NCBI GenBank assembly: GCA_963844715.1
Contig: CAWJPJ010000005.1
Location: 128,001-192,000, forward strand
Source: an uncultured Phycisphaerales bacterium
Lineage (GTDB): Bacteria; Planctomycetota; Phycisphaerae; Tepidisphaerales; Tepidisphaeraceae
Length of the DNA: 64,000 bases
Reading direction: 5' to 3'
Made by a program: the position numbers and the translations under genes. The notes beneath the pieces were generated by a model. That model was not told the origin of the DNA and did no database searches. It saw only the letters and a list, made by a program, of their open reading frames with translations. Every line of letters begins with the position of its first letter. Within the stretch, counting starts at the first letter, position 1. Positions 1-64,000 of this stretch are shown here, one piece after another.

Positions 1-179
1 CCGAAGCGGTGATTCTCTCCCCGGAAGCATTCGATGAATTGATGGAACAAGCCGAGATCGCCAAGAGTCTGTCCATCCTCGATCGAAGCGAGGCCGACAT
101 AAAAATCGGTCGCACTCGAAATGCGAAAACTGCATTGCGCCAGATCGCAAAGGAATTCAAATTGAAGCTTAACAGATGA
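1..179 (+). CDS. Phd/YefM-like antitoxin, 3' part (truncated by window)
   Basis: Frame 3 reads EAVILSPEAFDELMEQAEIAKSLSILDRSEADIKIGR...; its TGA (177-179) overlaps the toxin ATG (ATGA). Confidence 0.7.
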   Translation, partial: EAVILSPEAFDELMEQAEIAKSLSILDRSEADIKIGRTRNAKTALRQIAKEFKLKLNR

Positions 180-505
180 AATACGCGGTTCGGGTCACGG
201 ACGCCGCCTATGAGGCTATCCGAGATCAAGCCCGGTATATCGCCGTTGAGTCTCACGCCCCGCTCAATGCCACACGTTGGCTGGAGAGAGTTTGGGATGT
301 CGTTCACCGTCTCGAAACGCTGCCCAGGCGCTATCCCACAGCCGCCGAATCCGCGCTGAAGCCATATGAAATTCGGCGTGCCCTCGTCGACAACTGCCAT
401 ATTTTGTTCTCCATCGACGATCGGAAGCATGGAGTTTGGGTCATCGCGTTCCGTCTTGGAAGCCGCCTTCCGCGCCCTGGCGAATTGCCCGAACGTGCCC
501 CTTAA
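176..505 (+). CDS. RelE/ParE family toxin
   Basis: 109 aa, MKYAVRVTDAAYEAI...LETLPRRYP...IRRALVDNCHILFSI...VWVIAFR pattern; coupled to the upstream antitoxin. Confidence 0.75.
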   Translation: MKYAVRVTDAAYEAIRDQARYIAVESHAPLNATRWLERVWDVVHRLETLPRRYPTAAESALKPYEIRRALVDNCHILFSIDDRKHGVWVIAFRLGSRLPRPGELPERAP

Positions 506-762
506 TCATGTCTAAGGTCCGACGCATCTCCTCGCCACAAAACGCTTTACCGACCAAGAATTTGCATCCCCTTGACCCCAATATCCTTACACCTTATCCT
601 TCCTGCACTTCCGAAGAGTCACAAAAAATGCGATTCGATCGGAATTTGCCCAATATGACCGGCTGGCCGGAGCTTTTCCGAAGAACGGTTTTTCGGAAAA
701 TGGATGTGCTAAAAATCTCTGGCCGCTAAGGTGTCTGGGATTGAGAGTTGGTTTAATTCATC

Positions 763-1032
763 ATGCCCGTTACCGCTGAGCAGAAGAAGCAAATCGTCGG
801 CGACTTTCGAATTCACGAGAAAGATACCGGTTCTCCAGAAGTGCAGATCGCGCTCTTGACCACACGGATCAATGAGCTGCGCGCCCACTTCGACACGCAC
901 AAGAAAGACCATTCGTCGCGACGCGGTTTGCTGAAAATGGTCAGCCAACGGAATCAATTGCTGAAGTACCTGACCCGGGAGGACCGCGCCAGGTATCAGC
1001 AGATCATCAACAAACTGGGCCTGCGCAAATAG
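763..1032 (+). CDS. rpsO: 30S ribosomal protein S15
   Basis: 89 aa with [33 protein letters not shown]; lies upstream of pnp. Confidence 0.98.
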
Positions 1033-1140
1033 CGCTCCCCGGGGGGCATGGCGCGGCGTGGCCGCGACCGGCCCTTGCTTCCACTCGCCTTGCGATTCCT
1101 CCCGCCATTCGGCCCCGGCGGCTGTGGAATCCGGAGGTCA

Positions 1141-1211
1141 GCCACAGATGCACACATCCGCGGATTCAGTCGCACACGCGATCTGATTCAATGGATCTGT
1201 CCATCTGTGGC
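1141..1211. repeat. Long imperfect hairpin in the pnp 5' leader
   Basis: GCCACAGATG (1141-1150) pairs with CATCTGTGGC (1202-1211); inner ACA/TGT, ATCC/GGAT, TCAG/CTGA and TCGC/GCGA pairings. Confidence 0.75.
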
Positions 1212-1248
1212 AAACTTTCCAACCGGGGCCGGATGAGGAAATTTCTCC

Positions 1249-3600
1249 ATGCAAGCCATCCGAGTTGAGCGCCAGATCGGCGGTCGCACCCTGGCGATCG
1301 AGACCGGCTCCTACGCCAAGCTAGCCGACGGGTCCGTCACCGTTCGTTATGCCGATTCCGTCGTATTTGGCGCCGTCGTCCGCGCCGCCCCGCGCGAAGG
1401 AATCGACTTCTTTCCCTTACAGGTCGACTACCGCGAACGCCGCGCCGCCGCCGGAAAATTCCCCGGCGGGTTCATGAAGCGCGAAGGCAGGCCCACCACC
1501 AAGGAAATCCTCACCGCCCGCCTCATCGACCGGCCATTGCGACCGTTGTTTCCCAAGGGCTTCATGGACGAGGTGCAAATTCACCTCAACGTCCTGGCCT
1601 TCGACGGCGAAAACGACCCGGACATCTTCTCCGGCATCGCCGCCAGCGCCTGCATCGCCATCAGCGACATTCCGTTCACAACCCCGACCGCCCATGTTCG
1701 CGTCGGCCGCGTCGAGGGTCAGTTTGTCATCAACCCCACCGTCGAGCAGCTTGAATACAGCGATCTCGATCTCGTCGTCGCCGGCACCAAGCACTACGTC
1801 AACATGATCGAACTCGGCGGCCGCGAAGTCCCCGAAAACATCGTCGGCGACGCCATCGAATTCGGCCACAAGGTCGTCGTCGAAATCGTCGGCATGATCG
1901 AGGAACTCGTCTCCAAGGCCGGTAAGCCCAAAGTCGGCGAGGTCAAGCAACCCGACGCATCCCTTGTCGAATCCGTCAGATCGCAGGTCACCGACAAAAT
2001 TCGCGAAGTCAAAGGCAAGCCCGGCAAGCAGGACCGCGCCCAGGCCGTCGAAACCATCCGCGACGAACTCATCGCCCAGCTCGCTCCCCCCAACACCGAC
2101 CCCAGCGCCAGCTATCAATCGCTCCTCTCCCTCCGCGAAAAGCAAAAGCAAATCAAAGCCGTCTTCGTCGAAGTCGAGGAGCAGGTCACTCGCGAGGCGA
2201 TTCTCAACGGCGTCCGCCCCGACGGGCGCGACTACCACAGCATTCGCCCCATTTCCTGTGAAGTCAGCATTCTCCCGCGCGTGCACGGCTCCGCCGTCTT
2301 CTCGCGCGGCGAGACTCAAGCCATGTGCACCGTCACCCTCGGCACCAGCCGCGACGAACAGCTCGTAGACGGCCTGATCGACGAGTACAGCCAGAAATTC
2401 ATGCTCCACTACAACTTCCCCAGTTACAGCGTGGGCGAAGTTCGCCCCATCCGGGGTCCCGGCCGGCGCGAAATCGGCCACGGCGCTCTGGCTGAGCGCA
2501 GCCTTATCCCGGTTCTCCCGGGCATCGAGCAGTTCCCCTACACCGTCCGCATCATCAGCGACATTCTCGAATCCAACGGCTCCAGCTCCATGGCCAGCAG
2601 TTGCGGCGGATGCCTCGCCCTCATGGACGCCGGCGTCCCCATTACCAAACCCGTCGCCGGAATTTCCGTCGGCCTCGTCAAGGAAGGCAACCGCACCGCG
2701 CTCCTCACCGACATCATCGGCGAGGAAGATCACTTCGGCGACATGGACTTCAAAGTCTGCGGCACCCGCGATGGCATCACCGCCATCCAGCTCGACATAA
2801 AAACCGAGGGCCTCGACTACCAGATCATCCGAGACACTCTGGTGCGCGCCCGCGAGGCACGCCTGACCATTCTCGACAAAATGCAGGCCGCTCTCCCCGC
2901 CCCGCGACCCGAGATCAGCAAATACGCTCCGCGCCTCCTCACCGTCAAAATCGACCCCGAAAAAATCGGCAAACTCATCGGCCCGGGCGGCAAGAACATC
3001 AAGAAGCTTCAGGAAGAGACCGGCGCCCAGATCGACATCGAGGACGACGGCACCGTCTTCATCAGCTCCGTCGATCAGGCGTCGGCAGAAAAAGCCCGCG
3101 ACCTCGTCGAGGCGATCACCGCCGAAGTCAAGGTCGGCAAGATCTACGCCGGCCGAGTCGTCAGCATCAAGGAATTCGGCGCCTTCATCGAGATCGCTCC
3201 GGAAACCGACGGCCTCTGCCACGTCTCCGAACTTTCCGATCGGTATGTCCAGAACGTCACCGACGTCGTCAACATCGGCGACGAAGTCCGCGTCAAAGTC
3301 ATCCTCATTGACGACCAGGGCCGCATCAAACTAAGCCGCAAAGCCGCGATGAAAGAAGAAGGTTTAAGCGACCCCGAACCCGTCGGCGCAGCCGCCGGCC
3401 CCGGCGATGACGCCGGCAACCAGGGCGGCGGCGGGGGAGGCGGACACTACCGCGGCGGCGGCCCGCGCGGCGACCGTGACGACCGAGACCGCGGCCCAAG
3501 AGGCGGCGGCGGTGGTGGACGTGGCGGCGACCGCGGCCCCCGAGGCGGCGGCGGCGGCCGAGGCGGACCCCCACGCCGAGAAGGCCGCCCCAACGACTAG
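1249..3600 (+). CDS. pnp: Polyribonucleotide nucleotidyltransferase (PNPase)
   Basis: FFPLQVDYRE, RREIGHG, ESNGSSSMAS and DMDFKV motifs; KH (IGPGGKNIK) and S1 domains; Gly/Arg-rich tail. Confidence 0.98.
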   Translation: MQAIRVERQIGGRTLAIETGSYAKLADGSVTVRYADSVVFGAVVRAAPREGIDFFPLQVDYRERRAAAGKFPGGFMKREGRPTTKEILTARLIDRPLRPLFPKGFMDEVQIHLNVLAFDGENDPDIFSGIAASACIAISDIPFTTPTAHVRVGRVEGQFVINPTVEQLEYSDLDLVVAGTKHYVNMIELGGREVPENIVGDAIEFGHKVVVEIVGMIEELVSKAGKPKVGEVKQPDASLVESVRSQVTDKIREVKGKPGKQDRAQAVETIRDELIAQLAPPNTDPSASYQSLLSLREKQKQIKAVFVEVEEQVTREAILNGVRPDGRDYHSIRPISCEVSILPRVHGSAVFSRGETQAMCTVTLGTSRDEQLVDGLIDEYSQKFMLHYNFPSYSVGEVRPIRGPGRREIGHGALAERSLIPVLPGIEQFPYTVRIISDILESNGSSSMASSCGGCLALMDAGVPITKPVAGISVGLVKEGNRTALLTDIIGEEDHFGDMDFKVCGTRDGITAIQLDIKTEGLDYQIIRDTLVRAREARLTILDKMQAALPAPRPEISKYAPRLLTVKIDPEKIGKLIGPGGKNIKKLQEETGAQIDIEDDGTVFISSVDQASAEKARDLVEAITAEVKVGKIYAGRVVSIKEFGAFIEIAPETDGLCHVSELSDRYVQNVTDVVNIGDEVRVKVILIDDQGRIKLSRKAAMKEEGLSDPEPVGAAAGPGDDAGNQGGGGGGGHYRGGGPRGDRDDRDRGPRGGGGGGRGGDRGPRGGGGGRGGPPRREGRPND

Positions 3601-3643
3601 GATCTCCGCGAAGCGCAATCCCGCGAACCCCAATCCCGCGAAG

Positions 3644-3672
3644 CCGGGGGAGCTTGCTCCCCCGGATCTTTC
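3644..3672 (+). terminator. GC-rich hairpin after pnp (terminator or REP-like)
   Basis: CCGGGGGAGC-TT-GCTCCCCCGG followed by ATCTTTC. Confidence 0.55.
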
Positions 3673-3774
3673 GCTGCGCCCAACTCTCTTCCCCCCAACC
3701 CAACACAATGCTCAAATTGCACTAAGACCTCTCACCCCCTCAACCTCCCCGCGCACAATCTGTAAAATCCCCCC

Positions 3775-4827
3775 ATGCTCCCCGTCCGCCTCAGCCAAAT
3801 CACCAAGCAATTCCCCAACACAAAAGTCCTCGACAACATCTCCCTCGAGATCAAGCCCGGCGAACTCTTCTTCCTCCTCGGCCCCAGCGGCTGCGGAAAA
3901 AGCACACTGCTAAGAATCATCGCCGGCCTCCTCGACCCCACCTCCGGCCAAATCTTCTTCGCCGATCGCGACGTCACCGATCTCCCCACCCAGCGCCGAA
4001 ACGCCGTCATGTGCTTCCAGAATTACGCCCTCTGGCCGCACCTCACCGTCAGCCAAAACGTATCCTTCGGCCTCGACATCCGCGGCCTCCCCGCGCCGAG
4101 CGAAACTTCCGTCTCCAGGAATCCCTCAAGCTGGTCCAGATGGAAAAATTCGCCGACCGCAAACCCGCCGCTCTGTCCGGCGGCCAGCAGCAGCGCAGTC
4201 GCCCTCGCCCGCGCCCTGGCCGTCCGCCCCGACTGTCTCCTCCTCGACGAACCCCTCAGCAATCTCGACGCCAAGCTCCGCAACGACATGCGCACCGAAA
4301 TCCGCGCCATCTGCAAATCCGCGGGACTCACCACTATCTACGTCACCCACGATCAAAAAGAAGCCCTGAGCATCGCCGACCGCATCGCCCTGATGCAAGA
4401 CGGCAAAATCGCCCAGGTCGGCTCCGGCGCCGAACTCTACGATCATCCCCAAACCAGCTTCGTCGCCGATTTCCTCGGCGAAACCAATCTACTGAAGGGC
4501 GAAATCATCGCCCGGGACCAGAAAACTGTCCGAGTCCAAACCGCCATCGGCAACCTCCTCGCCCCCGCGCCCCAAACCTCTTCCGACCACGTCATCCTCA
4601 GCATCCGCCCCGGAAAAATCCGCTTCGCCGCCGACGATTCCCCCGGCAACGCCCAGGTCAACCGCCTCCCAGCGACAATCCTCCAATCCTCTTTTTTGGG
4701 AGAAGCCACCGAATATTGGGCCCAGATCGATTCCCATCGCATCAAGCTGGTCGCCGCCGCGGCGCCTAATGGTTCCCAGCCGAATGTCGAATGGCTCGTC
4801 GCCGACACCCTCGTTCTCCCGGAATGA
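3775..4827 (+). CDS. ABC transporter ATP-binding subunit (PotA/FbpC-like); two compensating indels at ~4092 and ~4198
   Basis: Walker A GPSGCGKS, LLLDEPLSNLD, YVTHDQ, C-terminal TOBE-like region; the LSGGQQQR signature lies in the alternate frame (ORF 4011..4769). Confidence 0.9.
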   Translation: MLPVRLSQITKQFPNTKVLDNISLEIKPGELFFLLGPSGCGKSTLLRIIAGLLDPTSGQIFFADRDVTDLPTQRRNAVMCFQNYALWPHLTVSQNVSFGLDIRGLPAPSETSVSRNPSSWSRWKNSPTANPPLCPAASSSAVALARALAVRPDCLLLDEPLSNLDAKLRNDMRTEIRAICKSAGLTTIYVTHDQKEALSIADRIALMQDGKIAQVGSGAELYDHPQTSFVADFLGETNLLKGEIIARDQKTVRVQTAIGNLLAPAPQTSSDHVILSIRPGKIRFAADDSPGNAQVNRLPATILQSSFLGEATEYWAQIDSHRIKLVAAAAPNGSQPNVEWLVADTLVLPE

Positions 4828-4831
4828 CCCG

Positions 4832-6383
4832 ATGAAGAAATTTATCTGGCTCATCGCCTTCTTCCTCGTCCTCGCGCTTCCCATCGCCATGCGCAGCCTG
4901 GAGCGGCTCCTCGACCGAGACCATCTCCGCCAGCACCCCGCGGCTCGTCATCATCACCATGCAGAACCGCGACATCTGCAACGAATTCCGCTGGGCCTTC
5001 TCCGACTGGCACCAAAAACACTACGGCTACCCAGTCGAAATCGATTACCTCACCCCCGGCGGCACCAGCGATGTCAAACGCCAGCTCGATTCCATCTACC
5101 GCTCCATCCGCGCCGCTCACGGCGGGCAACTCCCTCCCGAATCCCAAACCGATTCCGGTATCCAGCTCGCCTGGGGCGGCGGCGATCAATTCTTCGAACA
5201 CGAACTCAAACCCATCGGCATCCTCCGCCCATTGGATCTCACCCAATCGCAATTAAAGGAGATTTTCCCCCAGCCCGTCCTCGCCGGTTCCAATCTCTAC
5301 GACCAGCAGCGCGACCCCTCCGGCAAGTTTCTCCCTCCAAGATGGGTCGGGGTCTGCCTTTCCAGCTTCGGCATCGTCTATAACCAGGACCTCTGCTCCG
5401 CCCTGGGCGTCCCGGCCCCCACAACCTGGAACGCCCTGGCCGATCCGCGTCTAGTGGGCGCCGTCGCCCTGGCCGACCCTACCCACAGCGGCACCGCCTC
5501 CGTCATGTACATGATCATTCTCCAGCGCGCCATGGCCGACGCCGAGGAGCAGTTTCTTCAGTCACCCGCCAATGCTGGCAAAGACCCCGTGAGCCTCAAA
5601 AAAACCCCTGAATATCAATCCGCCCTCGACACCGGCTGGAAACGCGGCATGCAAACCCTCACCCTCATCGCCGCCAACGCGCGCTATTTCGATTCCGATT
5701 CCCAGCGCGTCCCCACCGACGTCTCCCTCGGCGACTCCGCCATGGGAACCGCCATCGACTTCTATGGGCGGGTCACCGAAGAAACCGTCGGCCCCCAGCG
5801 CATTCAGTTCGTCGCCCCCAAATCCGCGACCGCCAGCAACCCCGACCCCATCGCCATCCTCTACGGCACGCAAGGCCAAAAGCTCACCCTCGCCAACCAT
5901 CTCATCGAATTCATGCTCAGCCCCCAAGGCCAGTGCCTCTGGATCCTGCGAGTAGGCCAACCCAACGGCCCGCGCGAGCACGCCCTCCGCCGCGCCCCCG
6001 TCCGCATGAGCGTTTACGCCGACCGCACCGGCTGGGCCGACGACATCAACTATTTCGCACAAGCCGGAAACTTCGCCCTCCGCCCCCAGTGGATGGCCTC
6101 GATGCCCATTCTCCGCCCCATCTGGGCCGCCGCCTGGATCGACGACGGCGAAGACCTGCGATCCGCCTACAGAAAAATCCTCGCCCTCCCCGACCCCGCC
6201 CGCCGCGCCAAGCTTCTGACTGAACTAGCCGATCTTCCCATCACCCGCGCCGAAGTCGACCACCCGACTCCCCCCGAAAAAACCACCGACCCCGATCTCG
6301 CCCGAGCCACCCAGCGCCTGAATTGGGCAAAAAAATTCCTGGCCCATTACCACAAAGTCGCGGGCGAAGCGGAGGCCCAATAA
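4832..6383 (+). CDS. ABC transporter substrate-binding protein (Fe(III)/thiamine-type); indel at ~4900
   Basis: Signal MKKFIWLIAFFLVLALPIAM, then LVIITMQN...WGGG...PTTWNALADP...LADPTHSGT...AIDFYG. Confidence 0.85.
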
Positions 6384-8103
6384 ATGTCCCGCTCAAACGC
6401 CAACCTCTTTACTCACCGTCTGATGGCCCTGGCACTCTGCCTCTTCTTCGCCGTCTTCCTCATCTGGCCCATGTGGGAAGTCATCCACGCCGGCTTCATT
6501 CACAACGGCCACTTCACCGCCCAGTACATGCGCCTCATCTTCTCCGATCCCCAGCTCCTCCGCGGCCTGCGCAACGCCGCCCTCGTCGCCGTCACCGTCA
6601 CCTTTCTCTGCCTAATGCTCTCTTTGCCCCTGGCCGTCCTCTCTGTGAGATATAAATTCCCCGGCCAGGCCCTCCTCTCCGGTCTCTTATTGGCGCCCCT
6701 TGTCCTCCCTCCCTTCGTCGGCGCCATCGGCATCCGCCTCATCCTCGGCCGCTATGGACCCATCACCATGCTCCTCGGCCTCGGCAGCGGCGCGGGCTTC
6801 GATTGGATCGGCCGCTTCCGTCTCCTCGGCATCGTCCTCGTCGAGACCCTCCATCTCTATCCCGTCATGCTCCTCAATCTCCAGGCCGCACTGGCAAACA
6901 TCGACCCCGCCATGGAGCAAGCCGCCGCCAATCTCGGCGCTCCCCGTTCCCTCATCTTCAGGAAAATCACACTCCCGCTTTTACGCCCCGGCCTCTTCGC
7001 CGGCTGCACGCTCGTTCTCATCTGGAGCTTCACCGAACTCGGCACGCCCCTGGTCTTCGATTTCAACACCATTACCCCCGTCCAAATCTTCTGGCAGATC
7101 ACCGAAGTCGCCGCCAATCCGCTTCCCTACGCCTTGGTCGTCGTCATGCTCGCGGCGGCGGGGGGGCTCTATCTCATCGGCAAAGTCCTCCTCGGCACCG
7201 GCGCTTCCGCATCCGCCACAAAAGGAATGACCGCCGCCGACCCCAAACCCCTCCGCGGCTTCCGCGCCTTCGCTGCCGTCGCCTTTTTCGTCATCGTCCT
7301 CGCCCTGGCTCTTTTGCCCCACGCCGCCGTCATCCTCACCAGCTTCTCCGCCACAGGCCAATGGTACCGTTCCGTCCTCCCGCGCCAGTTTACCCTCAAT
7401 CACTACACGGCCGCGCTTCTGGACGACCTCGCCATCCCCAGCGTCCGCAACTCCGTCCTCTACGCCACCGCCGCGACAATTCTCGCCGTCGTCATCGGCA
7501 TCTCCGCCGCCATCCTCATCGTCCGCAGCCGCCTCCGCTCGCGCAGGCTTCATCGATCTCCTTTGCATGCTCCCCCTGGCTGTCCCCGGCTTGGTCCTCG
7601 CCTTCGGCTATCTCGCCATCAGCGTCTCCCTCAAACAAAAATTCGGCCCCCAACTTCCGACCTCGCTGGACGTCCTAGAGAAACCGACTCTCTTCCTCAT
7701 CCTCGCCTACGCCGTCCGCCGCCTCCCCTACGTCGTCCGCGCCGCCGCCGCCGGCCTCCAGCAGACTCCCGTCGATCTGGAACTGGCCGCCGAAAATCTC
7801 GGCGCAAGCCACGCCACGGTCCTAAGAAAATCACCCTGAAACTCATCGCCGGCAACCTCATCGCCGGCGCCCTACTGGCCTTCGCCTTCGCGCTCCTCGA
7901 AGTCAGCGACTCCCTAATCCTCGCCCAAAAAGCCGCCTATTTCCCCATCACCCGCGCGATTCTGGAACTCGCCCAACGCCTGGGCGACGGCCTCTACATC
8001 GCCAGCGCCCCTGGGCGTCTGGGCCATGCTGCTGCTAACCCTGTGCCTCCTGGCCGCCAACTCCCTGGTAGGCAAACGCCTCGGCCTAATGTTCCGCACC
8101 TAA
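6384..8103 (+). CDS. ABC transporter permease (FbpB-like, two TM modules); indels at ~7545, ~7830, ~8010
   Basis: Two EAA loops (MEQAAANLGA; LELAAENLGA) spread over several frames; stop TAA 8101-8103. Confidence 0.85.
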
Positions 8104-8129
8104 CCGAACATTTTCCCGCGCCTTGGATT

Positions 8130-8174
8130 TTATCCCCTCTCCCTGTACTCGGGGAGAGGGCAAGGGTGAGGGGC
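8130..8174 (-). repeat. REP-like CCCTCTCCC...GGGAGAGGG palindrome, copy 1
   Basis: Reverse complement is GCCCCTCACCCTTGCCCTCTCCCCGAGTACAGGGAGAGGGGATAA, near-identical to 23569-23615. Confidence 0.85.
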
Positions 8175-8276
8175 CGGGGCCCAATTGATGTGGTTGAACC
8201 ACTCCGCTCGACATTCATTCAATTCCGACAACCCATCCAACCGAGTACAATACTGCATAGTCCGAAAGGTACCTGA

Positions 8277-9614
8277 ATGACCCATTGGCTCCGCCTGGCG
8301 CTGATATTTCCTCTAGCCTTCCTCTTCGCCTGCTCCTCCGACCATCCGCACCCTCTTTCAGCCGAGCAGTTCTATTCCAATAACCAGGGCATCGCCTCAT
8401 CTCCCCTCTCCCCGGCGGATCAACCCGGCGAAATTCCCTCCCCCGACACCCAGGCCCAGCCCCCATTGCCTCCCCTCGTTCCTGGCGGCTTTAACGAAAG
8501 CGCAGGCGCGCCCTCCGAGCCGGCGACCCTGCGCGAACGCACTCAGGGCGGCCTGGTCGTCCGCTCCTCCACGCGCACCGCCACCGCCCCCTCCACCGAA
8601 CCCGCCTTCCCAACCGAGCAATACCTCACCCTCGGCACCGTCGTCGCCATAGTGGGGGACACTCCGATTTATGCGAATGATGTGATCAGCCGCGACGCTC
8701 CGATTCTTCGCGAACTCGCCCACGAATACGACCCCGACCGCTTCGAAATCGCCGCGCGGGAGCGCATCGACGAAACCACCCGCGAATTGGAATACGACCA
8801 GCTCGAATACCAGGCCGCCCTCAAATCCCTCGATAGCTCCGACAAGGACGCCGCCGACCACTTCACCGACATGTGGCGGCAGCGCATGATCACGGAAGCG
8901 GGGGGGTCATTGGAGGTCGCCCGCCGGCGTGCCGAGGCCGAGGGGAAGGATTTCAACCAGGAAGTTCAGGATCAGCACCGCGCCTATCTCATCCAGATCT
9001 ATCAGGCCCGCAACGTCTACCCGCAGATCCAGGTCACCGCCTCCGACAAACGCCGTTACTACCAGGTTCATCTCGCCACCGAATTCAGCAAACCCGATCG
9101 TACCACCGTCTGGATCATCCACACCGACCCGGACGACCTCGGCCATGACCTCGCACTCTCCAAAATCCAGGAATTCCGCAAACGAGCCCTCGCCGGCGAG
9201 GATTTCGCCAACATGGCCAAGTCCCAGGACTCCTCCATCTTCACCGAGCCCAAGGACATCGAACGCGGCAGCTTCGCCCTCACCAACGTCGAGGCCGCCA
9301 TCTGGAAACTCTTCCCCGGCCAGATCAGCGACATCATCACCGACCGCGGCGGGTTCTACCTCGTCAAAATGGTCTCCCTAGATAAAGGCGGCGTCCGACC
9401 CTTCGAGGATGAAGCTGTCCAGGACGACATTACCCGCACCCTCCGCACCCAGCAGCTTCAAAAGCTGAATCAAGAGATGTTGAATCGTCTATTGGAAAAC
9501 GCCGTCGTCCGCACCGACCCCTCCATGATCGACGCCGCCGTCGAAATGGTCATGCAGAACTACACCGTCTGGTCCAAAAATAACTTCGCCGGAAATTTCC
9601 GCGAATTTCAATGA
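8277..9614 (+). CDS. SurA/PrsA-like peptidyl-prolyl isomerase lipoprotein
   Basis: Lipobox LFAC; VVAIVGDTPI SurA-type start; rotamase motifs AGEDFANMAK, PGQISDII, GFYLVKM. Confidence 0.8.
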   Translation: MTHWLRLALIFPLAFLFACSSDHPHPLSAEQFYSNNQGIASSPLSPADQPGEIPSPDTQAQPPLPPLVPGGFNESAGAPSEPATLRERTQGGLVVRSSTRTATAPSTEPAFPTEQYLTLGTVVAIVGDTPIYANDVISRDAPILRELAHEYDPDRFEIAARERIDETTRELEYDQLEYQAALKSLDSSDKDAADHFTDMWRQRMITEAGGSLEVARRRAEAEGKDFNQEVQDQHRAYLIQIYQARNVYPQIQVTASDKRRYYQVHLATEFSKPDRTTVWIIHTDPDDLGHDLALSKIQEFRKRALAGEDFANMAKSQDSSIFTEPKDIERGSFALTNVEAAIWKLFPGQISDIITDRGGFYLVKMVSLDKGGVRPFEDEAVQDDITRTLRTQQLQKLNQEMLNRLLENAVVRTDPSMIDAAVEMVMQNYTVWSKNNFAGNFREFQ

Positions 9615-9687
9615 TGAATTGATCGCACCGACTTGCTAAGATCGTTGGTCGGATGGGAAGCGAATGATGGGCTGAAAGGAGTCTCCC

Positions 9688-9924
9688 ATGATCAAGCAGA
9701 TTAAGAGGATCAACTTTTCCGCCACCGACGAAGAATCCGGCACCACCTACGATCTTGTAGCCCAAGGCGATACCGACACTACCGAAGCCGCCCCCGACGC
9801 AAATCCCCTCTCCATCCATACCGCCACCGGCCAAAACGTCCGCACCATCGCCAAAGGCAAATACCAAATCGAAGGCGTCTTCGGCCCCGTAGAACTAACT
9901 AGCGACGACCCCAACGCGCCGTAA
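9688..9924 (+). CDS. Hypothetical protein (78 aa)
   Basis: AAAGGAG RBS, coding-like composition, convergent stop with the next gene. Confidence 0.6.
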   Translation: MIKQIKRINFSATDEESGTTYDLVAQGDTDTTEAAPDANPLSIHTATGQNVRTIAKGKYQIEGVFGPVELTSDDPNAP

Positions 9925-9927
9925 CTA

Positions 9928-10707
9928 TTACCCTTCCCCCTCATACTTCGATTTCTCGGGAAATGTCTCCGACAGAAATCTCCTGATCCCCTCCCCAAAC
10001 GCCGGATCGTCAAAATTAAAAAACATCTTCCCCTCGCACCCGCGCGCTACCTCTTCATAGTCCGGCTCTTTCCCCCAGAATCCGCAGCGCGAATTCTCCT
10101 CTGAGAGCTTCACCAGTTCGAACCGTTCCTTCTTATTCGCATGATTCAAAACCGCCGTCGGACCGAGTATGCCATCCCATCGCTCCTCCGCCGCGAAATC
10201 TTTCAAAGCTAAAAACGCCTCGATCACCCATTTCCGATTCAAATACGTCGGCGTATGCGTCTCGAAATTAAAACCCGAATACCCCTGACCCCGCAGCAGA
10301 TCGTAAGTCCGCCAAACCGCCTCGCGCCAAACTCCCTCCGCTCGCCGCTCGATCAGCGAGAGGTCCTCCAGATACCGAATCTTCCGCGCTTCCCCGATCG
10401 AAAAATCCCGCAGAAGAAAGAAATCATCCGAAAACAGCAGATACTCGAAAAACAATTCCGGAATCAGCGACGACAAAACCATCTGCAAAAAGAAATTCCG
10501 TACCGGCGTATTCACCCCTAGCACCGGCGCCGTGGTGCCATCCGCCACATGTTCGATTAATGAAGTGTCCCCGCTAATAAACCCCGGCCGATCCCCATAA
10601 ACCCAAACCTTCCGAACCCAAGGCGCAAACTTCCCCAAACTCCTCAGCGAATGCCGAATTTCAAAATCCCCATGCGGCGAGTGTTTATAAATATAAACAA
10701 CGTCCAT
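9928..10707 (-). CDS. Stealth-family (hexose-1-phosphate transferase-like) protein
   Basis: DVVY (CR1), EIRHSLRSLGKFAPWVRKV and FSDDFFL (CR2), ETHTP (CR3), FFNFDD (CR4). Confidence 0.7.
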   Translation of the reverse strand: MDVVYIYKHSPHGDFEIRHSLRSLGKFAPWVRKVWVYGDRPGFISGDTSLIEHVADGTTAPVLGVNTPVRNFFLQMVLSSLIPELFFEYLLFSDDFFLLRDFSIGEARKIRYLEDLSLIERRAEGVWREAVWRTYDLLRGQGYSGFNFETHTPTYLNRKWVIEAFLALKDFAAEERWDGILGPTAVLNHANKKERFELVKLSEENSRCGFWGKEPDYEEVARGCEGKMFFNFDDPAFGEGIRRFLSETFPEKSKYEGEG

Positions 10708-10761
10708 GCCCCTCTTTTCCGCGATAACAAAACCAATGGATAGCCATCCATCGGCCCATTT

Positions 10762-12107
10762 TCAACCCCTCCTCCCGCGCCGCCGCCCCAGCCCCACCAA
10801 TCCCACCAGCCCCAGCACCACCGCGCTCCCCGGCTCCGGCACCGCCGTCGGAGCAAACGCAACCCCTTTAAAATTCTCGGATCCATCTCCGTTGGCCGTC
10901 TCAATTTCGTCAAACGACTCCCCACCCGGCAGCGTTGTCGCGGATAGCGAATCCGTGATCGAGTAAAGCCCGTTCGGATTGTCATCCCCCAGCGTATAGG
11001 AGCACGCGAACAGATCCACGTTCCCTCCCACAACTTCCCCAGTGATCGCCTCAAACCCGCTCTCCCCGCTGCTCCCCTTCCCGGTCGGGACCCAATCCCC
11101 ACCCGTCGGCGTCAATGTGTAGTCCAAACTCCACGTCGACCCGCTCAGCGACCACTTCTGAATCCCCCCGTCCCCCGTATTGCCCGACTTCGGCGATCCC
11201 GTGTCCGCGACATACAGCGTAGTCGAATTAGCAAAGAAAAAGCCTTCCGGACTGAAGTCGATTTCGCTCGAACCCGATTTCCCGTTCGTCGCCGGCAAAA
11301 TCTGCGTCGGCGTCGCCGCCGATGAGGTCGGCAATCCGCTGTACTCAAAAATTCCCGTCTTCGACCCGCCCGTATCCTCGGAATAATACAGATTCCCGTT
11401 ATAGGCGGTCACAAACCGCGTATCATGACTCGTCGCGATTGGCGTAGGAGTATTCCCCGGCCCCGAACTGAGCAGAAAAGTCCCCTGATCCGCGGTGCTT
11501 TCCCCCTGACCCGCCGTATAGAACGAACTCCCCGTGGCCGAATACGCGGATCGCGCGTTGTTGAGATTGTAAAGATCGTTCACCTCGGTGCTCGAATTCA
11601 CCGTTTCATTCGCAGTCACCGAAACGAAAATCCTGCGCACATCGGTATCCGCCGATTGCGCCAGCGGAATCGTCGAATGCGAAAATCCATCCCCGACGTC
11701 ACCGCTCTTTCCATTATCCGAGGCCGTCGTAGACTGAATGCCCTTGGCCGCATCCGTCGCGCTATATCCCGCAAAGGTCAGATACTGTCCATTCCCGGAA
11801 AGCTGAATATTGCCCTCCGACGACGATCCATACTCTCCGTCGACTCCGAGGTTATTACTCGCTCCCACCCCATCCGTCGTCGGAAGCTGAAACGAAAGCA
11901 GCCGCGACCCGCCCAATGGAGAAAACTCAACCAAAGTTATCGGCGTGGGCGCCCCTGCGCAATGCTCGTCCCCGGCCCCCCATACGACAACACGACCAAA
12001 TCCCCAGGCGTAAACGAAGCCCCCCGCACTCCGCCCGCTGCCGCTGCAATCGCCAATGCCGCCGACGCCGTACCTACCCTAAGCCTTGCTCTCCAGCGCA
12101 TTCTCAT
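10762..12107 (-). CDS. Secreted PEP-CTERM protein; indel at ~11935
   Basis: N-terminal signal and ASFTPGDLVV in ORF 11937..12128; C-terminal VPEPGS + hydrophobic stretch + RRRGRRG. Confidence 0.85.
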
Positions 12108-12245
12108 CTCCTCACCACCCCGGACCAACGAACATACGCCGGGATTGTGAGTCCCAATACTTAGGCAAGATCAATAATGCGCTAACCCCCAATTAAGATA
12201 TGCCGCAACCCCCGCCCCGTCCGCCCCCGCGTGCTCGGCTCCCCC

Positions 12246-12878
12246 TCACCTCGCCATCGGATCCGCCAATGTCGCCAGTTCATCCTCCTTCGTAAACTTC
12301 AGCGACTCCGAATTCACGCAAAACCGCAGCCCCGTCGGCCTCGGCCCGTCGTCAAACACATGCCCCAGATGACAATCGCACCGTGCGCACAAGATCTCCA
12401 CCCGCGTCATCCCATAGCTGTTGTCCGCATGCTCCACCACATTCTCCTTCGCCACCGGCTGGAAAAAACTCGGCCACCCCGTCCCCGAATTGAATTTGCC
12501 CGAAGACGAAAACAGCGGCAGCCCGCAGCACACGCACGAATAAATCCCCTCCAAATGATTATCCAAAAGATTCCCGCAAAACGGCGGCTCCGTCCCCTTC
12601 GCCCGCGCTATCGCATAAGTCTCCGCCCCCAGCAACTTCTTCCACTCCGCATCCGTCTTGACGACTTTCGCCATCTCGATCGGCCCAACCAATTCGCCCT
12701 TGCTGTTAAATACTTTCACGCTGACCATACCAGGCTCCTCAGTATCAACAATCGCCCTCTCGCCCGACCCATCGCCCAAATCTCCCCGATGACAACTCGC
12801 GAGCAACCCGCCGACCAAACAAGCGCCGCTCCATTTCAGTATCGATCGCCGGGTCACAATCGCCCTCCAGGGTGGCAT
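12246..12878 (-). CDS. msrB: Peptide-methionine (R)-S-oxide reductase with Tat/lipoprotein signal
   Basis: GTEPPF, CVCC, GTGWPSF, CARCDCHLGHVFDDGP, RFCVNS; N-terminal TRRSILK...LASC. Confidence 0.95.
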   Translation of the reverse strand: MPPWRAIVTRRSILKWSGACLVGGLLASCHRGDLGDGSGERAIVDTEEPGMVSVKVFNSKGELVGPIEMAKVVKTDAEWKKLLGAETYAIARAKGTEPPFCGNLLDNHLEGIYSCVCCGLPLFSSSGKFNSGTGWPSFFQPVAKENVVEHADNSYGMTRVEILCARCDCHLGHVFDDGPRPTGLRFCVNSESLKFTKEDELATLADPMAR

Positions 12879-12915
12879 TCACACATTGTACGGGTGCAAA
12901 AGCCGTTTTGCTTGA

Positions 12916-13299
12916 TCAAATCCGCGCAAGCTGCGGCACGTGTTGAAAGTGCGGATTGCGCGAAAACAGTACAAGCTCGTGCTGGATTGCCAGCGCCGCG
13001 ATCCAGAGATCATTGGTGGGCACGGGAGTTCCCTTCCCGCGAAGCTGGAAATAGATCGCCGCGTAGTGATGGGTGGTGTCGCTGTCGGCGTATAACGCGC
13101 TCACCGTCGGCCGTTGAAGAATGCGAGTCAGCGTTGCCTCGTTTTCCCGCGCCCGAGCCCCGCAGGCAAATCCCGCCCGCAACTCCGCCAAGGCGACGAA
13201 CGGAATAAAAATCCGCGTTGCCCCCTGCATGGTTTGCACCACCGAGGGATCACCCCGCACAAAATCCGTGTACCGATTGGTGTCGAGCAGCAGGTTCAT
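12916..13299 (-). CDS. vapC: VapC PIN-domain toxin
   Basis: LLDTN, VALAELRAG, PTNDLWIAALA; ATGA overlap with the antitoxin. Confidence 0.9.
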   Translation of the reverse strand: MNLLLDTNRYTDFVRGDPSVVQTMQGATRIFIPFVALAELRAGFACGARARENEATLTRILQRPTVSALYADSDTTHHYAAIYFQLRGKGTPVPTNDLWIAALAIQHELVLFSRNPHFQHVPQLARI

Positions 13300-13538
13300 T
13301 TCCACAAATCCGGATCGATCTGCCGCTGATCGTTGATCGATTTCTCGAATTCAGGGTCTTCAATCCACGTCCCGATCGCGAAATCCAGATCGTGATTTTT
13401 TGCGATCTCCCCGTCGATTCCCGCTCCGCGTTTCAGCGCTTCGATGGCCACTTCGTTCAAGCTTCGCCCTTCTTTCCGCGCCTTCTGCCGAAGCGCCCTG
13501 TCCACCTCCCGCGGAATCTTTCGAAGCGTGTATTGCAT
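13296..13538 (-). CDS. FitA/VapB-like ribbon-helix-helix antitoxin
   Basis: MQYTLRKIPREVDRALRQKARKEGRSLNEVAIEAL; directly upstream of vapC. Confidence 0.85.
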   Translation of the reverse strand: MQYTLRKIPREVDRALRQKARKEGRSLNEVAIEALKRGAGIDGEIAKNHDLDFAIGTWIEDPEFEKSINDQRQIDPDLWK

Positions 13539-13573
13539 GCCTACACGGTAGGCTGACAGTGTAGGCATGTCAA
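13536..13573 (-). promoter_or_regulatory. sigma70 promoter with overlapping operator; leaderless vapBC mRNA
   Basis: TTGACA-17nt-TACCGT-6nt-ATG; 11-bp inverted repeat CATGCCTACAC/GTGTAGGCATG spans it. Confidence 0.8.
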
Positions 13574-13776
13574 TCCCCACAGCACAAAGCCATTCCAAGC
13601 CCCTTTCCACGAAATCCTCCACTCCATTTCCAGCGATTTCAGGGTTGCAGCGCCTCAAATCCGCGACCCCTTCAACGATCCCCTCTCGTCATCTCCAAAG
13701 GCGATCTAAACCACCCATCCACGAAGTCATAGAACCGCTGTGGCGGGAACGCGAACAAAACAAACAAAACCAATTA

Positions 13777-13892
13777 AACCGCGGATGTCACGGATAGGCG
13801 CGGATGAAAAAGCGGATTCTCCCTCCGTCTCGAAGTCCCTAAGTCTCCTCGCCTCTACCGAATTTGAATTTTCATCCGTGCCATCCGCGGTT
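13777..13892. repeat. Intergenic inverted-repeat element (CGGATG units)
   Basis: AACCGCGGATGTCACGGAT (13777-13795) versus ATCCGTGCCATCCGCGGTT (13874-13892), 18/19 complementary. Confidence 0.75.
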
Positions 13893-13954
13893 AAAATTTT
13901 CTTCGCTTTCGAAGTCCACCCTCCGCGGCAGGCTTCTTCGCGGTGAAAAAAACC

Positions 13955-16404
13955 TTACCGCCGCCGTCCCTTCGCCTGCGGCTGTGCGGTCAACGGATCC
14001 TCCGGCCAGGAGTGCTTCGGATATCTCACCCGCAAATCCTTCCTCACCTGAAAATAAGTCGTCGACCAGAAACTTGTCAGATCATCCGTAATCTGCACCG
14101 GCCGAAAATTCGGCCCCAGCAGATGCAGCAGCAGCGGGGCTCTCCCTCCGGCTACCCGCGGCGTCTGCGTCCACCCGAAAATCTCCTGCAATCGAACCGC
14201 CAAAACCGGCGGCCCGTCGGCCGCATACGCAATCTCAATCCTGCTCCCGCTCGGCACCACAATCGCCTCGGGGGCTTCCCGATCCAGCATCCGATCCAGC
14301 GGATATTGCAGCCGCGCGAGCAGGGCATCGGCGAGCGAGGCGGTTTTCAAATCCTTCACACTCTTCACACCTTCGCACCTTTCACACAAAATATCGGCCA
14401 GTTCCTCCTGATCGAATTTCGGCCACGCCTGCTCCGGCATCCACCGCCGCAAAAACGCGACGCGATTCAAAACCGCCTTTGTCCGCTCATCGGACGCTAA
14501 AACTTCCGCCGCTCGCGGCCGAAGCGCCGCCGCCAAAACCTCTCCCGCCCTTTGCGGATCAACAGCCGAATCCCGCCGCTCGTCCATCGTCAAATCCAGA
14601 TACCGCGTCACCCGCGTGCAAGTCACCATTTCCTTCTGTTCATCAAACGCATAGCGACGCTCGCGCACGATCGACTCGGGAAACATCTCCTCGAGCCACT
14701 CGGACCGAATCGCGCTGGCGATCCAGACGGTCGCCTCGCGCGTCGCACTGCGCGGATCGTGGCGAAGGTCCAGCGCCAGAAAGAATTCCGATTTGCGAAC
14801 CACCGATTCGCGCGATAATCGCACTCCGCCCCCGCCGACGATCGCCGCGGCGGTGGAATTTCCGGCGCGGCGGCGGCAAACGCGATCGGGATAGGCGCAC
14901 AGCGCCAGTTTCAGCAAAGTTTCCTCCGAGGCGCGTTTCGCGGGCGCGTCGGAAAGTTTTTGCGCAGGCGGCGCAACTCGTTTCTCGCTTGCGCGTTTGC
15001 CCAGGATGAATTGCTCGCCAGGCGAATCAGCAAATCGCTGTCGGCGTGCACGTCCGTCATCGGCGGCGGCAACGTTCTTTCCGATAAAAGCGCGGCTAAA
15101 TTCGCCCCTTGATCGGCGCAGCCGATTTCAGCGGCGGCGATCAGCAATCGTCCCACGCGCGGATGAACGGGCAATCGGATCAGTTTCTTTCCGATCGAGG
15201 TCAGTTTCCCTTCCCGCAAAGCGCCCAGAAGATTCAGCAATCGCTCCGCGCCGGCGAGCGATTCCTCGGGCGGAGCATCGAACCAATCGAATTTCCGCGG
15301 ATCGGGTTTTCCCCAAGCGTGTAAATCCAGAACCGCCGAGCATAAATCGACTCGTTTCACCTCCGGCAATTCAAACTCCTTCAAATCCGCCTGCTCTTTT
15401 TGCGACCAAAGTCTCACGCATCTGCCGGGCGCGGTTCGTCCGGCGCGGCCGGCACGCTGCGCGGCGGAGGCTTGGCTTATCTTTTTCAATTCCAATCGAT
15501 CTAATCCGCGGCGTGGATCAAACGCGGCCACACGCGCAAATCCGGAATCGATCACCACGGTTACGCCGTCGATGGTGAGCGAGGTTTCGGCGATGTTCGT
15601 GGCCAGAATCACCTTGCGGTTGTTCGCCGGGCGCAAGGCGGCCATTTGTTCTTCGGCGCTCAGCGAGCCATGTAATGGCAACACGCTCGCGTCCGCGCCG
15701 CTTAATAGTCGCGCGGTGCGGCGAATCTCTTCTGCGCCGGGGAGAAAAACGAGGATGTCGCCGTCAGGGGTTTGCAATTCTTCGGAGATCGCATCGGCGG
15801 TGCGCTCGATGAGCGGATGGCCGGCGCACGGGTGGTATTGGATATCAATCGGGAACAAGCGACCCGGCACGCGAACGATCGGGCAATTCCCCAGGAAACC
15901 CGCCGCTTTCTCGGCGTCCAGCGTCGCGGACATGATGACGATCCGCAAATCCTCGCGCACCGACTCGCGCATCTCCTTCAGCATCGCCACGGCCAAGTCG
16001 CTGTGCAGGGACCGCTCGTGAAACTCGTCCAGGATCACCATCCCAACGCCATCCAGAAACGGATCCGCCAAAAGCTGGCGAGTCAGAATCCCCTCGGTCA
16101 GTATCCGCAATCGCGTCCGTGGCGAAACCTTCTTCTCAAACCGAATGTGATACCCCACCTCCCGGCCAAGCACCCAATCGTTCTCCTCAGCGATCCGAGC
16201 AGCCGCCGCCCGAGCGGCGACCCGCCGGGGTTGAAGCATGACGATATTCGGCTGGGCCGGGGTCAGGATTCCGGCACGCATGACTGCCGGCGGAAGCCGG
16301 GTAGTCTTGCCGGCGCCGGGCTCGGCGACGAGAACCAGGGAGGGATTGCGGTGCAGCGTCTCGATGATGCTGGGGAGGCACGAGTCTATTGGAAGGAAGG
16401 TCAC
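13955..16404 (-). CDS. hrpB: ATP-dependent helicase HrpB; indel at ~14920-14960
   Basis: PGAGKTT, QPRRVAA, DEFHERS, MSAT, ATNIAETSLT, QRAGRAGR; C-terminal RYPKHSWPEDP. Confidence 0.93.
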
Positions 16405-16782
16405 GGGGGGCATTCTAGATGAGACACGGACTGACAGAGAGCTGGAGAGACGAAATGGGAGTGGCATGTGGGACCGGGATGCAAAAGTATGCGCAATCTA
16501 AATCTGGCTGACGCAATTAATGTGCCGTAAGGCTTTCGCGGATAATAGGTTATGGTTGTTGATGTGTTCGTTTCTGAAGTAGGCGCGCCTACCGGGCGTG
16601 GCGAGGCGTGGAGGCACTTAGGTACGAAGGATGGGGCGCGGCGTTGGGGTTTGAATCCGCAGTTCGAGAAGCCGTTTTTTTTTGATCAGCCGGAGGCCTC
16701 AAGCTTCCCATGCGAATTCGCAAAATGGGTGGCGAGCCCTCAGCTCCGCAGGGCGGGCTCTTTTGGAGTTCGATTTTACACC

Positions 16783-17352
16783 TCACAGCAAAGCCGCGAA
16801 CTCTCTGAATCGAGCTACAGTTTTCGGTAGTTGCTGGTTCGCGAGAATCGCGAGAAATTCTTCGACGGTTTTCGGCGGATTTTTGAGGCTTCGGCGCTGC
16901 CGCCGGGCGGCGGCGCAGACGGCGGGGGAATCCAAATCGAATAAGCGCGTTATGAATACGTCCGGGTGTTGGGGTTCGATTCCGCGCGGGTTGAGCACCT
17001 TCGCGGGGAAATCGTCCAGATTGTAGGTCACGATGACATCCGCGCGGGCGCGGATGGCGGCGGCCAATACGTGGCGATCGTTGGGATCGGGCAATTTCAA
17101 TTTGTCGATGAGGCCTTCGTATCCGGTGACGAGACAATCGAGTACATGGGCGTTCATCAGGCGGCGGGTTCGTTCAAGTTGGCGCCGCTTCAAGTCAGGG
17201 CGATTGATCGACAGGTTGCTTATCCATTCATCGTGAATCTGGTCGGTCCAGCGGGCTCGGAAAAGATCGGTCATGGCCAAGTGCATGAGCAAATCGCGGA
17301 GCGGAGCGGGGTAGAGGACGCAGGCGTCGTAAAGGGCCGTGAAACTTGGCAT
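16783..17352 (-). CDS. PIN-domain protein (PIN_3/VapC50-like toxin)
   Basis: ALYDACVLYPAPLRDLL, LPDPNDRHVLAAAI, VIVTYNLDDFP. Confidence 0.88.
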   Translation of the reverse strand: MPSFTALYDACVLYPAPLRDLLMHLAMTDLFRARWTDQIHDEWISNLSINRPDLKRRQLERTRRLMNAHVLDCLVTGYEGLIDKLKLPDPNDRHVLAAAIRARADVIVTYNLDDFPAKVLNPRGIEPQHPDVFITRLFDLDSPAVCAAARRQRRSLKNPPKTVEEFLAILANQQLPKTVARFREFAALL

Positions 17353-17357
17353 GCGGG

Positions 17358-17807
17358 CTAATAGCCCATGTTAAGTTCTTGCGCCTGGGCGGCCAAATCG
17401 TCGAGGGCTTTCAGGCGTCCTCGATCGGTCTTTTGGCGGTAGGCGAGCAGATCGCTGAAGAGGAGGCGGCGATGAGAGCCGATTTTGCGGGAGGGGATTT
17501 TGCCGGCATCGAGGAGCTTAACGAGAAATGGACGCGAGACGCCCAGGGCATCGGCAGCCTGCTGGGTGGTGAGCTCGGCGTGAGTGGGAAGGAGCGAGAC
17601 GGCATTGCCGGCGGCCATCTCGCAGAGCATTCGGACCAGCAGCCGGACCGCCGAGGCGGGAAGGGTGATGAGTTCGCATTTTTCCCCCGCGATTTGGATT
17701 TTCAGGTCGCGCCGAGCATCAGCGCGCAGACGGCGGCTCGATTCACTTGCCAATTGGGCTTCGGCCCTGGTGGGGGGGACGGGTTCTCGCAGGGTTGCCG
17801 TGGACAT
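17358..17807 (-). CDS. Excisionase-family HTH DNA-binding protein (antitoxin partner)
   Basis: ELTTQQAADALGVSRPFLVKLLDAGKIP...GSHRRL; AQELNMGY end. Confidence 0.88.
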   Translation of the reverse strand: MSTATLREPVPPTRAEAQLASESSRRLRADARRDLKIQIAGEKCELITLPASAVRLLVRMLCEMAAGNAVSLLPTHAELTTQQAADALGVSRPFLVKLLDAGKIPSRKIGSHRRLLFSDLLAYRQKTDRGRLKALDDLAAQAQELNMGY

Positions 17808-17845
17808 GGTTTGGCTCCGGTTTGTGTCCTCAAATATCATATCGG

Positions 17846-17890
17846 ACAAACGAAACAAACGCAACAGTCGAAATAATCGAAATCATGCAT
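17846..17890. promoter_or_regulatory. Array of five degenerate 9-bp direct repeats upstream of the HTH-PIN operon
   Basis: ACAAACGAA ACAAACGCA ACAGTCGAA ATAATCGAA ATCATGCAT. Confidence 0.6.
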
Positions 17891-18157
17891 ATCTTCGCGC
17901 CTGGGGGAGCGAATTAAATCTCCAGAAATCCACCGCGCTTGAGCCAGCAGCGGCCATTTAGGGAAGTGACCCCTTTTCGTCCGCCCTTTGCGCCGTGGCA
18001 GGCGGAGAGTTGGGGCCGAAATTCGCATGGCAGCGCGGTGGGCGTTCGTTGGAGCGCGTCGAAAGTCCTTCTCCAAGCGTTCGATTGGAGGGGTATGAGG
18101 GGTCTTTGGTCGACAATATACGCCGCGCGAGCGCGGCGGCCAACGGGGGGCTTCGCT

Positions 18158-19840
18158 TCACACCTCCAGCGAATGGATAATCGCCTCCAGCTTATGGAAG
18201 TCGATCGGCTTGGTCAGATGCTGACAGAACCCCGCATCCGTGCTTCGCGCGATGTCGTCTTCCATGCCGAAGCCGCTCAGGCAGATGCCTCTCAGGCCGT
18301 GCTGATCTCGGAGCAGGCGCATGAGTTCCAGGCCGTTGCCGTCGGGGAGGCCTACGTCGCTGATGACGAGGTCGAATTCTTCTTGCTTCGCGGCGGCAAG
18401 CGCGGATTTTACGCCGGGGGCTTCGCGGACTTTGTGGGTGCGGCCTAGCAATCGGACCAGACTTTGCCGCGTGTCCTCGTGATCCTCGACCAGCAAAATC
18501 CTCAGCGGTCTGGCGGTGTAATTGGCGGCGGGGGGTTGGGCCTCGTCACGCCGTCTTTGCGGGGTTGCGACGGCGGGGAGCGTCAGGATAAAGGTGGCGC
18601 CGCGATTGGGGCCTTCGCTTTGGGCGATGATGGTTCCGCCGTGCATTTCGGCGAGGCGTTTGCTGATCGCCAGGCCCAGGCCCAGGCCGCCGAATTGCTG
18701 GGTGATCGCCTGGCCCGCCTGCTCGAAAGGGGTGAAGATGCGGCCGATGACTTCGGGTTCGATGCCGATGCCGGTGTCGATGATGGTGATGCAGAGTTTG
18801 TCCGCATCGTTATGAGATCGAATGATGATTTGCCCGCCGGCGGGGGTGAATTTGACGGCGTTTCGAATCAGGTTCCAGAGGATCTGCTGGATGCGCACGG
18901 CGTCGCCATTCACGTACGATTCGGTCGCGCGAAGGGCCTGAATGACTTCGAGGCGCTTATTGGAAATGTCGCTGCGGCAAATCTCCAGAGCATCGGCGAT
19001 CACGGAATGCACATCCACCATGCTGTTGCGAAGCTCGATTTTCCCGCGCACGATGCGGGTCAGATCGAGCAGATCGTCAATCAGGCGGGCTTCCAACTCG
19101 ATATTCCGGCGCAGCAATTCCAGTTGCTCGCGCACGGCAGGGGGAAGGGATGGGTCGGCGGCGAGTGAATCAGCGGTCATCAGGACCGGAGTCAGCGGAG
19201 TGCGCAGCTCGTGCGACAACGCGGCCAGGAAATTATCCTTGGCCTCGCTGGCGGCTTCGGCGTCCTGGCGGGCTTTGACCAGGGCATCGTTTTGCAATTG
19301 CAGTTGCGTCTGAACATCGCGCAGGTTTTCCAGCGCGGAGGCGAGTTCGCGCTTCTCCTCCTGCTCGGTGAGATCGGTCACCACCACGCAAATGGTCTCG
19401 ACTTCATCCACCGGCAGGCGACAAAACGCCAGCTGAGCCGGCACGAGCGATCCATCCGCGGCCTCGAGCACGTAGCGGACTTTGGTCTGGGACGGCTCGC
19501 GCAGGATTTGCTCCATCTCGGGCTGGTCGGCGGCACGAATGAACGACTTGATCTGCGAGCCGATCACCTTCTCGAGACGCGAATGGACCATTTCCGCGAA
19601 GCGGCGGTTGCAATAGAGGATGGTCCCATCGGTCGCGATGGTGACCGCGCCTTCGAGCATCTGCTCGACAAAGACGCGATAGGGCTGCTCGGCTCCCTTG
19701 AGGCTGAAGACCTGGTCGCCATTCGGGCCGGAAACAACGAGGGAATCGACTTCGCCATTGCGGATGGCGCTGAGGGTTTCTTCGGCCTCGCGAAGGCGAG
19801 TGCGAAGGTCTTCCAATTCGACCGTGGTGTACTTAGCCAT
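18158..19840 (-). CDS. PAS-histidine kinase-receiver hybrid (kai-associated)
   Basis: AEETLSAIRNGEVD N-terminus, PAS, SHELRTPL, NAVKFT, DTGIGI, GLGLGL, C-terminal REC. Confidence 0.92.
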   Translation of the reverse strand: MAKYTTVELEDLRTRLREAEETLSAIRNGEVDSLVVSGPNGDQVFSLKGAEQPYRVFVEQMLEGAVTIATDGTILYCNRRFAEMVHSRLEKVIGSQIKSFIRAADQPEMEQILREPSQTKVRYVLEAADGSLVPAQLAFCRLPVDEVETICVVVTDLTEQEEKRELASALENLRDVQTQLQLQNDALVKARQDAEAASEAKDNFLAALSHELRTPLTPVLMTADSLAADPSLPPAVREQLELLRRNIELEARLIDDLLDLTRIVRGKIELRNSMVDVHSVIADALEICRSDISNKRLEVIQALRATESYVNGDAVRIQQILWNLIRNAVKFTPAGGQIIIRSHNDADKLCITIIDTGIGIEPEVIGRIFTPFEQAGQAITQQFGGLGLGLAISKRLAEMHGGTIIAQSEGPNRGATFILTLPAVATPQRRRDEAQPPAANYTARPLRILLVEDHEDTRQSLVRLLGRTHKVREAPGVKSALAAAKQEEFDLVISDVGLPDGNGLELMRLLRDQHGLRGICLSGFGMEDDIARSTDAGFCQHLTKPIDFHKLEAIIHSLEV

Positions 19841-19874
19841 AGAACTCTATCCCTGGGGCTCGCTGAGCCGGATG

Positions 19875-20213
19875 CTATTGCAAGTTTAAACCGAGGAGGA
19901 TTTTATCCGCATCGGACAAATCGCCGACGAATTTTCGCAATGGTTCGGGGAGCTTTTTGATCAGGGTCGGGGCCGCGATAATTTGCTCGCGGCTGGCCAA
20001 AAGGGGCTGCTGGGAGATGTCGATGACTTCCAGGTCGTACCGGCCGGGCAGATGTTTTTCGCAAAGATGGCGCAAGTTTTCGATGGCCCGGCCGGACATT
20101 GGCGTGTTTCCGGTGATATAGAGGCGGAGCATATCGCGCTCGGCATGTTCTGAAGCGAATGCGACGGCCCGCTCAAAATACTTCGAGCGGTCTACGTCGC
20201 TGTGCTTCTTCAT
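19875..20213 (-). CDS. kaiB: KaiB family protein (second copy)
   Basis: LRLYITGNTPMS..AIENLR..CE..LPGRYDLEVIDI.QQP...EQIIAAPTLIKKLPEPLRKFVGDLS. Confidence 0.9.
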   Translation of the reverse strand: MKKHSDVDRSKYFERAVAFASEHAERDMLRLYITGNTPMSGRAIENLRHLCEKHLPGRYDLEVIDISQQPLLASREQIIAAPTLIKKLPEPLRKFVGDLSDADKILLGLNLQ

Positions 20214-20254
20214 TGAATCCGCCTGATGCCCTGGTGGGCCGCTTGATGATTTCC

Positions 20255-20593
20255 TTAATCGATGACCCGAATGTCCATGCCGACAAGGAACTTTTCCTTG
20301 TTCGAGAGATTCCCGATGATGCGCTTTAACGGAGGAGGCAATCGGCGCACCAGCGTTGGCAATGCGAAAATCTGGTCCGCCTTGGCCAGCTCCGGGTTCT
20401 GGACGAGATCGATAACCTCGATTTTGTAGCGCCCGGGCATAAATTCCTCGCACAGCCGCTTGAGATTGGCGAAAGCGGCAAACGATTTGGTGGTTTGACC
20501 CGCGACATATAGGTGCAGGCTGTACGACCGATTGTCGCTGTCGGGGGCACCGTGTTTCGGGTGGCCGTCCCCCTTGCGCGGTTGAGTTTGCAC
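20255..20593 (-). CDS. kaiB: KaiB family protein
   Basis: [22 protein letters not shown]...[42 protein letters not shown]. Confidence 0.92.
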
Positions 20594-22339
20594 TCATCGC
20601 TTGATCCTTTCGGAAGCGTTTCCGTTGTCGCTGGGGAGGATGGTGTCGCCTTTTCTGCTCAGGAGCATTTCGTCGCGAAGATTCTGTATGGTCTTGCTTC
20701 GGTTTTGATCGAACCCGATTTCCCGCATCAAGGTTTCTTTTTCAGCGGCAAACTGCGCCTCGAGGGCGGAAATCTGGGCGTCTAGGGCCCGCTTCTTTTG
20801 GGCCAGTTCGGCCTGCTTGCGGGAGATTTCCTCTTCGCGGCGGCCCTGCTGGGCTTTTTCTTTCGCTTCCTGGGCGAGGCGCGCCGAGCCGGTGAGAACG
20901 CCTTCATCGCCGATATAAACATTGAGCAGATCGATGCCGGTTTCGGAAATGACGAACTCGCGGATCTGGTTGGAATGGGGCATTCCGCGGCTTTTAAGGA
21001 TGTAAATTCCGCGGTTGCGCTCGCCGCCGAGTTCGATGTCGCGCAAGAGAAGCCAGGTGTCGATGACGGAGGAGATTCCCATGTCGGTGGTTTCTTTGGC
21101 GTTATTGCCGGTGGTGAGATTGGTGAAGAGCAAAGTGATTTGGCGGCTCTTGAGAAAATCGACCAGCCGGATGAGCATGGCATGCACGTCGCGCTCGTCG
21201 GCGGCGGAACTGAAATTGCTGATGGGGTCGACGATGACGGTTTGCGGTTTGAACTGCTCGATGCGCTTGTGCATGACGCCCAGATGCATTTCCAGGCCGT
21301 AAAAGCTGGGCCGCGCGGAATAGAAATTGAGGAGGCCCTTTTTTATAAAGGGAGTCAGGTCCAATCCGATGCTCGCCATGTTTCGGACGATCTGGCTGCG
21401 GCTTTCTTCGAATGCGAAATATAAACAACGCTCTCCGGCGCGGCAGGTGGCGGCGGCGAAATGCGCGGCGATGCTGCTTTTGCCGGTGCCGGCGGTTCCG
21501 GTGACCAGGAGGCTGCTGCCGCGATAAAATCCCTCGCCGCCGAGCATGGCGTCGAGGCGGGGAATTCCTGAGGAAACGCGCTGGCTGCTGGCCTGATGAT
21601 CGAGGCCGACGGAGGTGACGGGCAGGACGGAAATGCCGTCTTCATCGATGAGAAAGGGATATTCGTTGGTGCCATGGGTCGAGCCGCGATATTTCACGAC
21701 CCGCAGGCGCCGCGTGGAGACTTGATTGTGCGAACGATGATCGAGCAGAATGACGCAATCGGAGACGTATTCTTCCAGCCCCTGGCGGGTGAGCTTGCCC
21801 TCGCCGCGCTCGCCGGTGATGACGGTTGTCATTCCGCGCTCTTTGAGCCAGTAAAACAGGCGGCGTATTTCCGATCGAAGGATCGCCTGGTTTGACAAAC
21901 CGGCGAAGAGGCTCTCGACGGTATCGAGCATGACCCGCTTGGCGCCGATTTGATCGATCGCATAGCCGAGGCGGATGAATAATCCCTCGAGGTCGTATTC
22001 GCCGTTCTCGTCGATCTCCTGGCGCTCGACGCGGACATGATCGACGGCAAGTTTTTTGCGGCGGATGAGGTCCTCGATGTCAAAGCCCAGGGAGGCGACG
22101 TTGGTTCGGATGTCCTCGCGGGTTTCCTCGAAGGTCATCAGTACCCCGGGCTCGTTATATTGAGTGGCGCCGCGGACGAGAAATTCGATTCCCATGAGGG
22201 ATTTGCCGCAGCCGGGGCCGCCGCAGATCAGGGTGGGCCTGCCGCGAGGGAGTCCGCCGTGGGTGAGTTCGTCCAGACCGGAAATGCCGGATGGGGCCTT
22301 GTCCAGCCCGCGCAGCTTTCGATTGGATGTCTTGGCCAT
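20594..22339 (-). CDS. kaiC: Double-domain circadian clock ATPase KaiC (KaiC2-like)
   Basis: Two Walker A motifs (GGPGCGKS, GTAGTGKS), TFEE/AFEE, EEYVSDCVI, KYRGSTH, GISSVIDT, KSRGMPHSNQIREF; C-terminal coiled coil. Confidence 0.96.
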   Translation of the reverse strand: MAKTSNRKLRGLDKAPSGISGLDELTHGGLPRGRPTLICGGPGCGKSLMGIEFLVRGATQYNEPGVLMTFEETREDIRTNVASLGFDIEDLIRRKKLAVDHVRVERQEIDENGEYDLEGLFIRLGYAIDQIGAKRVMLDTVESLFAGLSNQAILRSEIRRLFYWLKERGMTTVITGERGEGKLTRQGLEEYVSDCVILLDHRSHNQVSTRRLRVVKYRGSTHGTNEYPFLIDEDGISVLPVTSVGLDHQASSQRVSSGIPRLDAMLGGEGFYRGSSLLVTGTAGTGKSSIAAHFAAATCRAGERCLYFAFEESRSQIVRNMASIGLDLTPFIKKGLLNFYSARPSFYGLEMHLGVMHKRIEQFKPQTVIVDPISNFSSAADERDVHAMLIRLVDFLKSRQITLLFTNLTTGNNAKETTDMGISSVIDTWLLLRDIELGGERNRGIYILKSRGMPHSNQIREFVISETGIDLLNVYIGDEGVLTGSARLAQEAKEKAQQGRREEEISRKQAELAQKKRALDAQISALEAQFAAEKETLMREIGFDQNRSKTIQNLRDEMLLSRKGDTILPSDNGNASERIKR

Positions 22340-22578
22340 TGCTCCTCTGCCATGTGCTTGCGATTTCGACGCCCGGAACGAGCGGTCTCGTCCGTGGATA
22401 TTATCCGAAGGGCGTGGCTTATGGGTACGGGGAAATTTTTGAGCGAGCCGGAGTGTTGCGGATCGATTTTTGCGAGCTGGACGGAACGGCGTGGTGCGGA
22501 AGGAACGGGGCGGCGCGGTTGCGCCGTTCGTCGCCGACAAATGGGGGTTCCTTGGGATTGGGCGAAATCGGGGACGAG

Positions 22579-23643
22579 TTAATTCGTCAAAAAGCTGCGG
22601 GTTTTGAGCCATTGGGCGGCGAGTTTTGGCCAAGTGCTCAGCTCCGGGTCATCGCCGCCGAGGGCGAAGGCGTGTTTGCCGTGGTCGAAGATGTGGAGTT
22701 CGAATGGGACGCCGGCGGATTGGAGAGCTTGGGCGAACATCAGGCTGTTCTCAACCGGCGCGGTGTGATCATCCGTCGCGTGGACCAGGAAACAGGGGGG
22801 AGTATCGGAAGTCACATGTAACTCGTTGCTGGTTTCTTGTTCGAGATCGGGGTCGGGGTTGTCGCCTAGCAATTCCTGGCGGGAAATGTTGTGCGTGTAG
22901 GCGTCTAGCATGGTGATGACGGGGTAGACGAGGATGGTCAGGTCGGGGCGCGAGGATTGGCGATCGATCGGGTCCCAGGCGGCGGGGTCGCCGGGGTCGA
23001 AATGGGTGGAGACGAGGGCGGCCAGGTGTCCGCCGGCGGAGAAGCCGATGATGCCGATGTGATTCGGATTCAAGTGGAAGTCGCTGGCGCGAAAGCGGAT
23101 CAGGCGGAGGGCGCGCTGGACGTCCTGGAGTTGGACGGGGTAGTGATATTTTGGGCCGAGGCGATATTTGAGGATGAAGGCGGAGATGCCGAGAGAGTTG
23201 AGCCAACGGGCGACGGGTTCGCCTTCGCGGAGGCCGTAGTGGTTATAGGCGCCGCCCTGGCAGATGATGATGGCGGAATCGGTAGCGCGGTCGGGGGCCG
23301 GGAGGTAGGGGAGGAGTTTGGGGATGTCGGCGTCGGCGTCGCCGAAGGAGTTTGGGGCGGCGGTGGTCCATAAGGGGATGGGAGCGCCGGCGGTGGAAGA
23401 AGGTTCTGTTGTGGGCTGAGTGGCGGCCTGGGTGGTGGGCATCGTGGATTGGGCGCGGGCCGATTCGACGATCAAGCAGAGCGCCGTCAACAGAATGATC
23501 GCCGCGCTGCGCTTCGTCGCGGTGAGACGATGTCGGGAGTGGGCGAGCGGTTCTGCCTTTGAAGGATTGCCCCTCACCCTTGCCCTCTCCCCGGAGTACC
23601 GGGGAGAGGGGATAAGAGTGTCGGTGCTGGGTTTCGTATTCAT
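22579..23643 (-). CDS. Secreted alpha/beta hydrolase (acetyl esterase-like)
   Basis: QGGAY oxyanion motif, GFSAGGHLA nucleophile, DDHTAP, GKHAF; hydrophobic signal segment. Confidence 0.88.
   Translation of the reverse strand: MNTKPSTDTLIPSPRYSGERARVRGNPSKAEPLAHSRHRLTATKRSAAIILLTALCLIVESARAQSTMPTTQAATQPTTEPSSTAGAPIPLWTTAAPNSFGDADADIPKLLPYLPAPDRATDSAIIICQGGAYNHYGLREGEPVARWLNSLGISAFILKYRLGPKYHYPVQLQDVQRALRLIRFRASDFHLNPNHIGIIGFSAGGHLAALVSTHFDPGDPAAWDPIDRQSSRPDLTILVYPVITMLDAYTHNISRQELLGDNPDPDLEQETSNELHVTSDTPPCFLVHATDDHTAPVENSLMFAQALQSAGVPFELHIFDHGKHAFALGGDDPELSTWPKLAAQWLKTRSFLTN
23569..23615 (+). repeat. REP-like palindrome, copy 2 (inside the 5' end of the hydrolase ORF)
   Basis: GCCCCTCACCCTTGCCCTCTCCCCGGAGTACCGGGGAGAGGGGATAA. 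Confidence 0.85.
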
Positions 23644-24758
23644 TTCAGGTTTTCGGGGTTGAGGGGTTTTAGGGTCGGGAGCGTGAAGCGGCCGTTTTTT
23701 CTGATGAGGGTTTTGTCGAACCAGATTTCTCCGCCGCCGGCTTCTGGGGTTTGACGCATGACCAGGTCCCAGTGGATGGCGCTTTTATTTCCGTTGCTGG
23801 CTTCGTCGTAGCAGGCGCCGGGGGTGAAGTGGATGCTGCCGGCGATTTTTTCGTCGAAGAGGATGTCTTTCATGGGTTTGATGCAATACGGATTGAAGCC
23901 GATGGCGAATTCGCCGACGTATCTTGCTCCGGGGTCGGTGTTGAGGACTTCGTTGAGTTTGTCGGTGTCGGTGCTGATGGCGCGGATGATTTTGCCATTT
24001 TTGAATTCGAGTTTGACGTCGTTGTGGGTGGTGCCGCGGTAGATGGTGGGGCAGTTGAAGCGGATGACGCCGTTGACCGATTCGCGCACGGGGGCGGTGA
24101 AGACTTCGCCGTCGGGAATGTTCACTTTTCCGTCGCAGCAGATGGCGGGGATATTTTTGATGCTGAAAGTGAGGTCGGTTTCGCCGGGGCCTTTAAGGCG
24201 GACTTTGTCGGTTTTTTCCATGAGCTTTTTGAGCGGCTGCATGGCCCGGCTCATTTTGGCATAGTCGAGCGTGCAGACGTTGAAATAGAAATCCTCGAAC
24301 GCTTCAGTGCTCATCTCGGCCATCTGGGCCATCGACGGATGCGGCCAGCGGAGGACGCACCAGCGGGTTTTGGTGATGCGGACGTCGCGGTGGACTTTTT
24401 TCCAGACGGTGGATTCGTAGAGTTTCTGCTTGTCGGCGGGGACGTCGGAAAGTTCGGAGACGTTGGCGTTGCCTCGGGCGCCGATGTAGCAGTCGACGCT
24501 TTTCATTTGCAGGCGTTCGATCTTCGCGATGAGTTCCCACTGCTTTTTCGAGCCGTGGAGCATGAGGGCGCGATTGATCTGGTTGTTCTTGAGCATCACC
24601 AGGGGATTGCCGCCGGCTTCGGTGGCATGACGGATAAGAGCGGCGGAGAATTCATTGGGGACGTCGATGGCCTCGATGAGAATGTTCTCGCCTTTTTTTA
24701 CGGAGCAGGAATAGCGGATAAGCATTTTGGCTAGTTTGTCGATGCGGGGGTCTAGCAT
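23640..24758 (-). CDS. Aminopeptidase, M29 family
   Basis: MLDPRIDKLA, NIPDGEVFTAP, GEFAIG, LFDEKIAGSIH, SAIHWD. Confidence 0.92.
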   Translation of the reverse strand: MLDPRIDKLAKMLIRYSCSVKKGENILIEAIDVPNEFSAALIRHATEAGGNPLVMLKNNQINRALMLHGSKKQWELIAKIERLQMKSVDCYIGARGNANVSELSDVPADKQKLYESTVWKKVHRDVRITKTRWCVLRWPHPSMAQMAEMSTEAFEDFYFNVCTLDYAKMSRAMQPLKKLMEKTDKVRLKGPGETDLTFSIKNIPAICCDGKVNIPDGEVFTAPVRESVNGVIRFNCPTIYRGTTHNDVKLEFKNGKIIRAISTDTDKLNEVLNTDPGARYVGEFAIGFNPYCIKPMKDILFDEKIAGSIHFTPGACYDEASNGNKSAIHWDLVMRQTPEAGGGEIWFDKTLIRKNGRFTLPTLKPLNPENLK

Positions 24759-25039
24759 TTGAGTGAATGGCCTCCAAGAAAAGAATATGAATAAGGGTGA
24801 TCTTATACCGGATATTGGGAGTGGGATTAAGAGTATGCGGATTAAGAATTGGGTCGGGGGAGTTGGTGGTGCCGAGGAGATTCGCTGGCTCGAATATGAA
24901 TGGGCGTGGGCGATGTGGGGGCGATTGGCTGGCCTGATGGGGAAGGGGTGGGCTGTTTCGCGAGGGAGCCAAGGAGTCTCCGCCTTTGGCGGCAGATGTA
25001 TAAGGAATTTCGAGCTTCGCGCTCGACCTCAACCGTCCT

Positions 25040-25707
25040 AAGACACGGCCGCTTACCCGAACGATCCCAACCGCAATCCGTGCAAAGAAATCTCCCCGTT
25101 CGATGAGAATAAGGACCGTCGCCGCGTTCGCCGGGCGTTGACAGACAGCGAATTAGCCTTGTTATTTCAGGCAAATTCGAGCCGTCGCCTTTATTACATG
25201 TTCGCTTTCTACACTGGTTTGCGAGTCCGTTCATGTAAGGCGGCATTGTGGAACCATGTCGATTTTGACCATGCCACGATTACCGTTCCAGCCGCCAACA
25301 TCAAAGGCGGGCGTGAGCTAGTCCTTCCAATTCATCCCGTGCTGTTGGCTGAATTGAAAGCCGCCAAGCCGCCCTTTGCCGCCGCGACGGATTCAATCTT
25401 CCCCGTGGTCCCCAACGTCCTCACGTTCCACCGCGATTGCTACAAGGCTGGAATTGCCCGCTACGATTCAGCCGGGCGGCAGATAGACCGCCACGCACTA
25501 CGTACCACGTTCGGCACTGCCCTGGCCCTGGCAGGCGTTACACCGCAATTTGCGGCTCGATTGCTTGACCATCGGGATATCAATACCACCTTGAAGCATT
25601 ACACGGCGTTGACGCTGGCAGACAACGCCACTGCACTCTGCAAGATCAATGCACCGACAGCCGCCGGGCAAACAAATGGTCCCATCCCGACGACCAAATC
25701 AGCCTAG
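25040..25707 (+). pseudogene. Tyrosine integrase, C-terminal remnant
   Basis: NPC...DRRRVRRALT, YTGLR, DRHALRTTFGT, LLDHRDINTTLKHYT (R-HxxR-H-Y); no N-terminal domain or clear start. Confidence 0.8.
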
Positions 25708-25799
25708 ATATTGCCGCCTTGAAACGATGGACGCCGGATGGACAGACTTGTTTCCCATCGTGTCCTCAGTTGTCCTCAATTGTCACCATGAAAATCTAA

Positions 25800-26693
25800 G
25801 AGCCTCTAACAAAAATGCACTTCCCCATGTTTATGGTTGATCGGACAATACGGCTTGGTCTTAGCCATGGAGGGCTTTATGACCAAGCCGTTGGTGACCG
25901 ACGAGCTTTGGGAGTTGATCCGACCCCTGCTTCCCAAGCACCGCAGTGGTCCAGGAAAGCGCGGCCGGCCGCCGCTGGACGATCGCGCGGCGTTGTCGGG
26001 TATTCTGTTCGTGCTCAAAACCGGCATTCCGTGGGAATACCTTCCCCAGGAGATGGGATGCGGCAGCGGCATGAGTTGCTGGCGTCGACTGCGCGATTGG
26101 AACCATCGTGGGGTTTGGACGAAGCTGCACGGACTATTGCTGAATCGATTGCGGCGGTCGAATGCCATCGACTGGTCGCGGGCCTTGGTGGATTCTGCTT
26201 CCGTGCGGGCCGTGCACGGGGGAAAAAAACGGGTCCGAGCCCGGTAGATCGCAGGAAAAACGGTTCCAAGCACCATGTATTGACCGATGGCAACGGCACG
26301 CCGATGGTTGCCCTCCTGACGGCGGCCAACCGCCACGACATCACGCAACTGCTGCCGCTGATCGATGCGATTCCAAAGGTCTCGGGCAAACCGGGCCGGC
26401 CGCGCTGGCGGTTCGAGGTGGTGCAGGGAGACCGGGCGTATCACTCCGAACCGCACCGAAAGGCGTTGCGTCAGCGTGGCAGCCGCCCGTTGCTGGCCCG
26501 ACGCAACCGCCCGCACGGAAGTGGTCTTGGCAAAACCCGCTGGCCGGTGGAGCGTACGCTGAGTTGGTTGCATCAGAATCGCCGACTGCGAGTCCGTTAC
26601 GAAAAACGGCCCGACATCCACGCCGCGTTCATGACCGTGGGTGAGGCAATGATCTGTTGGAACAGGCTTCATTCGCATTTTTGTTAGAGGCTC
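25800..26693 (+). mobile_element. IS5-family element (894 bp, two-ORF type), copy 1
   Basis: TIRs GAGCCTCTAACAAAAATGC / GCATTTTTGTTAGAGGCTC, TAA duplications at 25797-99 and 26694-96. Confidence 0.95.
25879..26687 (+). CDS. IS5 transposase expressed via -1 frameshift at GGGGGAAAAAAA (~26218-26229)
   Basis: orfA TDELWELIRPLLP...KTGIPWEYLP...VDSASVRA; orfB GSKHHVLTDGNG...GDRAY...RWPVERT. Confidence 0.9.
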
Positions 26694-26744
26694 TAAGCTA
26701 CGTCACGGCCAATCCGACACTTGCGGCACAGAAACCGCAACAGA

Positions 26745-26773
26745 TTGCGAAAATCGCCGATCCGCATTATCAT
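26745..26773 (+). promoter_or_regulatory. Putative tRNA promoter
   Basis: TTGCGA-17nt-TATCAT, 11 nt upstream of the tRNA. Confidence 0.55.
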
Positions 26774-26784
26774 TCGGAAAACGC

Positions 26785-26858
26785 GGGCGATTAGCTCAGT
26801 TGGCCAGAGCGCACGGATCACACCCGTGAGGTCACAGGTTCGAGCCCTGTATCGCCCA
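26785..26858 (+). tRNA. tRNA-Val (anticodon CAC), CCA not encoded
   Basis: Acceptor GGGCGAT/ATCGCCC, D arm AGCTCAGTTGGCCAGAGC, anticodon stem CACGG/CCGTG with loop ATCACAC, T arm GGTTCGAGCC. Confidence 0.95.
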
Positions 26859-26909
26859 TGCAACGCAAATCTCGCGAAATGTGTGAGATATCTGCCTACG
26901 CTGCGCCAG

Positions 26910-28139
26910 TTACGCGAAATCGATTTGCATCATGCTGCAATCATCGGTCAGAAGTTGGCCGTCTCGCTGGCGGCGGGCTCGGTTCAGCGATTGATCCAGC
27001 AGGTCCCCGGCGTGGGATTTTGCGGTTACGAATTTTGTGAAGGCGGCCTGATCGAGGAGTTCGTCACTTGCTTTTGCGCCCTCTACGACGCCGTCACTAT
27101 ATAGAAGGAGTCGGCCGAAGGTCGGAATCTGGATTGTGGTGTTCGTGAAATGGGGTTCCTCGGCGATTCCGATGGGGGGGCCTGATGAGTGGAGTTCCAG
27201 GAGCTTGGCGTTGGAGGATGCGAGGCCCGCGATCAGCAGGGCCGGGGGATGGCCGGCGGCGCTGAAGGTTAGATTTCGGTCGCCGGTGGCGTAGACGCCA
27301 TACCAGATTGTAAAGAATCGGCCTCCATGTTTGTCGAAGCTGAACACGTGGTTCAAGCCGCGCATGACGGCGGCGGGGTCGCGGAAATCGGTTTGGGGAA
27401 GGGTTTGGTGGGACAGAGTGTTCAGCACGCTTACCGCGAGCAGGGCGGCGCCGACGCCGTGGCCGCTGATATCCATGAGGTAGAACGCGACATGCTGCGC
27501 ATCGAGCCATTGATATCCGAAGGCGTCGCCGCCTAATTGAGTCGAGGGGACGAAGCGCCAGTCGATTCGAATCGGTCCTTCTTTGACTGGGGCGGGTAGG
27601 AGTGATTCGACGTACGCTGCCGCTTGAATAATTTCAGCGGCCATTTGGCGCTCGCTTTGGGCTAAGTGTCCGTAGGCCTCGTTTCGTTCGACTTGCGCGA
27701 TGTACCCGCGCGAATGGTGACGAATGCGGGCGATGAGTTCGACCCGGTCGGGGAGCTTTACGAGGTAGTCATTGGCGCCGAGGGCAAAGGCTTGCGCCTT
27801 AATGAGGGGTTCCTCTTTTGCGGAAAGGACAATCATGGGGATGTCGCGCGTCCTTGGATTGGCGCGAAACTGTTTGAGCAAGGAAAGGCCGTCGATGCCG
27901 GGCATCGATAAATCCTGAAGGATGACGGTTGGCGCCAGGATTTCCGCCAGGGCGACGGCCTCCAATGGTTCGCGGCAAAAATGGAACTGGATGTCAGTCT
28001 CAGACCCAAGCATGGTCTCGATTGCCCGGCCCAGGATGGGCTGGTCATCCACGAGGAGCACGGCGATGGGGTGATTGACGCCGAGCGGCGCGATCGCATC
28101 CGCCCGCGCCGTCGTGTTTTCCCAATCGATTAAGTGCAT
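26910..28139 (-). CDS. Receiver + PP2C/SpoIIE phosphatase (RsbU-like)
   Basis: VLLVDD...LQDLSMP...GANDYLVK; LGGDAF, MDISGHG, AGHPP, LYSDG, DDCS. Confidence 0.92.
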   Translation of the reverse strand: MHLIDWENTTARADAIAPLGVNHPIAVLLVDDQPILGRAIETMLGSETDIQFHFCREPLEAVALAEILAPTVILQDLSMPGIDGLSLLKQFRANPRTRDIPMIVLSAKEEPLIKAQAFALGANDYLVKLPDRVELIARIRHHSRGYIAQVERNEAYGHLAQSERQMAAEIIQAAAYVESLLPAPVKEGPIRIDWRFVPSTQLGGDAFGYQWLDAQHVAFYLMDISGHGVGAALLAVSVLNTLSHQTLPQTDFRDPAAVMRGLNHVFSFDKHGGRFFTIWYGVYATGDRNLTFSAAGHPPALLIAGLASSNAKLLELHSSGPPIGIAEEPHFTNTTIQIPTFGRLLLYSDGVVEGAKASDELLDQAAFTKFVTAKSHAGDLLDQSLNRARRQRDGQLLTDDCSMMQIDFA

Positions 28140-28159
28140 TGTTTGTGGAGGGATTAACC

Positions 28160-30052
28160 CTAGTCGGCGTGAATAATGCTGTTTAAATTATCCGCCAGGC
28201 GCGACAGCGCGAAGCAGGAGGGGAGGAGTTTGTGTTTGCGGCCGGCCAAAAGTTCCGGCTCCAACTTGAGATTGGCCAGCGGCGAAATGATGACCAGAGG
28301 AAGGGGACCCGCTCCGGCTTCGTTCTCGCGCTTTTTCAGGGTGTCGAAAAATGATGGCACCTCTTTCATGCTGGCCAGTTGCATGAAGGCGACGTTGGGC
28401 GGGCGATTGTCTGCCGGGTCTTTGAGCCGCTCGAGAAGGATTCGATACCCGTCTATTTCGGGGGAGGAACTGATATACAGCGGGCGAACCGGCGGGTTGA
28501 ATTTTTTCAAGGCGAGCAGGCGATATTCGGGACAGGCCTCGCATTCCTCGGACTGGAGCATCGCGTCCTTCATGTCCTGGGTCTGCTTGGGAATATTCTG
28601 CTCGATGAACTTTATCGCATCGGGCTTGAGTTCGAGAACGCGAGCGAATTCGTGGGTGGAGTATTGGCAATCGTTGCCGCTAAATCCAAGAAGTAACGCA
28701 TGGGCGAGTCGATCGGCCAGGGCCAGCGTGCAGGCCTCGGGGACCATGCCGGGCGAGAGTTTGGCGATCTTTTCGGCTGAAAGATGGTGCATGGCGATCG
28801 GCTCGATCAAAGACTTGGGGAATTTCCAGGCAATGAGAAGCCGATCCACCACATCCACGTGATTGACCTGCAACATGCGCGATTCCACCTGCTCCAGGGG
28901 GAATTGCAGGCGCGTGGCGGTGTCGATCACTCGCTTGTAGAGATCGTCGAGCTGTTGGACGAACACCATTCGGGCGACGTCGTGCAGGAGGCCCATCGTG
29001 AACGCGAGGTCTATCGCGTGCTGGCCGCTGCGACGGGATCGGGCGATTGCGGCGGCGATCAGGCCGGTGGCGATGGAATGCTCCCAGAACAATTCACTGT
29101 TGAAATTCTGACCCAGCCCGGAGAGATGGAAATTGTCGATCAGGGAGATATTGAGCACCATCTGCCGAATTTGTGAGAGCCCGATCCGCGCCAGCGCCTT
29201 TTGCACGGAGTCCACCGCGCCCAGGCGGCCGTAGACGACGGAATTGGCCATCTTCAGGACCTTAAGGACGATCGCTTGATCGCGCTTGATGACCTCGGCG
29301 ATTTGCTCAAGCGAGAAATTCGATTCGTCCGTCATTTTCAGAAGCTGGGCCGCGGTCGGCGAGAGCGCTTTTAATTCTGCGCATCGATCGACTTGCGCAA
29401 GAGTCTGGGCGCGGGTAATGATCGGCTTCAACGAACTGAGCAAATCGATCGGCGGGGGTTCCGTTTCCGGGCGATCCACGACGTTGGTTTTCCTATCGGC
29501 GTTGAAGCGGGCGTCGGTTGCTCGGGGTTTGGATGGCCGGGGCGCATCGACGCCGCGCGTATCCGCAGAGCGAGACTGGACAACCGTGGGATTCGCGGAT
29601 GACGGGGACTGGGCGTGTTGTGTGTGTCCCGGCAAGTATGCTTGAACAGCCGCCGGCAGCGGCGAGGCATTCCCCAACAATTGCTCGATGCGCGCCATCA
29701 GGCATTTTCGCGAGAACTGATGCTTGATCAGATAGCCCTGGACCCCCATTTGTGCGCACTGGAGAACGGTGTGGCGGTCCGAACGTCCGGTCAAAAGGAT
29801 GACAGGGAGTTCTTTCCCGCCGGGGCGGCCGCGCAGGGACATCAACAGATCAAGCCCGTTTTCGGTTCCCAGGCCGATGTCGAGGAGGAGAAGGTCCACG
29901 TGTCCGGAGATGATGCGCGCCAGCGCGTCGTGGGCCGTCCCGACCGCGACGGTTTCATAGCCGTGGTATTCCAGGGCCAGGGACAATAGCTCACGCACCG
30001 TGACATCGTCCTCGGCGATTAGGATCGTTGCGGTCATCGTTGCGTTAGTCAT
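28160..30052 (-). CDS. Receiver + HDOD domain protein
   Basis: ILIAEDD REC; KVLKMANS, FWEHSIAT, GLLHDVAR, WKFP...IAMHH. Confidence 0.9.
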   Translation of the reverse strand: MTNATMTATILIAEDDVTVRELLSLALEYHGYETVAVGTAHDALARIISGHVDLLLLDIGLGTENGLDLLMSLRGRPGGKELPVILLTGRSDRHTVLQCAQMGVQGYLIKHQFSRKCLMARIEQLLGNASPLPAAVQAYLPGHTQHAQSPSSANPTVVQSRSADTRGVDAPRPSKPRATDARFNADRKTNVVDRPETEPPPIDLLSSLKPIITRAQTLAQVDRCAELKALSPTAAQLLKMTDESNFSLEQIAEVIKRDQAIVLKVLKMANSVVYGRLGAVDSVQKALARIGLSQIRQMVLNISLIDNFHLSGLGQNFNSELFWEHSIATGLIAAAIARSRRSGQHAIDLAFTMGLLHDVARMVFVQQLDDLYKRVIDTATRLQFPLEQVESRMLQVNHVDVVDRLLIAWKFPKSLIEPIAMHHLSAEKIAKLSPGMVPEACTLALADRLAHALLLGFSGNDCQYSTHEFARVLELKPDAIKFIEQNIPKQTQDMKDAMLQSEECEACPEYRLLALKKFNPPVRPLYISSSPEIDGYRILLERLKDPADNRPPNVAFMQLASMKEVPSFFDTLKKRENEAGAGPLPLVIISPLANLKLEPELLAGRKHKLLPSCFALSRLADNLNSIIHAD

Positions 30053-30067
30053 TGCTCTGACCCCCTA

Positions 30068-30484
30068 TCAACCGAAATTCAGTCGCGCCTCCGGATCGAT
30101 CATCCCCGCCAGGAGGGCTCGCACGCTTGCGACGAGCGCCTGGATGGCGAATGGCTTATGGAACACCGTTACGTTTCGATATCTCGCAATCAGGGGACCA
30201 TACTCGACCGCGTGCCCGGTGAGGACGACGATGGGTATTTCGCTCTGGTTGCGGACCATGCCGACCATGCCGATGCCGTCGATGCCGGGCATGGCGAGGT
30301 CGGTGATGACGAGTTTGAATTCCCCGGTCTCGAAGTGGAGCATCGCCTCGCTGGTATTTTCGCAGGCGGTGCAGCAGCATCCAAGCTGGGAGAGCCGCAT
30401 GGTCAGGACTTCCCTGACATGACGGTCGTCATCCACAACGAGGACGTTTGCCGATCCGGGAATTATCTCGCTGTTAAGATTCAT
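30068..30484 (-). CDS. Single-domain response regulator
   Basis: VLVVDDD, ITDLAMP, LTG, HKPF. Confidence 0.88.
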   Translation of the reverse strand: MNLNSEIIPGSANVLVVDDDRHVREVLTMRLSQLGCCCTACENTSEAMLHFETGEFKLVITDLAMPGIDGIGMVGMVRNQSEIPIVVLTGHAVEYGPLIARYRNVTVFHKPFAIQALVASVRALLAGMIDPEARLNFG

Positions 30485-31908
30485 GCCGGTCTCCAATTAA
30501 AGAAGGTTGATTCCGCGCAACGCTCACTGGCTGTTTATCATCGACTGATTCGTTCCGAGCTTGTGCCGGCAGGGCGATCCAGAAGGCTGCGCCTTGTCCG
30601 GGTTTGGATTCGATCCAGAGTCGGCCGCCGTGCATCTTGATAATGCGGACGACGATCGCCAGACCCATGCCGCTGCCTTCCTTGTCGGTTCGCAGGCGCC
30701 GGAACGGCTGGAGAATCTGGGCGTGATGAGCGGGATCGATTCCGTTGCCGTTGTCTCGTACAAAGATTCGATGCTCTTTCGCGTCGCTGACTGCTCCAAT
30801 GGCAATGCGGGGTTGGATTGTCGCACCCGTATTTCATGGCATTGGTAATGAGATTTTCGAAGACTTCGGTCAGCCAATGGGCGTCGGCGCGAACCATGGG
30901 GAGGTTGGATTCGATCTCAAGGGTGGCGCCGATCTTCTGGAGCCGGGGTTTGAATTCCTCGCCAATGGAACGGATCACGGAATTGGTGTCGACATCGGTC
31001 AATTCGAATCGCACTTTTCCGATTCGGCTCAGGTTCAGCAGGTCTTCGATGAGCTGCCGCATGCGGGTCATCGAGCGTTCGATGCGATTGACGGTGTCCT
31101 TCGTTTGCTCGACGCGGCCCGCCTGGAGATCTTCGCGAAGCACGCCGGCCAGGCCAAGGCAGGTCACCACCGGACTCTTGAGGTCATGCGAAACAGTGTT
31201 GAGAAACTGCTCCATTTCCTCGTTCTTGGCTGCCAGCTCGGCGGTGCGCAGCTCGATGACGCCTTCGAGTTCGGCATGCACTTGCCGCAGCTCGAGTTCG
31301 GTTCGGCGGCGTTGGACGATCTCGTGCTGCAATTCAGCGGGGCTGCGAAGCTTGAGGGCCTGGGGCGCCAGGGGAATGAGAACGCCGGCGGTGGCCAGGG
31401 AGATGACGGCGGCGGCCGCCTTGGTCAAGCCTGTGAGCCGATAGGCGGGCCACCAGAACATCAGGGAATCCAACAAGTGGGTCATCCCGCCGGCGAAAAT
31501 GAAAAGCGCGAGCAGCCAAAAGAGTTTGGCGTAGGGAATCCCGGGCCGCTTTCGGCAGAGATATATCACGGCTCCTGATATCAAGAAGTACGCGATTGAA
31601 ATGGCGAAATCGGACGTGATATGCAGCCAGACATGACCGGTGGTCCAGTTTTCACTCTGCCAGCGCGGTTGAAAAGCCGTCGTGTCGAGCGCGTTGCGAA
31701 TGAACGTGATGGCGGAGTTGCCGGCGTCGGCGAGGCCGAGGCGCCCAATTTCCAACTGGACGTGAGTCGGAGCGACCGTCACGGGCGATCCGTGCGCGCC
31801 AGAGCCGGAGGAAAGTGCGGCGGACAGGCCTACCATAAAGGCGATGATCCGCGCGATGCCTCGTATCGGCGGCAAATGGCGGCGAAATAATTCTCCGACC
31901 CCAATCAT
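30474..31908 (-). CDS. Membrane histidine kinase with ethylene-receptor-like TM domain; indel at ~30810
   Basis: SDFAISIAYFLI...FIFAGGMTH...KAAAAVIS; SHDLKSP, NAMKY; DNGNGI and GSGMGL in the shifted frame. Confidence 0.88.
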
Positions 31909-31940
31909 GTAGGTGCTTCTCAGGACCGTCTCAACTCGAT

Positions 31941-32339
31941 CTACGCCGTGCTCGCTCCCTCTTCGGCAAGCCGATTCTCGATCGCCCCGCAAATTGCGGC
32001 GATGACCTGGGGGGCTTTGTAGGGCTTGCCGATGAACTGATTTGCGCCGGCGTCCAAAGCCGCCTGGCGGGCCGTCTCGTGCGAGAGCGCGGAGATCACG
32101 ATGATCGGCGTTGCGACCAGCTCCGGCTCGGCTCGCATGAGACGACAGACCTGGAGGCCGTCCATGCCGGGCATATTCACGTCCAGGACGATCACGCGCG
32201 GCCGCAGCCGTTTAGCGGCGGCCCAGCCATCCATCCCACAATACGCGGTGTGGATGCTGTATCCGCAAACCTCCAAACGGATGCGAAGCGCTTCGACCAG
32301 TCTCGGATCGTCGTCAATGATCAATACTTGGTCAGACAT
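31941..32339 (-). CDS. Single-domain response regulator
   Basis: VLIIDDD, VLDVNMPGMDG, FIGKPY. Confidence 0.9.
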   Translation of the reverse strand: MSDQVLIIDDDPRLVEALRIRLEVCGYSIHTAYCGMDGWAAAKRLRPRVIVLDVNMPGMDGLQVCRLMRAEPELVATPIIVISALSHETARQAALDAGANQFIGKPYKAPQVIAAICGAIENRLAEEGASTA

Positions 32340-32366
32340 GAGCCATCCTTGCGTTAAGTGCTTCCA

Positions 32367-33908
32367 TTAGCGGCTGTATGCAGTTCGGGTTCTATCGCTG
32401 TCGCGCGACCACGATCCGCCAACCTTGATTTCCAGCTCGGGACCCTGTTTCTCGATCGACCGATTAAATCGTGTCATTGCATCGCGAATTTTGTTGGACC
32501 AGACCGTGGTGTCCCGGGACAGGCCCACGGCGTTTACGCCGTTCTGCTCGGGGTCCTCCAGGATCAGATCCATGGGTCGGCAGCAGGAAGAAATCACCCG
32601 GCGCAAAGTCGAGACATCGGTGTCGGGCGGGGCGGCGATCTGCAGCAAGCGAACCTCGCCGATCTCTTCAAGCACGCCGAGGCAATCGATGAAGCGGGCG
32701 AGAATCCGGGAGAGGTCATCGCCGGGCAACGTGAATCCGAAGGTGCTTCCCTTGCCCGGCTCGCTTTGGACATCGACGGTGCCCAGGTTGAGCCAGGTCA
32801 ATTGTTTGACAATGCTTAAACCGAGTCCGAATCCCTTCGTGCCGGCCAGTTGCGGCTCTTCAAGCTGCTTGAACCGCTCGAAAATAACCTCCAGATCTTC
32901 GGGCCTCATTCCGGGGCCCCGGTCGGTCACGGCGATGCGTACGTCGCCGTCATCGGTCGGCGCGGCGGACAATTCTATTGAGCCGCCCTGCGGCGATACC
33001 TTGATGGCGTTGACCGCCAGATTGATCAGCACTCGTCCGATTTTGGAAAGATCCCCAAAGAATCTTCCAGCGTCCTGGGAAACCGATTGCCTGATGGAAG
33101 CGTCTTTGGGCTTGGCCCGGACCTCGAGCAGGGGGACGACGGACTCGAATAATTCCTGAACCGTGTGCGAGGCGCGGTCGATCGCAAGCGCCTGCGCCTT
33201 CAGCTTGCTGGAATCCAGGAAGTCGTCGACCATTTCGGCCATATCGTGAGTTGCCTCGGAAATGGTCTCGAGATGCTTAACCTGACGAGGATTGACCGGG
33301 CCGCACAAACCCTCGGCGAGAATCGAGGCGTACTGATCGATGACCGTCAGCGGCGTGCGCAGATCGTGCGCGACGTCGTCGACGAAATGATGCGCCGTTT
33401 CGGTCAGTTCCTTGAGTCGCTCGTTCTTGGCCTCCAATTCGACATTGACGAGCTTGAGTTTGCGCGTGAGGGTGCTGTTTCGGGCTTCGAGGCGGTATCG
33501 ATGGACGGCTTCCCGGATGGTGCGCCCGAGGCGCTGATCGTCGGAAATGATGTCGGCCTTGGCCATGTAATCGGAAATGCCGGCTCGAAATGCCGCCGCG
33601 GCGATTTTCGCGTCATTCTGATTGGTGAGCAGAATAACCGGGCCGACGTTGGCCTTGACCAGATTGGGAATGAAATCCAGCCCCGTGCAGCCGGGCATGT
33701 TGTAATCGATGAAGACGACGGAGATTCCCTCGGCGGGCAGACTGACGGTCGCCTCGACCGGGTCTGAAAAGATGTGGATTTTAACCGGCCCCGAGGGGGC
33801 GTACTCCGCCTGCTGCGATTGCAATCTGCGCTCCACGACATGGAGAAAATCCAGGTCGTCGTCGATCAGGACGATGGAGCGAACAACCGTCGTGTCGTTG
33901 GATGCCAT
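32367..33908 (-). CDS. Receiver-histidine kinase hybrid
   Basis: VLIDDD...IDYNMP; AHDLRTPL, NAIK, DRGPGM, GFGLGL. Confidence 0.9.
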   Translation of the reverse strand: MASNDTTVVRSIVLIDDDLDFLHVVERRLQSQQAEYAPSGPVKIHIFSDPVEATVSLPAEGISVVFIDYNMPGCTGLDFIPNLVKANVGPVILLTNQNDAKIAAAAFRAGISDYMAKADIISDDQRLGRTIREAVHRYRLEARNSTLTRKLKLVNVELEAKNERLKELTETAHHFVDDVAHDLRTPLTVIDQYASILAEGLCGPVNPRQVKHLETISEATHDMAEMVDDFLDSSKLKAQALAIDRASHTVQELFESVVPLLEVRAKPKDASIRQSVSQDAGRFFGDLSKIGRVLINLAVNAIKVSPQGGSIELSAAPTDDGDVRIAVTDRGPGMRPEDLEVIFERFKQLEEPQLAGTKGFGLGLSIVKQLTWLNLGTVDVQSEPGKGSTFGFTLPGDDLSRILARFIDCLGVLEEIGEVRLLQIAAPPDTDVSTLRRVISSCCRPMDLILEDPEQNGVNAVGLSRDTTVWSNKIRDAMTRFNRSIEKQGPELEIKVGGSWSRDSDRTRTAYSR

Positions 33909-33913
33909 CGTTT

Positions 33914-34408
33914 TCACCCCGTGAACTGGGAGGGCTCTGGTTCCGGAGATACCTGGAATCCGGGTTTGCATTCCGCGGAAGTTCCAGCGGCGGAACAGGC
34001 GCACCTGCCCTTGGAAGCCGAGTCGATCATCTTTAACAGCGCGGTGAGATTGAGCGGCTTGTGGATCAGTCCGAACGCGCCCAATTCCTCGGCCCGCAAC
34101 GCGAGCTGCGACGAGTTGTCCCCCGTCATGAAGATGACCGGGATTCCCGCAAGCTCGGGAAGCTTGCGCAAGCGTTCGATGATCCCGAAGCCGTCTCCTT
34201 TGGAACTCAGGATGTTTCGGCGTTCGACGTCCATTCGGATGTCGAGCACCATCACATCAGGTTTTTGCGTCTCGGCGTACGCGACCGCCAAGTCGGCGTT
34301 CGTGCAGGTCACAACTTCAATCCCGTAGGCTTGAAGCTGGATCTGCAGAACGGAAAGGAGACTCTCTTTATCATCCGCGATCAGAACCTTCACTTTGTCC
34401 ATATTCAT
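33914..34408 (-). CDS. Single-domain response regulator
   Basis: VLIADD, VLDIRM, FMTG, IHKPL. Confidence 0.88.
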   Translation of the reverse strand: MNMDKVKVLIADDKESLLSVLQIQLQAYGIEVVTCTNADLAVAYAETQKPDVMVLDIRMDVERRNILSSKGDGFGIIERLRKLPELAGIPVIFMTGDNSSQLALRAEELGAFGLIHKPLNLTALLKMIDSASKGRCACSAAGTSAECKPGFQVSPEPEPSQFTG

Positions 34409-34462
34409 ACCTCGAGGTTGAAGTCTTGCTCCTTATCCCATCGTTAGCGTGTTGAATCGGGT

Positions 34463-35705
34463 TTAGTTGATAGACGCGTTATTCGCCCTTTCGGATTGAT
34501 GGAGTGCCTCATCCTTGTTGGAAGATTCTGCCTTTGCAGGCGCGGCGCCTGGCGTTGCGAAGGGGTCGGGGCGGGAGACGGATTGCAGGACGTCCCCTAT
34601 CTCTTTTGCGGCCGCGACAACTTTGTCCAACTCCGCCAAATGGTCGCGGTCGCCGGTCGATTCCAACTGCTCGCGGAGGCGGCGGAAGTTCTCGCCGGCA
34701 TCGCTGAAGCGGGAAACAAACTTCAACATGTGAAGATTGTCGGCTTCCATGGCGGTCTGGTCGTTAAATGTGACCAGCACGCCCAGAGGGGTTCCATCGG
34801 GCGCGGGAATTGGCGATGCGTTGACGTTCAGGCGATGCGTGTGACGGCTGCCGACCTGGAGGCGCATCGATACGCCCCGCTGGCGCAGATTGGTCTGCTT
34901 GGCGGCTTTCCAGGGGAATAGCTCCGCATCCGCCTCGTCGTTGTCGGTCAACCAGGGCAACGAGGAAAGTGTGCGCCCGATCAATCTCTCCATGGGCAAA
35001 AAGGCCGTGCGGGCGAAGGATTCGTTGGCCATGACGATCTGGTCCTGCATGTCGAGAATCGCCATGCCTTCGACCAGCGTGTCCATCATCAGTTGCATGC
35101 GCTCGGGCACGGCGGCGGTGGGATCGAGTGTTCTGAGCATGCGCGACAGGAATATCCAGAAAAGCAGGAATACGCCGGCAAGGATGAACGTGTTGGACTG
35201 CACGGAGGGAGTGCGCCACCAGGCGAGCCAGGTTGCCGGGCGGGGCAGCGGCGCAAAGGCGATTTCCAACTCTCCCCAAGGTTTGCGCCCTTGATACAAC
35301 GCCACCTGAACGTGCGTCGGCGTGTTGGCGGATGACGCGGCCAGAGCCCAATATTTCTCGTGGCCGGCGGTCTGCATGACGAGGGTTCCATCGCGCTGCG
35401 CAGCCCGATCGACTGCAGGTCGGAATACCGCTGAACCATTGAGTCGAAGAAGCCGCCGGCGAAGCCATAGTTGTCATGGGCGATGGCGGAGGCCGCCTCC
35501 GAGGACGCCATCTCGGCCAGGAGCATTCGCTTTTGAAGGGACGCGTCGTCGGCATCCGGAAGAAGCGCAGTGCCTGTGCAAAAAGCAATACGCAACTCGT
35601 CAGAAGGACCAGACCCAGGACCATCTGCATGGGAGTCTGCACGCCGGCGCGCTCGAGCCAGCTTTGCGGCGAAATCCACGTTTTGTAGAACTGGCGAAGT
35701 CTCAT
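34463..35705 (-). CDS. Membrane PAS-domain protein; indels at ~35570 and ~35390
   Basis: Two TM segments; TLDPTAAVPER...DTLVEGMAILD..IVMANESF PAS; ATG overlaps the adhesin stop. Confidence 0.75.
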
Positions 35706-38700
35706 CTCAGCAACATTCCCAAAGTCGATGTGTCATCCTTGCCGGTCGCGTTTCGTTTCTTTCCTGGGCCCCGCCAGGACTTCAGAATCGGCACGGGGTC
35801 GAACCAGTGCCATTCAGGAAGGGTCGCCATGACGCCGGCCAGCATCGATCCGGGAAGCAGCAATCCCGCGACGACACCGGCGGTGATCGAAACTGTTGCA
35901 AATAGGACGCTTCTTGAAACCGTCGCTCCCGAGGAGAAGCCGGTCAGTTGTGCCGTGCCGGAGCCAATCGGCGCTCGCGGCGCTTGCGCGGCCGGGGGTT
36001 TGGCCGCCGGCGCGGTTACGAGTTTTGGAGGCGCGGGCGTCGGATCCGCGGCGGCGAAATTCTGCGTCGGCACTACCGGCACCGGAACGGGCGTCGGTCC
36101 CGGAGTCGGTCCGGGTGGAATTGGAATGACTGGCGGAATCGGGATCACCGGGGGAATCGGGACCACGGGCGGCGTCGGATTAATCGGCGGTGTCGGCACG
36201 ATGGGAGCGACGACCGGCTGGCCGACGGTCACCGCAGCGGTCCCGCTGACGAGAAGGCCGGCGCGGCGCGGACAGTCGCGGTTCCGGCGCTCCCCGGCGC
36301 GGTGTATAGCCCGCTGGAATTGATGTTGCCGACTCCAAGAGGATCGATCGACCAGATAAAGCTCGGCTGGGTAGCCATCGGATCGCCGAATTGATCGAGC
36401 GCGGTCGCGTTGAATTGCTGGGTCGCGCCGGCGTCGAGATTCGCGGTTGCGGGGCTCACCGTGACGCTCGTGGTCGTCTGTTCGACGGTGACGTTCACGC
36501 TGCTGGTCGTGCTTTGAATGCCATCCGAAATGGTCACGGTGAACGTGTAATTGCCGGCCTTATTGAACGTGACAAGGGAGACTTTCGAGGCGTTAGTGCC
36601 ATTGGCGCTGAAGGCCGGATCGGATCCGGCCGGTGAATTGGTCGCCAGCCAGGTGTAGGTGAGGCTTGCTTCGCCTTGCTCGTCACCGCCGAGCACACTC
36701 AGGAAGGTGGTTGTGCCGGTCACGGGGTTTGGCGTCGCGGATGCGGCGATGACCACGGTGGGCGGTGTGTCGCTGACGGTGACGGCTGCCGTGCCGCTGA
36801 TCAATACGTCGGCCGTGGCGCGAACGGTCGCGGTGCCCGTTGAATTCGGCGCGGTGTATAGGCCGTTGGAATTGACGCTGCCCACGCCCAGCGGATCGAT
36901 CGACCAGGTGAATGTGGGTTGAGTCGCCATGGCGCTCCCGAACTGGTCGAGGGCCGTGGCGGTGAATTGCTGGGTGGCATTGGGGAGGAGGCCGACGTTT
37001 GCCGGGGCAACGGTCACACTTGTGAATGTTTGATTGACGGTGACGTTCACGCTGCTGGTGGTCGAGAGCGATCCATCGCTGATGGTCGCGGTGAAGGTGT
37101 AATCCCCGGCCATGTTGAAAGTGACGACGGAGACTTGCGAGGCGTTGGTGCCGTTATCGCTGAAGACGGGATCGGATCCGGCCGGTGAACTGGTGGCGGA
37201 CCAGGTGTAAGTAAGGTCGAGCCCGGCGTCGGCGTCGGTCCCGAGGACGCTCAGCGTCGTAGTCGTGCCATTGACCGGGTTGGGAGTGGCGCTGGCCGCG
37301 ACAAGCACCGTTGGCGGTGTATTGCTGACGGTTACGGAAGCCGTGCCGATGTCGATGGTATCGGCCGTCCCGAGCACCGTGGCCGTGCCGGAAGTTGCCG
37401 GCGCCGTGTACAGGCCCGTGGAACTGATGCTGCCGGCGCTGAGGGGCGCCAGGGACCAGGTGAACGTGGGCTGCGTGTCCATCGCGTTTCCGAATTGGTC
37501 CAAGGCCGTGGCCGTGAACTGCTTGGTGGCGTTGGGGAGCAGAGTGACGGTTGCCGGAGTGACGCTTACGCGTGTCAGAGTCTGGTTGACGACAACGTTC
37601 ACGCTGCTGGTCGTGCTGAGGGACCCGTTCGAAATGGTCGCGGTGAAAGTGTAATCCCCGGCCATGTTGAAAGTGACGACGGAGACCGCTGAGAGGGCGG
37701 TCCCGTTGTCGCTGAATACGGGGTCGGAGCCCGCGGGGGAACTGGTGGCGGACCACGTATAAGTGAGATCGAGCCCGGCATCGGAATCGGTCCCGAGAAC
37801 GCTGAGTGTCGTCGTGGTTCCAGTTACCGGGTTGGGATTCGCCGATGCGGCGACTAGCACCGTTGGCGGCGTGGCGGCCACGGTTACCGAAGCCATTCCG
37901 ATGTCGATGGTGTTCGCAGTCGCGAGCACTGTCGCCGATCCGGAGTTTGCCGGCGCGGTGTATAAGCCTGACGAACTGATGGTGCCGGAGCTGAGGGCGC
38001 GAGCGACCAGGTGAACGTCGGCTGCGTATCCATCGCGTTTCCGAATTGGTCCAAAGCCGTGGCCGTGAACTGCTGGGTGGCGTTTGGAACCAAATCGGCG
38101 CTAGCGGGCGTGACGGTGACAGTCGTCACAGTTTGCTCGACCGTGACGTTCACACTGCTTGTCGTGCTAAGGGAGCCGTTCGAAATGGTCGCGGTGAAAG
38201 TGTAATCCCCGGCCATGTTGAAAGTGACGACGGACACCGCTGAGAGGGCGGTTCCGTTGTCGCTGAAGGTGGGGTCGGAGCCGGCGGGCGAGCTGGTCGC
38301 GGACCAGGTGTAAGTGAGATCAAGCCCGGCGTCGGCGTCTGTGCCAAGAACGCTTAGCGTTGTGGTCGTTCCGGTTACGGGGTTGGGAGTCGCGGCGGCG
38401 GCGACCAGCACCGTCGGCGGCGTGGCGGTGACGGTTACGGAAGCGGTGCCGATATCGATGGTGTTGGCGGTTGCCAGCACTGTGGCCGTGCCGGAGGTCG
38501 CGGGCGCGGTGTACAAACCGGAGGAGCTGATGGTACCGTCGCTGAGGGGCGCGAGGGACCAGGTGAACGAGGGTTGCGTGTCCATCGCGTTGCCGAATTG
38601 ATCTAAAGCGGTCGCGGTGAACTGCTGGGTGGCGTTGGGAAGCAAATTCGCACTGGCCGGCGTGACGCTGACGGTGGTCAGAGTTTGCTCAACCGTGACG

Positions 38701-39712
38701 TTCACGCTGCTGGTTGTGCTGACCGTCCCGTCGGAAATCGTCACTGTGAATGTGTAGTTCCCCGCCCGGTTGAAAGTGACGACCGAGACTTGCGAAAGAT
38801 TGGTTCCGTTGTCGCTGAACATCGGATCCGCGCCGTTCGGCAACGCCGTCGCCGCCCAAGTGTAGGTGAGATCGAGCCCGGCATCGGAGTCGGTCCCCAG
38901 AGCGCTGAGCGTGGTCGTTGTGCTGGTCACGGGATTGGGAACTGCCGTCGCGGCGAGCAGTATCGTCGGAGGCGGGTTGCTGGAGACGGACACTGAAGCG
39001 GTTCCGATGTCGATAGTATTGGCGGTGGCGAGCACCGTAGCGGTGCCGGAAGTCGCGGGCGCGGTGTATAGGCCTGTGGAACTGATGGTACCGGCACTCA
39101 GGGGCGCCAGCGACCATGTGAACGACGGCTGCGTGTCCATCGCGTTGCCAAATTGGTCGAGGGCCGTGGCGGCGAACTGCTGGGTCGTGCTGGGAAGAAG
39201 ATCGACCGTTGCGGGAGTGACAGTGACGGTCGTCAGCGTTTGCTCAACCGTCACATCCACGCTGCTGGTGGTGCTGAGGGCGCCATTCGAAATGGTAGCG
39301 GTGAAGGTGTAGTCGCCCGCCATGTCGAATGTGACGACGGACACGTCCGAAAGATCGGTGCCGTTGGTACTGAAAGTGGGATCGGACCCCGTGGGTGAAC
39401 TGGTGGCGGACCAGGTGTAGGTAAGGTCTAGCCCGGCGTCGGAATCGGTCCCGAGAACGCTGAGTGTGGTCGTTGTTCCAGTGACAGGATTGGGAAGAGC
39501 CGACGCGGCGACCAGCACCGTCGGCGGCGAGGCGGTGACGGTTACGGAAGCGGTGCCGATATCAATCGTGTTGGCGGTCGCCAGCACTGTGGCCGTCCCG
39601 GACGTTGCCGGCGCGGTGTAGAGGCCCGTGGAACTGATCGTGCCGGCACTCAGCGGCGCCAGGGACCAGGTGAACGAGGGCTGCGTGTCCATCGAATTGC
39701 CAAATTGATCTA

Positions 39713-41089
39713 GCAGGACGCTGAAAAACTCGGGAGTTGGCGCATTTTCCTGTCTGTTGGCCGCTTTTCAATGGCGGGTTCCATCTCGGATCGTTCCAAG
39801 GGCTTCAGTTCGTTCGAGTTCGTTGGCGGATTGCATGCCCAGGTTGAGTTTCACACGGTACTCAGGTTGCGCATCCGGATCAGATTGAACGCCGCCCCGG
39901 CCAGGTGGGCCTGCTGGCCGGTTTTTGAATGTCCGATCAACCGGGTGCGATACAGGCCGCCGATCGTCTTGGCCCAGCCGATCCATTCCTCGATCTTCTT
40001 GCGGCAACGCTGGCTGATGGCGTAACCGAGGGTCTTGGCGCGCCGACGCATCCGCTGGCGGGCCGCGATGTTGGCTCGGTTCTTCCAGCGATAGGCGGCG
40101 GTGTCGCCGCCGATCTTGCCCTCCTTCACCGCCACGTGCGGACGGATTCTTCTTCGCTCCAGCCCACGCAACAGCGGACCCTGGTCGTACCCCTTGTCGG
40201 CCCCAACCGTCTTGGGTTTGAGCCCAAAACGTTTCTTGACCCGATCGATCAGCGACAACGCGGTGACCGGCTCGCTGTTCTCCAGCGGCGAGTTGACTTC
40301 CACCGCCAGCACCAGCCCGTGGCGGTTCTCCACGATCGCGTGCAGCGCATGGCTGAGCAACGCCGGCTTGCCGTCGCTCTTGCGGACCAGCTTCGCGTCG
40401 GAATCGGTGGTTGATTCGTGGGTGTCGTTGGACCGCTTCTGGCCGTGGAAGTCCACCTCGGCGTTGCGGCCCTTAAAACCGTTGTTATCTCCCGCATCAT
40501 TGTCTTTTTTGTCCTTTTCATCCCTGGGTTTGAAGCTCTTGATCGACGCATACGCCTCGATCAGCGAGCCATCCACCGAGAAGTGGTCGGGGCTGACCAG
40601 TCCCGCGGCGATGGCCCGACGCACCGTGCCGTCGAAAAACGCGCCGATCAGCCCGTGCTCTTCCAGCCGCCCGCGATTGTGCGAGAAGACGGTGGCGTCG
40701 AATACCTCTTCGTCGATCCGCAGGTCCAAAAACCAACGGAACAGCAGGTCGTGATCAATCCGTTCCACGAGCTGCGCCTCGGAGCGAATCGAATAGATCG
40801 ATTGCAAAAGCAACGCCTTGATCAGCCGCTCCGGCGGCACGCTGGGCCGGCCTTCGGCCGCGTAGGCGGCATCAAAACGCCGACTCATGGCCTTCAAGTC
40901 TTCATCGACCATGCGCTTCACGGCCCGCAGCGGATGATCAGGACGGACGCGTTGTTCCAGATCGATGGCCGCGATGAACAAAATGGATTGGGGATCGGCC
41001 TTGCCTCGCATGAATGACCTCCGTGTCTGGGTGTCACACAGTTCAGCGCCACCGAGAACATTCGTCAAGAGGGTTTTTCAGCGTCCTGC
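39713..41089 (-). mobile_element. IS5-family element (1377 bp, single ORF)
   Basis: TIRs GCAGGACGCTGAAAAAC / GTTTTTCAGCGTCCTGC with TA duplication. Confidence 0.93.
39851..41011 (-). CDS. IS5-family DDE transposase
   Basis: MRG...DHPLR, GRPSVPPERL, FSVDGSLIEA, GADKGYD, RKKIEE. Confidence 0.93.
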   Translation of the reverse strand: MRGKADPQSILFIAAIDLEQRVRPDHPLRAVKRMVDEDLKAMSRRFDAAYAAEGRPSVPPERLIKALLLQSIYSIRSEAQLVERIDHDLLFRWFLDLRIDEEVFDATVFSHNRGRLEEHGLIGAFFDGTVRRAIAAGLVSPDHFSVDGSLIEAYASIKSFKPRDEKDKKDNDAGDNNGFKGRNAEVDFHGQKRSNDTHESTTDSDAKLVRKSDGKPALLSHALHAIVENRHGLVLAVEVNSPLENSEPVTALSLIDRVKKRFGLKPKTVGADKGYDQGPLLRGLERRRIRPHVAVKEGKIGGDTAAYRWKNRANIAARQRMRRRAKTLGYAISQRCRKKIEEWIGWAKTIGGLYRTRLIGHSKTGQQAHLAGAAFNLIRMRNLSTV

Positions 41090-43384
41090 TAAAGCCGTGG
41101 CGGTGAATTGCTGCGTGGCGTTGGCAAGCATACTGACGGTTGCTGGGGCGACGCTTACGCGAGTCAAGGTCTGGTTGACCGTGACATTGACGCTGCTGGT
41201 GCTCGAGAGCGATCCGTTGCTGATGGTCGCGGTGAACGTGTAATCCCCGGCCATGTTGAACGTGACGACCGACACCGCCGACAGGAGGGTCCCGTTGGCG
41301 CTGAAAAGTCGGGTCCGACCCGGCTGGTGAACTCGTGGCGGACCAGGTGTAAGTAAGATCAAGCCCGGCGTCGGCGTCGGTCCCGAGAACGCTCAAGGTC
41401 GTTGTGGTTCCTGTCACGGGATTGGGAGTCGCGGATGCCGCAACCAGCACGGTGGGAGGGGGGGCGTTGACCGTAACCGTAGCGGTTCCGATGTCGATGG
41501 TGTTGGCCGTGGCGAGCACCGTGGCCGAGCCGGAGGTTGCGGATGCGGTGTACAAGCCGGTCGAACTGATGCTCCCGGCGCTGAGGGGCGCCAGGGACCA
41601 GGTGAACGAGGGCTGGGTCGCCATCGCATTGCCGAACTGGTCGAGGGCCGTGGCGGTGAACTGTTGAGTCGCATCGGGGAGCAGATCGACGCTCGCGGGA
41701 GCGACGCTGACGCTGGTTAGGGTCTGATTTACCGTGACATTCACGCTGCTGGTGGTGGAGCGGGTCCCGTTGCTGATGGTCACGGTGAGGGTGTACTCGC
41801 CGGCCATGTTGAAGGTGACGATGGAGGCATCTGAGAGAAGGGTGCCGTTGGAACTGAAAGTGGGGTCAGACCCGGCCGGTGAACTCGTGGCGGACCACGT
41901 GTAAGTGAGATCCAGCCCGGCGTCGTCATCGGTCCCCAGGACGCTGAGCGCGGTGGTGGTTCCCGTTACGGGATTGGGGATGGCGCTGGCGGCTAGAACG
42001 ACCGTTGGAGTCGCGTTGGCGACGGTCACATTTGCCGTGCCGCTTACGGCCCCGCTGGTCGCCCGCACTACGGCGGTTCCTGTGGTGGTTCCGGCGGAAT
42101 AAAGACCGAGAGCGTCAACTGATCCTACTCCGCCGGAATCCACAGACCAGGTAAAGATTGGGGGAATCGTCAAGGCATTTCCGAATTGATCGTCGCCAGT
42201 CGCGGTGAAAAGCTGAGTTCCATCGCGATTCAACGAGGCGCTACTGGGCGAAACCGCGATGCTCGTGAGCGTCGAGTCCACGGTCACGGTGACGGCGCTG
42301 GTGGCAAAGAGGATTCCATCGGTACACGTGACCGTGAAGATGTATTCCCCGGCCTCGTTGAACGTGACCGTGGTGTTCTTGGCCGGGTTGCTGCCGTTGA
42401 TGCTGAAAACTGGCGTCGCGCCCAGCGGAGTCAGCGTTGCCGACCAGGTATAGGTAACGCGGGATTCGCCCTGCGTATCGGCAGCGAGCACGCTTAAATC
42501 AGTCGTCTTCCCGGTGACCGGAGAAGGATTGGCCGCGGCCGCGGTCTTGATCGTGACGAGGCCCAAATCCGCGGGGTAACTGGCCAGCAGGCTGGTGTCG
42601 AGGGGAAGCGGCTCGTTACCCGCGCCGGCTGATTCGGCGTCGAGCGTCCAGCCGCCATCCTTGCCGATGACATTGGTCGATCCGAATACGCCTGCGTTAG
42701 TCAGCGTGTGAATCTCGCCGAGCAGTTCCTCGCCCAAGGGACCGGAAGCGGTATTGCATGCGAATAATTCGATCGCGCCGCCGGGGGCGATTTCCGCGCC
42801 GAGCGCTTTCCAGTCAGCCGCCGTCGCGTTGAGCGTCTGGTTCGAAATGATGTTATCGCCCAACTCAAATTCGCCGGATGCGCCGTGGGTGAGAATGACG
42901 ACGGACTGAAAGTTCCCGCCCAGATTCTTGGCGATGCTGATCGTCCGTTGCAGAATGCTCGCCGCGGAATCCGTCGCCGGATTGAAGTAAATCTTCACCG
43001 CATTGGGCAGGCTTTGAGCCAAAAGCTGTTGATCCGGCAGAGCGACGTCGATGAGCGCCAGAACCGGCAGTTCTTGTTTGCTGGCGACGGGGTTTGCTGC
43101 GCCTGCAAGCGTGGCGCTGAGAAGTAGTCGCCGTTCCAACCGCTCCAGACCTGGCCGCCGGGCGATGTGATTTTCGGCCGATCGGGCGGATTTGGCGACA
43201 CTTTGAGGAGTCGCCGAGATTGGCAAAGCTCCAGTGTGCACTCCATTACAATCGGAAGATTCCGTGGGTGAATTATTTGACTAGTAAGTGGGTCAAATTG
43301 TCGGGTCTCGATCAACAACGTAAGTGGTTTTCGGGGGCCTGCACCGGCTTTTTCCGCTTTCTGGCAGCGCGGCAGGTCGCCTAG

Positions 43385-44269
43385 GGCCTGTCTGATGAAT
43401 CGCTTTTGGTTATAAATAGCGGTTTTCAGACGAGGTGTCACGGATGCGACGTTATGAGCTCACGGATGAGCAGTACGAGTTGATCGGCGATCTGCTGCCC
43501 GGCAACGGCAAGCGCGGCGGGCAGTGGAACGACCACCGCACCACGCTCAACGGCATGTTCTGGATTCTGCACTCGGGCGCTCAATGGCGCGAGATGCCCG
43601 AACGTTACGGCAGATGGCAAAGCGTCTACGACCGCTTCAACCGCTGGAGAAAGGACGGAACGATTGATCGAATCCTCCAGCGGCTGCAGATGAGGTTGGA
43701 CAAGCAAGGACGAATCGACTGGGACCTGTGGTGCATCGACGGCACCAATGTGCGAGCCAGTCGATCCGCCGCCGGAGCCAGAAAATCAAAACCGCCCCGG
43801 AAGAACCGGCGGATCACGCGTTGGGCCGCAGCCGAGGCGGGTGGGGCAGCAAGCTCCACCTGGTTACTGACGGCCAGGGAGTTCCGCTCGCCGTCGAGGC
43901 CAGCGCCGGCCAATGCCACGAGAGCCGGTACGTGGAGCCGGTGATGAACGCGATGCGCATCGGTCGCCGCCGTCGTCGCCCCAGGAGGCTGGCGGGCGAC
44001 AAGGGATACAGTTACGGAAATGTGCGGCGATGGCTGCGTCGCCACCGAATCCAAGCGGTGATCCCGGCGAAATCGAATCAGCCGCCGCAGGAGAACTTTG
44101 ATCGCAAGGCGTATCGCCGACGGAACGTGGTGGAGCGTTGCGTGAATTGGATGAAGGAGAATCGCCGCCTGGGCACGCGTTACGAGAAACTGGCGGTGAA
44201 CTTTCAGGCCATGGCCAAGCTCGCCATGATCCGTCGCTATTTCAGGATTTTGGATTCATCAGACAGGCC
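43385..44269 (+). mobile_element. IS5-family element (IS427-like, two ORFs)
   Basis: TIRs GGCCTGTCTGATGAATC / GATTCATCAGACAGGCC flanked by CTAG on both sides. Confidence 0.93.
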
Positions 44270-44273
44270 CTAG
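43444..44273 (+). CDS. IS5 transposase (orfA/orfB, -1 shift near 43780-43790)
   Basis: LTDEQY...SGAQWREMPERYG...IDGTNVRA; LGRSRGGWGSKLH...GDKGY...RRNVVER. Confidence 0.88.
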
Positions 44274-44690
44274 ATACCCTCCTTGTGAAAAGTCGCACAA
44301 TGTCCCCAGCTTCCAGCACGCGTTCCCTTTCTATGATGGCATTCATGCACGGCGGGACATACAACATTCGCGGGCGCGGCGCGATGGTGAATTATTGTTT
44401 TGTGTCCGCCTATGCCGACGGGGCGGTGCGTGAAGGAGCCGGGAAGTTTGAGTCAGCGCGCGGAACATGCCGCGTTGCACGAACGGAAGGAATGCCGGCC
44501 CTCGCTGGATCGGATGCCGCCATCTCTGCGGTCGGTCGTGGGGCGATGGCGAGCCGGCGAGTCGTCGTGGCGACTGTTGGAACTGATATCCGAGTACCGG
44601 TGCGGAATGGGGGGTGGGGTGTGAGGACGAATGACGCATAGGACCTGGGGACGCTGGACGGAGACTCGAATCGGCGGATGCCAGATCTTT

Positions 44691-45263
44691 TCACGTTGTC
44701 CCGCCAAGCGCGGCGTCGACGAACGCACCCTTGGCCGCAGTGTAGGCTTCGCGATCGTCGGGAGGCTGCTTGGCCAGGGTTTGTTTGAGGAATTCGTAAC
44801 GCTGCGCCAAAGCGTGGTCGCCGCGCAGGGCGTCGCGAAATGCGAGGCTTCGCCGCCAATTTACATCTCCGAAAATCACGAGATGAAGATGGTGGGTTCG
44901 TTGGCCGTCCTTATGGAGCATAAGCCAGCGGCGATCTTTTAGAGTGGCGTTGAATTCCTTTGATGTGTCGTAGCCGGCCTCGCAAAGGGGATCCAATAGT
45001 TCGTCGGCGACGCGCATTGATTCGACGCCGGCCAGAATGTCGATCACCGGCTTGGCGGCCAGGCCGGGCACCGCGGTGCTTCCGAAGTGTTCGATGCCGA
45101 GGAATGATTCCGGCAAAAGTTGAAGAAGTCGGGCGCGTTCGACTGCAAACCGGGCAGGCCATTGCGGATCGTAAGGCTGTATTTCAACGCGCGTGATGGA
45201 TGGCGGCGAGAAGCGAAGGATCGGGTGCTGGGTCCACCGGCTCGATTTTGCCACATACGGCAT
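44691..45263 (-). CDS. GrpB/UPF0157 nucleotidyltransferase-like protein (start uncertain)
   Basis: PYDPQWP, EHFGSTAVPGLAAKPVIDI, FRDALR, YTAAK. Confidence 0.88.
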   Translation of the reverse strand: MPYVAKSSRWTQHPILRFSPPSITRVEIQPYDPQWPARFAVERARLLQLLPESFLGIEHFGSTAVPGLAAKPVIDILAGVESMRVADELLDPLCEAGYDTSKEFNATLKDRRWLMLHKDGQRTHHLHLVIFGDVNWRRSLAFRDALRGDHALAQRYEFLKQTLAKQPPDDREAYTAAKGAFVDAALGGTT

Positions 45264-45323
45264 GATCTGTCATGCGATCTGCTTTTCTCCGATGCCGCAC
45301 CGAATGGGTGTAAAGGGGGGCTA

Positions 45324-45362
45324 AAGGGGACGTACCTCTTTAAAAAAGAGGTACGTCCCCTT
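45324..45362. repeat. Perfect 18-bp inverted repeat
   Basis: AAGGGGACGTACCTCTTT-AAA-AAAGAGGTACGTCCCCTT. Confidence 0.85.
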
Positions 45363-45424
45363 AAATCGGGAAAATTGCGAACACGGCCCACGCATCGAAC
45401 TATCTTCGGCTTGTTGTAATGAAG

Positions 45425-46530
45425 TCAAAGGATACTGTTTGCACCGATGGTCTGCAGCAATCGGTCGGCGACGATTTGGTCCTCGCCGTGCTGGAGCAGA
45501 TTGGCGCGGATGGTGATTTTGCCGCCACGGCCGGAAAGCAGGATCGAAGGATCGGAGCTGAGCAGCGTGGCGGCGATTTGCTCGGTCTTCAGGGATACGA
45601 TTGTCGGATCCAATTCGATCTGCAGCGTGGGGCCGTGGGTCATGGAGATATACGCGCCGGGAGGTCTTTGAGCCGGTCGGCGATTGACGCCAGGAGTTTT
45701 CGTTCGCGGGAAACGGCGATGTGTTCGTCGGTTTCCGCGAAGAGTTTCAGGGCGGTAAAGATGCCGGCGAATTCTTCCTTGCCGACTTTCATTCCGCGGC
45801 CGATCCGCAGGTTGGGAGAGGCGTGGAATTTGCAGGCTTCGACAATCCACGATTTGCCGAGCACCAGGCCGGTCGATTGCGGGCCATGGATTGCTTTTCC
45901 GCCGCTGGCGACGAAGGCATCCGCGCCCAGGTCGCGGGTAAAATGCCAGAGGTTTTTCCTTGGAGGCAGCGCGCATGCGCCGTCAATGATGACCGGGATC
46001 CCGCGCTGGTGGGCGCCGGCGATCACGGCCGCGGCGTCGGACTGGCCTTCCGATTCGAATTCAACCAGGACGATGGCGGCGGTCTGGTCGGTGACGGCGG
46101 CGAATATTTCGTCGGGCCGGCCGGGGCGATCGGCGGGGCCGACGAAAACGATTCGTCCGCCGGCGGCGCGGACAACGGGATCGGCCTCCGTGCCGCGTGC
46201 GCAACGGCGCATAATAAACTCATTGCGCAGACCGCTGGAGTCCGGGAGTCTTTCGGCCTTCTCCGCATCAACGCCCGAGATGGCGGCGGCGGCGCACAGC
46301 AGCAAGCCCGAGGCGGCGCCGCAGGAGACGAAGGCGGCTTCGTTGTGAGTCAGCGCGGCGATGGCGCGTCCGACCTGGTCCTGAAGATCGAAGAGATTGA
46401 CGAATTGCCGGGATGCTTCGGCCATCGCCGCCAGCACGGCGTCCGGCATGATCGTCCCGCCATAACGGGTGTACATCGCACGGCCGGCGTTGATGAAAGG
46501 GCGGACGCCGACGTCGTCGTAGAAGCTCAT
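45425..46530 (-). CDS. SelA-like/DgaE-like PLP-dependent enzyme; indel at ~45655
   Basis: GVRPFINA...YGG, SGGKAIHGPQSTG (PLP Lys), IGRGMKVGKEE. Confidence 0.82.
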
Positions 46531-46577
46531 GAGGGGGGATGTTATCCGATCGAAGAAGGGACCGTGGTGCGGGCTTT

Positions 46578-46702
46578 TCGCTATTCAATCCTGATCGTAA
46601 TCGTAATCGTGCGCATCGAAACGCCCGGACGTGAAATGCGAAAGCAAAAACACGATCGGGATTAAGATTAAGATTATGATTAAGAAGAGGAGTAGGAGAA
46701 GG
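46578..46702. repeat. Hexamer-repeat palindromic element A
   Basis: (AATCGT)n left arm, ~40-bp spacer ending GCAAAAA, (GATTAA/GATTAT)n right arm, AAGAGGAGTAGGAGAAGG tail. Confidence 0.8.
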
Positions 46703-46852
46703 TTCGAGAGCCGCGCGAGGCTTTCGAATGCGCAATTTTTGCGGTTGTAAAAATCCCATCTACATCGAAAATAAACACAATCCCGCGTACTTCTTAATGT
46801 AAAAGCATCAAGATGTGGGGGTTGTTTCGTCGGTCTTATAGGTTTTGCACGG

Positions 46853-48084
46853 ATGCATAGATCTTCGACCGAACTTATCGCGGCGGCGGTCAATGCCAGG
46901 CCCATCACGACCGGGCGAGGCATTCTCGACCGGCTTTTCAACCTTTCGTTCGGGGGATTCGTTTACAACCAGATCTGGGAAGATCCAGATGTCGATGCGG
47001 AGGCGCTGCGGCTGGACGCCAATTCTCGCCTGGTGACGATCTCCTCGGGCGGCTGCAATGTGCTGAACTATCTTGTCCACGACGTGGCCTCGATTGACGC
47101 GGTCGATCTGAATTCGAACCATTTACACCTGCTCAAACTCAAGCTCTGTGGCCTGAACAGCTTCTCCTGCCACGAAGACTTTTTCGCGTTCTTCGGAAAC
47201 GCCAGGGAGTCTGAGAACATTCGGCGTATGAAGTGTTTCTTCGCCCCAATCTGGATCACGCGGCCCGCCGGCATTGGGAAGGCGGCAAAGCGCGCAAGGG
47301 GCTGAAAAGAGAGCGCTACCGCTACTTCGAACAGGGGCTTTGGAAACATTCGTCGCTGGGCCGATTCCTTGGCTTCATGCGCGGGCTCGCTCGCGGCAAG
47401 GGGATGCGGCCGGCGCGTCTGCTGGAATGCACCACGGCGGCGCAGCAGGAAATTGTTTTCGCTGAGGAGATTGCGCCGTTCTTCAAAATGCGCACGGTGA
47501 GGGAGCTGGTGAAGCTGCCGTTTTTTCTTCATGGGCTGGGCGTTCCGCCGCGACAGTACGAGACTTTCAAGAACGAAGCGGCCGCCGGCGGGGTTCTCGA
47601 AGAATATTTCCGGCGCATCTGGCGGCTGGCGTGTCAGTTCCCGATCCAGGACAATTACTTCGCATGGCAAGCCTTTGGGGGGCGTTACGATACGACCAAT
47701 CGGCGGGCGATTCCGAGCTATCTCAAGGCGGAGAACTTCCCCGCACTCAAGGCCAGAGCGGGGCGCGTGAAGACGCATCTGACGTCGATGACCGGATTCC
47801 TGGCGACGCTGCCGTCGGGGTCGATGAACCGTTTCATCCTGCTCGACTCGCAGGATTGGATGACCCCCGAGCAGATCGGCGCCCTTTGGTCGCAGATCTG
47901 GCGCGTTGGGCAGCCTGGGACGCGGATCATTTTGCGCTCGGGGACGTCGGTGTCGCCGGTCCACGGGGCTTTGGCGCCGGAGTTGAAGGATAAATTTGCC
48001 TATCAGGAAAAGCTCTCTGGCGATCTTTTCCAGCGCGACCGCTCGGCCATTTATGGCGGATTCCACCTGTATGTCATGAATTAG
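46853..48084 (+). CDS. btaA: SAM:diacylglycerol 3-amino-3-carboxypropyltransferase (DUF3419); indel at ~47228
   Basis: FVYNQIWEDPDVD, ISSGGCNVLNY, AVDLN, NYFAWQAF, LLDSQDWM, DRSAIYGGFH. Confidence 0.9.
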
Positions 48085-48100
48085 TCGCAGGGGCCCTGAG

Positions 48101-48797
48101 ATGACGCGATCTGTCACATCCGCGCAAATGCCGCCGCCGCAGGCGCAGTTGATGGACCGAATGTATCGCGTGCAACGCTACTTCTATGATATCACGCGTA
48201 AATACTATCTATTGGGGAGGGATCGGCTGATCGCGCGGATGGGGGTTTCGCCGTCGGACAAGGTTCTGGAAATCGGGTGCGGGACGGCGCGGAATCTGGT
48301 TGCGCTGGCGCGAAAACACCCGGGGGCGCAATTCTTCGGCGTGGACGCGGCCAATGTGATGATCGAGACGGCTTGCAAAAAAGTGGCGGGCAACGGACTG
48401 GACGGAAGAATCCATCTCCGCCAGGGGTTGGCGGAGGGACTTGACGCCGGCGGGTGGTTTGGTGTGCCCGCTTTCGATCGGATATTCTTTTCTTACTCGC
48501 TCTCGATGATCCCGACGTGGCAGGCGGCGCTGGAGGCGGCGCTCGGGAATCTCAAACCCGAGGGGGAACTGTGGATCGTCGATTTTTGGGATTTGGGAGG
48601 GTATCCCAGAGTGGCGGGGAAAGTCCTCGCGGCGTGGCTGGAGCTTTTCCACGTTCGGCATCGGCCGGAGCTTTTGGTTCATCTTAATGAGCTGCAATCG
48701 TCGGGGAGGGGGGAGCTGAGTTTGGAGCCGATCGGGCGACGGTATGCATACCTACGCGCGGTTCGTCAAAAGCGCGCAATTCGCTTCTCAATCTTAA
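48101..48797 (+). CDS. btaB: Betaine-lipid N-methyltransferase (3' end uncertain)
   Basis: MDRMYRVQRYFYDITRKYYLLGRD, VLEIGCGTARNL, FSYSLSMIP, IVDF; follows btaA. Confidence 0.88.
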
Positions 48798-49840
48798 TCG
48801 TAATCATAATCATAATCTTAATCTTAATCCTTCACTCCGACTGCGCGGAGCTGAAAGACGAAGGCAAAAATATGATTACGATTAAGATTATGATTAAGAG
48901 CCTCTAACAAAAATGCACTTCCCCATGTTTATGGTTGATCGGACAATACGGCTTGGTCTTAGCCATGGAGGGCTTTATGACCAAGCCGTTGGTGACCGAC
49001 GAGCTTTGGGAGTTGATCCGACCCCTGCTTCCCAAGCACCGCAGTGGTCCAGGAAAGCGCGGCCGGCCGCCGCTGGACGATCGCGCGGCGTTGTCGGGTA
49101 TTCTGTTCGTGCTCAAAACCGGCATTCCGTGGGAATACCTTCCCCAGGAGATGGGATGCGGCAGCGGCATGAGTTGCTGGCGTCGACTGCGCGATTGGAA
49201 CCATCGTGGGGTTTGGACGAAGCTGCACGGACTATTGCTGAATCGATTGCGGCGGTCGAATGCCATCGACTGGTCGCGGGCCTTGGTGGATTCTGCTTCC
49301 GTGCGGGCCGTGCACGGGGGAAAAAAACGGGTCCGAGCCCGGTAGATCGCAGGAAAAACGGTTCCAAGCACCATGTATTGACCGATGGCAACGGCACGCC
49401 GATGGTTGCCCTCCTGACGGCGGCCAACCGCCACGACATCACGCAACTGCTGCCGCTGATCGATGCGATTCCAAAGGTCTCGGGCAAACCGGGCCGGCCG
49501 CGCTGGCGGTTCGAGGTGGTGCAGGGAGACCGGGCGTATCACTCCGAACCGCACCGAAAGGCGTTGCGTCAGCGTGGCAGCCGCCCGTTGCTGGCCCGAC
49601 GCAACCGCCCGCACGGAAGTGGTCTTGGCAAAACCCGCTGGCCGGTGGAGCGTACGCTGAGTTGGTTGCATCAGAATCGCCGACTGCGAGTCCGTTACGA
49701 AAAACGGCCCGACATCCACGCCGCGTTCATGACCGTGGGTGAGGCAATGATCTGTTGGAACAGGCTTCATTCGCATTTTTGTTAGAGGCTCTAAGATTAT
49801 GAAGAGGAGTAAGAGCAGGAGTAAGAGTAAGAGAAGGATC
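48780..49840. repeat. Hexamer-repeat palindromic element B, split by IS copy 2
   Basis: (AATCTT/AATCGT/AATCAT)n, spacer ending GCAAAAA, (GATTAN)n [IS] GATTATGAAGAGGAGTAAGAG... tail. Confidence 0.8.
48898..49791 (+). mobile_element. IS5-family element, copy 2 (appears identical to 25800-26693)
   Basis: Same TIRs, TAA duplications (48895-97, 49792-94), identical translations in all listed frames. Confidence 0.95.
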
Positions 49841-49845
49841 GCGGC

Positions 49846-50436
49846 ATGAATAAGACGAATCCCAAGGTCGATGGGTTTTTACGAAAAGAAAAAAAGTGGC
49901 CGAAGGAAATGAGGGAACTGAGACGGATCGTCCTTGACTGCGGACTGGTCGAAGATGTGAAGTGGCGGCAGCCTTGTTACACCTTCGACGGGAAAAACAT
50001 CATCATCATTCATGGCTTCAAGGAATACTACGCGTTTTTGTTCTTCAAAGGCGCGCTGCTAAAGGATGCTCATCATATTCTGGTCAGGATCGGCCAGAAT
50101 ACGCAGGCCGGGCGGCAAATTCGGTTTACGAATGTTGAACAAATAATCGAGATGGAGCCGATCTTGAAGGCTTATATCGGCCAAGCCATCGAAGCGGAAA
50201 AAGCGGGGCTGAAAGTGCCGCTCAAGCGGACTTCAGATTACGCAATTCCCGAAGAGTTCCGAAGTAAGCTGAATAAAACCCCGGGCCTGAAGACTGCGTT
50301 CAAGGCCCTGACGCCCGGGCGGCAAAGGGCCTACATCCTGTATTTTTCCTCGGCCAAACAATCCAAAACCCGGGTAGCAAGGATCGAAAAATGCCTGCCG
50401 CGAATTCTCAGGGGGAAGGGATTGGATGATGAGTGA
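49846..50436 (+). CDS. YdeI/OmpD-associated family protein (DUF1801)
   Basis: KWRQPCYT, FKEY..FLFFKGALLKD, ALTPGRQRAY, AKQSKTR, GKGLDD. Confidence 0.9.
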   Translation: MNKTNPKVDGFLRKEKKWPKEMRELRRIVLDCGLVEDVKWRQPCYTFDGKNIIIIHGFKEYYAFLFFKGALLKDAHHILVRIGQNTQAGRQIRFTNVEQIIEMEPILKAYIGQAIEAEKAGLKVPLKRTSDYAIPEEFRSKLNKTPGLKTAFKALTPGRQRAYILYFSSAKQSKTRVARIEKCLPRILRGKGLDDE

Positions 50437-50457
50437 AGCCGCCGGGGAGGCGATTTG

Positions 50458-50472
50458 ATGGATGTCACCTTT
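50458..50472 (+). repeat. ATGGATGTCACCTT motif, copy 1
   Basis: Exact 14-mer recurs five times; here 21 bp after the YdeI stop. Confidence 0.85.
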
Positions 50473-50536
50473 GATTTGTCTCGCCTTTGATTTGTCAGCT
50501 CTGAAAACTTGTCGCGCTTCACGGACTTGATTCCGG

Positions 50537-51278
50537 TCAGGCGTTCGTTCCGCCATCTACTGTGAGGTTCGCGCCGGTGATATATCCTGCCTCGGGCCCG
50601 GCGACGAACGCGACCAGGGCGGCAACCTCGTCGACGTGCCCATAGCGGCCGAGCGAGGCATTGGCCTTCTGCCCGACGGACCAGTCGCCGGAAGCGGGGT
50701 TCAAATCGGTGTCGATGGGGCCCGGCTGGACCGTGTTGACGGTCACGCCACGCGCCCCCAGTTCGCGCCAAACCCTGGGCAAACATCTTGACCGCCCCTT
50801 TGGTTGCCGAATAGGGCGCCATGTCCGACATCATGACTCGCTCGCCGAGGCACGAGCCGATCATAATGATCCGGCCGCCCGGCTTGAGAAACTTGAGCGC
50901 GGTTTTTGTCGCGACAAAGGTCCCGCGGACGTTGATGGCAAAGAGGCGGTCGAAATCGGCGAGCGTGGTTTCCTCGACCTTGGCGGGAATCGCGGTGCCG
51001 GCGTTGTTCACGAGAACGTCGAGGCGCCCGAATGTGGCGGCTGTTTTCTCCACCGCGCTCTTGACCGCTTCCGCATCGGCAGCGTGGGCCTTAATCGCCA
51101 GCGCCTTTCTGCCGGCGAGTTCGATCGACTTAACAACCGCCATGGCGGCATCCGCGCTGTTCGTATAGGTGATGCACACGCCCGCGCCATCGGCGGCAAG
51201 CCGTTTTGCGATCGCGGCGCCGATGCCACGCGAGCCACCTGTGACCAGTGCGACTTTGTCCTTCAATGGCTGAGCCAT
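50537..51278 (-). CDS. SDR oxidoreductase; indel at ~50775
   Basis: TGGSRGIG, NNAG, YSATK; VNTVQPGPIDT and ITGANLTVDGG in the shifted frame. Confidence 0.9.
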
Positions 51279-51688
51279 GATCCCGCGCCTTTCTTTGAAT
51301 ATGCTTTGGTCCGGGGGGTGCTAGGACGCCGGCCGCGGCTTATCAATAAAATTATTCTCAGCGCGCCAACGAGCGCGCACCTTCGAATGAGCCTGACCGT
51401 GAGATAACTCAACGATATCAGGCAGATCGTCAGCATCAATATTTGAATCCATCGTGCGGCCGTGACGGAAATGCCCACGCCGGTGAATAGTGCGACGTAA
51501 GCCGCGACGCACAGCGGGCACTTGGGCATCAACACAAGCAGCGTGGTCGGGAACAGCCACTGGATTCCTCGCCAGGCGCGACGAAAAAGACCCGGCGGGC
51601 ATTTGCCATCGCATGGATTTGGGCGATCCGGTTTTGCCGCCAGCGACTCTGATGCGGATTCGTGATCGCAAAATGGGCAGTTGCTCAT
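51263..51688 (-). CDS. Small membrane protein with PKCPxC motif
   Basis: LMPKCPLCVAAY plus TM segments; ATGA-coupled to the DUF899 gene. Confidence 0.65.
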   Translation of the reverse strand: MSNCPFCDHESASESLAAKPDRPNPCDGKCPPGLFRRAWRGIQWLFPTTLLVLMPKCPLCVAAYVALFTGVGISVTAARWIQILMLTICLISLSYLTVRLIRRCALVGALRIILLISRGRRPSTPRTKAYSKKGAGSWLSH

Positions 51689-52404
51689 GGGTGCTCCGCT
51701 CCTTCCTTGCCATATTCATCATGGCGGTGCCACCAGGTGCTCGCCTTGCTTCGCCGCCCACCGGCGGGGGAGTCTTGCCAATCCTCCTGACGGCCCAAAG
51801 GCGTGAGGTCGAGCAAGGTCCACATGTTCAACCCTTCGACGCCGCGGCCATTGGTATGGTAGGTGCGATAAACATCTTTATCGTCGTGAATGAACACGCT
51901 CAGGCCATATTTCTCGTACTCCTCGGTCGTGAGGCCGAGATCTTTGTTGAAGTCGGAGCCTTCGGAGGAGTACCAGGGATACACCCACCCCATCCGCTTT
52001 TTATATTTTTCGATATTCTTCAGAGGCGCCAGCGAGACCAGGCAGAAGGACGTATCGCGGGCGTGGAAATGCTCGATGTGGCCGAACTGATCCGTCACCA
52101 TCGAGCACCCGACGCACCCCGCGTCCGGCCAGCCTCTCACCGACGGCGCGAACATAAAATGATAGAGAAGGAGTTGCCGCCGGCCTTCGAACAGATCGAG
52201 AAGCGTCAGTTTGCCCTTCGGCCCGTCGAAGAGATATTTCTTTTCGATCCGCACCATCGGCAAGCGCCGCCGCTCCGCGGCCAGCGCGTCAAGCGCATGC
52301 GTGGCCTCCTTTTCCTTGACCAGAAGGGCGTCGCGCGCCTTTTGCCATTCGGCTTCACCGACGATTTTCGGGAATTTGATCGCGTTGTCGCCATGTGATT
52401 TCAT
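51685..52404 (-). CDS. DUF899 thioredoxin-like protein
   Basis: RRRLPMV, LFEGRRQLLLYHFMF, CVGCS, LDLTPLGRQE, WWHRHDEY. Confidence 0.9.
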   Translation of the reverse strand: MKSHGDNAIKFPKIVGEAEWQKARDALLVKEKEATHALDALAAERRRLPMVRIEKKYLFDGPKGKLTLLDLFEGRRQLLLYHFMFAPSVRGWPDAGCVGCSMVTDQFGHIEHFHARDTSFCLVSLAPLKNIEKYKKRMGWVYPWYSSEGSDFNKDLGLTTEEYEKYGLSVFIHDDKDVYRTYHTNGRGVEGLNMWTLLDLTPLGRQEDWQDSPAGGRRSKASTWWHRHDEYGKEGAEHP

Positions 52405-52454
52405 AAATCCGATCCCTTTCATTTGCCTCTTGTCATGCCACGTTGCCGCAGCCA

Positions 52455-53216
52455 TCACCCGTCGTACTCGTTGTGGGGCGCCCCTAGCTACCCTTGCTGC
52501 GTCCCTTGGGCGCACGGTCGAGCCAGGGGTACTTGCCCCAGATCGCTTCCACTCCGCGCATAGGTGGAATACGTGTGGTAGACAACGCCGTCCTCGAGCG
52601 CGAACGCGCTCATGCCTTCCCGCTCGCGTGCATAGGTTCCCACATCGGTCCCCGTCGTGGCCGCGTTATTGGCAGGCGCAGAGGCCGCCGCTTCGGCCCG
52701 GGCGATATTCATCACGGGGTCGTCGCGGCGGAAGTTGTAATCAGCGCCGTCGCGCATTTGCTCGGCAGTGAACGAGACGTGGAAATCAAAATTAAAGTCG
52801 CTCCCGAACGAAGACGCCCAGGGGAAAGTCCAGCCCTTCTGCCGCTTATATGCCTGCAACTTCGCCAGCGGCGCTCGCGACACCGCCCAAAGCACCACGT
52901 CGTGATTCGCCAGGTGGCCGGTAATCCCGTTGAAGCCATCCGCGATGGATGAACACGACGGACACCCCGCCTTGTAGTCGGGCCCGAACATGAAGTGGTA
53001 AACCAGCAATTGCGAACGCCCTCTGAAGAGATCGGGGAGCGATGCTTTCCCTTCATCGGTCTCGAAGATGTATTCCTTCTCGACCCGAACCCACGGCAGC
53101 TCCTGCCGGCGACGCGCCACCTCGTCGCCGTGCCGTGTCAGATCCTTCTCCGCCTTGAGAAGATCGAGCCGGGCTGCAAGCCACTCTTCATGTGTTCCAG
53201 TCTTGTGTCGAGTCAT
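52455..53216 (-). CDS. DUF899 thioredoxin-like protein (3' end frameshifted or degraded)
   Basis: RRQELPWV, LFRGRSQLLVYHFMFGP, CPSCS; WLDRAPKGR in the shifted frame. Confidence 0.85.
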
Positions 53217-53315
53217 GGTTTTCCCTCATTTCAGTTTTCCGCCATTGGGTTACCGTTGACCGCGTTATAAGTTGGTTTAGTTTTGCGCCTTTCACTCATT
53301 TGACGCATCCGTTGA

Positions 53316-54040
53316 TTACGCCCTAGCCGGCTCGGGTTGGAGGTATGCCGCGAACTGGCGCTCCAGCGCCTTGACCGCGCCGTTGCGCCAACCCTCCGCC
53401 ACGGACTCTGACATGGGATCGGGGAAGATTTCCTCCTCGCCTTTCTCCACTCCATCGAGGATGGCCCGCGCAACCGACTCCGGAGAAGCCTTGGGTATGT
53501 CCAGGCCTCTTGTCATGTCCGTGTCCACGGGGCCGGGAAGGACCCTATGGACGCTGACGCCCCGTCCGGCCAACAAAGTGCGCAGCGACTGCGACAGCGA
53601 AAACGCGGCCGCTTTTGAGACGGAATAAGCCGGGCTGAACGGCACGGCGGCAAGGGACGACAACGACAGCACGTTGACAATGGCTCCCCGCGACCGAGTC
53701 AGCAACGGCAGGAAAGCCCGCGTCACATCGTAAGGGCCGAAAAGATTCACGGCGAGTTGCTGTTCGAGCACACGCCGATCGCTAAGGTCATCGAATGGCG
53801 ATACCCCGGCGTTGTTGATGAGCATATCGAGAGATTCGACCTTATCGGCGGCTTCCCGAATCTGCTCCGCCTCGGTCACGTCCAGGGTCAGAGCGATGAC
53901 CCGCCGATCCGAGTGAGCCGAGGCTTGGCGCATACCGGCATACACCCGATTCGCCCCTCTCCTCAACGCTTCCTCGACCAGCGCCGCCCAATCCCACGAT
54001 TAGCTCCAGTGATCAGGATTGTCTTGTTCGCGATTTGCAT
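53316..54040 (-). CDS. SDR oxidoreductase; indel at ~53985
   Basis: MQIANKTILITGANRGIG, NNAG, YSVSK, PGPVDTDM. Confidence 0.88.
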
Positions 54041-54186
54041 AAACGGTCCTTTCCAAAAATCGGGCGAGCCGCGTTCAGCGGAAGTTATTTTCAAACGTAA
54101 TTCGCTCGACGGAGACACAAGGATACGTCCATCCCTTTCGTTTCTTATAGCTCGCAGCGCTTATTACAGGAGCCAGGGATCCAGTT

Positions 54187-54612
54187 CTATCCGCGCTTTT
54201 TCTCCGCGGCGCTGCGAATCATCTCCAGCATCTCTCCCCAGCCTTTGCTGACATCTTGCTGGAGTTGGGGCGGGATGAGACCCATGGCCTGGTGCGTGAA
54301 TTTCAGCAACGTGCCGCCGTCCTGTTCGGTGAGGCGGTACTGGATGAACGAGATCGCCGGATAGGACATCATCGTCGGCCCGACGAGTTCCAAAAGTTTC
54401 GGCGGCTTGATGACCTGGACATGTCCCCACAGGTGCCCGGTGTTATTGCCCAGGTCTCGGAACCAGCGCCCGCCGGGCCACGGCTCGAGCTTCATCTTCA
54501 TTTCCTTCATCGGGCCGTGGGGTTCGAGGACGGTTTCGAAGACCACATCCGCCGGCGCGGCGATCTGCACTTCTTTGACGACGTTGAGGACTCTGATTTC
54601 TTCACTGGCCAT
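54187..54612 (-). CDS. SRPBCC/AHSA1 domain protein
   Basis: IAAPADVVF, LEPWPGGRWFRD, IKPPKLLE, GW..ML. Confidence 0.85.
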   Translation of the reverse strand: MASEEIRVLNVVKEVQIAAPADVVFETVLEPHGPMKEMKMKLEPWPGGRWFRDLGNNTGHLWGHVQVIKPPKLLELVGPTMMSYPAISFIQYRLTEQDGGTLLKFTHQAMGLIPPQLQQDVSKGWGEMLEMIRSAAEKKRG

Positions 54613-55000
54613 GACTCTGCTCCTTTAAACGGGGTTGATGTTTGGACGCGGCCGGATCGTGGGCCGCGCGTTGTTTGGCTTTTCGTTCGGCGGCTTCCTT
54701 GATGCCGTCGAGATGTTCGGTCCAGAAGCGCTCGAAGTTTTGAATCCAGTCGTGCACAGGTTTGAGCTCCTTCGGGTTGAGCCGATACAGGCGATGTTGC
54801 CCCGCTTTGTGAACCGCAACGACACCCACCTTTCGCAGCACGCCCAGGTGCTTCGAAACAGCCGGCTGGGGCAGGCCGAGCTTGATGACCAGCTCCGTCA
54901 CATTACGTTCGTCCCCCAGGGCCAGGTAATCGACAATCTCCCGCCGCCGGGGCTCGGCAATGGCGTTGAACACATCCGAGGTCGTGGCGGCTCGAGGCAT
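54602..55000 (-). CDS. ArsR/SmtB family regulator
   Basis: DVFNAIAEPRRREI, QPAVSKHLGVL, YRLN. Confidence 0.92.
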   Translation of the reverse strand: MPRAATTSDVFNAIAEPRRREIVDYLALGDERNVTELVIKLGLPQPAVSKHLGVLRKVGVVAVHKAGQHRLYRLNPKELKPVHDWIQNFERFWTEHLDGIKEAAERKAKQRAAHDPAASKHQPRLKEQSHGQ

Positions 55001-55034
55001 GGGATTAGTATATTCTCGTATGGGAATATGTCAA
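55001..55034 (-). promoter_or_regulatory. Leaderless promoter with ArsR-type operator
   Basis: TTGACA-16nt-TATACT-6nt-ATG; imperfect palindrome ATATTCCC-ATAC-GAGAATAT. Confidence 0.8.
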
Positions 55035-55270
55035 GGAAAAATATTTGGGTGGGTTGGAAATCCTCCATCGGGCTCGATCGGAACGCCGCTGGGCTCAACA
55101 TAGGGAAGTTATCGCACATGCCGTTTGGCTGGAACGAAAAGCCAGGTCGGCCACGCAGCGCGTCGATCCGGGCCGCTAACGGAAATCGAATTTTGTAGGA
55201 TTGTTCGACCGTTGCTCTTTGAGATTTGATCGGGCTACCATTACCTCGATCAATTTGGAGTGAATCCAAC

Positions 55271-56023
55271 ATGCCATCAAAACTTTCTCGAAAAGTCGCG
55301 GTTGTGACCGGTGCATCCAAAGGACTCGGTGCGGAAATTGCTCGGCAGCTTGCAAGCGAAGGAGCTTCGGTTGTCGTCAATTATTCGACCAGCCGGTCGG
55401 GCGCCGACAAAGTCGTAGCCGACATCACCTCCAAAGGCGGCAAGGCCATTGCCGTCCAGGCTGATGTATCGAAGGCTTCGGATGTAAAGCGATTGTTCGC
55501 GGAGACGAAGAAGGCGTTCGGGCGACTGGATGTGCTGGTCAACAACGCGGGCATTTATCAGTTTGCACCGCTGGAGGAAATCACCCCCGAAGATTTTCAC
55601 AAGCATTTCGACCTCAATGTACTGGGCGTGATCCTGACGACCCAGGAGGCGGTCAAGCTTTTCGGACCTGACGGGGGAAGCATCGTGAATATCAGTTCCA
55701 TGGCGTCCACCGAGTCGTTGCCCAGCTGCGGTGTCTACGCGGCGTCAAAAGCCGCCGTTAATTCCCTGACGCGGGTTTTCGCAGCCGAGCTAGGTGGCAG
55801 GAAAATCCGCGTCAACACGGTTGCCTGCGGCCCGGTAGCAACCGAAGGCGCCGTCGAATTCAGCGATCCCAACAGCGACTTTTATAAAATGTACGTGGCA
55901 AGGGCGAAGCTCGGCCGCATTGGTCAACCGAACGACATCGCTCCGGCCGTCGTCTATTTCGCGTCGGACGATTCGAAGTGGGTGACCGGCGAAACGCTTT
56001 TTGTCACGGGGGGATTCGGATAG
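55271..56023 (+). CDS. SDR oxidoreductase (glucose 1-dehydrogenase/FabG-like)
   Basis: TGASKGLG, NNAG, YAASK, WVTGETLFVTGG. Confidence 0.9.
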   Translation: MPSKLSRKVAVVTGASKGLGAEIARQLASEGASVVVNYSTSRSGADKVVADITSKGGKAIAVQADVSKASDVKRLFAETKKAFGRLDVLVNNAGIYQFAPLEEITPEDFHKHFDLNVLGVILTTQEAVKLFGPDGGSIVNISSMASTESLPSCGVYAASKAAVNSLTRVFAAELGGRKIRVNTVACGPVATEGAVEFSDPNSDFYKMYVARAKLGRIGQPNDIAPAVVYFASDDSKWVTGETLFVTGGFG

Positions 56024-56060
56024 CTCGCAAATTGCCTTGGCCATTCATCGGGAGAGATTC

Positions 56061-56507
56061 ATGCTCGCTGAAACTTCGAATCAGTCCCACTTGCGTCGCT
56101 CGGCACAGATCCTTGGGTATACGACACTCCGACTGGCGATGGGAATGAGCATGGCGATGCACGGGCTGGCCCGCATGCCCAAATATCGTGTGTTTATCGA
56201 CGGGACGCTGAAGCTCTTCGCCCATTCGCCGCTGCCGGCGCCGGCGGTACGCGCGTTCGCGGGAATCACGCCATTTGCCGAGCTGCTAATCGGCATTCTT
56301 GTTTTTTTCGGATTCCGGACCCTGTTAGGCCTTACGCTCGGGGGCCTCTGGATGGTCATCCTGATATTCGGCAGCACCCTCATCGAAAACTATGAGGTTG
56401 TCAGTATTCAGCTACTCTACTCCCTGATCTTCTTTCTTCTCCTCCAACATTTGGACCAAAATATCATTTCGGTCGACGGGCTGATTATTCGCCGACGGGC
56501 AACCTAA
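56061..56507 (+). CDS. DoxX family membrane protein
   Basis: LRLAMG...HGL.R, PFAELLIG, SVD terminal motif. Confidence 0.8.
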   Translation: MLAETSNQSHLRRSAQILGYTTLRLAMGMSMAMHGLARMPKYRVFIDGTLKLFAHSPLPAPAVRAFAGITPFAELLIGILVFFGFRTLLGLTLGGLWMVILIFGSTLIENYEVVSIQLLYSLIFFLLLQHLDQNIISVDGLIIRRRAT

Positions 56508-56519
56508 TAAACACGTAAT

Positions 56520-56651
56520 AAGGTGACATCCATAATTTCCATGGGATTTCGAAAACCACCGCCCGCGATGACCGGGTCAATCGTTGAAGATTTCGCCGAT
56601 AAATTGGCAATCGGATTTCGGCGGATACCGAATTGATGGATGTCACCTTTT
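56520..56651. repeat. Inverted pair of ATGGATGTCACCTT motifs (copies 2 and 3)
   Basis: AAGGTGACATCCAT at 56520-56533 and ATGGATGTCACCTTTT at 56636-56651. Confidence 0.85.
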
Positions 56652-57074
56652 AGCCTTTTCTGACTTGGAAGCAATACGGGCGCTCTATCAGCATCTGCAT
56701 CCTTCGGATCCAATGCTGCCGACCGGCGAATTGCGCGAGGCCTGGCATGCGCTGCTGGGAAATCCATCGGTTCATTGCCTTGTCGGAGAAATCGAAGGGG
56801 TCCTTGTTTCGACATGCACACTTGTGCTCGTACCCAACCTGACCCGATCGGCCCGCCCCTACGGTTTTATCGAGAATGTTGTCACGCACGAGGCGCACCG
56901 GCGAAAAGGTCTGGGAACTGCAATTCTAAAAGGCGCCTCGATCTGGCATGGGGCCAAGGCTGCTACAAAGTCATGCTGATGACCGGCTCGACCAAAGAGC
57001 AAACCCTGCGATTTTACGAGCATGCGGGATTTCGGCGAGGTGAAAAGACCGCGTTCGTCGCCCGCCCTGGCTGA
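56652..57074 (+). pseudogene. GNAT acetyltransferase lacking a normal start; indel at ~56938
   Basis: DLEAIRALYQHL, VPNLTRSARPYGFIENVVT..RRKGLG, CYKVMLMTG, FYEHAGF; begins right after motif copy 3. Confidence 0.75.
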
Positions 57075-57274
57075 CTCCAGACCGTTCCCCTCGCGGCAGC
57101 GTCCGCAAAACGGATTCGACCGTGACTTATCAGATCCGGGTGGCCGCACACCAATCGAACTGTTTGCCTGCTTTTTCGCGAAATTCGGAGGCTTCGGCTT
57201 CGTCACAATAACGGCCACGTAACGTCACGGCTGTCAATATCCGCCCATCGCGCTTCCCCGTCACATGGTTCTTC

Positions 57275-58210
57275 GTGCTGCTTTTCGCGCTCGCGGCAGT
57301 GCGGACGTCTCTCTTTCGTTTTGTCCCGCCATCTGTCGTTCCGTATGTCCTCTGGCCTTACTTATTTAGCCCGAGCCTCGTTGGTCTGATCATGATTCTG
57401 TGGCTGCAGGGCCTCCCGGGGATTCGAAGAGTAGTCCAAAAGCTGACTCCCCGGGCGGTTGGGCGAGCTTGGCCGATGCTGGCAATCTGCGTGCTTTTGC
57501 CATTGGCGTGCCTGCCGCTGTTCATCGCTCTCCTAGCCGCGTGCGGCACCCCCGCTCCGTCCCTGTGGAGGATCAACCTTTCAGCATATTTCTACGCCGC
57601 GTTCATCAGCAAGGGATTGCTCGGGCCGGGAATTATCGAGGAGATCGGCTGGCGCGGATTCGCTTTGCCATATCTTCAGCGTCGTTACACCGCCTTGGCA
57701 AGCAGCGTCATTATTGGCGTCGCGTGGGCGCTGTGGCACGTTCCGTTTCTCGTGAACGAAAGCCCCGTACCCTGGCGATACGTGGCGCTGTTCATCCCCC
57801 AAGTCATCGTATATTCGATCCTCTTCACGTGGGTTTACAACACAACCGGTGGAAGCCTGCTCGCGGTGATCCTGCTGCACGGAGCCATCAACGCCCGGCA
57901 ATTTCTGGCCGATTGGCGCCTTCTGCCGGACACGGCCACGACGCAAATCCTGGAGGGGATGCCGTTTCTCCTCATAGCGGTCGCCATATTGCGGCGATAT
58001 GGGCCTTCAACTCTGTCTCGATGCGAGCGTGTCGCGGCGCCATTACCTGAGTCGTTGAATTCGCGGGCGACACCAACATCGATGGATGTCACCTTTTACT
58101 CCCACCCTTTAGCCGCTTCTATTTTTGGCCGCGCCCGTGTTCCGCAACCGCCCAAAGGCGGAGGTCTCCGAAAAGTTTCGCGAGTGCCGCAGGCTGGTAG
58201 TGGGCGTTAA
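57275..58210 (+). CDS. CPBP (CAAX protease/Abi) family intramembrane protease; termini uncertain
   Basis: EEIGWRGF, WALWHVP, LLHGAIN. Confidence 0.85.
   Translation: MLLFALAAVRTSLFRFVPPSVVPYVLWPYLFSPSLVGLIMILWLQGLPGIRRVVQKLTPRAVGRAWPMLAICVLLPLACLPLFIALLAACGTPAPSLWRINLSAYFYAAFISKGLLGPGIIEEIGWRGFALPYLQRRYTALASSVIIGVAWALWHVPFLVNESPVPWRYVALFIPQVIVYSILFTWVYNTTGGSLLAVILLHGAINARQFLADWRLLPDTATTQILEGMPFLLIAVAILRRYGPSTLSRCERVAAPLPESLNSRATPTSMDVTFYSHPLAASIFGRARVPQPPKGGGLRKVSRVPQAGSGR
58082..58097 (+). repeat. ATGGATGTCACCTT motif, copy 4
   Basis: Exact match, between the CPBP body and the mug stop. Confidence 0.85.
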
Positions 58211-58704
58211 TCCCGCTGGGGTTCGGAAGAACCCAGGCGTGGCTCCCGCCGAAAAGCGGCTTTTGCAGCCCGACGCGGGCGTCTTTGATGCCGGAGACGA
58301 CTCGATAGGGATGAATGCCGACAAACGCGACCACCGTCGGCCGCCAGCGCCTGACTTTCGCCTCAAGCCGCCGCCCGCCGGCGCGAAGTTCGTCGTCGGT
58401 CAGTTCATCCGCCCGCGCGGTCGCGCGCCGGACGATGTTGGTGATCCCGAACCCGAGGTCCAGAAGAAGCGATTCTTCAAACGGCGAGAACAGCCGCGGC
58501 GTGAATCCGCCGTCGTAAAGAGCCGGCCAGAATCGATTACCAGGCCGCCCGAAGTGACGCCCAATCGCGGTGGTGTACAGCCCGGGATTGATCCCCGCGA
58601 AAAGGACGATGAGGTCTTTGGCCGCAAGATCCGAGATGAACTTCCCGCGCGGCCAGGAGCTGCGCTTTCGTGGGTTTCCAGGGAGTGGGTAATGTCCGAT
58701 CCAT
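58119..58704 (-). CDS. mug: G/U mismatch-specific DNA glycosylase; indel at ~58648
   Basis: KPTKAQLLAA then LFAGINPG, HFGRPGNRFW, LPNPSG. Confidence 0.9.
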
Positions 58705-58875
58705 AGGCCGGCGTCCTCGAAGGGCATCCTGCGGCAATCGGAAGACTGTAGCGGGGCAATCTCAGAAAGAGAATCCAGTTGGAGAATCCAGTTGACCTGC
58801 TGCGGCAAAAGTTACCGCCGGGACCGGGAATGAATCGGAGGGAATCAAAAAAAAGGGAGAAAAAAGGAGAAAGAA

Positions 58876-58891
58876 AAAAGGTGACATCCAT
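58876..58891 (-). repeat. ATGGATGTCACCTT motif, copy 5
   Basis: AAAAGGTGACATCCAT, 42 bp beyond the S53 gene stop. Confidence 0.85.
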
Positions 58892-58933
58892 CATTTCGAC
58901 GGTGCTCAAAATTCGCGGGCCTCTCACAGTGGG

Positions 58934-61769
58934 TCAATCGTCCAAGATTTCATCGATGAGTTGCGAATCCGGTGTCGTCGAACCGGTGTCCGCGTCGCTC
59001 GCGCCGCCTTGCGACGCCCTCGCCGCCACAAAAGCAGGCGAAATGGTGTCCGGCGTCTCCACCGCGGCCGGCGCTGCGGCGGGTTGCGTCGTCGTCGGCA
59101 CAACCGCCGGCGTGAGCGAAATCCACGAAAACCACTCGCGCCATTTCAGTGGAATAGCCAGGACTTCAAACGAGTTAGTCGAGCTTGCGGTAAGAGAGCC
59201 GTCCGTGAAGTTGAAGGTAAACGTGCCGCGTTGCGCGGGGTAGAGATTGTTGAAGTGTGCGTAGCCGCCGGCGACTTGGGCGGTGGTGTTGCCGTTGAGG
59301 GGGACGTCAGGGGTCGCGGTCACGCTCACCGTCGAGGCATCGTTCGTCGCCAGGTTCCCAAATTGATCCTCCAGCGCCAGAACCGTGTCCAGCGAGACGG
59401 GACCATATTGCCCGGCTACGAAATTCTGCGCCACGATCTGCATCTGTGTAGCCGCCCCGGCGGAGACGCTAAAACTGCTAGACGTAGCCACAGCGAGGGA
59501 GCCGTCCGTGGCTTCGACCGTATACGTGCCGGCTTTGGTGATCGTGAGATTGCCGAACGTCGCCTGCCCGCTGACGGCCGCGGCTGTGGTCGTGCCAGAT
59601 AAAGTTCCAGGGCCGCTGGCAACCGCGATCGTCACGCTCGACGAATCGCCGCCGATCACATTTCCAAACTGATCTTCAACATCAACCGTCACCGCCGGCG
59701 AGATCGCATCCCCCGCGACAACGTCCGTCGGTTGCTGCACAAACGCCAACCGTTCCGCCGTAGCCGGCGAGACCGTGAAGCCGACCGAAGTCGCGGCCGT
59801 CAGCGCGCCATCCGCGGCAGTGAGCGTGTAAGTTCCCGCTGCGTCGATGACAAGATTGCTGAAAGTCGCCACGCCGCTCACGGCCGCGACTGTTACGGTT
59901 CCGCTCACGGCCCCAGGCCCGGTCGCGACGGAAATCGTGACATTGGAATTGTTGGTCGTGACAAGATTCCCATCCGGGTCTTCCAAATCGACGACCAGCG
60001 CCGGCGCGATATCAGCCCCCGCGACAACATCGCTGGGTCCCTGCACAATAATCAACTGAGACGCGGCCGCGGCCGTAATGGTAAAGCTGTTGGAAGTCGC
60101 GCCGGCGAGCGACCCGTCGGCGCCCTCGAGGGTGTAAGCCCCAGGGTGGTTCACCGAAAGATTGCTGAATGTGGCCACACCGTCCACGGCGGCGACCGTC
60201 GTTGTGCCGGACAAAGTCCCCGAGCCGCTGGCCAGCGACAGGGTCACGTCCGACGAATCGGTGGTCACAACATTTCCGAATTGATCCTCGACATCGATGG
60301 TAACGGCGGGCGTGATAGACGCTCCAGCCGAGACGCCGGTCGGCTGCTGCGAAAACGCAAGTTGTGCGGCGGCGCCAGCCGAGACCGTGAAGCTGCTTGA
60401 TGTCGCTTTGTCGAGGCTATCGTCGCTTGCGGTGAGCGTATAAGTCCCGGCCTCGTCAATTTTGACATCGCTGAAAGTCGCCACGCCGTTCACCGCGTTA
60501 ACGGTTACCGTGCCGGTCAGCGTGCCTGGCCCGGTGTTCACGGCAAGGGTGACGCTCGAATCATCGGTCGTGACGATGTTGCCATTGGAATCCTCGACAT
60601 CGACGACCAGCGACGGCGAAATCGCGCTCCCGGCGGTTGCATTCGATGGCTGCACATTAAACGCCAATTCCGCGGCGACGGGTCCCGACCCGCCTTCGGT
60701 GATATTGCTGCCGACGAGAGCCGAGATAATTTTTTCGCCGATCGGGCTCCCCAGGCCGGTATTACCGAAGCCGGTGATGGCATTGAAATCCGTCGAAGGC
60801 AGCCCCTCGATATCCGGGATGGTTTGCGAAGGACCGTCGAGGGAAGAAAGCCCGAGGAGTGCCCGGCCCTGATCGGCCAGAGCGATAATGGCCGCCCACT
60901 GCGGCGTGCCGGCGCTGGTTCCGCCAACAACCTCCCATCCGGATTCGCCTTGATACTCGAGGGAATCGTAAACGAGAAAGCCCGTATTCGGGTCGGCATC
61001 ATAGGAAACGTCCGGCGTGGTCGTCCCCTCGTAGGGGCTGGTTCCGCCGCCGCTGTCGACCCACGGAGATTCGCTCAGCCAATTGCCCGAATTATCGACT
61101 TCCAATGTCGTTCCACCGACGGCCAAAACATTGGGGGACGTCGAAGGGAAATTCGTCTCCCCGTCATCCCCCGACGCGGCCAGGAAAGTAATGCCCGCGT
61201 GTCCGGAAGGCGTGGTGAAATCATGATCGTAAGCGGTCTCGCCCGAGAACTCGGGGGACGATCCCCAGCTCATGGAGACGGCCACCACGCCGGTCTGCGA
61301 GGCCGCCCAGGTTTCGGCCTGGGTGAGCGCCGAGATGCTCGTGGAATTCGCTTCGACGAGCATGATGTTGGCCTCGGGCGCAATGGCGTGGGCCCATTCA
61401 ACGTCGAGAGATTCTTCCAGCCCCCAGCCTGCGTCGGGGGAGACGGCGCCCTCGGGCGTTTCGACGGTCAGGACAAATTCCCCGTTGGCGTTGTCGTTGG
61501 TGATGCCGAAGTTGGCGTCGAAGGTTTCCAGATCGCTGACGATGTTGGGGTCCCCGTAGGCATCCACGATGGCGATCGTCTCCCCCGCCGCCGGTGGCGT
61601 TCACGGTCTGGCCGTTGTATCTGAATATGATGTCTTTGAGTTGGTACGCCTGCTCGATCATGGCGGGGGAGAGGCCGCCGGGCGAGCCGGACGTATCGAC
61701 GGAAAACAGCAGCCTCCGCTCGAGGCGCTCGATGGCGACCCTGGCATGCTTGCGCTGAAGCGGGATCAT
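58934..61769 (-). CDS. Secreted S53 (sedolisin) peptidase with Ig-like repeats; indel at ~61585
   Basis: IERLERRLLFS export motif; EESLDVE, ASGDDG, GGTSAG catalytic motifs; ~5 LAF.QQP...GVATFS repeats. Confidence 0.88.
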
Positions 61770-62027
61770 GGACCCTCCCACGGGGGAGATTTTAGCAAAA
61801 AAGCCGGCCAGGGCCGCCACGGTAAACAAGGCCTGGGCAACACTACATAGGCCTGTGACGAATCCCTGACCGGTTGACTGAGGTTGGCAAATTAGGGGAT
61901 GCCGCCTTAAGAGATGGTGAAGAAGACAGGTATTTTTGAATCGAAGAATACTTTTTTTCGCCAGCCGGATTCTTCATGTATTCTTAAGGTGTGCGAACGT
62001 AAGGTGTGACTTCGTGTTAGAATACCT

Positions 62028-62072
62028 GCCCCCCCACCCCAACCCTCCCCCCGAGTACAGGTGGAGGGGGAA
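62028..62072 (+). repeat. REP-like palindrome, diverged copy 3
   Basis: CCCCCACCCCAACCCTCCCCCCGAGTACAGGTGGAGGGGGAA shares the GAGTAC loop and leader. Confidence 0.65.
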
Positions 62073-62120
62073 GAAGGCGAGCGCACTTTTAATGGGAAAT
62101 GAATAAGTGGGTCCAGGCTG

Positions 62121-62825
62121 ATGAGAGTATTGGTCGTAGAAGATGAAGTCGATTTGCGGCGCGTTCTGGCGAGCGCGCTTATGGAGCAGGGGTACGCCGT
62201 CGACACGGCCGGCACGGGCCGCGAGGGATTGTTCAAGGCAACCGGGTGGCCCTACGACGCGATCATTCTGGATCTCATGCTCCCGGAGTTGGACGGGTTC
62301 GAGGTTCTCAAATCGCTGCGCAGCCAGGGGCATCTGACGCCGGTACTGATTCTGACGGCCCGCGACGCGGTGCGCGATCGCGTGCAGGGGCTTGATTTGG
62401 GCGCGACGATTATCTGGCCAAGCCGTTTGAACTGGCAGAATTGCTGGCGCGCCTGCTGCGCCATGACGCGGCGCGCCGCAGGCAAGGCGAGCGCTGTCAT
62501 CGAAATCGACGACATCCGCATCGATACCGCTTCGCAATCGGTCTATCAATCGGGCGAGCCGGTCTCCCTCACGCCGCGCGAATACGCGCTGGTTCAATTG
62601 CTCGCACTGCACCGCGGCGAGTTGATCTCCCGGCCGGCGATTTACGACCACCTTTTCGACGAGGAGGACGACAGCCTGTCGAACCTTGTCGATGTGCACG
62701 TTTCCAATATTCGCAAAAAATTGGGCAAGGATTTCATCGTCACGCGCCGCGGGCAGGGCTATTTGATTCAGCAGGGGGAAACCGAGGCGGCGGTCAACGC
62801 CAGCTCAGGGCGGAAACATGTTTAA
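62121..62825 (+). CDS. OmpR-family response regulator; compensating indels at ~62405 and ~62460
   Basis: MRVLVVEDE, LDLMLP, LTARD, LTPREY, NLVDVHV, TRRGQGY; DDYLAKPF lies out of frame. Confidence 0.92.
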   Translation: MRVLVVEDEVDLRRVLASALMEQGYAVDTAGTGREGLFKATGWPYDAIILDLMLPELDGFEVLKSLRSQGHLTPVLILTARDAVRDRVQGLDLGATIIWPSRLNWQNCWRACCAMTRRAAGKASAVIEIDDIRIDTASQSVYQSGEPVSLTPREYALVQLLALHRGELISRPAIYDHLFDEEDDSLSNLVDVHVSNIRKKLGKDFIVTRRGQGYLIQQGETEAAVNASSGRKHV

Positions 62826-64000
62826 GTCGATCGGTTGGACGCTTCAGCTTTGGCACGCCGGCATTTTGCTCGCCGCGATGGCGGGCCTGGGGTCCACCCT
62901 TTATCTGACGGCTTACCGCACGACCTACACCCAAGTGGACAGCGAATTGGAAAGCGCGGCCAGGGTCTTTGCGGGGCCGGGGGTCGCGCAACCGGCAGCC
63001 GCGCCCGCGCATACGCGCATTGAACTGGCTCAAGACCGTGCCGCGGGACTGCCTGAATCGGCTCGGATGGGACGCCGGCGATCAGCCTTACTTTATTGTG
63101 TGGGGGGCGGATGGGTCGGTGATTCGCAGTTCCGATCCGACTCCGGCGATTGCGTATCCCGGAAAATCCCCCGCCGACGTGCCGGTGCGCCAGCGCGGGA
63201 ATCTTCGCGAAGCGGTCATGCCGGGAGCGGAAGATTCGACGATTCTCGTCGGACGGTCGGTTTTGCGCGAAGAGGGAAGCCTGGCGAGCTTGCGATGGAG
63301 CCTGGTGGGAGCGGGCGGCACAATTCTTGCGGTCGGATTAGTCGGCGGGTGGATCGTTTCGCGGCGGGTGCTCTCGCCCATCAAGCAGATCAGCGACGCG
63401 GCCCGGGCCATCTCGGGTTCTGATCTTTCGCGAAGAATCGATCTCGGCCGGATGAAGAGCGAACTCGCCTCTCTGGCGCAAACGCTGAACGAAACATTCG
63501 ACCGGCTCGAAGGGGCGTTTTACAGGCAGGTGCAGTTTGTCGCGGATGCGTCGCATGAATTGCGCACCCCGCTGTCCATCATCCATACCAGTAGCGAAGT
63601 CGCGCTCAATCGCCTGCGCACGCCGGATGAATATCGCGAAGCGATCGAGACCAATCTGCGGACGTCCCGGCGGATGAAGTCCCTGGTCGAGTCGCTGCTG
63701 ATCCTGGCCAGCGCCGATGCCGATGCGCTGGAACTGAAATACGACCGGGTGGACCTGCGACAAATTGCCAACGAATCCGCGATGATGCTCGCGCCGATGG
63801 CCATGCAGCGAAACGTGACCTTTCAAGTTGCGGGGGAATCCGTGGTTGTTTCAGCGGACCGGAACCGGATCGGGCAGCTCATCACCAATCTTTTCAGCAA
63901 CGCGATCAAGTATAATCGCCAGGGCGGCAGCGTGACGATCAGCGTGGCGGAGGGGGACACGGCCGCTTTGGTGAAAGTGATCGATACGGGGATCGGCATC
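62818..64000 (+). CDS. HAMP-containing sensor histidine kinase (partial; indel ~63030-63060)
   Basis: N-terminal TM; later frame has LSPIKQI HAMP, DASHELRTPL, NAIKYN, DTGIGI. Confidence 0.88.

Follow-up and report, generated by a model that had tools for sequence, protein, structure and literature searches.

A clustered 14-nt repeat in a Tepidisphaeraceae planctomycete: terminal inverted repeat of a TIRtron, with tip duplications as likely nick scars of its Y1 transposase

The 64,000-nt stretch of DNA analysed here (the window), from an uncultured member of the Tepidisphaeraceae, contains the exact 14-mer ATGGATGTCACCTT five times: at 50458+, 56520-, 56636+, 58082+ and 58878-. What is this motif, and what has happened at the small genes beside it? 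The initial annotation had recorded all five copies, with the fifth placed at 58876. No such set was obtained in 100 shuffles. The whole genome holds 11 exact copies, or 13 if the GTGG variant at the transposase left ends is counted. After reduction of the genome copies to 8 independent units, four units were located within 8.5 kb, a clustering matched by 3 of 2,000,000 random placements. The window inventory comprises one mini-element (copies 2 and 3) and three solo ends (copies 1, 4 and 5); stop codons precede three of the copies (Table 1). The overall best explanation, to which we assign a probability of about 0.7, is that these units are leftovers of a TIRtron, with nick scars of its transposase at their tips.

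Table 1. Features of the window related to the 14-mer and to other repeat families.
Feature	Position	Strand	Remarks
Third-family solo TIR (GGGAAGTGACCCCTTT)	17960..17990	+	cognate Y1 gene at G000 C7:856 kb
Other TIR family (GAGGTACGTCCCCTT), head-to-head mini-pair	45323..45362	.	no cognate gene found
ydeI/OmdA (DUF1801) gene	49846..50436	+	inner side of copy 1
Solo TIR copy 1	50452..50480	+	GATTTG + core + 11-nt tail; outer end rightward; 21 bp past ydeI stop
Tip duplication, copy 1	50481..50496	+	16-nt tandem, TIR tip -5 to +11, one A>G
DoxX gene	56001..56507	+	stop 3 bp from mini-element left tip
Gene-less mini-element, 148 bp	56511..56658	.	copies 2 (-) and 3 (+), outer ends outward
GNAT acetyltransferase gene, ~8 N-terminal codons missing	56659..57074	+	starts at +12 of copy 3
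CAAX/Rce1-like protease gene	57239..58050	+	inner side of copy 4
Solo TIR copy 4, tip repeat degenerate	58076..58115	+	outer end 14 bp from mug stop; not scored as duplication
mug/UDG-family glycosylase gene	58119..58704	-	outside both flanking TIRs
Solo TIR copy 5, T-rich duplicated tip	58848..58897	-	42 bp past stop of 877-aa Ig-like gene

The 14-mer almost certainly belongs to a 0.79-kb TIRtron with one HUH/Y1 transposase gene, being the core of this element's terminal inverted repeat (TIR). Two copies of this element, each with a Y1_Tnp gene between inverted motif copies, are present on other contigs of the genome. They share 771 identical nucleotides, possess different flanks and diverge just outside CACCTTT. 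The five window copies are gene-less leftovers of this element. The GATTTG inner start of copy 1 is common to the transposon right end and to a solo copy at C6:618727. Profile searches, with the window read in all six frames, revealed neither a Y1 gene nor a remnant of one on the window's contig; the initial annotation had seen no such enzyme in the window. Its proposal of a polar end used by a trans-acting, RAYT-like HUH/Y1 transposase agrees well with the motif-flanked gene on other contigs, and the breakpoints do sit on the CCTTT side, both in the two genome copies and among sister ends. The site itself is a transposon TIR rather than a REP hairpin or a cassette site. Four Y1 types, each with its own repeat, were identified in the genome; the related sites noted earlier exist, at 45323-45362 and ~17960-17990, but as ends of two other TIR families. 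No cognate gene for the GAGGTACGTCCCCTT family was found in the 85%-complete genome assembly.

The core was detected around 9 of 11 transposase homologues sharing at least 60% identity and around none of 56 below this value. All nine other family genomes with a close homologue among the matches listed contain the motif, versus 33 of 140 overall, a comparison in which kin are not independent and the sets overlap; 24 of these 33 motif-bearing genomes lack a close transposase among the matches listed. The unpublished genome G004 was counted in genome tallies only, as a motif-less genome. Plasmid records yielded only distant homologues. The inverted flanking of the Y1 gene and the association with close homologues largely refute the idea of a transcription-factor site separate from any transposon role, which we consider extremely improbable. 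Copy 5 does lie 165 bp upstream of mug, and 53 of 58 solo sites are intergenic. The motif, however, is non-palindromic, follows stop codons in three copies, bounds the transposase gene in inverted orientation and is missing from homologous mug loci.

The transposase is 223 amino acids long, with HUH (H60, H62) and Y121 conserved among homologues, and its best fold match is TnpA-REP (4ER8). It displays the motifs YVEANP, WSS, YQ and NHWH and extends ~100 amino acids past the core. Three C-terminal helices are predicted by the structural model. A GRP motif, which may resemble an AT-hook, occurs at the C-terminus in 63 of 68 homologues. None of five transposase proteins gave a Pfam hit for Bac_DnaA_C or HTH. 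The score against NF047646 was 65.5 (cut-off 80).

TIRtrons (TIRYTs) were described as Y1 transposase genes located between non-REP TIRs, with repeats occurring as singles, dimers and groups and with several types per genome (Di Nocera, De Gregorio, Rocco 2013, PMC3733652). The element examined here agrees with this description: its Y1/HUH gene is flanked by TIRs that have no GTAG tag, and TIR copies are dispersed as single, dimeric and grouped units. Four folded single-repeat segments displayed no strong hairpin (z -0.5 to -1.8). The core GGTGACAT matches 6 of 8 positions of GGGGWSAS, a motif of many but not all TIRtron TIRs (PMC3733652), and the 17960 family matches 8 of 8. Binding and cleavage of the repeat by the enzyme were proposed, not performed, in that study; since its main text mentions neither 'duplication' nor 'target site', it describes no scars at the tips, no position of the cut and no movement of the whole element. 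Literature searches on TIRtrons led only to the 2013 and 2018 papers, and we found no published description of such tip duplications in the accessible literature.

Among transposase classes, the enzyme resembles TnpA-Y1 subclass 2.1, which corresponds to RAYT group 1 (Quentin 2018, PMC6006769; Bertels 2017, PMC5581495), in the Y---NP, SS and aromatic-Q motifs, the long C-terminal extension and the absence of REPs. Its length is comparable to the subclass median of 238 amino acids. It differs in having NHWH in place of NHVH or NH[YF]H. For the C-terminal HTH (Bac_DnaA_C, HTH_23, HTH_28) reported for the subclass (PMC6006769), no Pfam hit was obtained, and the structural model has three helices in this region. 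Of the true RAYT groups, group 1 duplicates at the highest rate (PMC6006769, PMC5581495).

REPs and REPtrons were rejected as a class, as neither a GTAG-tagged palindrome nor an immobile gene was found. IS200/IS605 elements were also rejected: they have subterminal hairpins, no TIRs and a Y---Q motif. With TnpA-REP and BIME amplification of E. coli our element shares the 4ER8 fold, and a tandem unit is added in the published model (PMC3333891, PMC8266576); unlike REPtrons, the TIRtron has no GTAG-tagged hairpin, and its gene travels with the ends. The mini-element resembles a MITE: it is short, contains no gene and is enclosed by the TIRs of an autonomous partner. Near-identical mini-elements occur at 4 sites of G111. 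It departs from a MITE in that its interior is not derived from the partner and no target duplication is seen. The 104-bp interior had no match elsewhere in the genome or among the loci compared. A short-read contig from the same study runs across the mini-element and shows no substitution.

Outer tandem duplications of the TIR tip were detected at 38 of 151 TIR sites, compared with 2 of 246 CACCTTT controls. Most are 14-18 nt long, with their outer ends 10-12 nt past CACC. In a set of 43 single exact duplications, the ends range from +4 to +13 (35 at +10 to +12) and the starts from -24 to +3 (32 at -6 to -4); none runs into the flank. Some duplications of 21-74 nt share only the outer end, and the end fragments, which measure 47, 50, 74 and 284 nt, are all anchored at the tip. 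The excess was weak in other TIR families (12 of 86, against 4 of 68 for the controls). A metagenome 17-mer scan (118 stretches, one contig labelled human gut being left out) was used only for the exact-duplication and sister-end lists, because many of the stretches resemble chance coding matches.

Re-duplications had initially been claimed at every window copy. The detector retained those at copies 1 and 5 and failed those at copies 2, 3 and 4. Copy 1 displays a clear period of 16 (TCACCTTTGATTTGTC, then TCGCCTTTGATTTGTC), and the T-rich duplication of copy 5 measures 14 nt. The second TTATTA at copy 2 is the DoxX double stop read backwards, the apparent scar at copy 3 is mostly the TIR's own pyrimidine tail, and the tip repeat of copy 4 is degenerate. 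Ordinary replication slippage at T-rich tails, with no enzyme involved, is a highly improbable source of the duplications. The tails are pyrimidine-rich and the ends of copy 5 and C8 are of low complexity, but the 14-18-nt units take in the GC tip of the core and stop at +10 to +12 irrespective of tail sequence, and the non-TIR controls are almost free of them. The short duplications likely mark where the transposase nicks DNA.

Of 56 sister ends, 41 part at +9 to +14, the commonest join lying 10-12 nt past CACC. A second class is found at +3 to +5 (12 of 56), so that one fixed nick fails to cover all joins; the two TIRtron copies of the genome themselves part at +3 and +5, not +11. The GNAT gene is truncated at +12 of copy 3, in line with the earlier remark that this copy replaces the gene's start. 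A frameshift at 56936 in the same gene is not present in the short-read contigs. Tails differ between otherwise identical copies. No consistent target duplication was observed, 26 of 32 elements being without any of at least 3 bp. No empty site was found in two genomes of the same genus, where matches were ~65-81% identical and on separate contigs. Four low-depth runs from one study, probably including the source sample, contained no excision or circle joints at TIRs, at a depth uninformative either way.

The following model would account for these joins. The enzyme is predicted to bind the GGATGTCACC core and the T-tract and would nick the GGTGACATCC-reading strand, not the GATGTCACC-reading strand, ~11 nt outside CACC, with the tyrosine staying joined to the element 5' end. 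Host polymerase would then extend the flank 3'-OH into the repeat, usually for 14-18 nt, as far as the bound core. A tandem tip copy would be left once the new end is joined back to the strand that carries the tyrosine. Longer extension and transfer elsewhere, mostly nearby, may generate solo ends, mini-elements and full copies, and may also delete adjacent DNA, the missing GNAT start being an example. We give roughly even odds to this polarity, namely flank-primed extension with the tyrosine on the element 5' end. Extension outward from a fixed inner nick is disfavoured, as none of the 43 duplications passes +13. In IS91/ISCR rolling-circle elements the tyrosine sits at the element 5' end, synthesis is primed from the flank, and products are one-ended and of variable length. 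The TIRtron may work in a like manner, with the difference that a small Y1 enzyme acts on two equivalent inverted ends instead of ori and ter. HUH chemistry and a nick-extend-rejoin amplification model have been published for TnpA-REP (PMC3333891).

Alternatively, a dimer might make a staggered double cut, with one strand cleaved at ~-5 and the opposite strand at +11, followed by fill-in and rejoining. Fill-in would produce the 14-18-nt duplication and overhang exchange the fast-changing tails. We regard this as unlikely, though credible: both duplication boundaries are clustered, the inner clustering fits a second fixed cut equally well, and tails vary between otherwise identical copies. A staggered cut alone, however, gives neither the 21-74-nt duplications nor the 284-nt fragment, which share the outer end only, and single strands are the substrate cleaved by the Y1 enzymes characterised to date (PMC3333891, PMC8266576).

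Does the repeat also move the genes beside it? The initial annotation viewed it as a site at which the transposase would pick up or shuffle small accessory genes, which now appears improbable. Four units do occur within 8.5 kb, and the GNAT start is absent from both sides of the mini-element. The order of ydeI, the ArsR-DUF899 cluster and mug is unlike that in two relatives belonging to one genus, with TIRs at the block edges. Elsewhere, transposon-gene-transposon arrays are present in one MAG, and locus L291 has a 2.5-kb inward pair with two ORFs and no Y1 match. Against this, solo TIRs display no cassette geometry. TIR orientation is mixed; of 58 solo TIRs, 51 were scored for a gene stop within 60 bp on the inner side and 53 on the outer, with 7 and 12 positive, respectively (crude gene caller); and pairs 0.2-10 kb apart comprise 5 facing, 4 inward (3 being the transposon itself) and 4 direct. 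Copies 4 and 5 form the inverted pair around mug noted initially, yet face it with their outer (CCTTT) ends. Nine mug homologue loci have no such bracket, mug lies near the same genes in three relatives, and no window gene is repeated elsewhere in the genome. An integron cassette array was likewise rejected, given the 3+/2- orientation, the absence of a hairpin and the nearest tyrosine recombinase match 25 kb away. An Rfam search of 44-62 kb gave no match. At locus L042, the element is flanked on each side by a repeat of 742 bp that resembled cargo; no ORF in it is convincing, and further copies of it lie next to Y1 fragments.

We infer that the neighbouring genes are bystanders at a local insertion hot spot. 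Given the GNAT truncation, the ends may yet have a local rearranging role. It is doubtful that a trans-acting Y1 enzyme seeds TIRtron ends as self-priming nick sites and re-uses them over a few kb, with one-ended strand transfers that would cut, join and reorder the accessory genes lying between adjacent ends; such a hairpin-free, integrase-free shuffling system would have produced the 8.4-kb block with its truncated GNAT.

The TIRtron is an already named kind of element with a putative mechanism, for which the scars offer a candidate cut site. No RAYT group is larger than subclass 2.1 (group 1), which is present in 14.9% of strains (PMC6006769), and we found no biochemistry of it in the literature searched. 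An HUH enzyme acting on inverted, hairpin-free ends fits neither the IS200 nor the REP models. For a direct cleavage assay, the scars supply substrate, strand and position (~11 nt outside CACC). Should the ends also reorder neighbouring genes, this would be a new route to local plasticity of planctomycete genomes.

All five exact copies of the 14-mer reported in the initial annotation are present in the window, and none occurred in 100 shuffles. They lie among ydeI/OmdA, a block of SDR, DUF899, AHSA1, ArsR, and DoxX genes, GNAT, a CAAX protease gene, and mug. A search of the source genome (4.55 Mb, 85% complete) revealed 11 exact copies (13 with the GTGG variant counted); with the copies treated as 8 independent units, the clustering of four units within 8.5 kb was reached in 3 of 2,000,000 random placements. 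The junctions at 56.5–57.1 kb are bridged, with zero substitutions, by short-read contigs of one study; the source sample is probably among them, so they do not count as independent evidence. The 14-mer feature is real. Several frameshifts of the assembly are absent from these contigs. The contigs differ by small insertions or one base at the window positions tabulated below, so that several broken frames are probably assembly errors.

On two contigs of the source genome, C6 and C8, the 14-mer also brackets a 223-codon Y1_Tnp gene in inverted orientation, in agreement with the earlier proposal of a polar site for a trans-acting HUH/Y1 enzyme. It is the core of the terminal inverted repeat (TIR) of this element. 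Counted from the left core, the two copies share 771 identical nt, and they diverge from +5 (left) and +3 (right; offsets from the end of CACC, plus towards CCTTT, minus inwards). Identity inside and divergence just outside show that the element moved recently, with its outer end on the CCTTT side. The other three Y1 genes in this genome each have their own repeats; the site at ~17961–17990, first listed as related, is genuine TIR sequence but belongs to one of these, whose repeat matches window position 17960.

Among 67 homologous loci, the core flanks 9 of 11 genes with at least 60% identity, the other two having one-base variants, and none of 56 below 60%. Of the 140 other genomes of the family, 33 contain the 14-mer (reversed control: none), including all nine listed with a homologue of at least 60% identity; related genomes do not count as independent, and there is overlap between these sets. 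The closest homologues belong to Phycisphaerae, many of them Tepidisphaeraceae. The transposase retains H60, H62, and Y121, its fold is predicted confidently (pLDDT 93) with TnpA-REP as the best structural match, and a C-terminal GRP motif is present in 63 of 68 homologues; a Pfam HTH match was absent. A TTGAC box before the gene is possibly a -35 element under autoregulation.

Outer-side tandem duplication of the TIR tip was detected at 38 of 151 distinct TIR sites (source genome, family genomes, and Y1 loci, excluding sites near locus edges) vs 2 of 246 non-TIR CACCTTT sites. Among the inner-side matches listed, eight in number, most were mirror images of tandem repeats. Such scars had been described beside every window copy; copies 1 (16 nt, -5 to +11) and 5 pass the test, but the other three fail. 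When exact matches are required, duplications are scored at 31 of the 164 sites in genomes and at 14 of the 118 in metagenomes. Conservation of the TIR sequence wanes around +12 (tail consensus TTTTCAGCTTCC). The 43 single duplications end between +4 and +13, with 35 fitting +10 to +12, and start between -24 and +3, with 32 fitting -6 to -4; none extends on into the flank. In 56 cases of ends with a common inner flank, the point of divergence lies at +9 to +14 in 41 (2 are probably fortuitous coding matches) and at +3 to +5 in 12. These counts lean, though only modestly, towards the outer boundary and not the inner one being fixed. Other repeat families display the same geometry more weakly (12/86 vs 4/68), and 26 of 32 elements lack a flanking direct repeat of at least 3 bp. 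One MAG contains many element copies, 84–98% identical, in same-direction arrays spaced by 0.7–1.6 kb, as well as tip-anchored fragments of 47, 50, 74, and 284 nt. At loci L188, L052, and L070, three or more tip duplications follow one another. Other TIR families form tip-to-tip palindromes, and at C6:878 kb each Y1 gene end has a mirror copy that takes in the inner flank of that end, as a fold-back might produce; no such palindrome was found among 27 close pairs of the GGATGTCACC family.

According to two papers (PMC8266576, PMC3333891), cleavage by HUH enzymes yields a 5'-phosphotyrosine together with a 3'-OH that is able to attack this link or to serve as a primer for synthesis, and a nick-extend-rejoin model for tandem BIME addition is already published. 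Here, the enzyme would nick the GGTGACATCC-reading strand near +11, and synthesis would run from the flank into the repeat and stop at the bound core. Rejoining would then yield a tip duplication, while longer extension with transfer nearby would yield solo ends and adjacent deletions. This inferred scheme fits the tight outer and looser inner boundary. A second cut at the inner boundary also fits, as that boundary is clustered too (32/43). Joins at +3 to +5, including those of the two element copies in the source genome, are unexplained by one fixed nick.

Copies 4 and 5 do flank mug as an inverted pair, as initially described, but their outer ends face the gene, and those of copies 1 and 2 face the 6-kb gene block; these genes therefore lie outside the TIR ends and not within an element. 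Close TIR pairs such as that of copies 2 and 3 are common: the 27 neighbouring pairs within 200 bp comprise 18 inward, 9 direct, and no facing pairs. The interior of the unit formed by copies 2 and 3 matched nothing else searched. Its left tip lies 3 bp from the DoxX stop, and its right tip adjoins GNAT at the S codon of S-D-L, where the start was indeed suspected to be missing: of 95 homologues examined, 74 aligned from the truncation point, and 72 of these have at least 7 extra residues, most often 8. The unit's opposite flank does not hold the missing start, which means either a loss of DNA or the joining of non-contiguous pieces.

The suggestion that TIRs capture or shuffle small genes is not supported. 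Gene stops, placed by a crude gene caller, lie within 60 bp of solo TIRs at only 7 of 51 scored sites on the inner and 12 of 53 on the outer side; pairs 0.2–10 kb apart are oriented without bias (5 facing, 4 inward, 4 direct), and the source genome has no second copy of any window gene. Solo TIR sites lie outside predicted genes in 53 of 58 cases. Since nine mug loci of relatives lack the bracket and mug adjoins ydeI or the DUF899 cluster in three relatives' loci (two genera), mug looks resident. Points that still speak for local reshuffling are the clustering of copies, the GNAT truncation, and a gene order that differs from that in two genomes of a single genus. The inward pair at locus L291 is the best cargo candidate seen, and the mug neighbourhood may attract TIR ends in other genera as well (locus L279).

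Coordinates of features in the window, on contigs of the source genome (C), and in loci (L) of other genomes (G)
Feature	Location	Remarks
Solo TIR ends	window 50458+, 58082+, 58878-	copies 1, 4, 5 (last)
Gene-less unit, 148 bp	window 56520-, 56636+	copies 2 and 3, both pointing outward
IS5-family element	window 48904-49791	within one AT-rich repeat array
Tyrosine-recombinase fragment	window 25138-25800	adjoins second copy of IS5-family element
Short AT-rich repeat arrays (GATTAA/GATTAT, GAGTAA)	window 46590-46700, 48780-48903, 49792-49840	bracket genes at 46.8-48.8 kb
Imperfect ~80-bp repeat (ACACC..T.GAACT...)	window 57140-57225; C4:90359; L281:5300-5380, 6270-6350	distinct from TIR; precedes CAAX gene in window; in G144 a direct repeat on both sides of CAAX homologue, cassette-like
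Short-read deviations	window 47226, 51326, 53984, 54054, 56936, 57241, 58645	small insertions or one base
Copy 5 tail	window 58868	5 nt missing in one short-read contig
TTGAC box	C6:612466-612500; homologous loci	just inside left TIR, many homologues
Tip-to-tip palindromes	C6:877807-877838, C6:878551-878583, C7:1286476-1286504, C7:246375	8-10 nt between cores
Inward TIR pair, 2.5 kb	L291:1460-3990 (G079)	two ORFs (one NAGPA family), no Y1 match; Y1 gene 3 kb away
18-nt imperfect tandem repeat	L279:1600-1640 (G143)	like TIR tip of another family; 150 bp from mug homologue; GGATGTCACC end 1 kb away

Among the papers listed by the literature searches, none deals with tip duplications or with how enzymes of subclass 2.1 work biochemically. 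The element is a TIRtron (Di Nocera, 2013), and its transposase probably belongs to subclass 2.1 (Quentin, 2018) and to RAYT group 1 (Bertels, 2017). A preprint (10.1101/2020.03.09.984088) links subclass 2.1 to prochlorosin gene clusters, the causal claim being withdrawn there. The window feature is a further case of a known kind of element; a role as a capture site is not supported.
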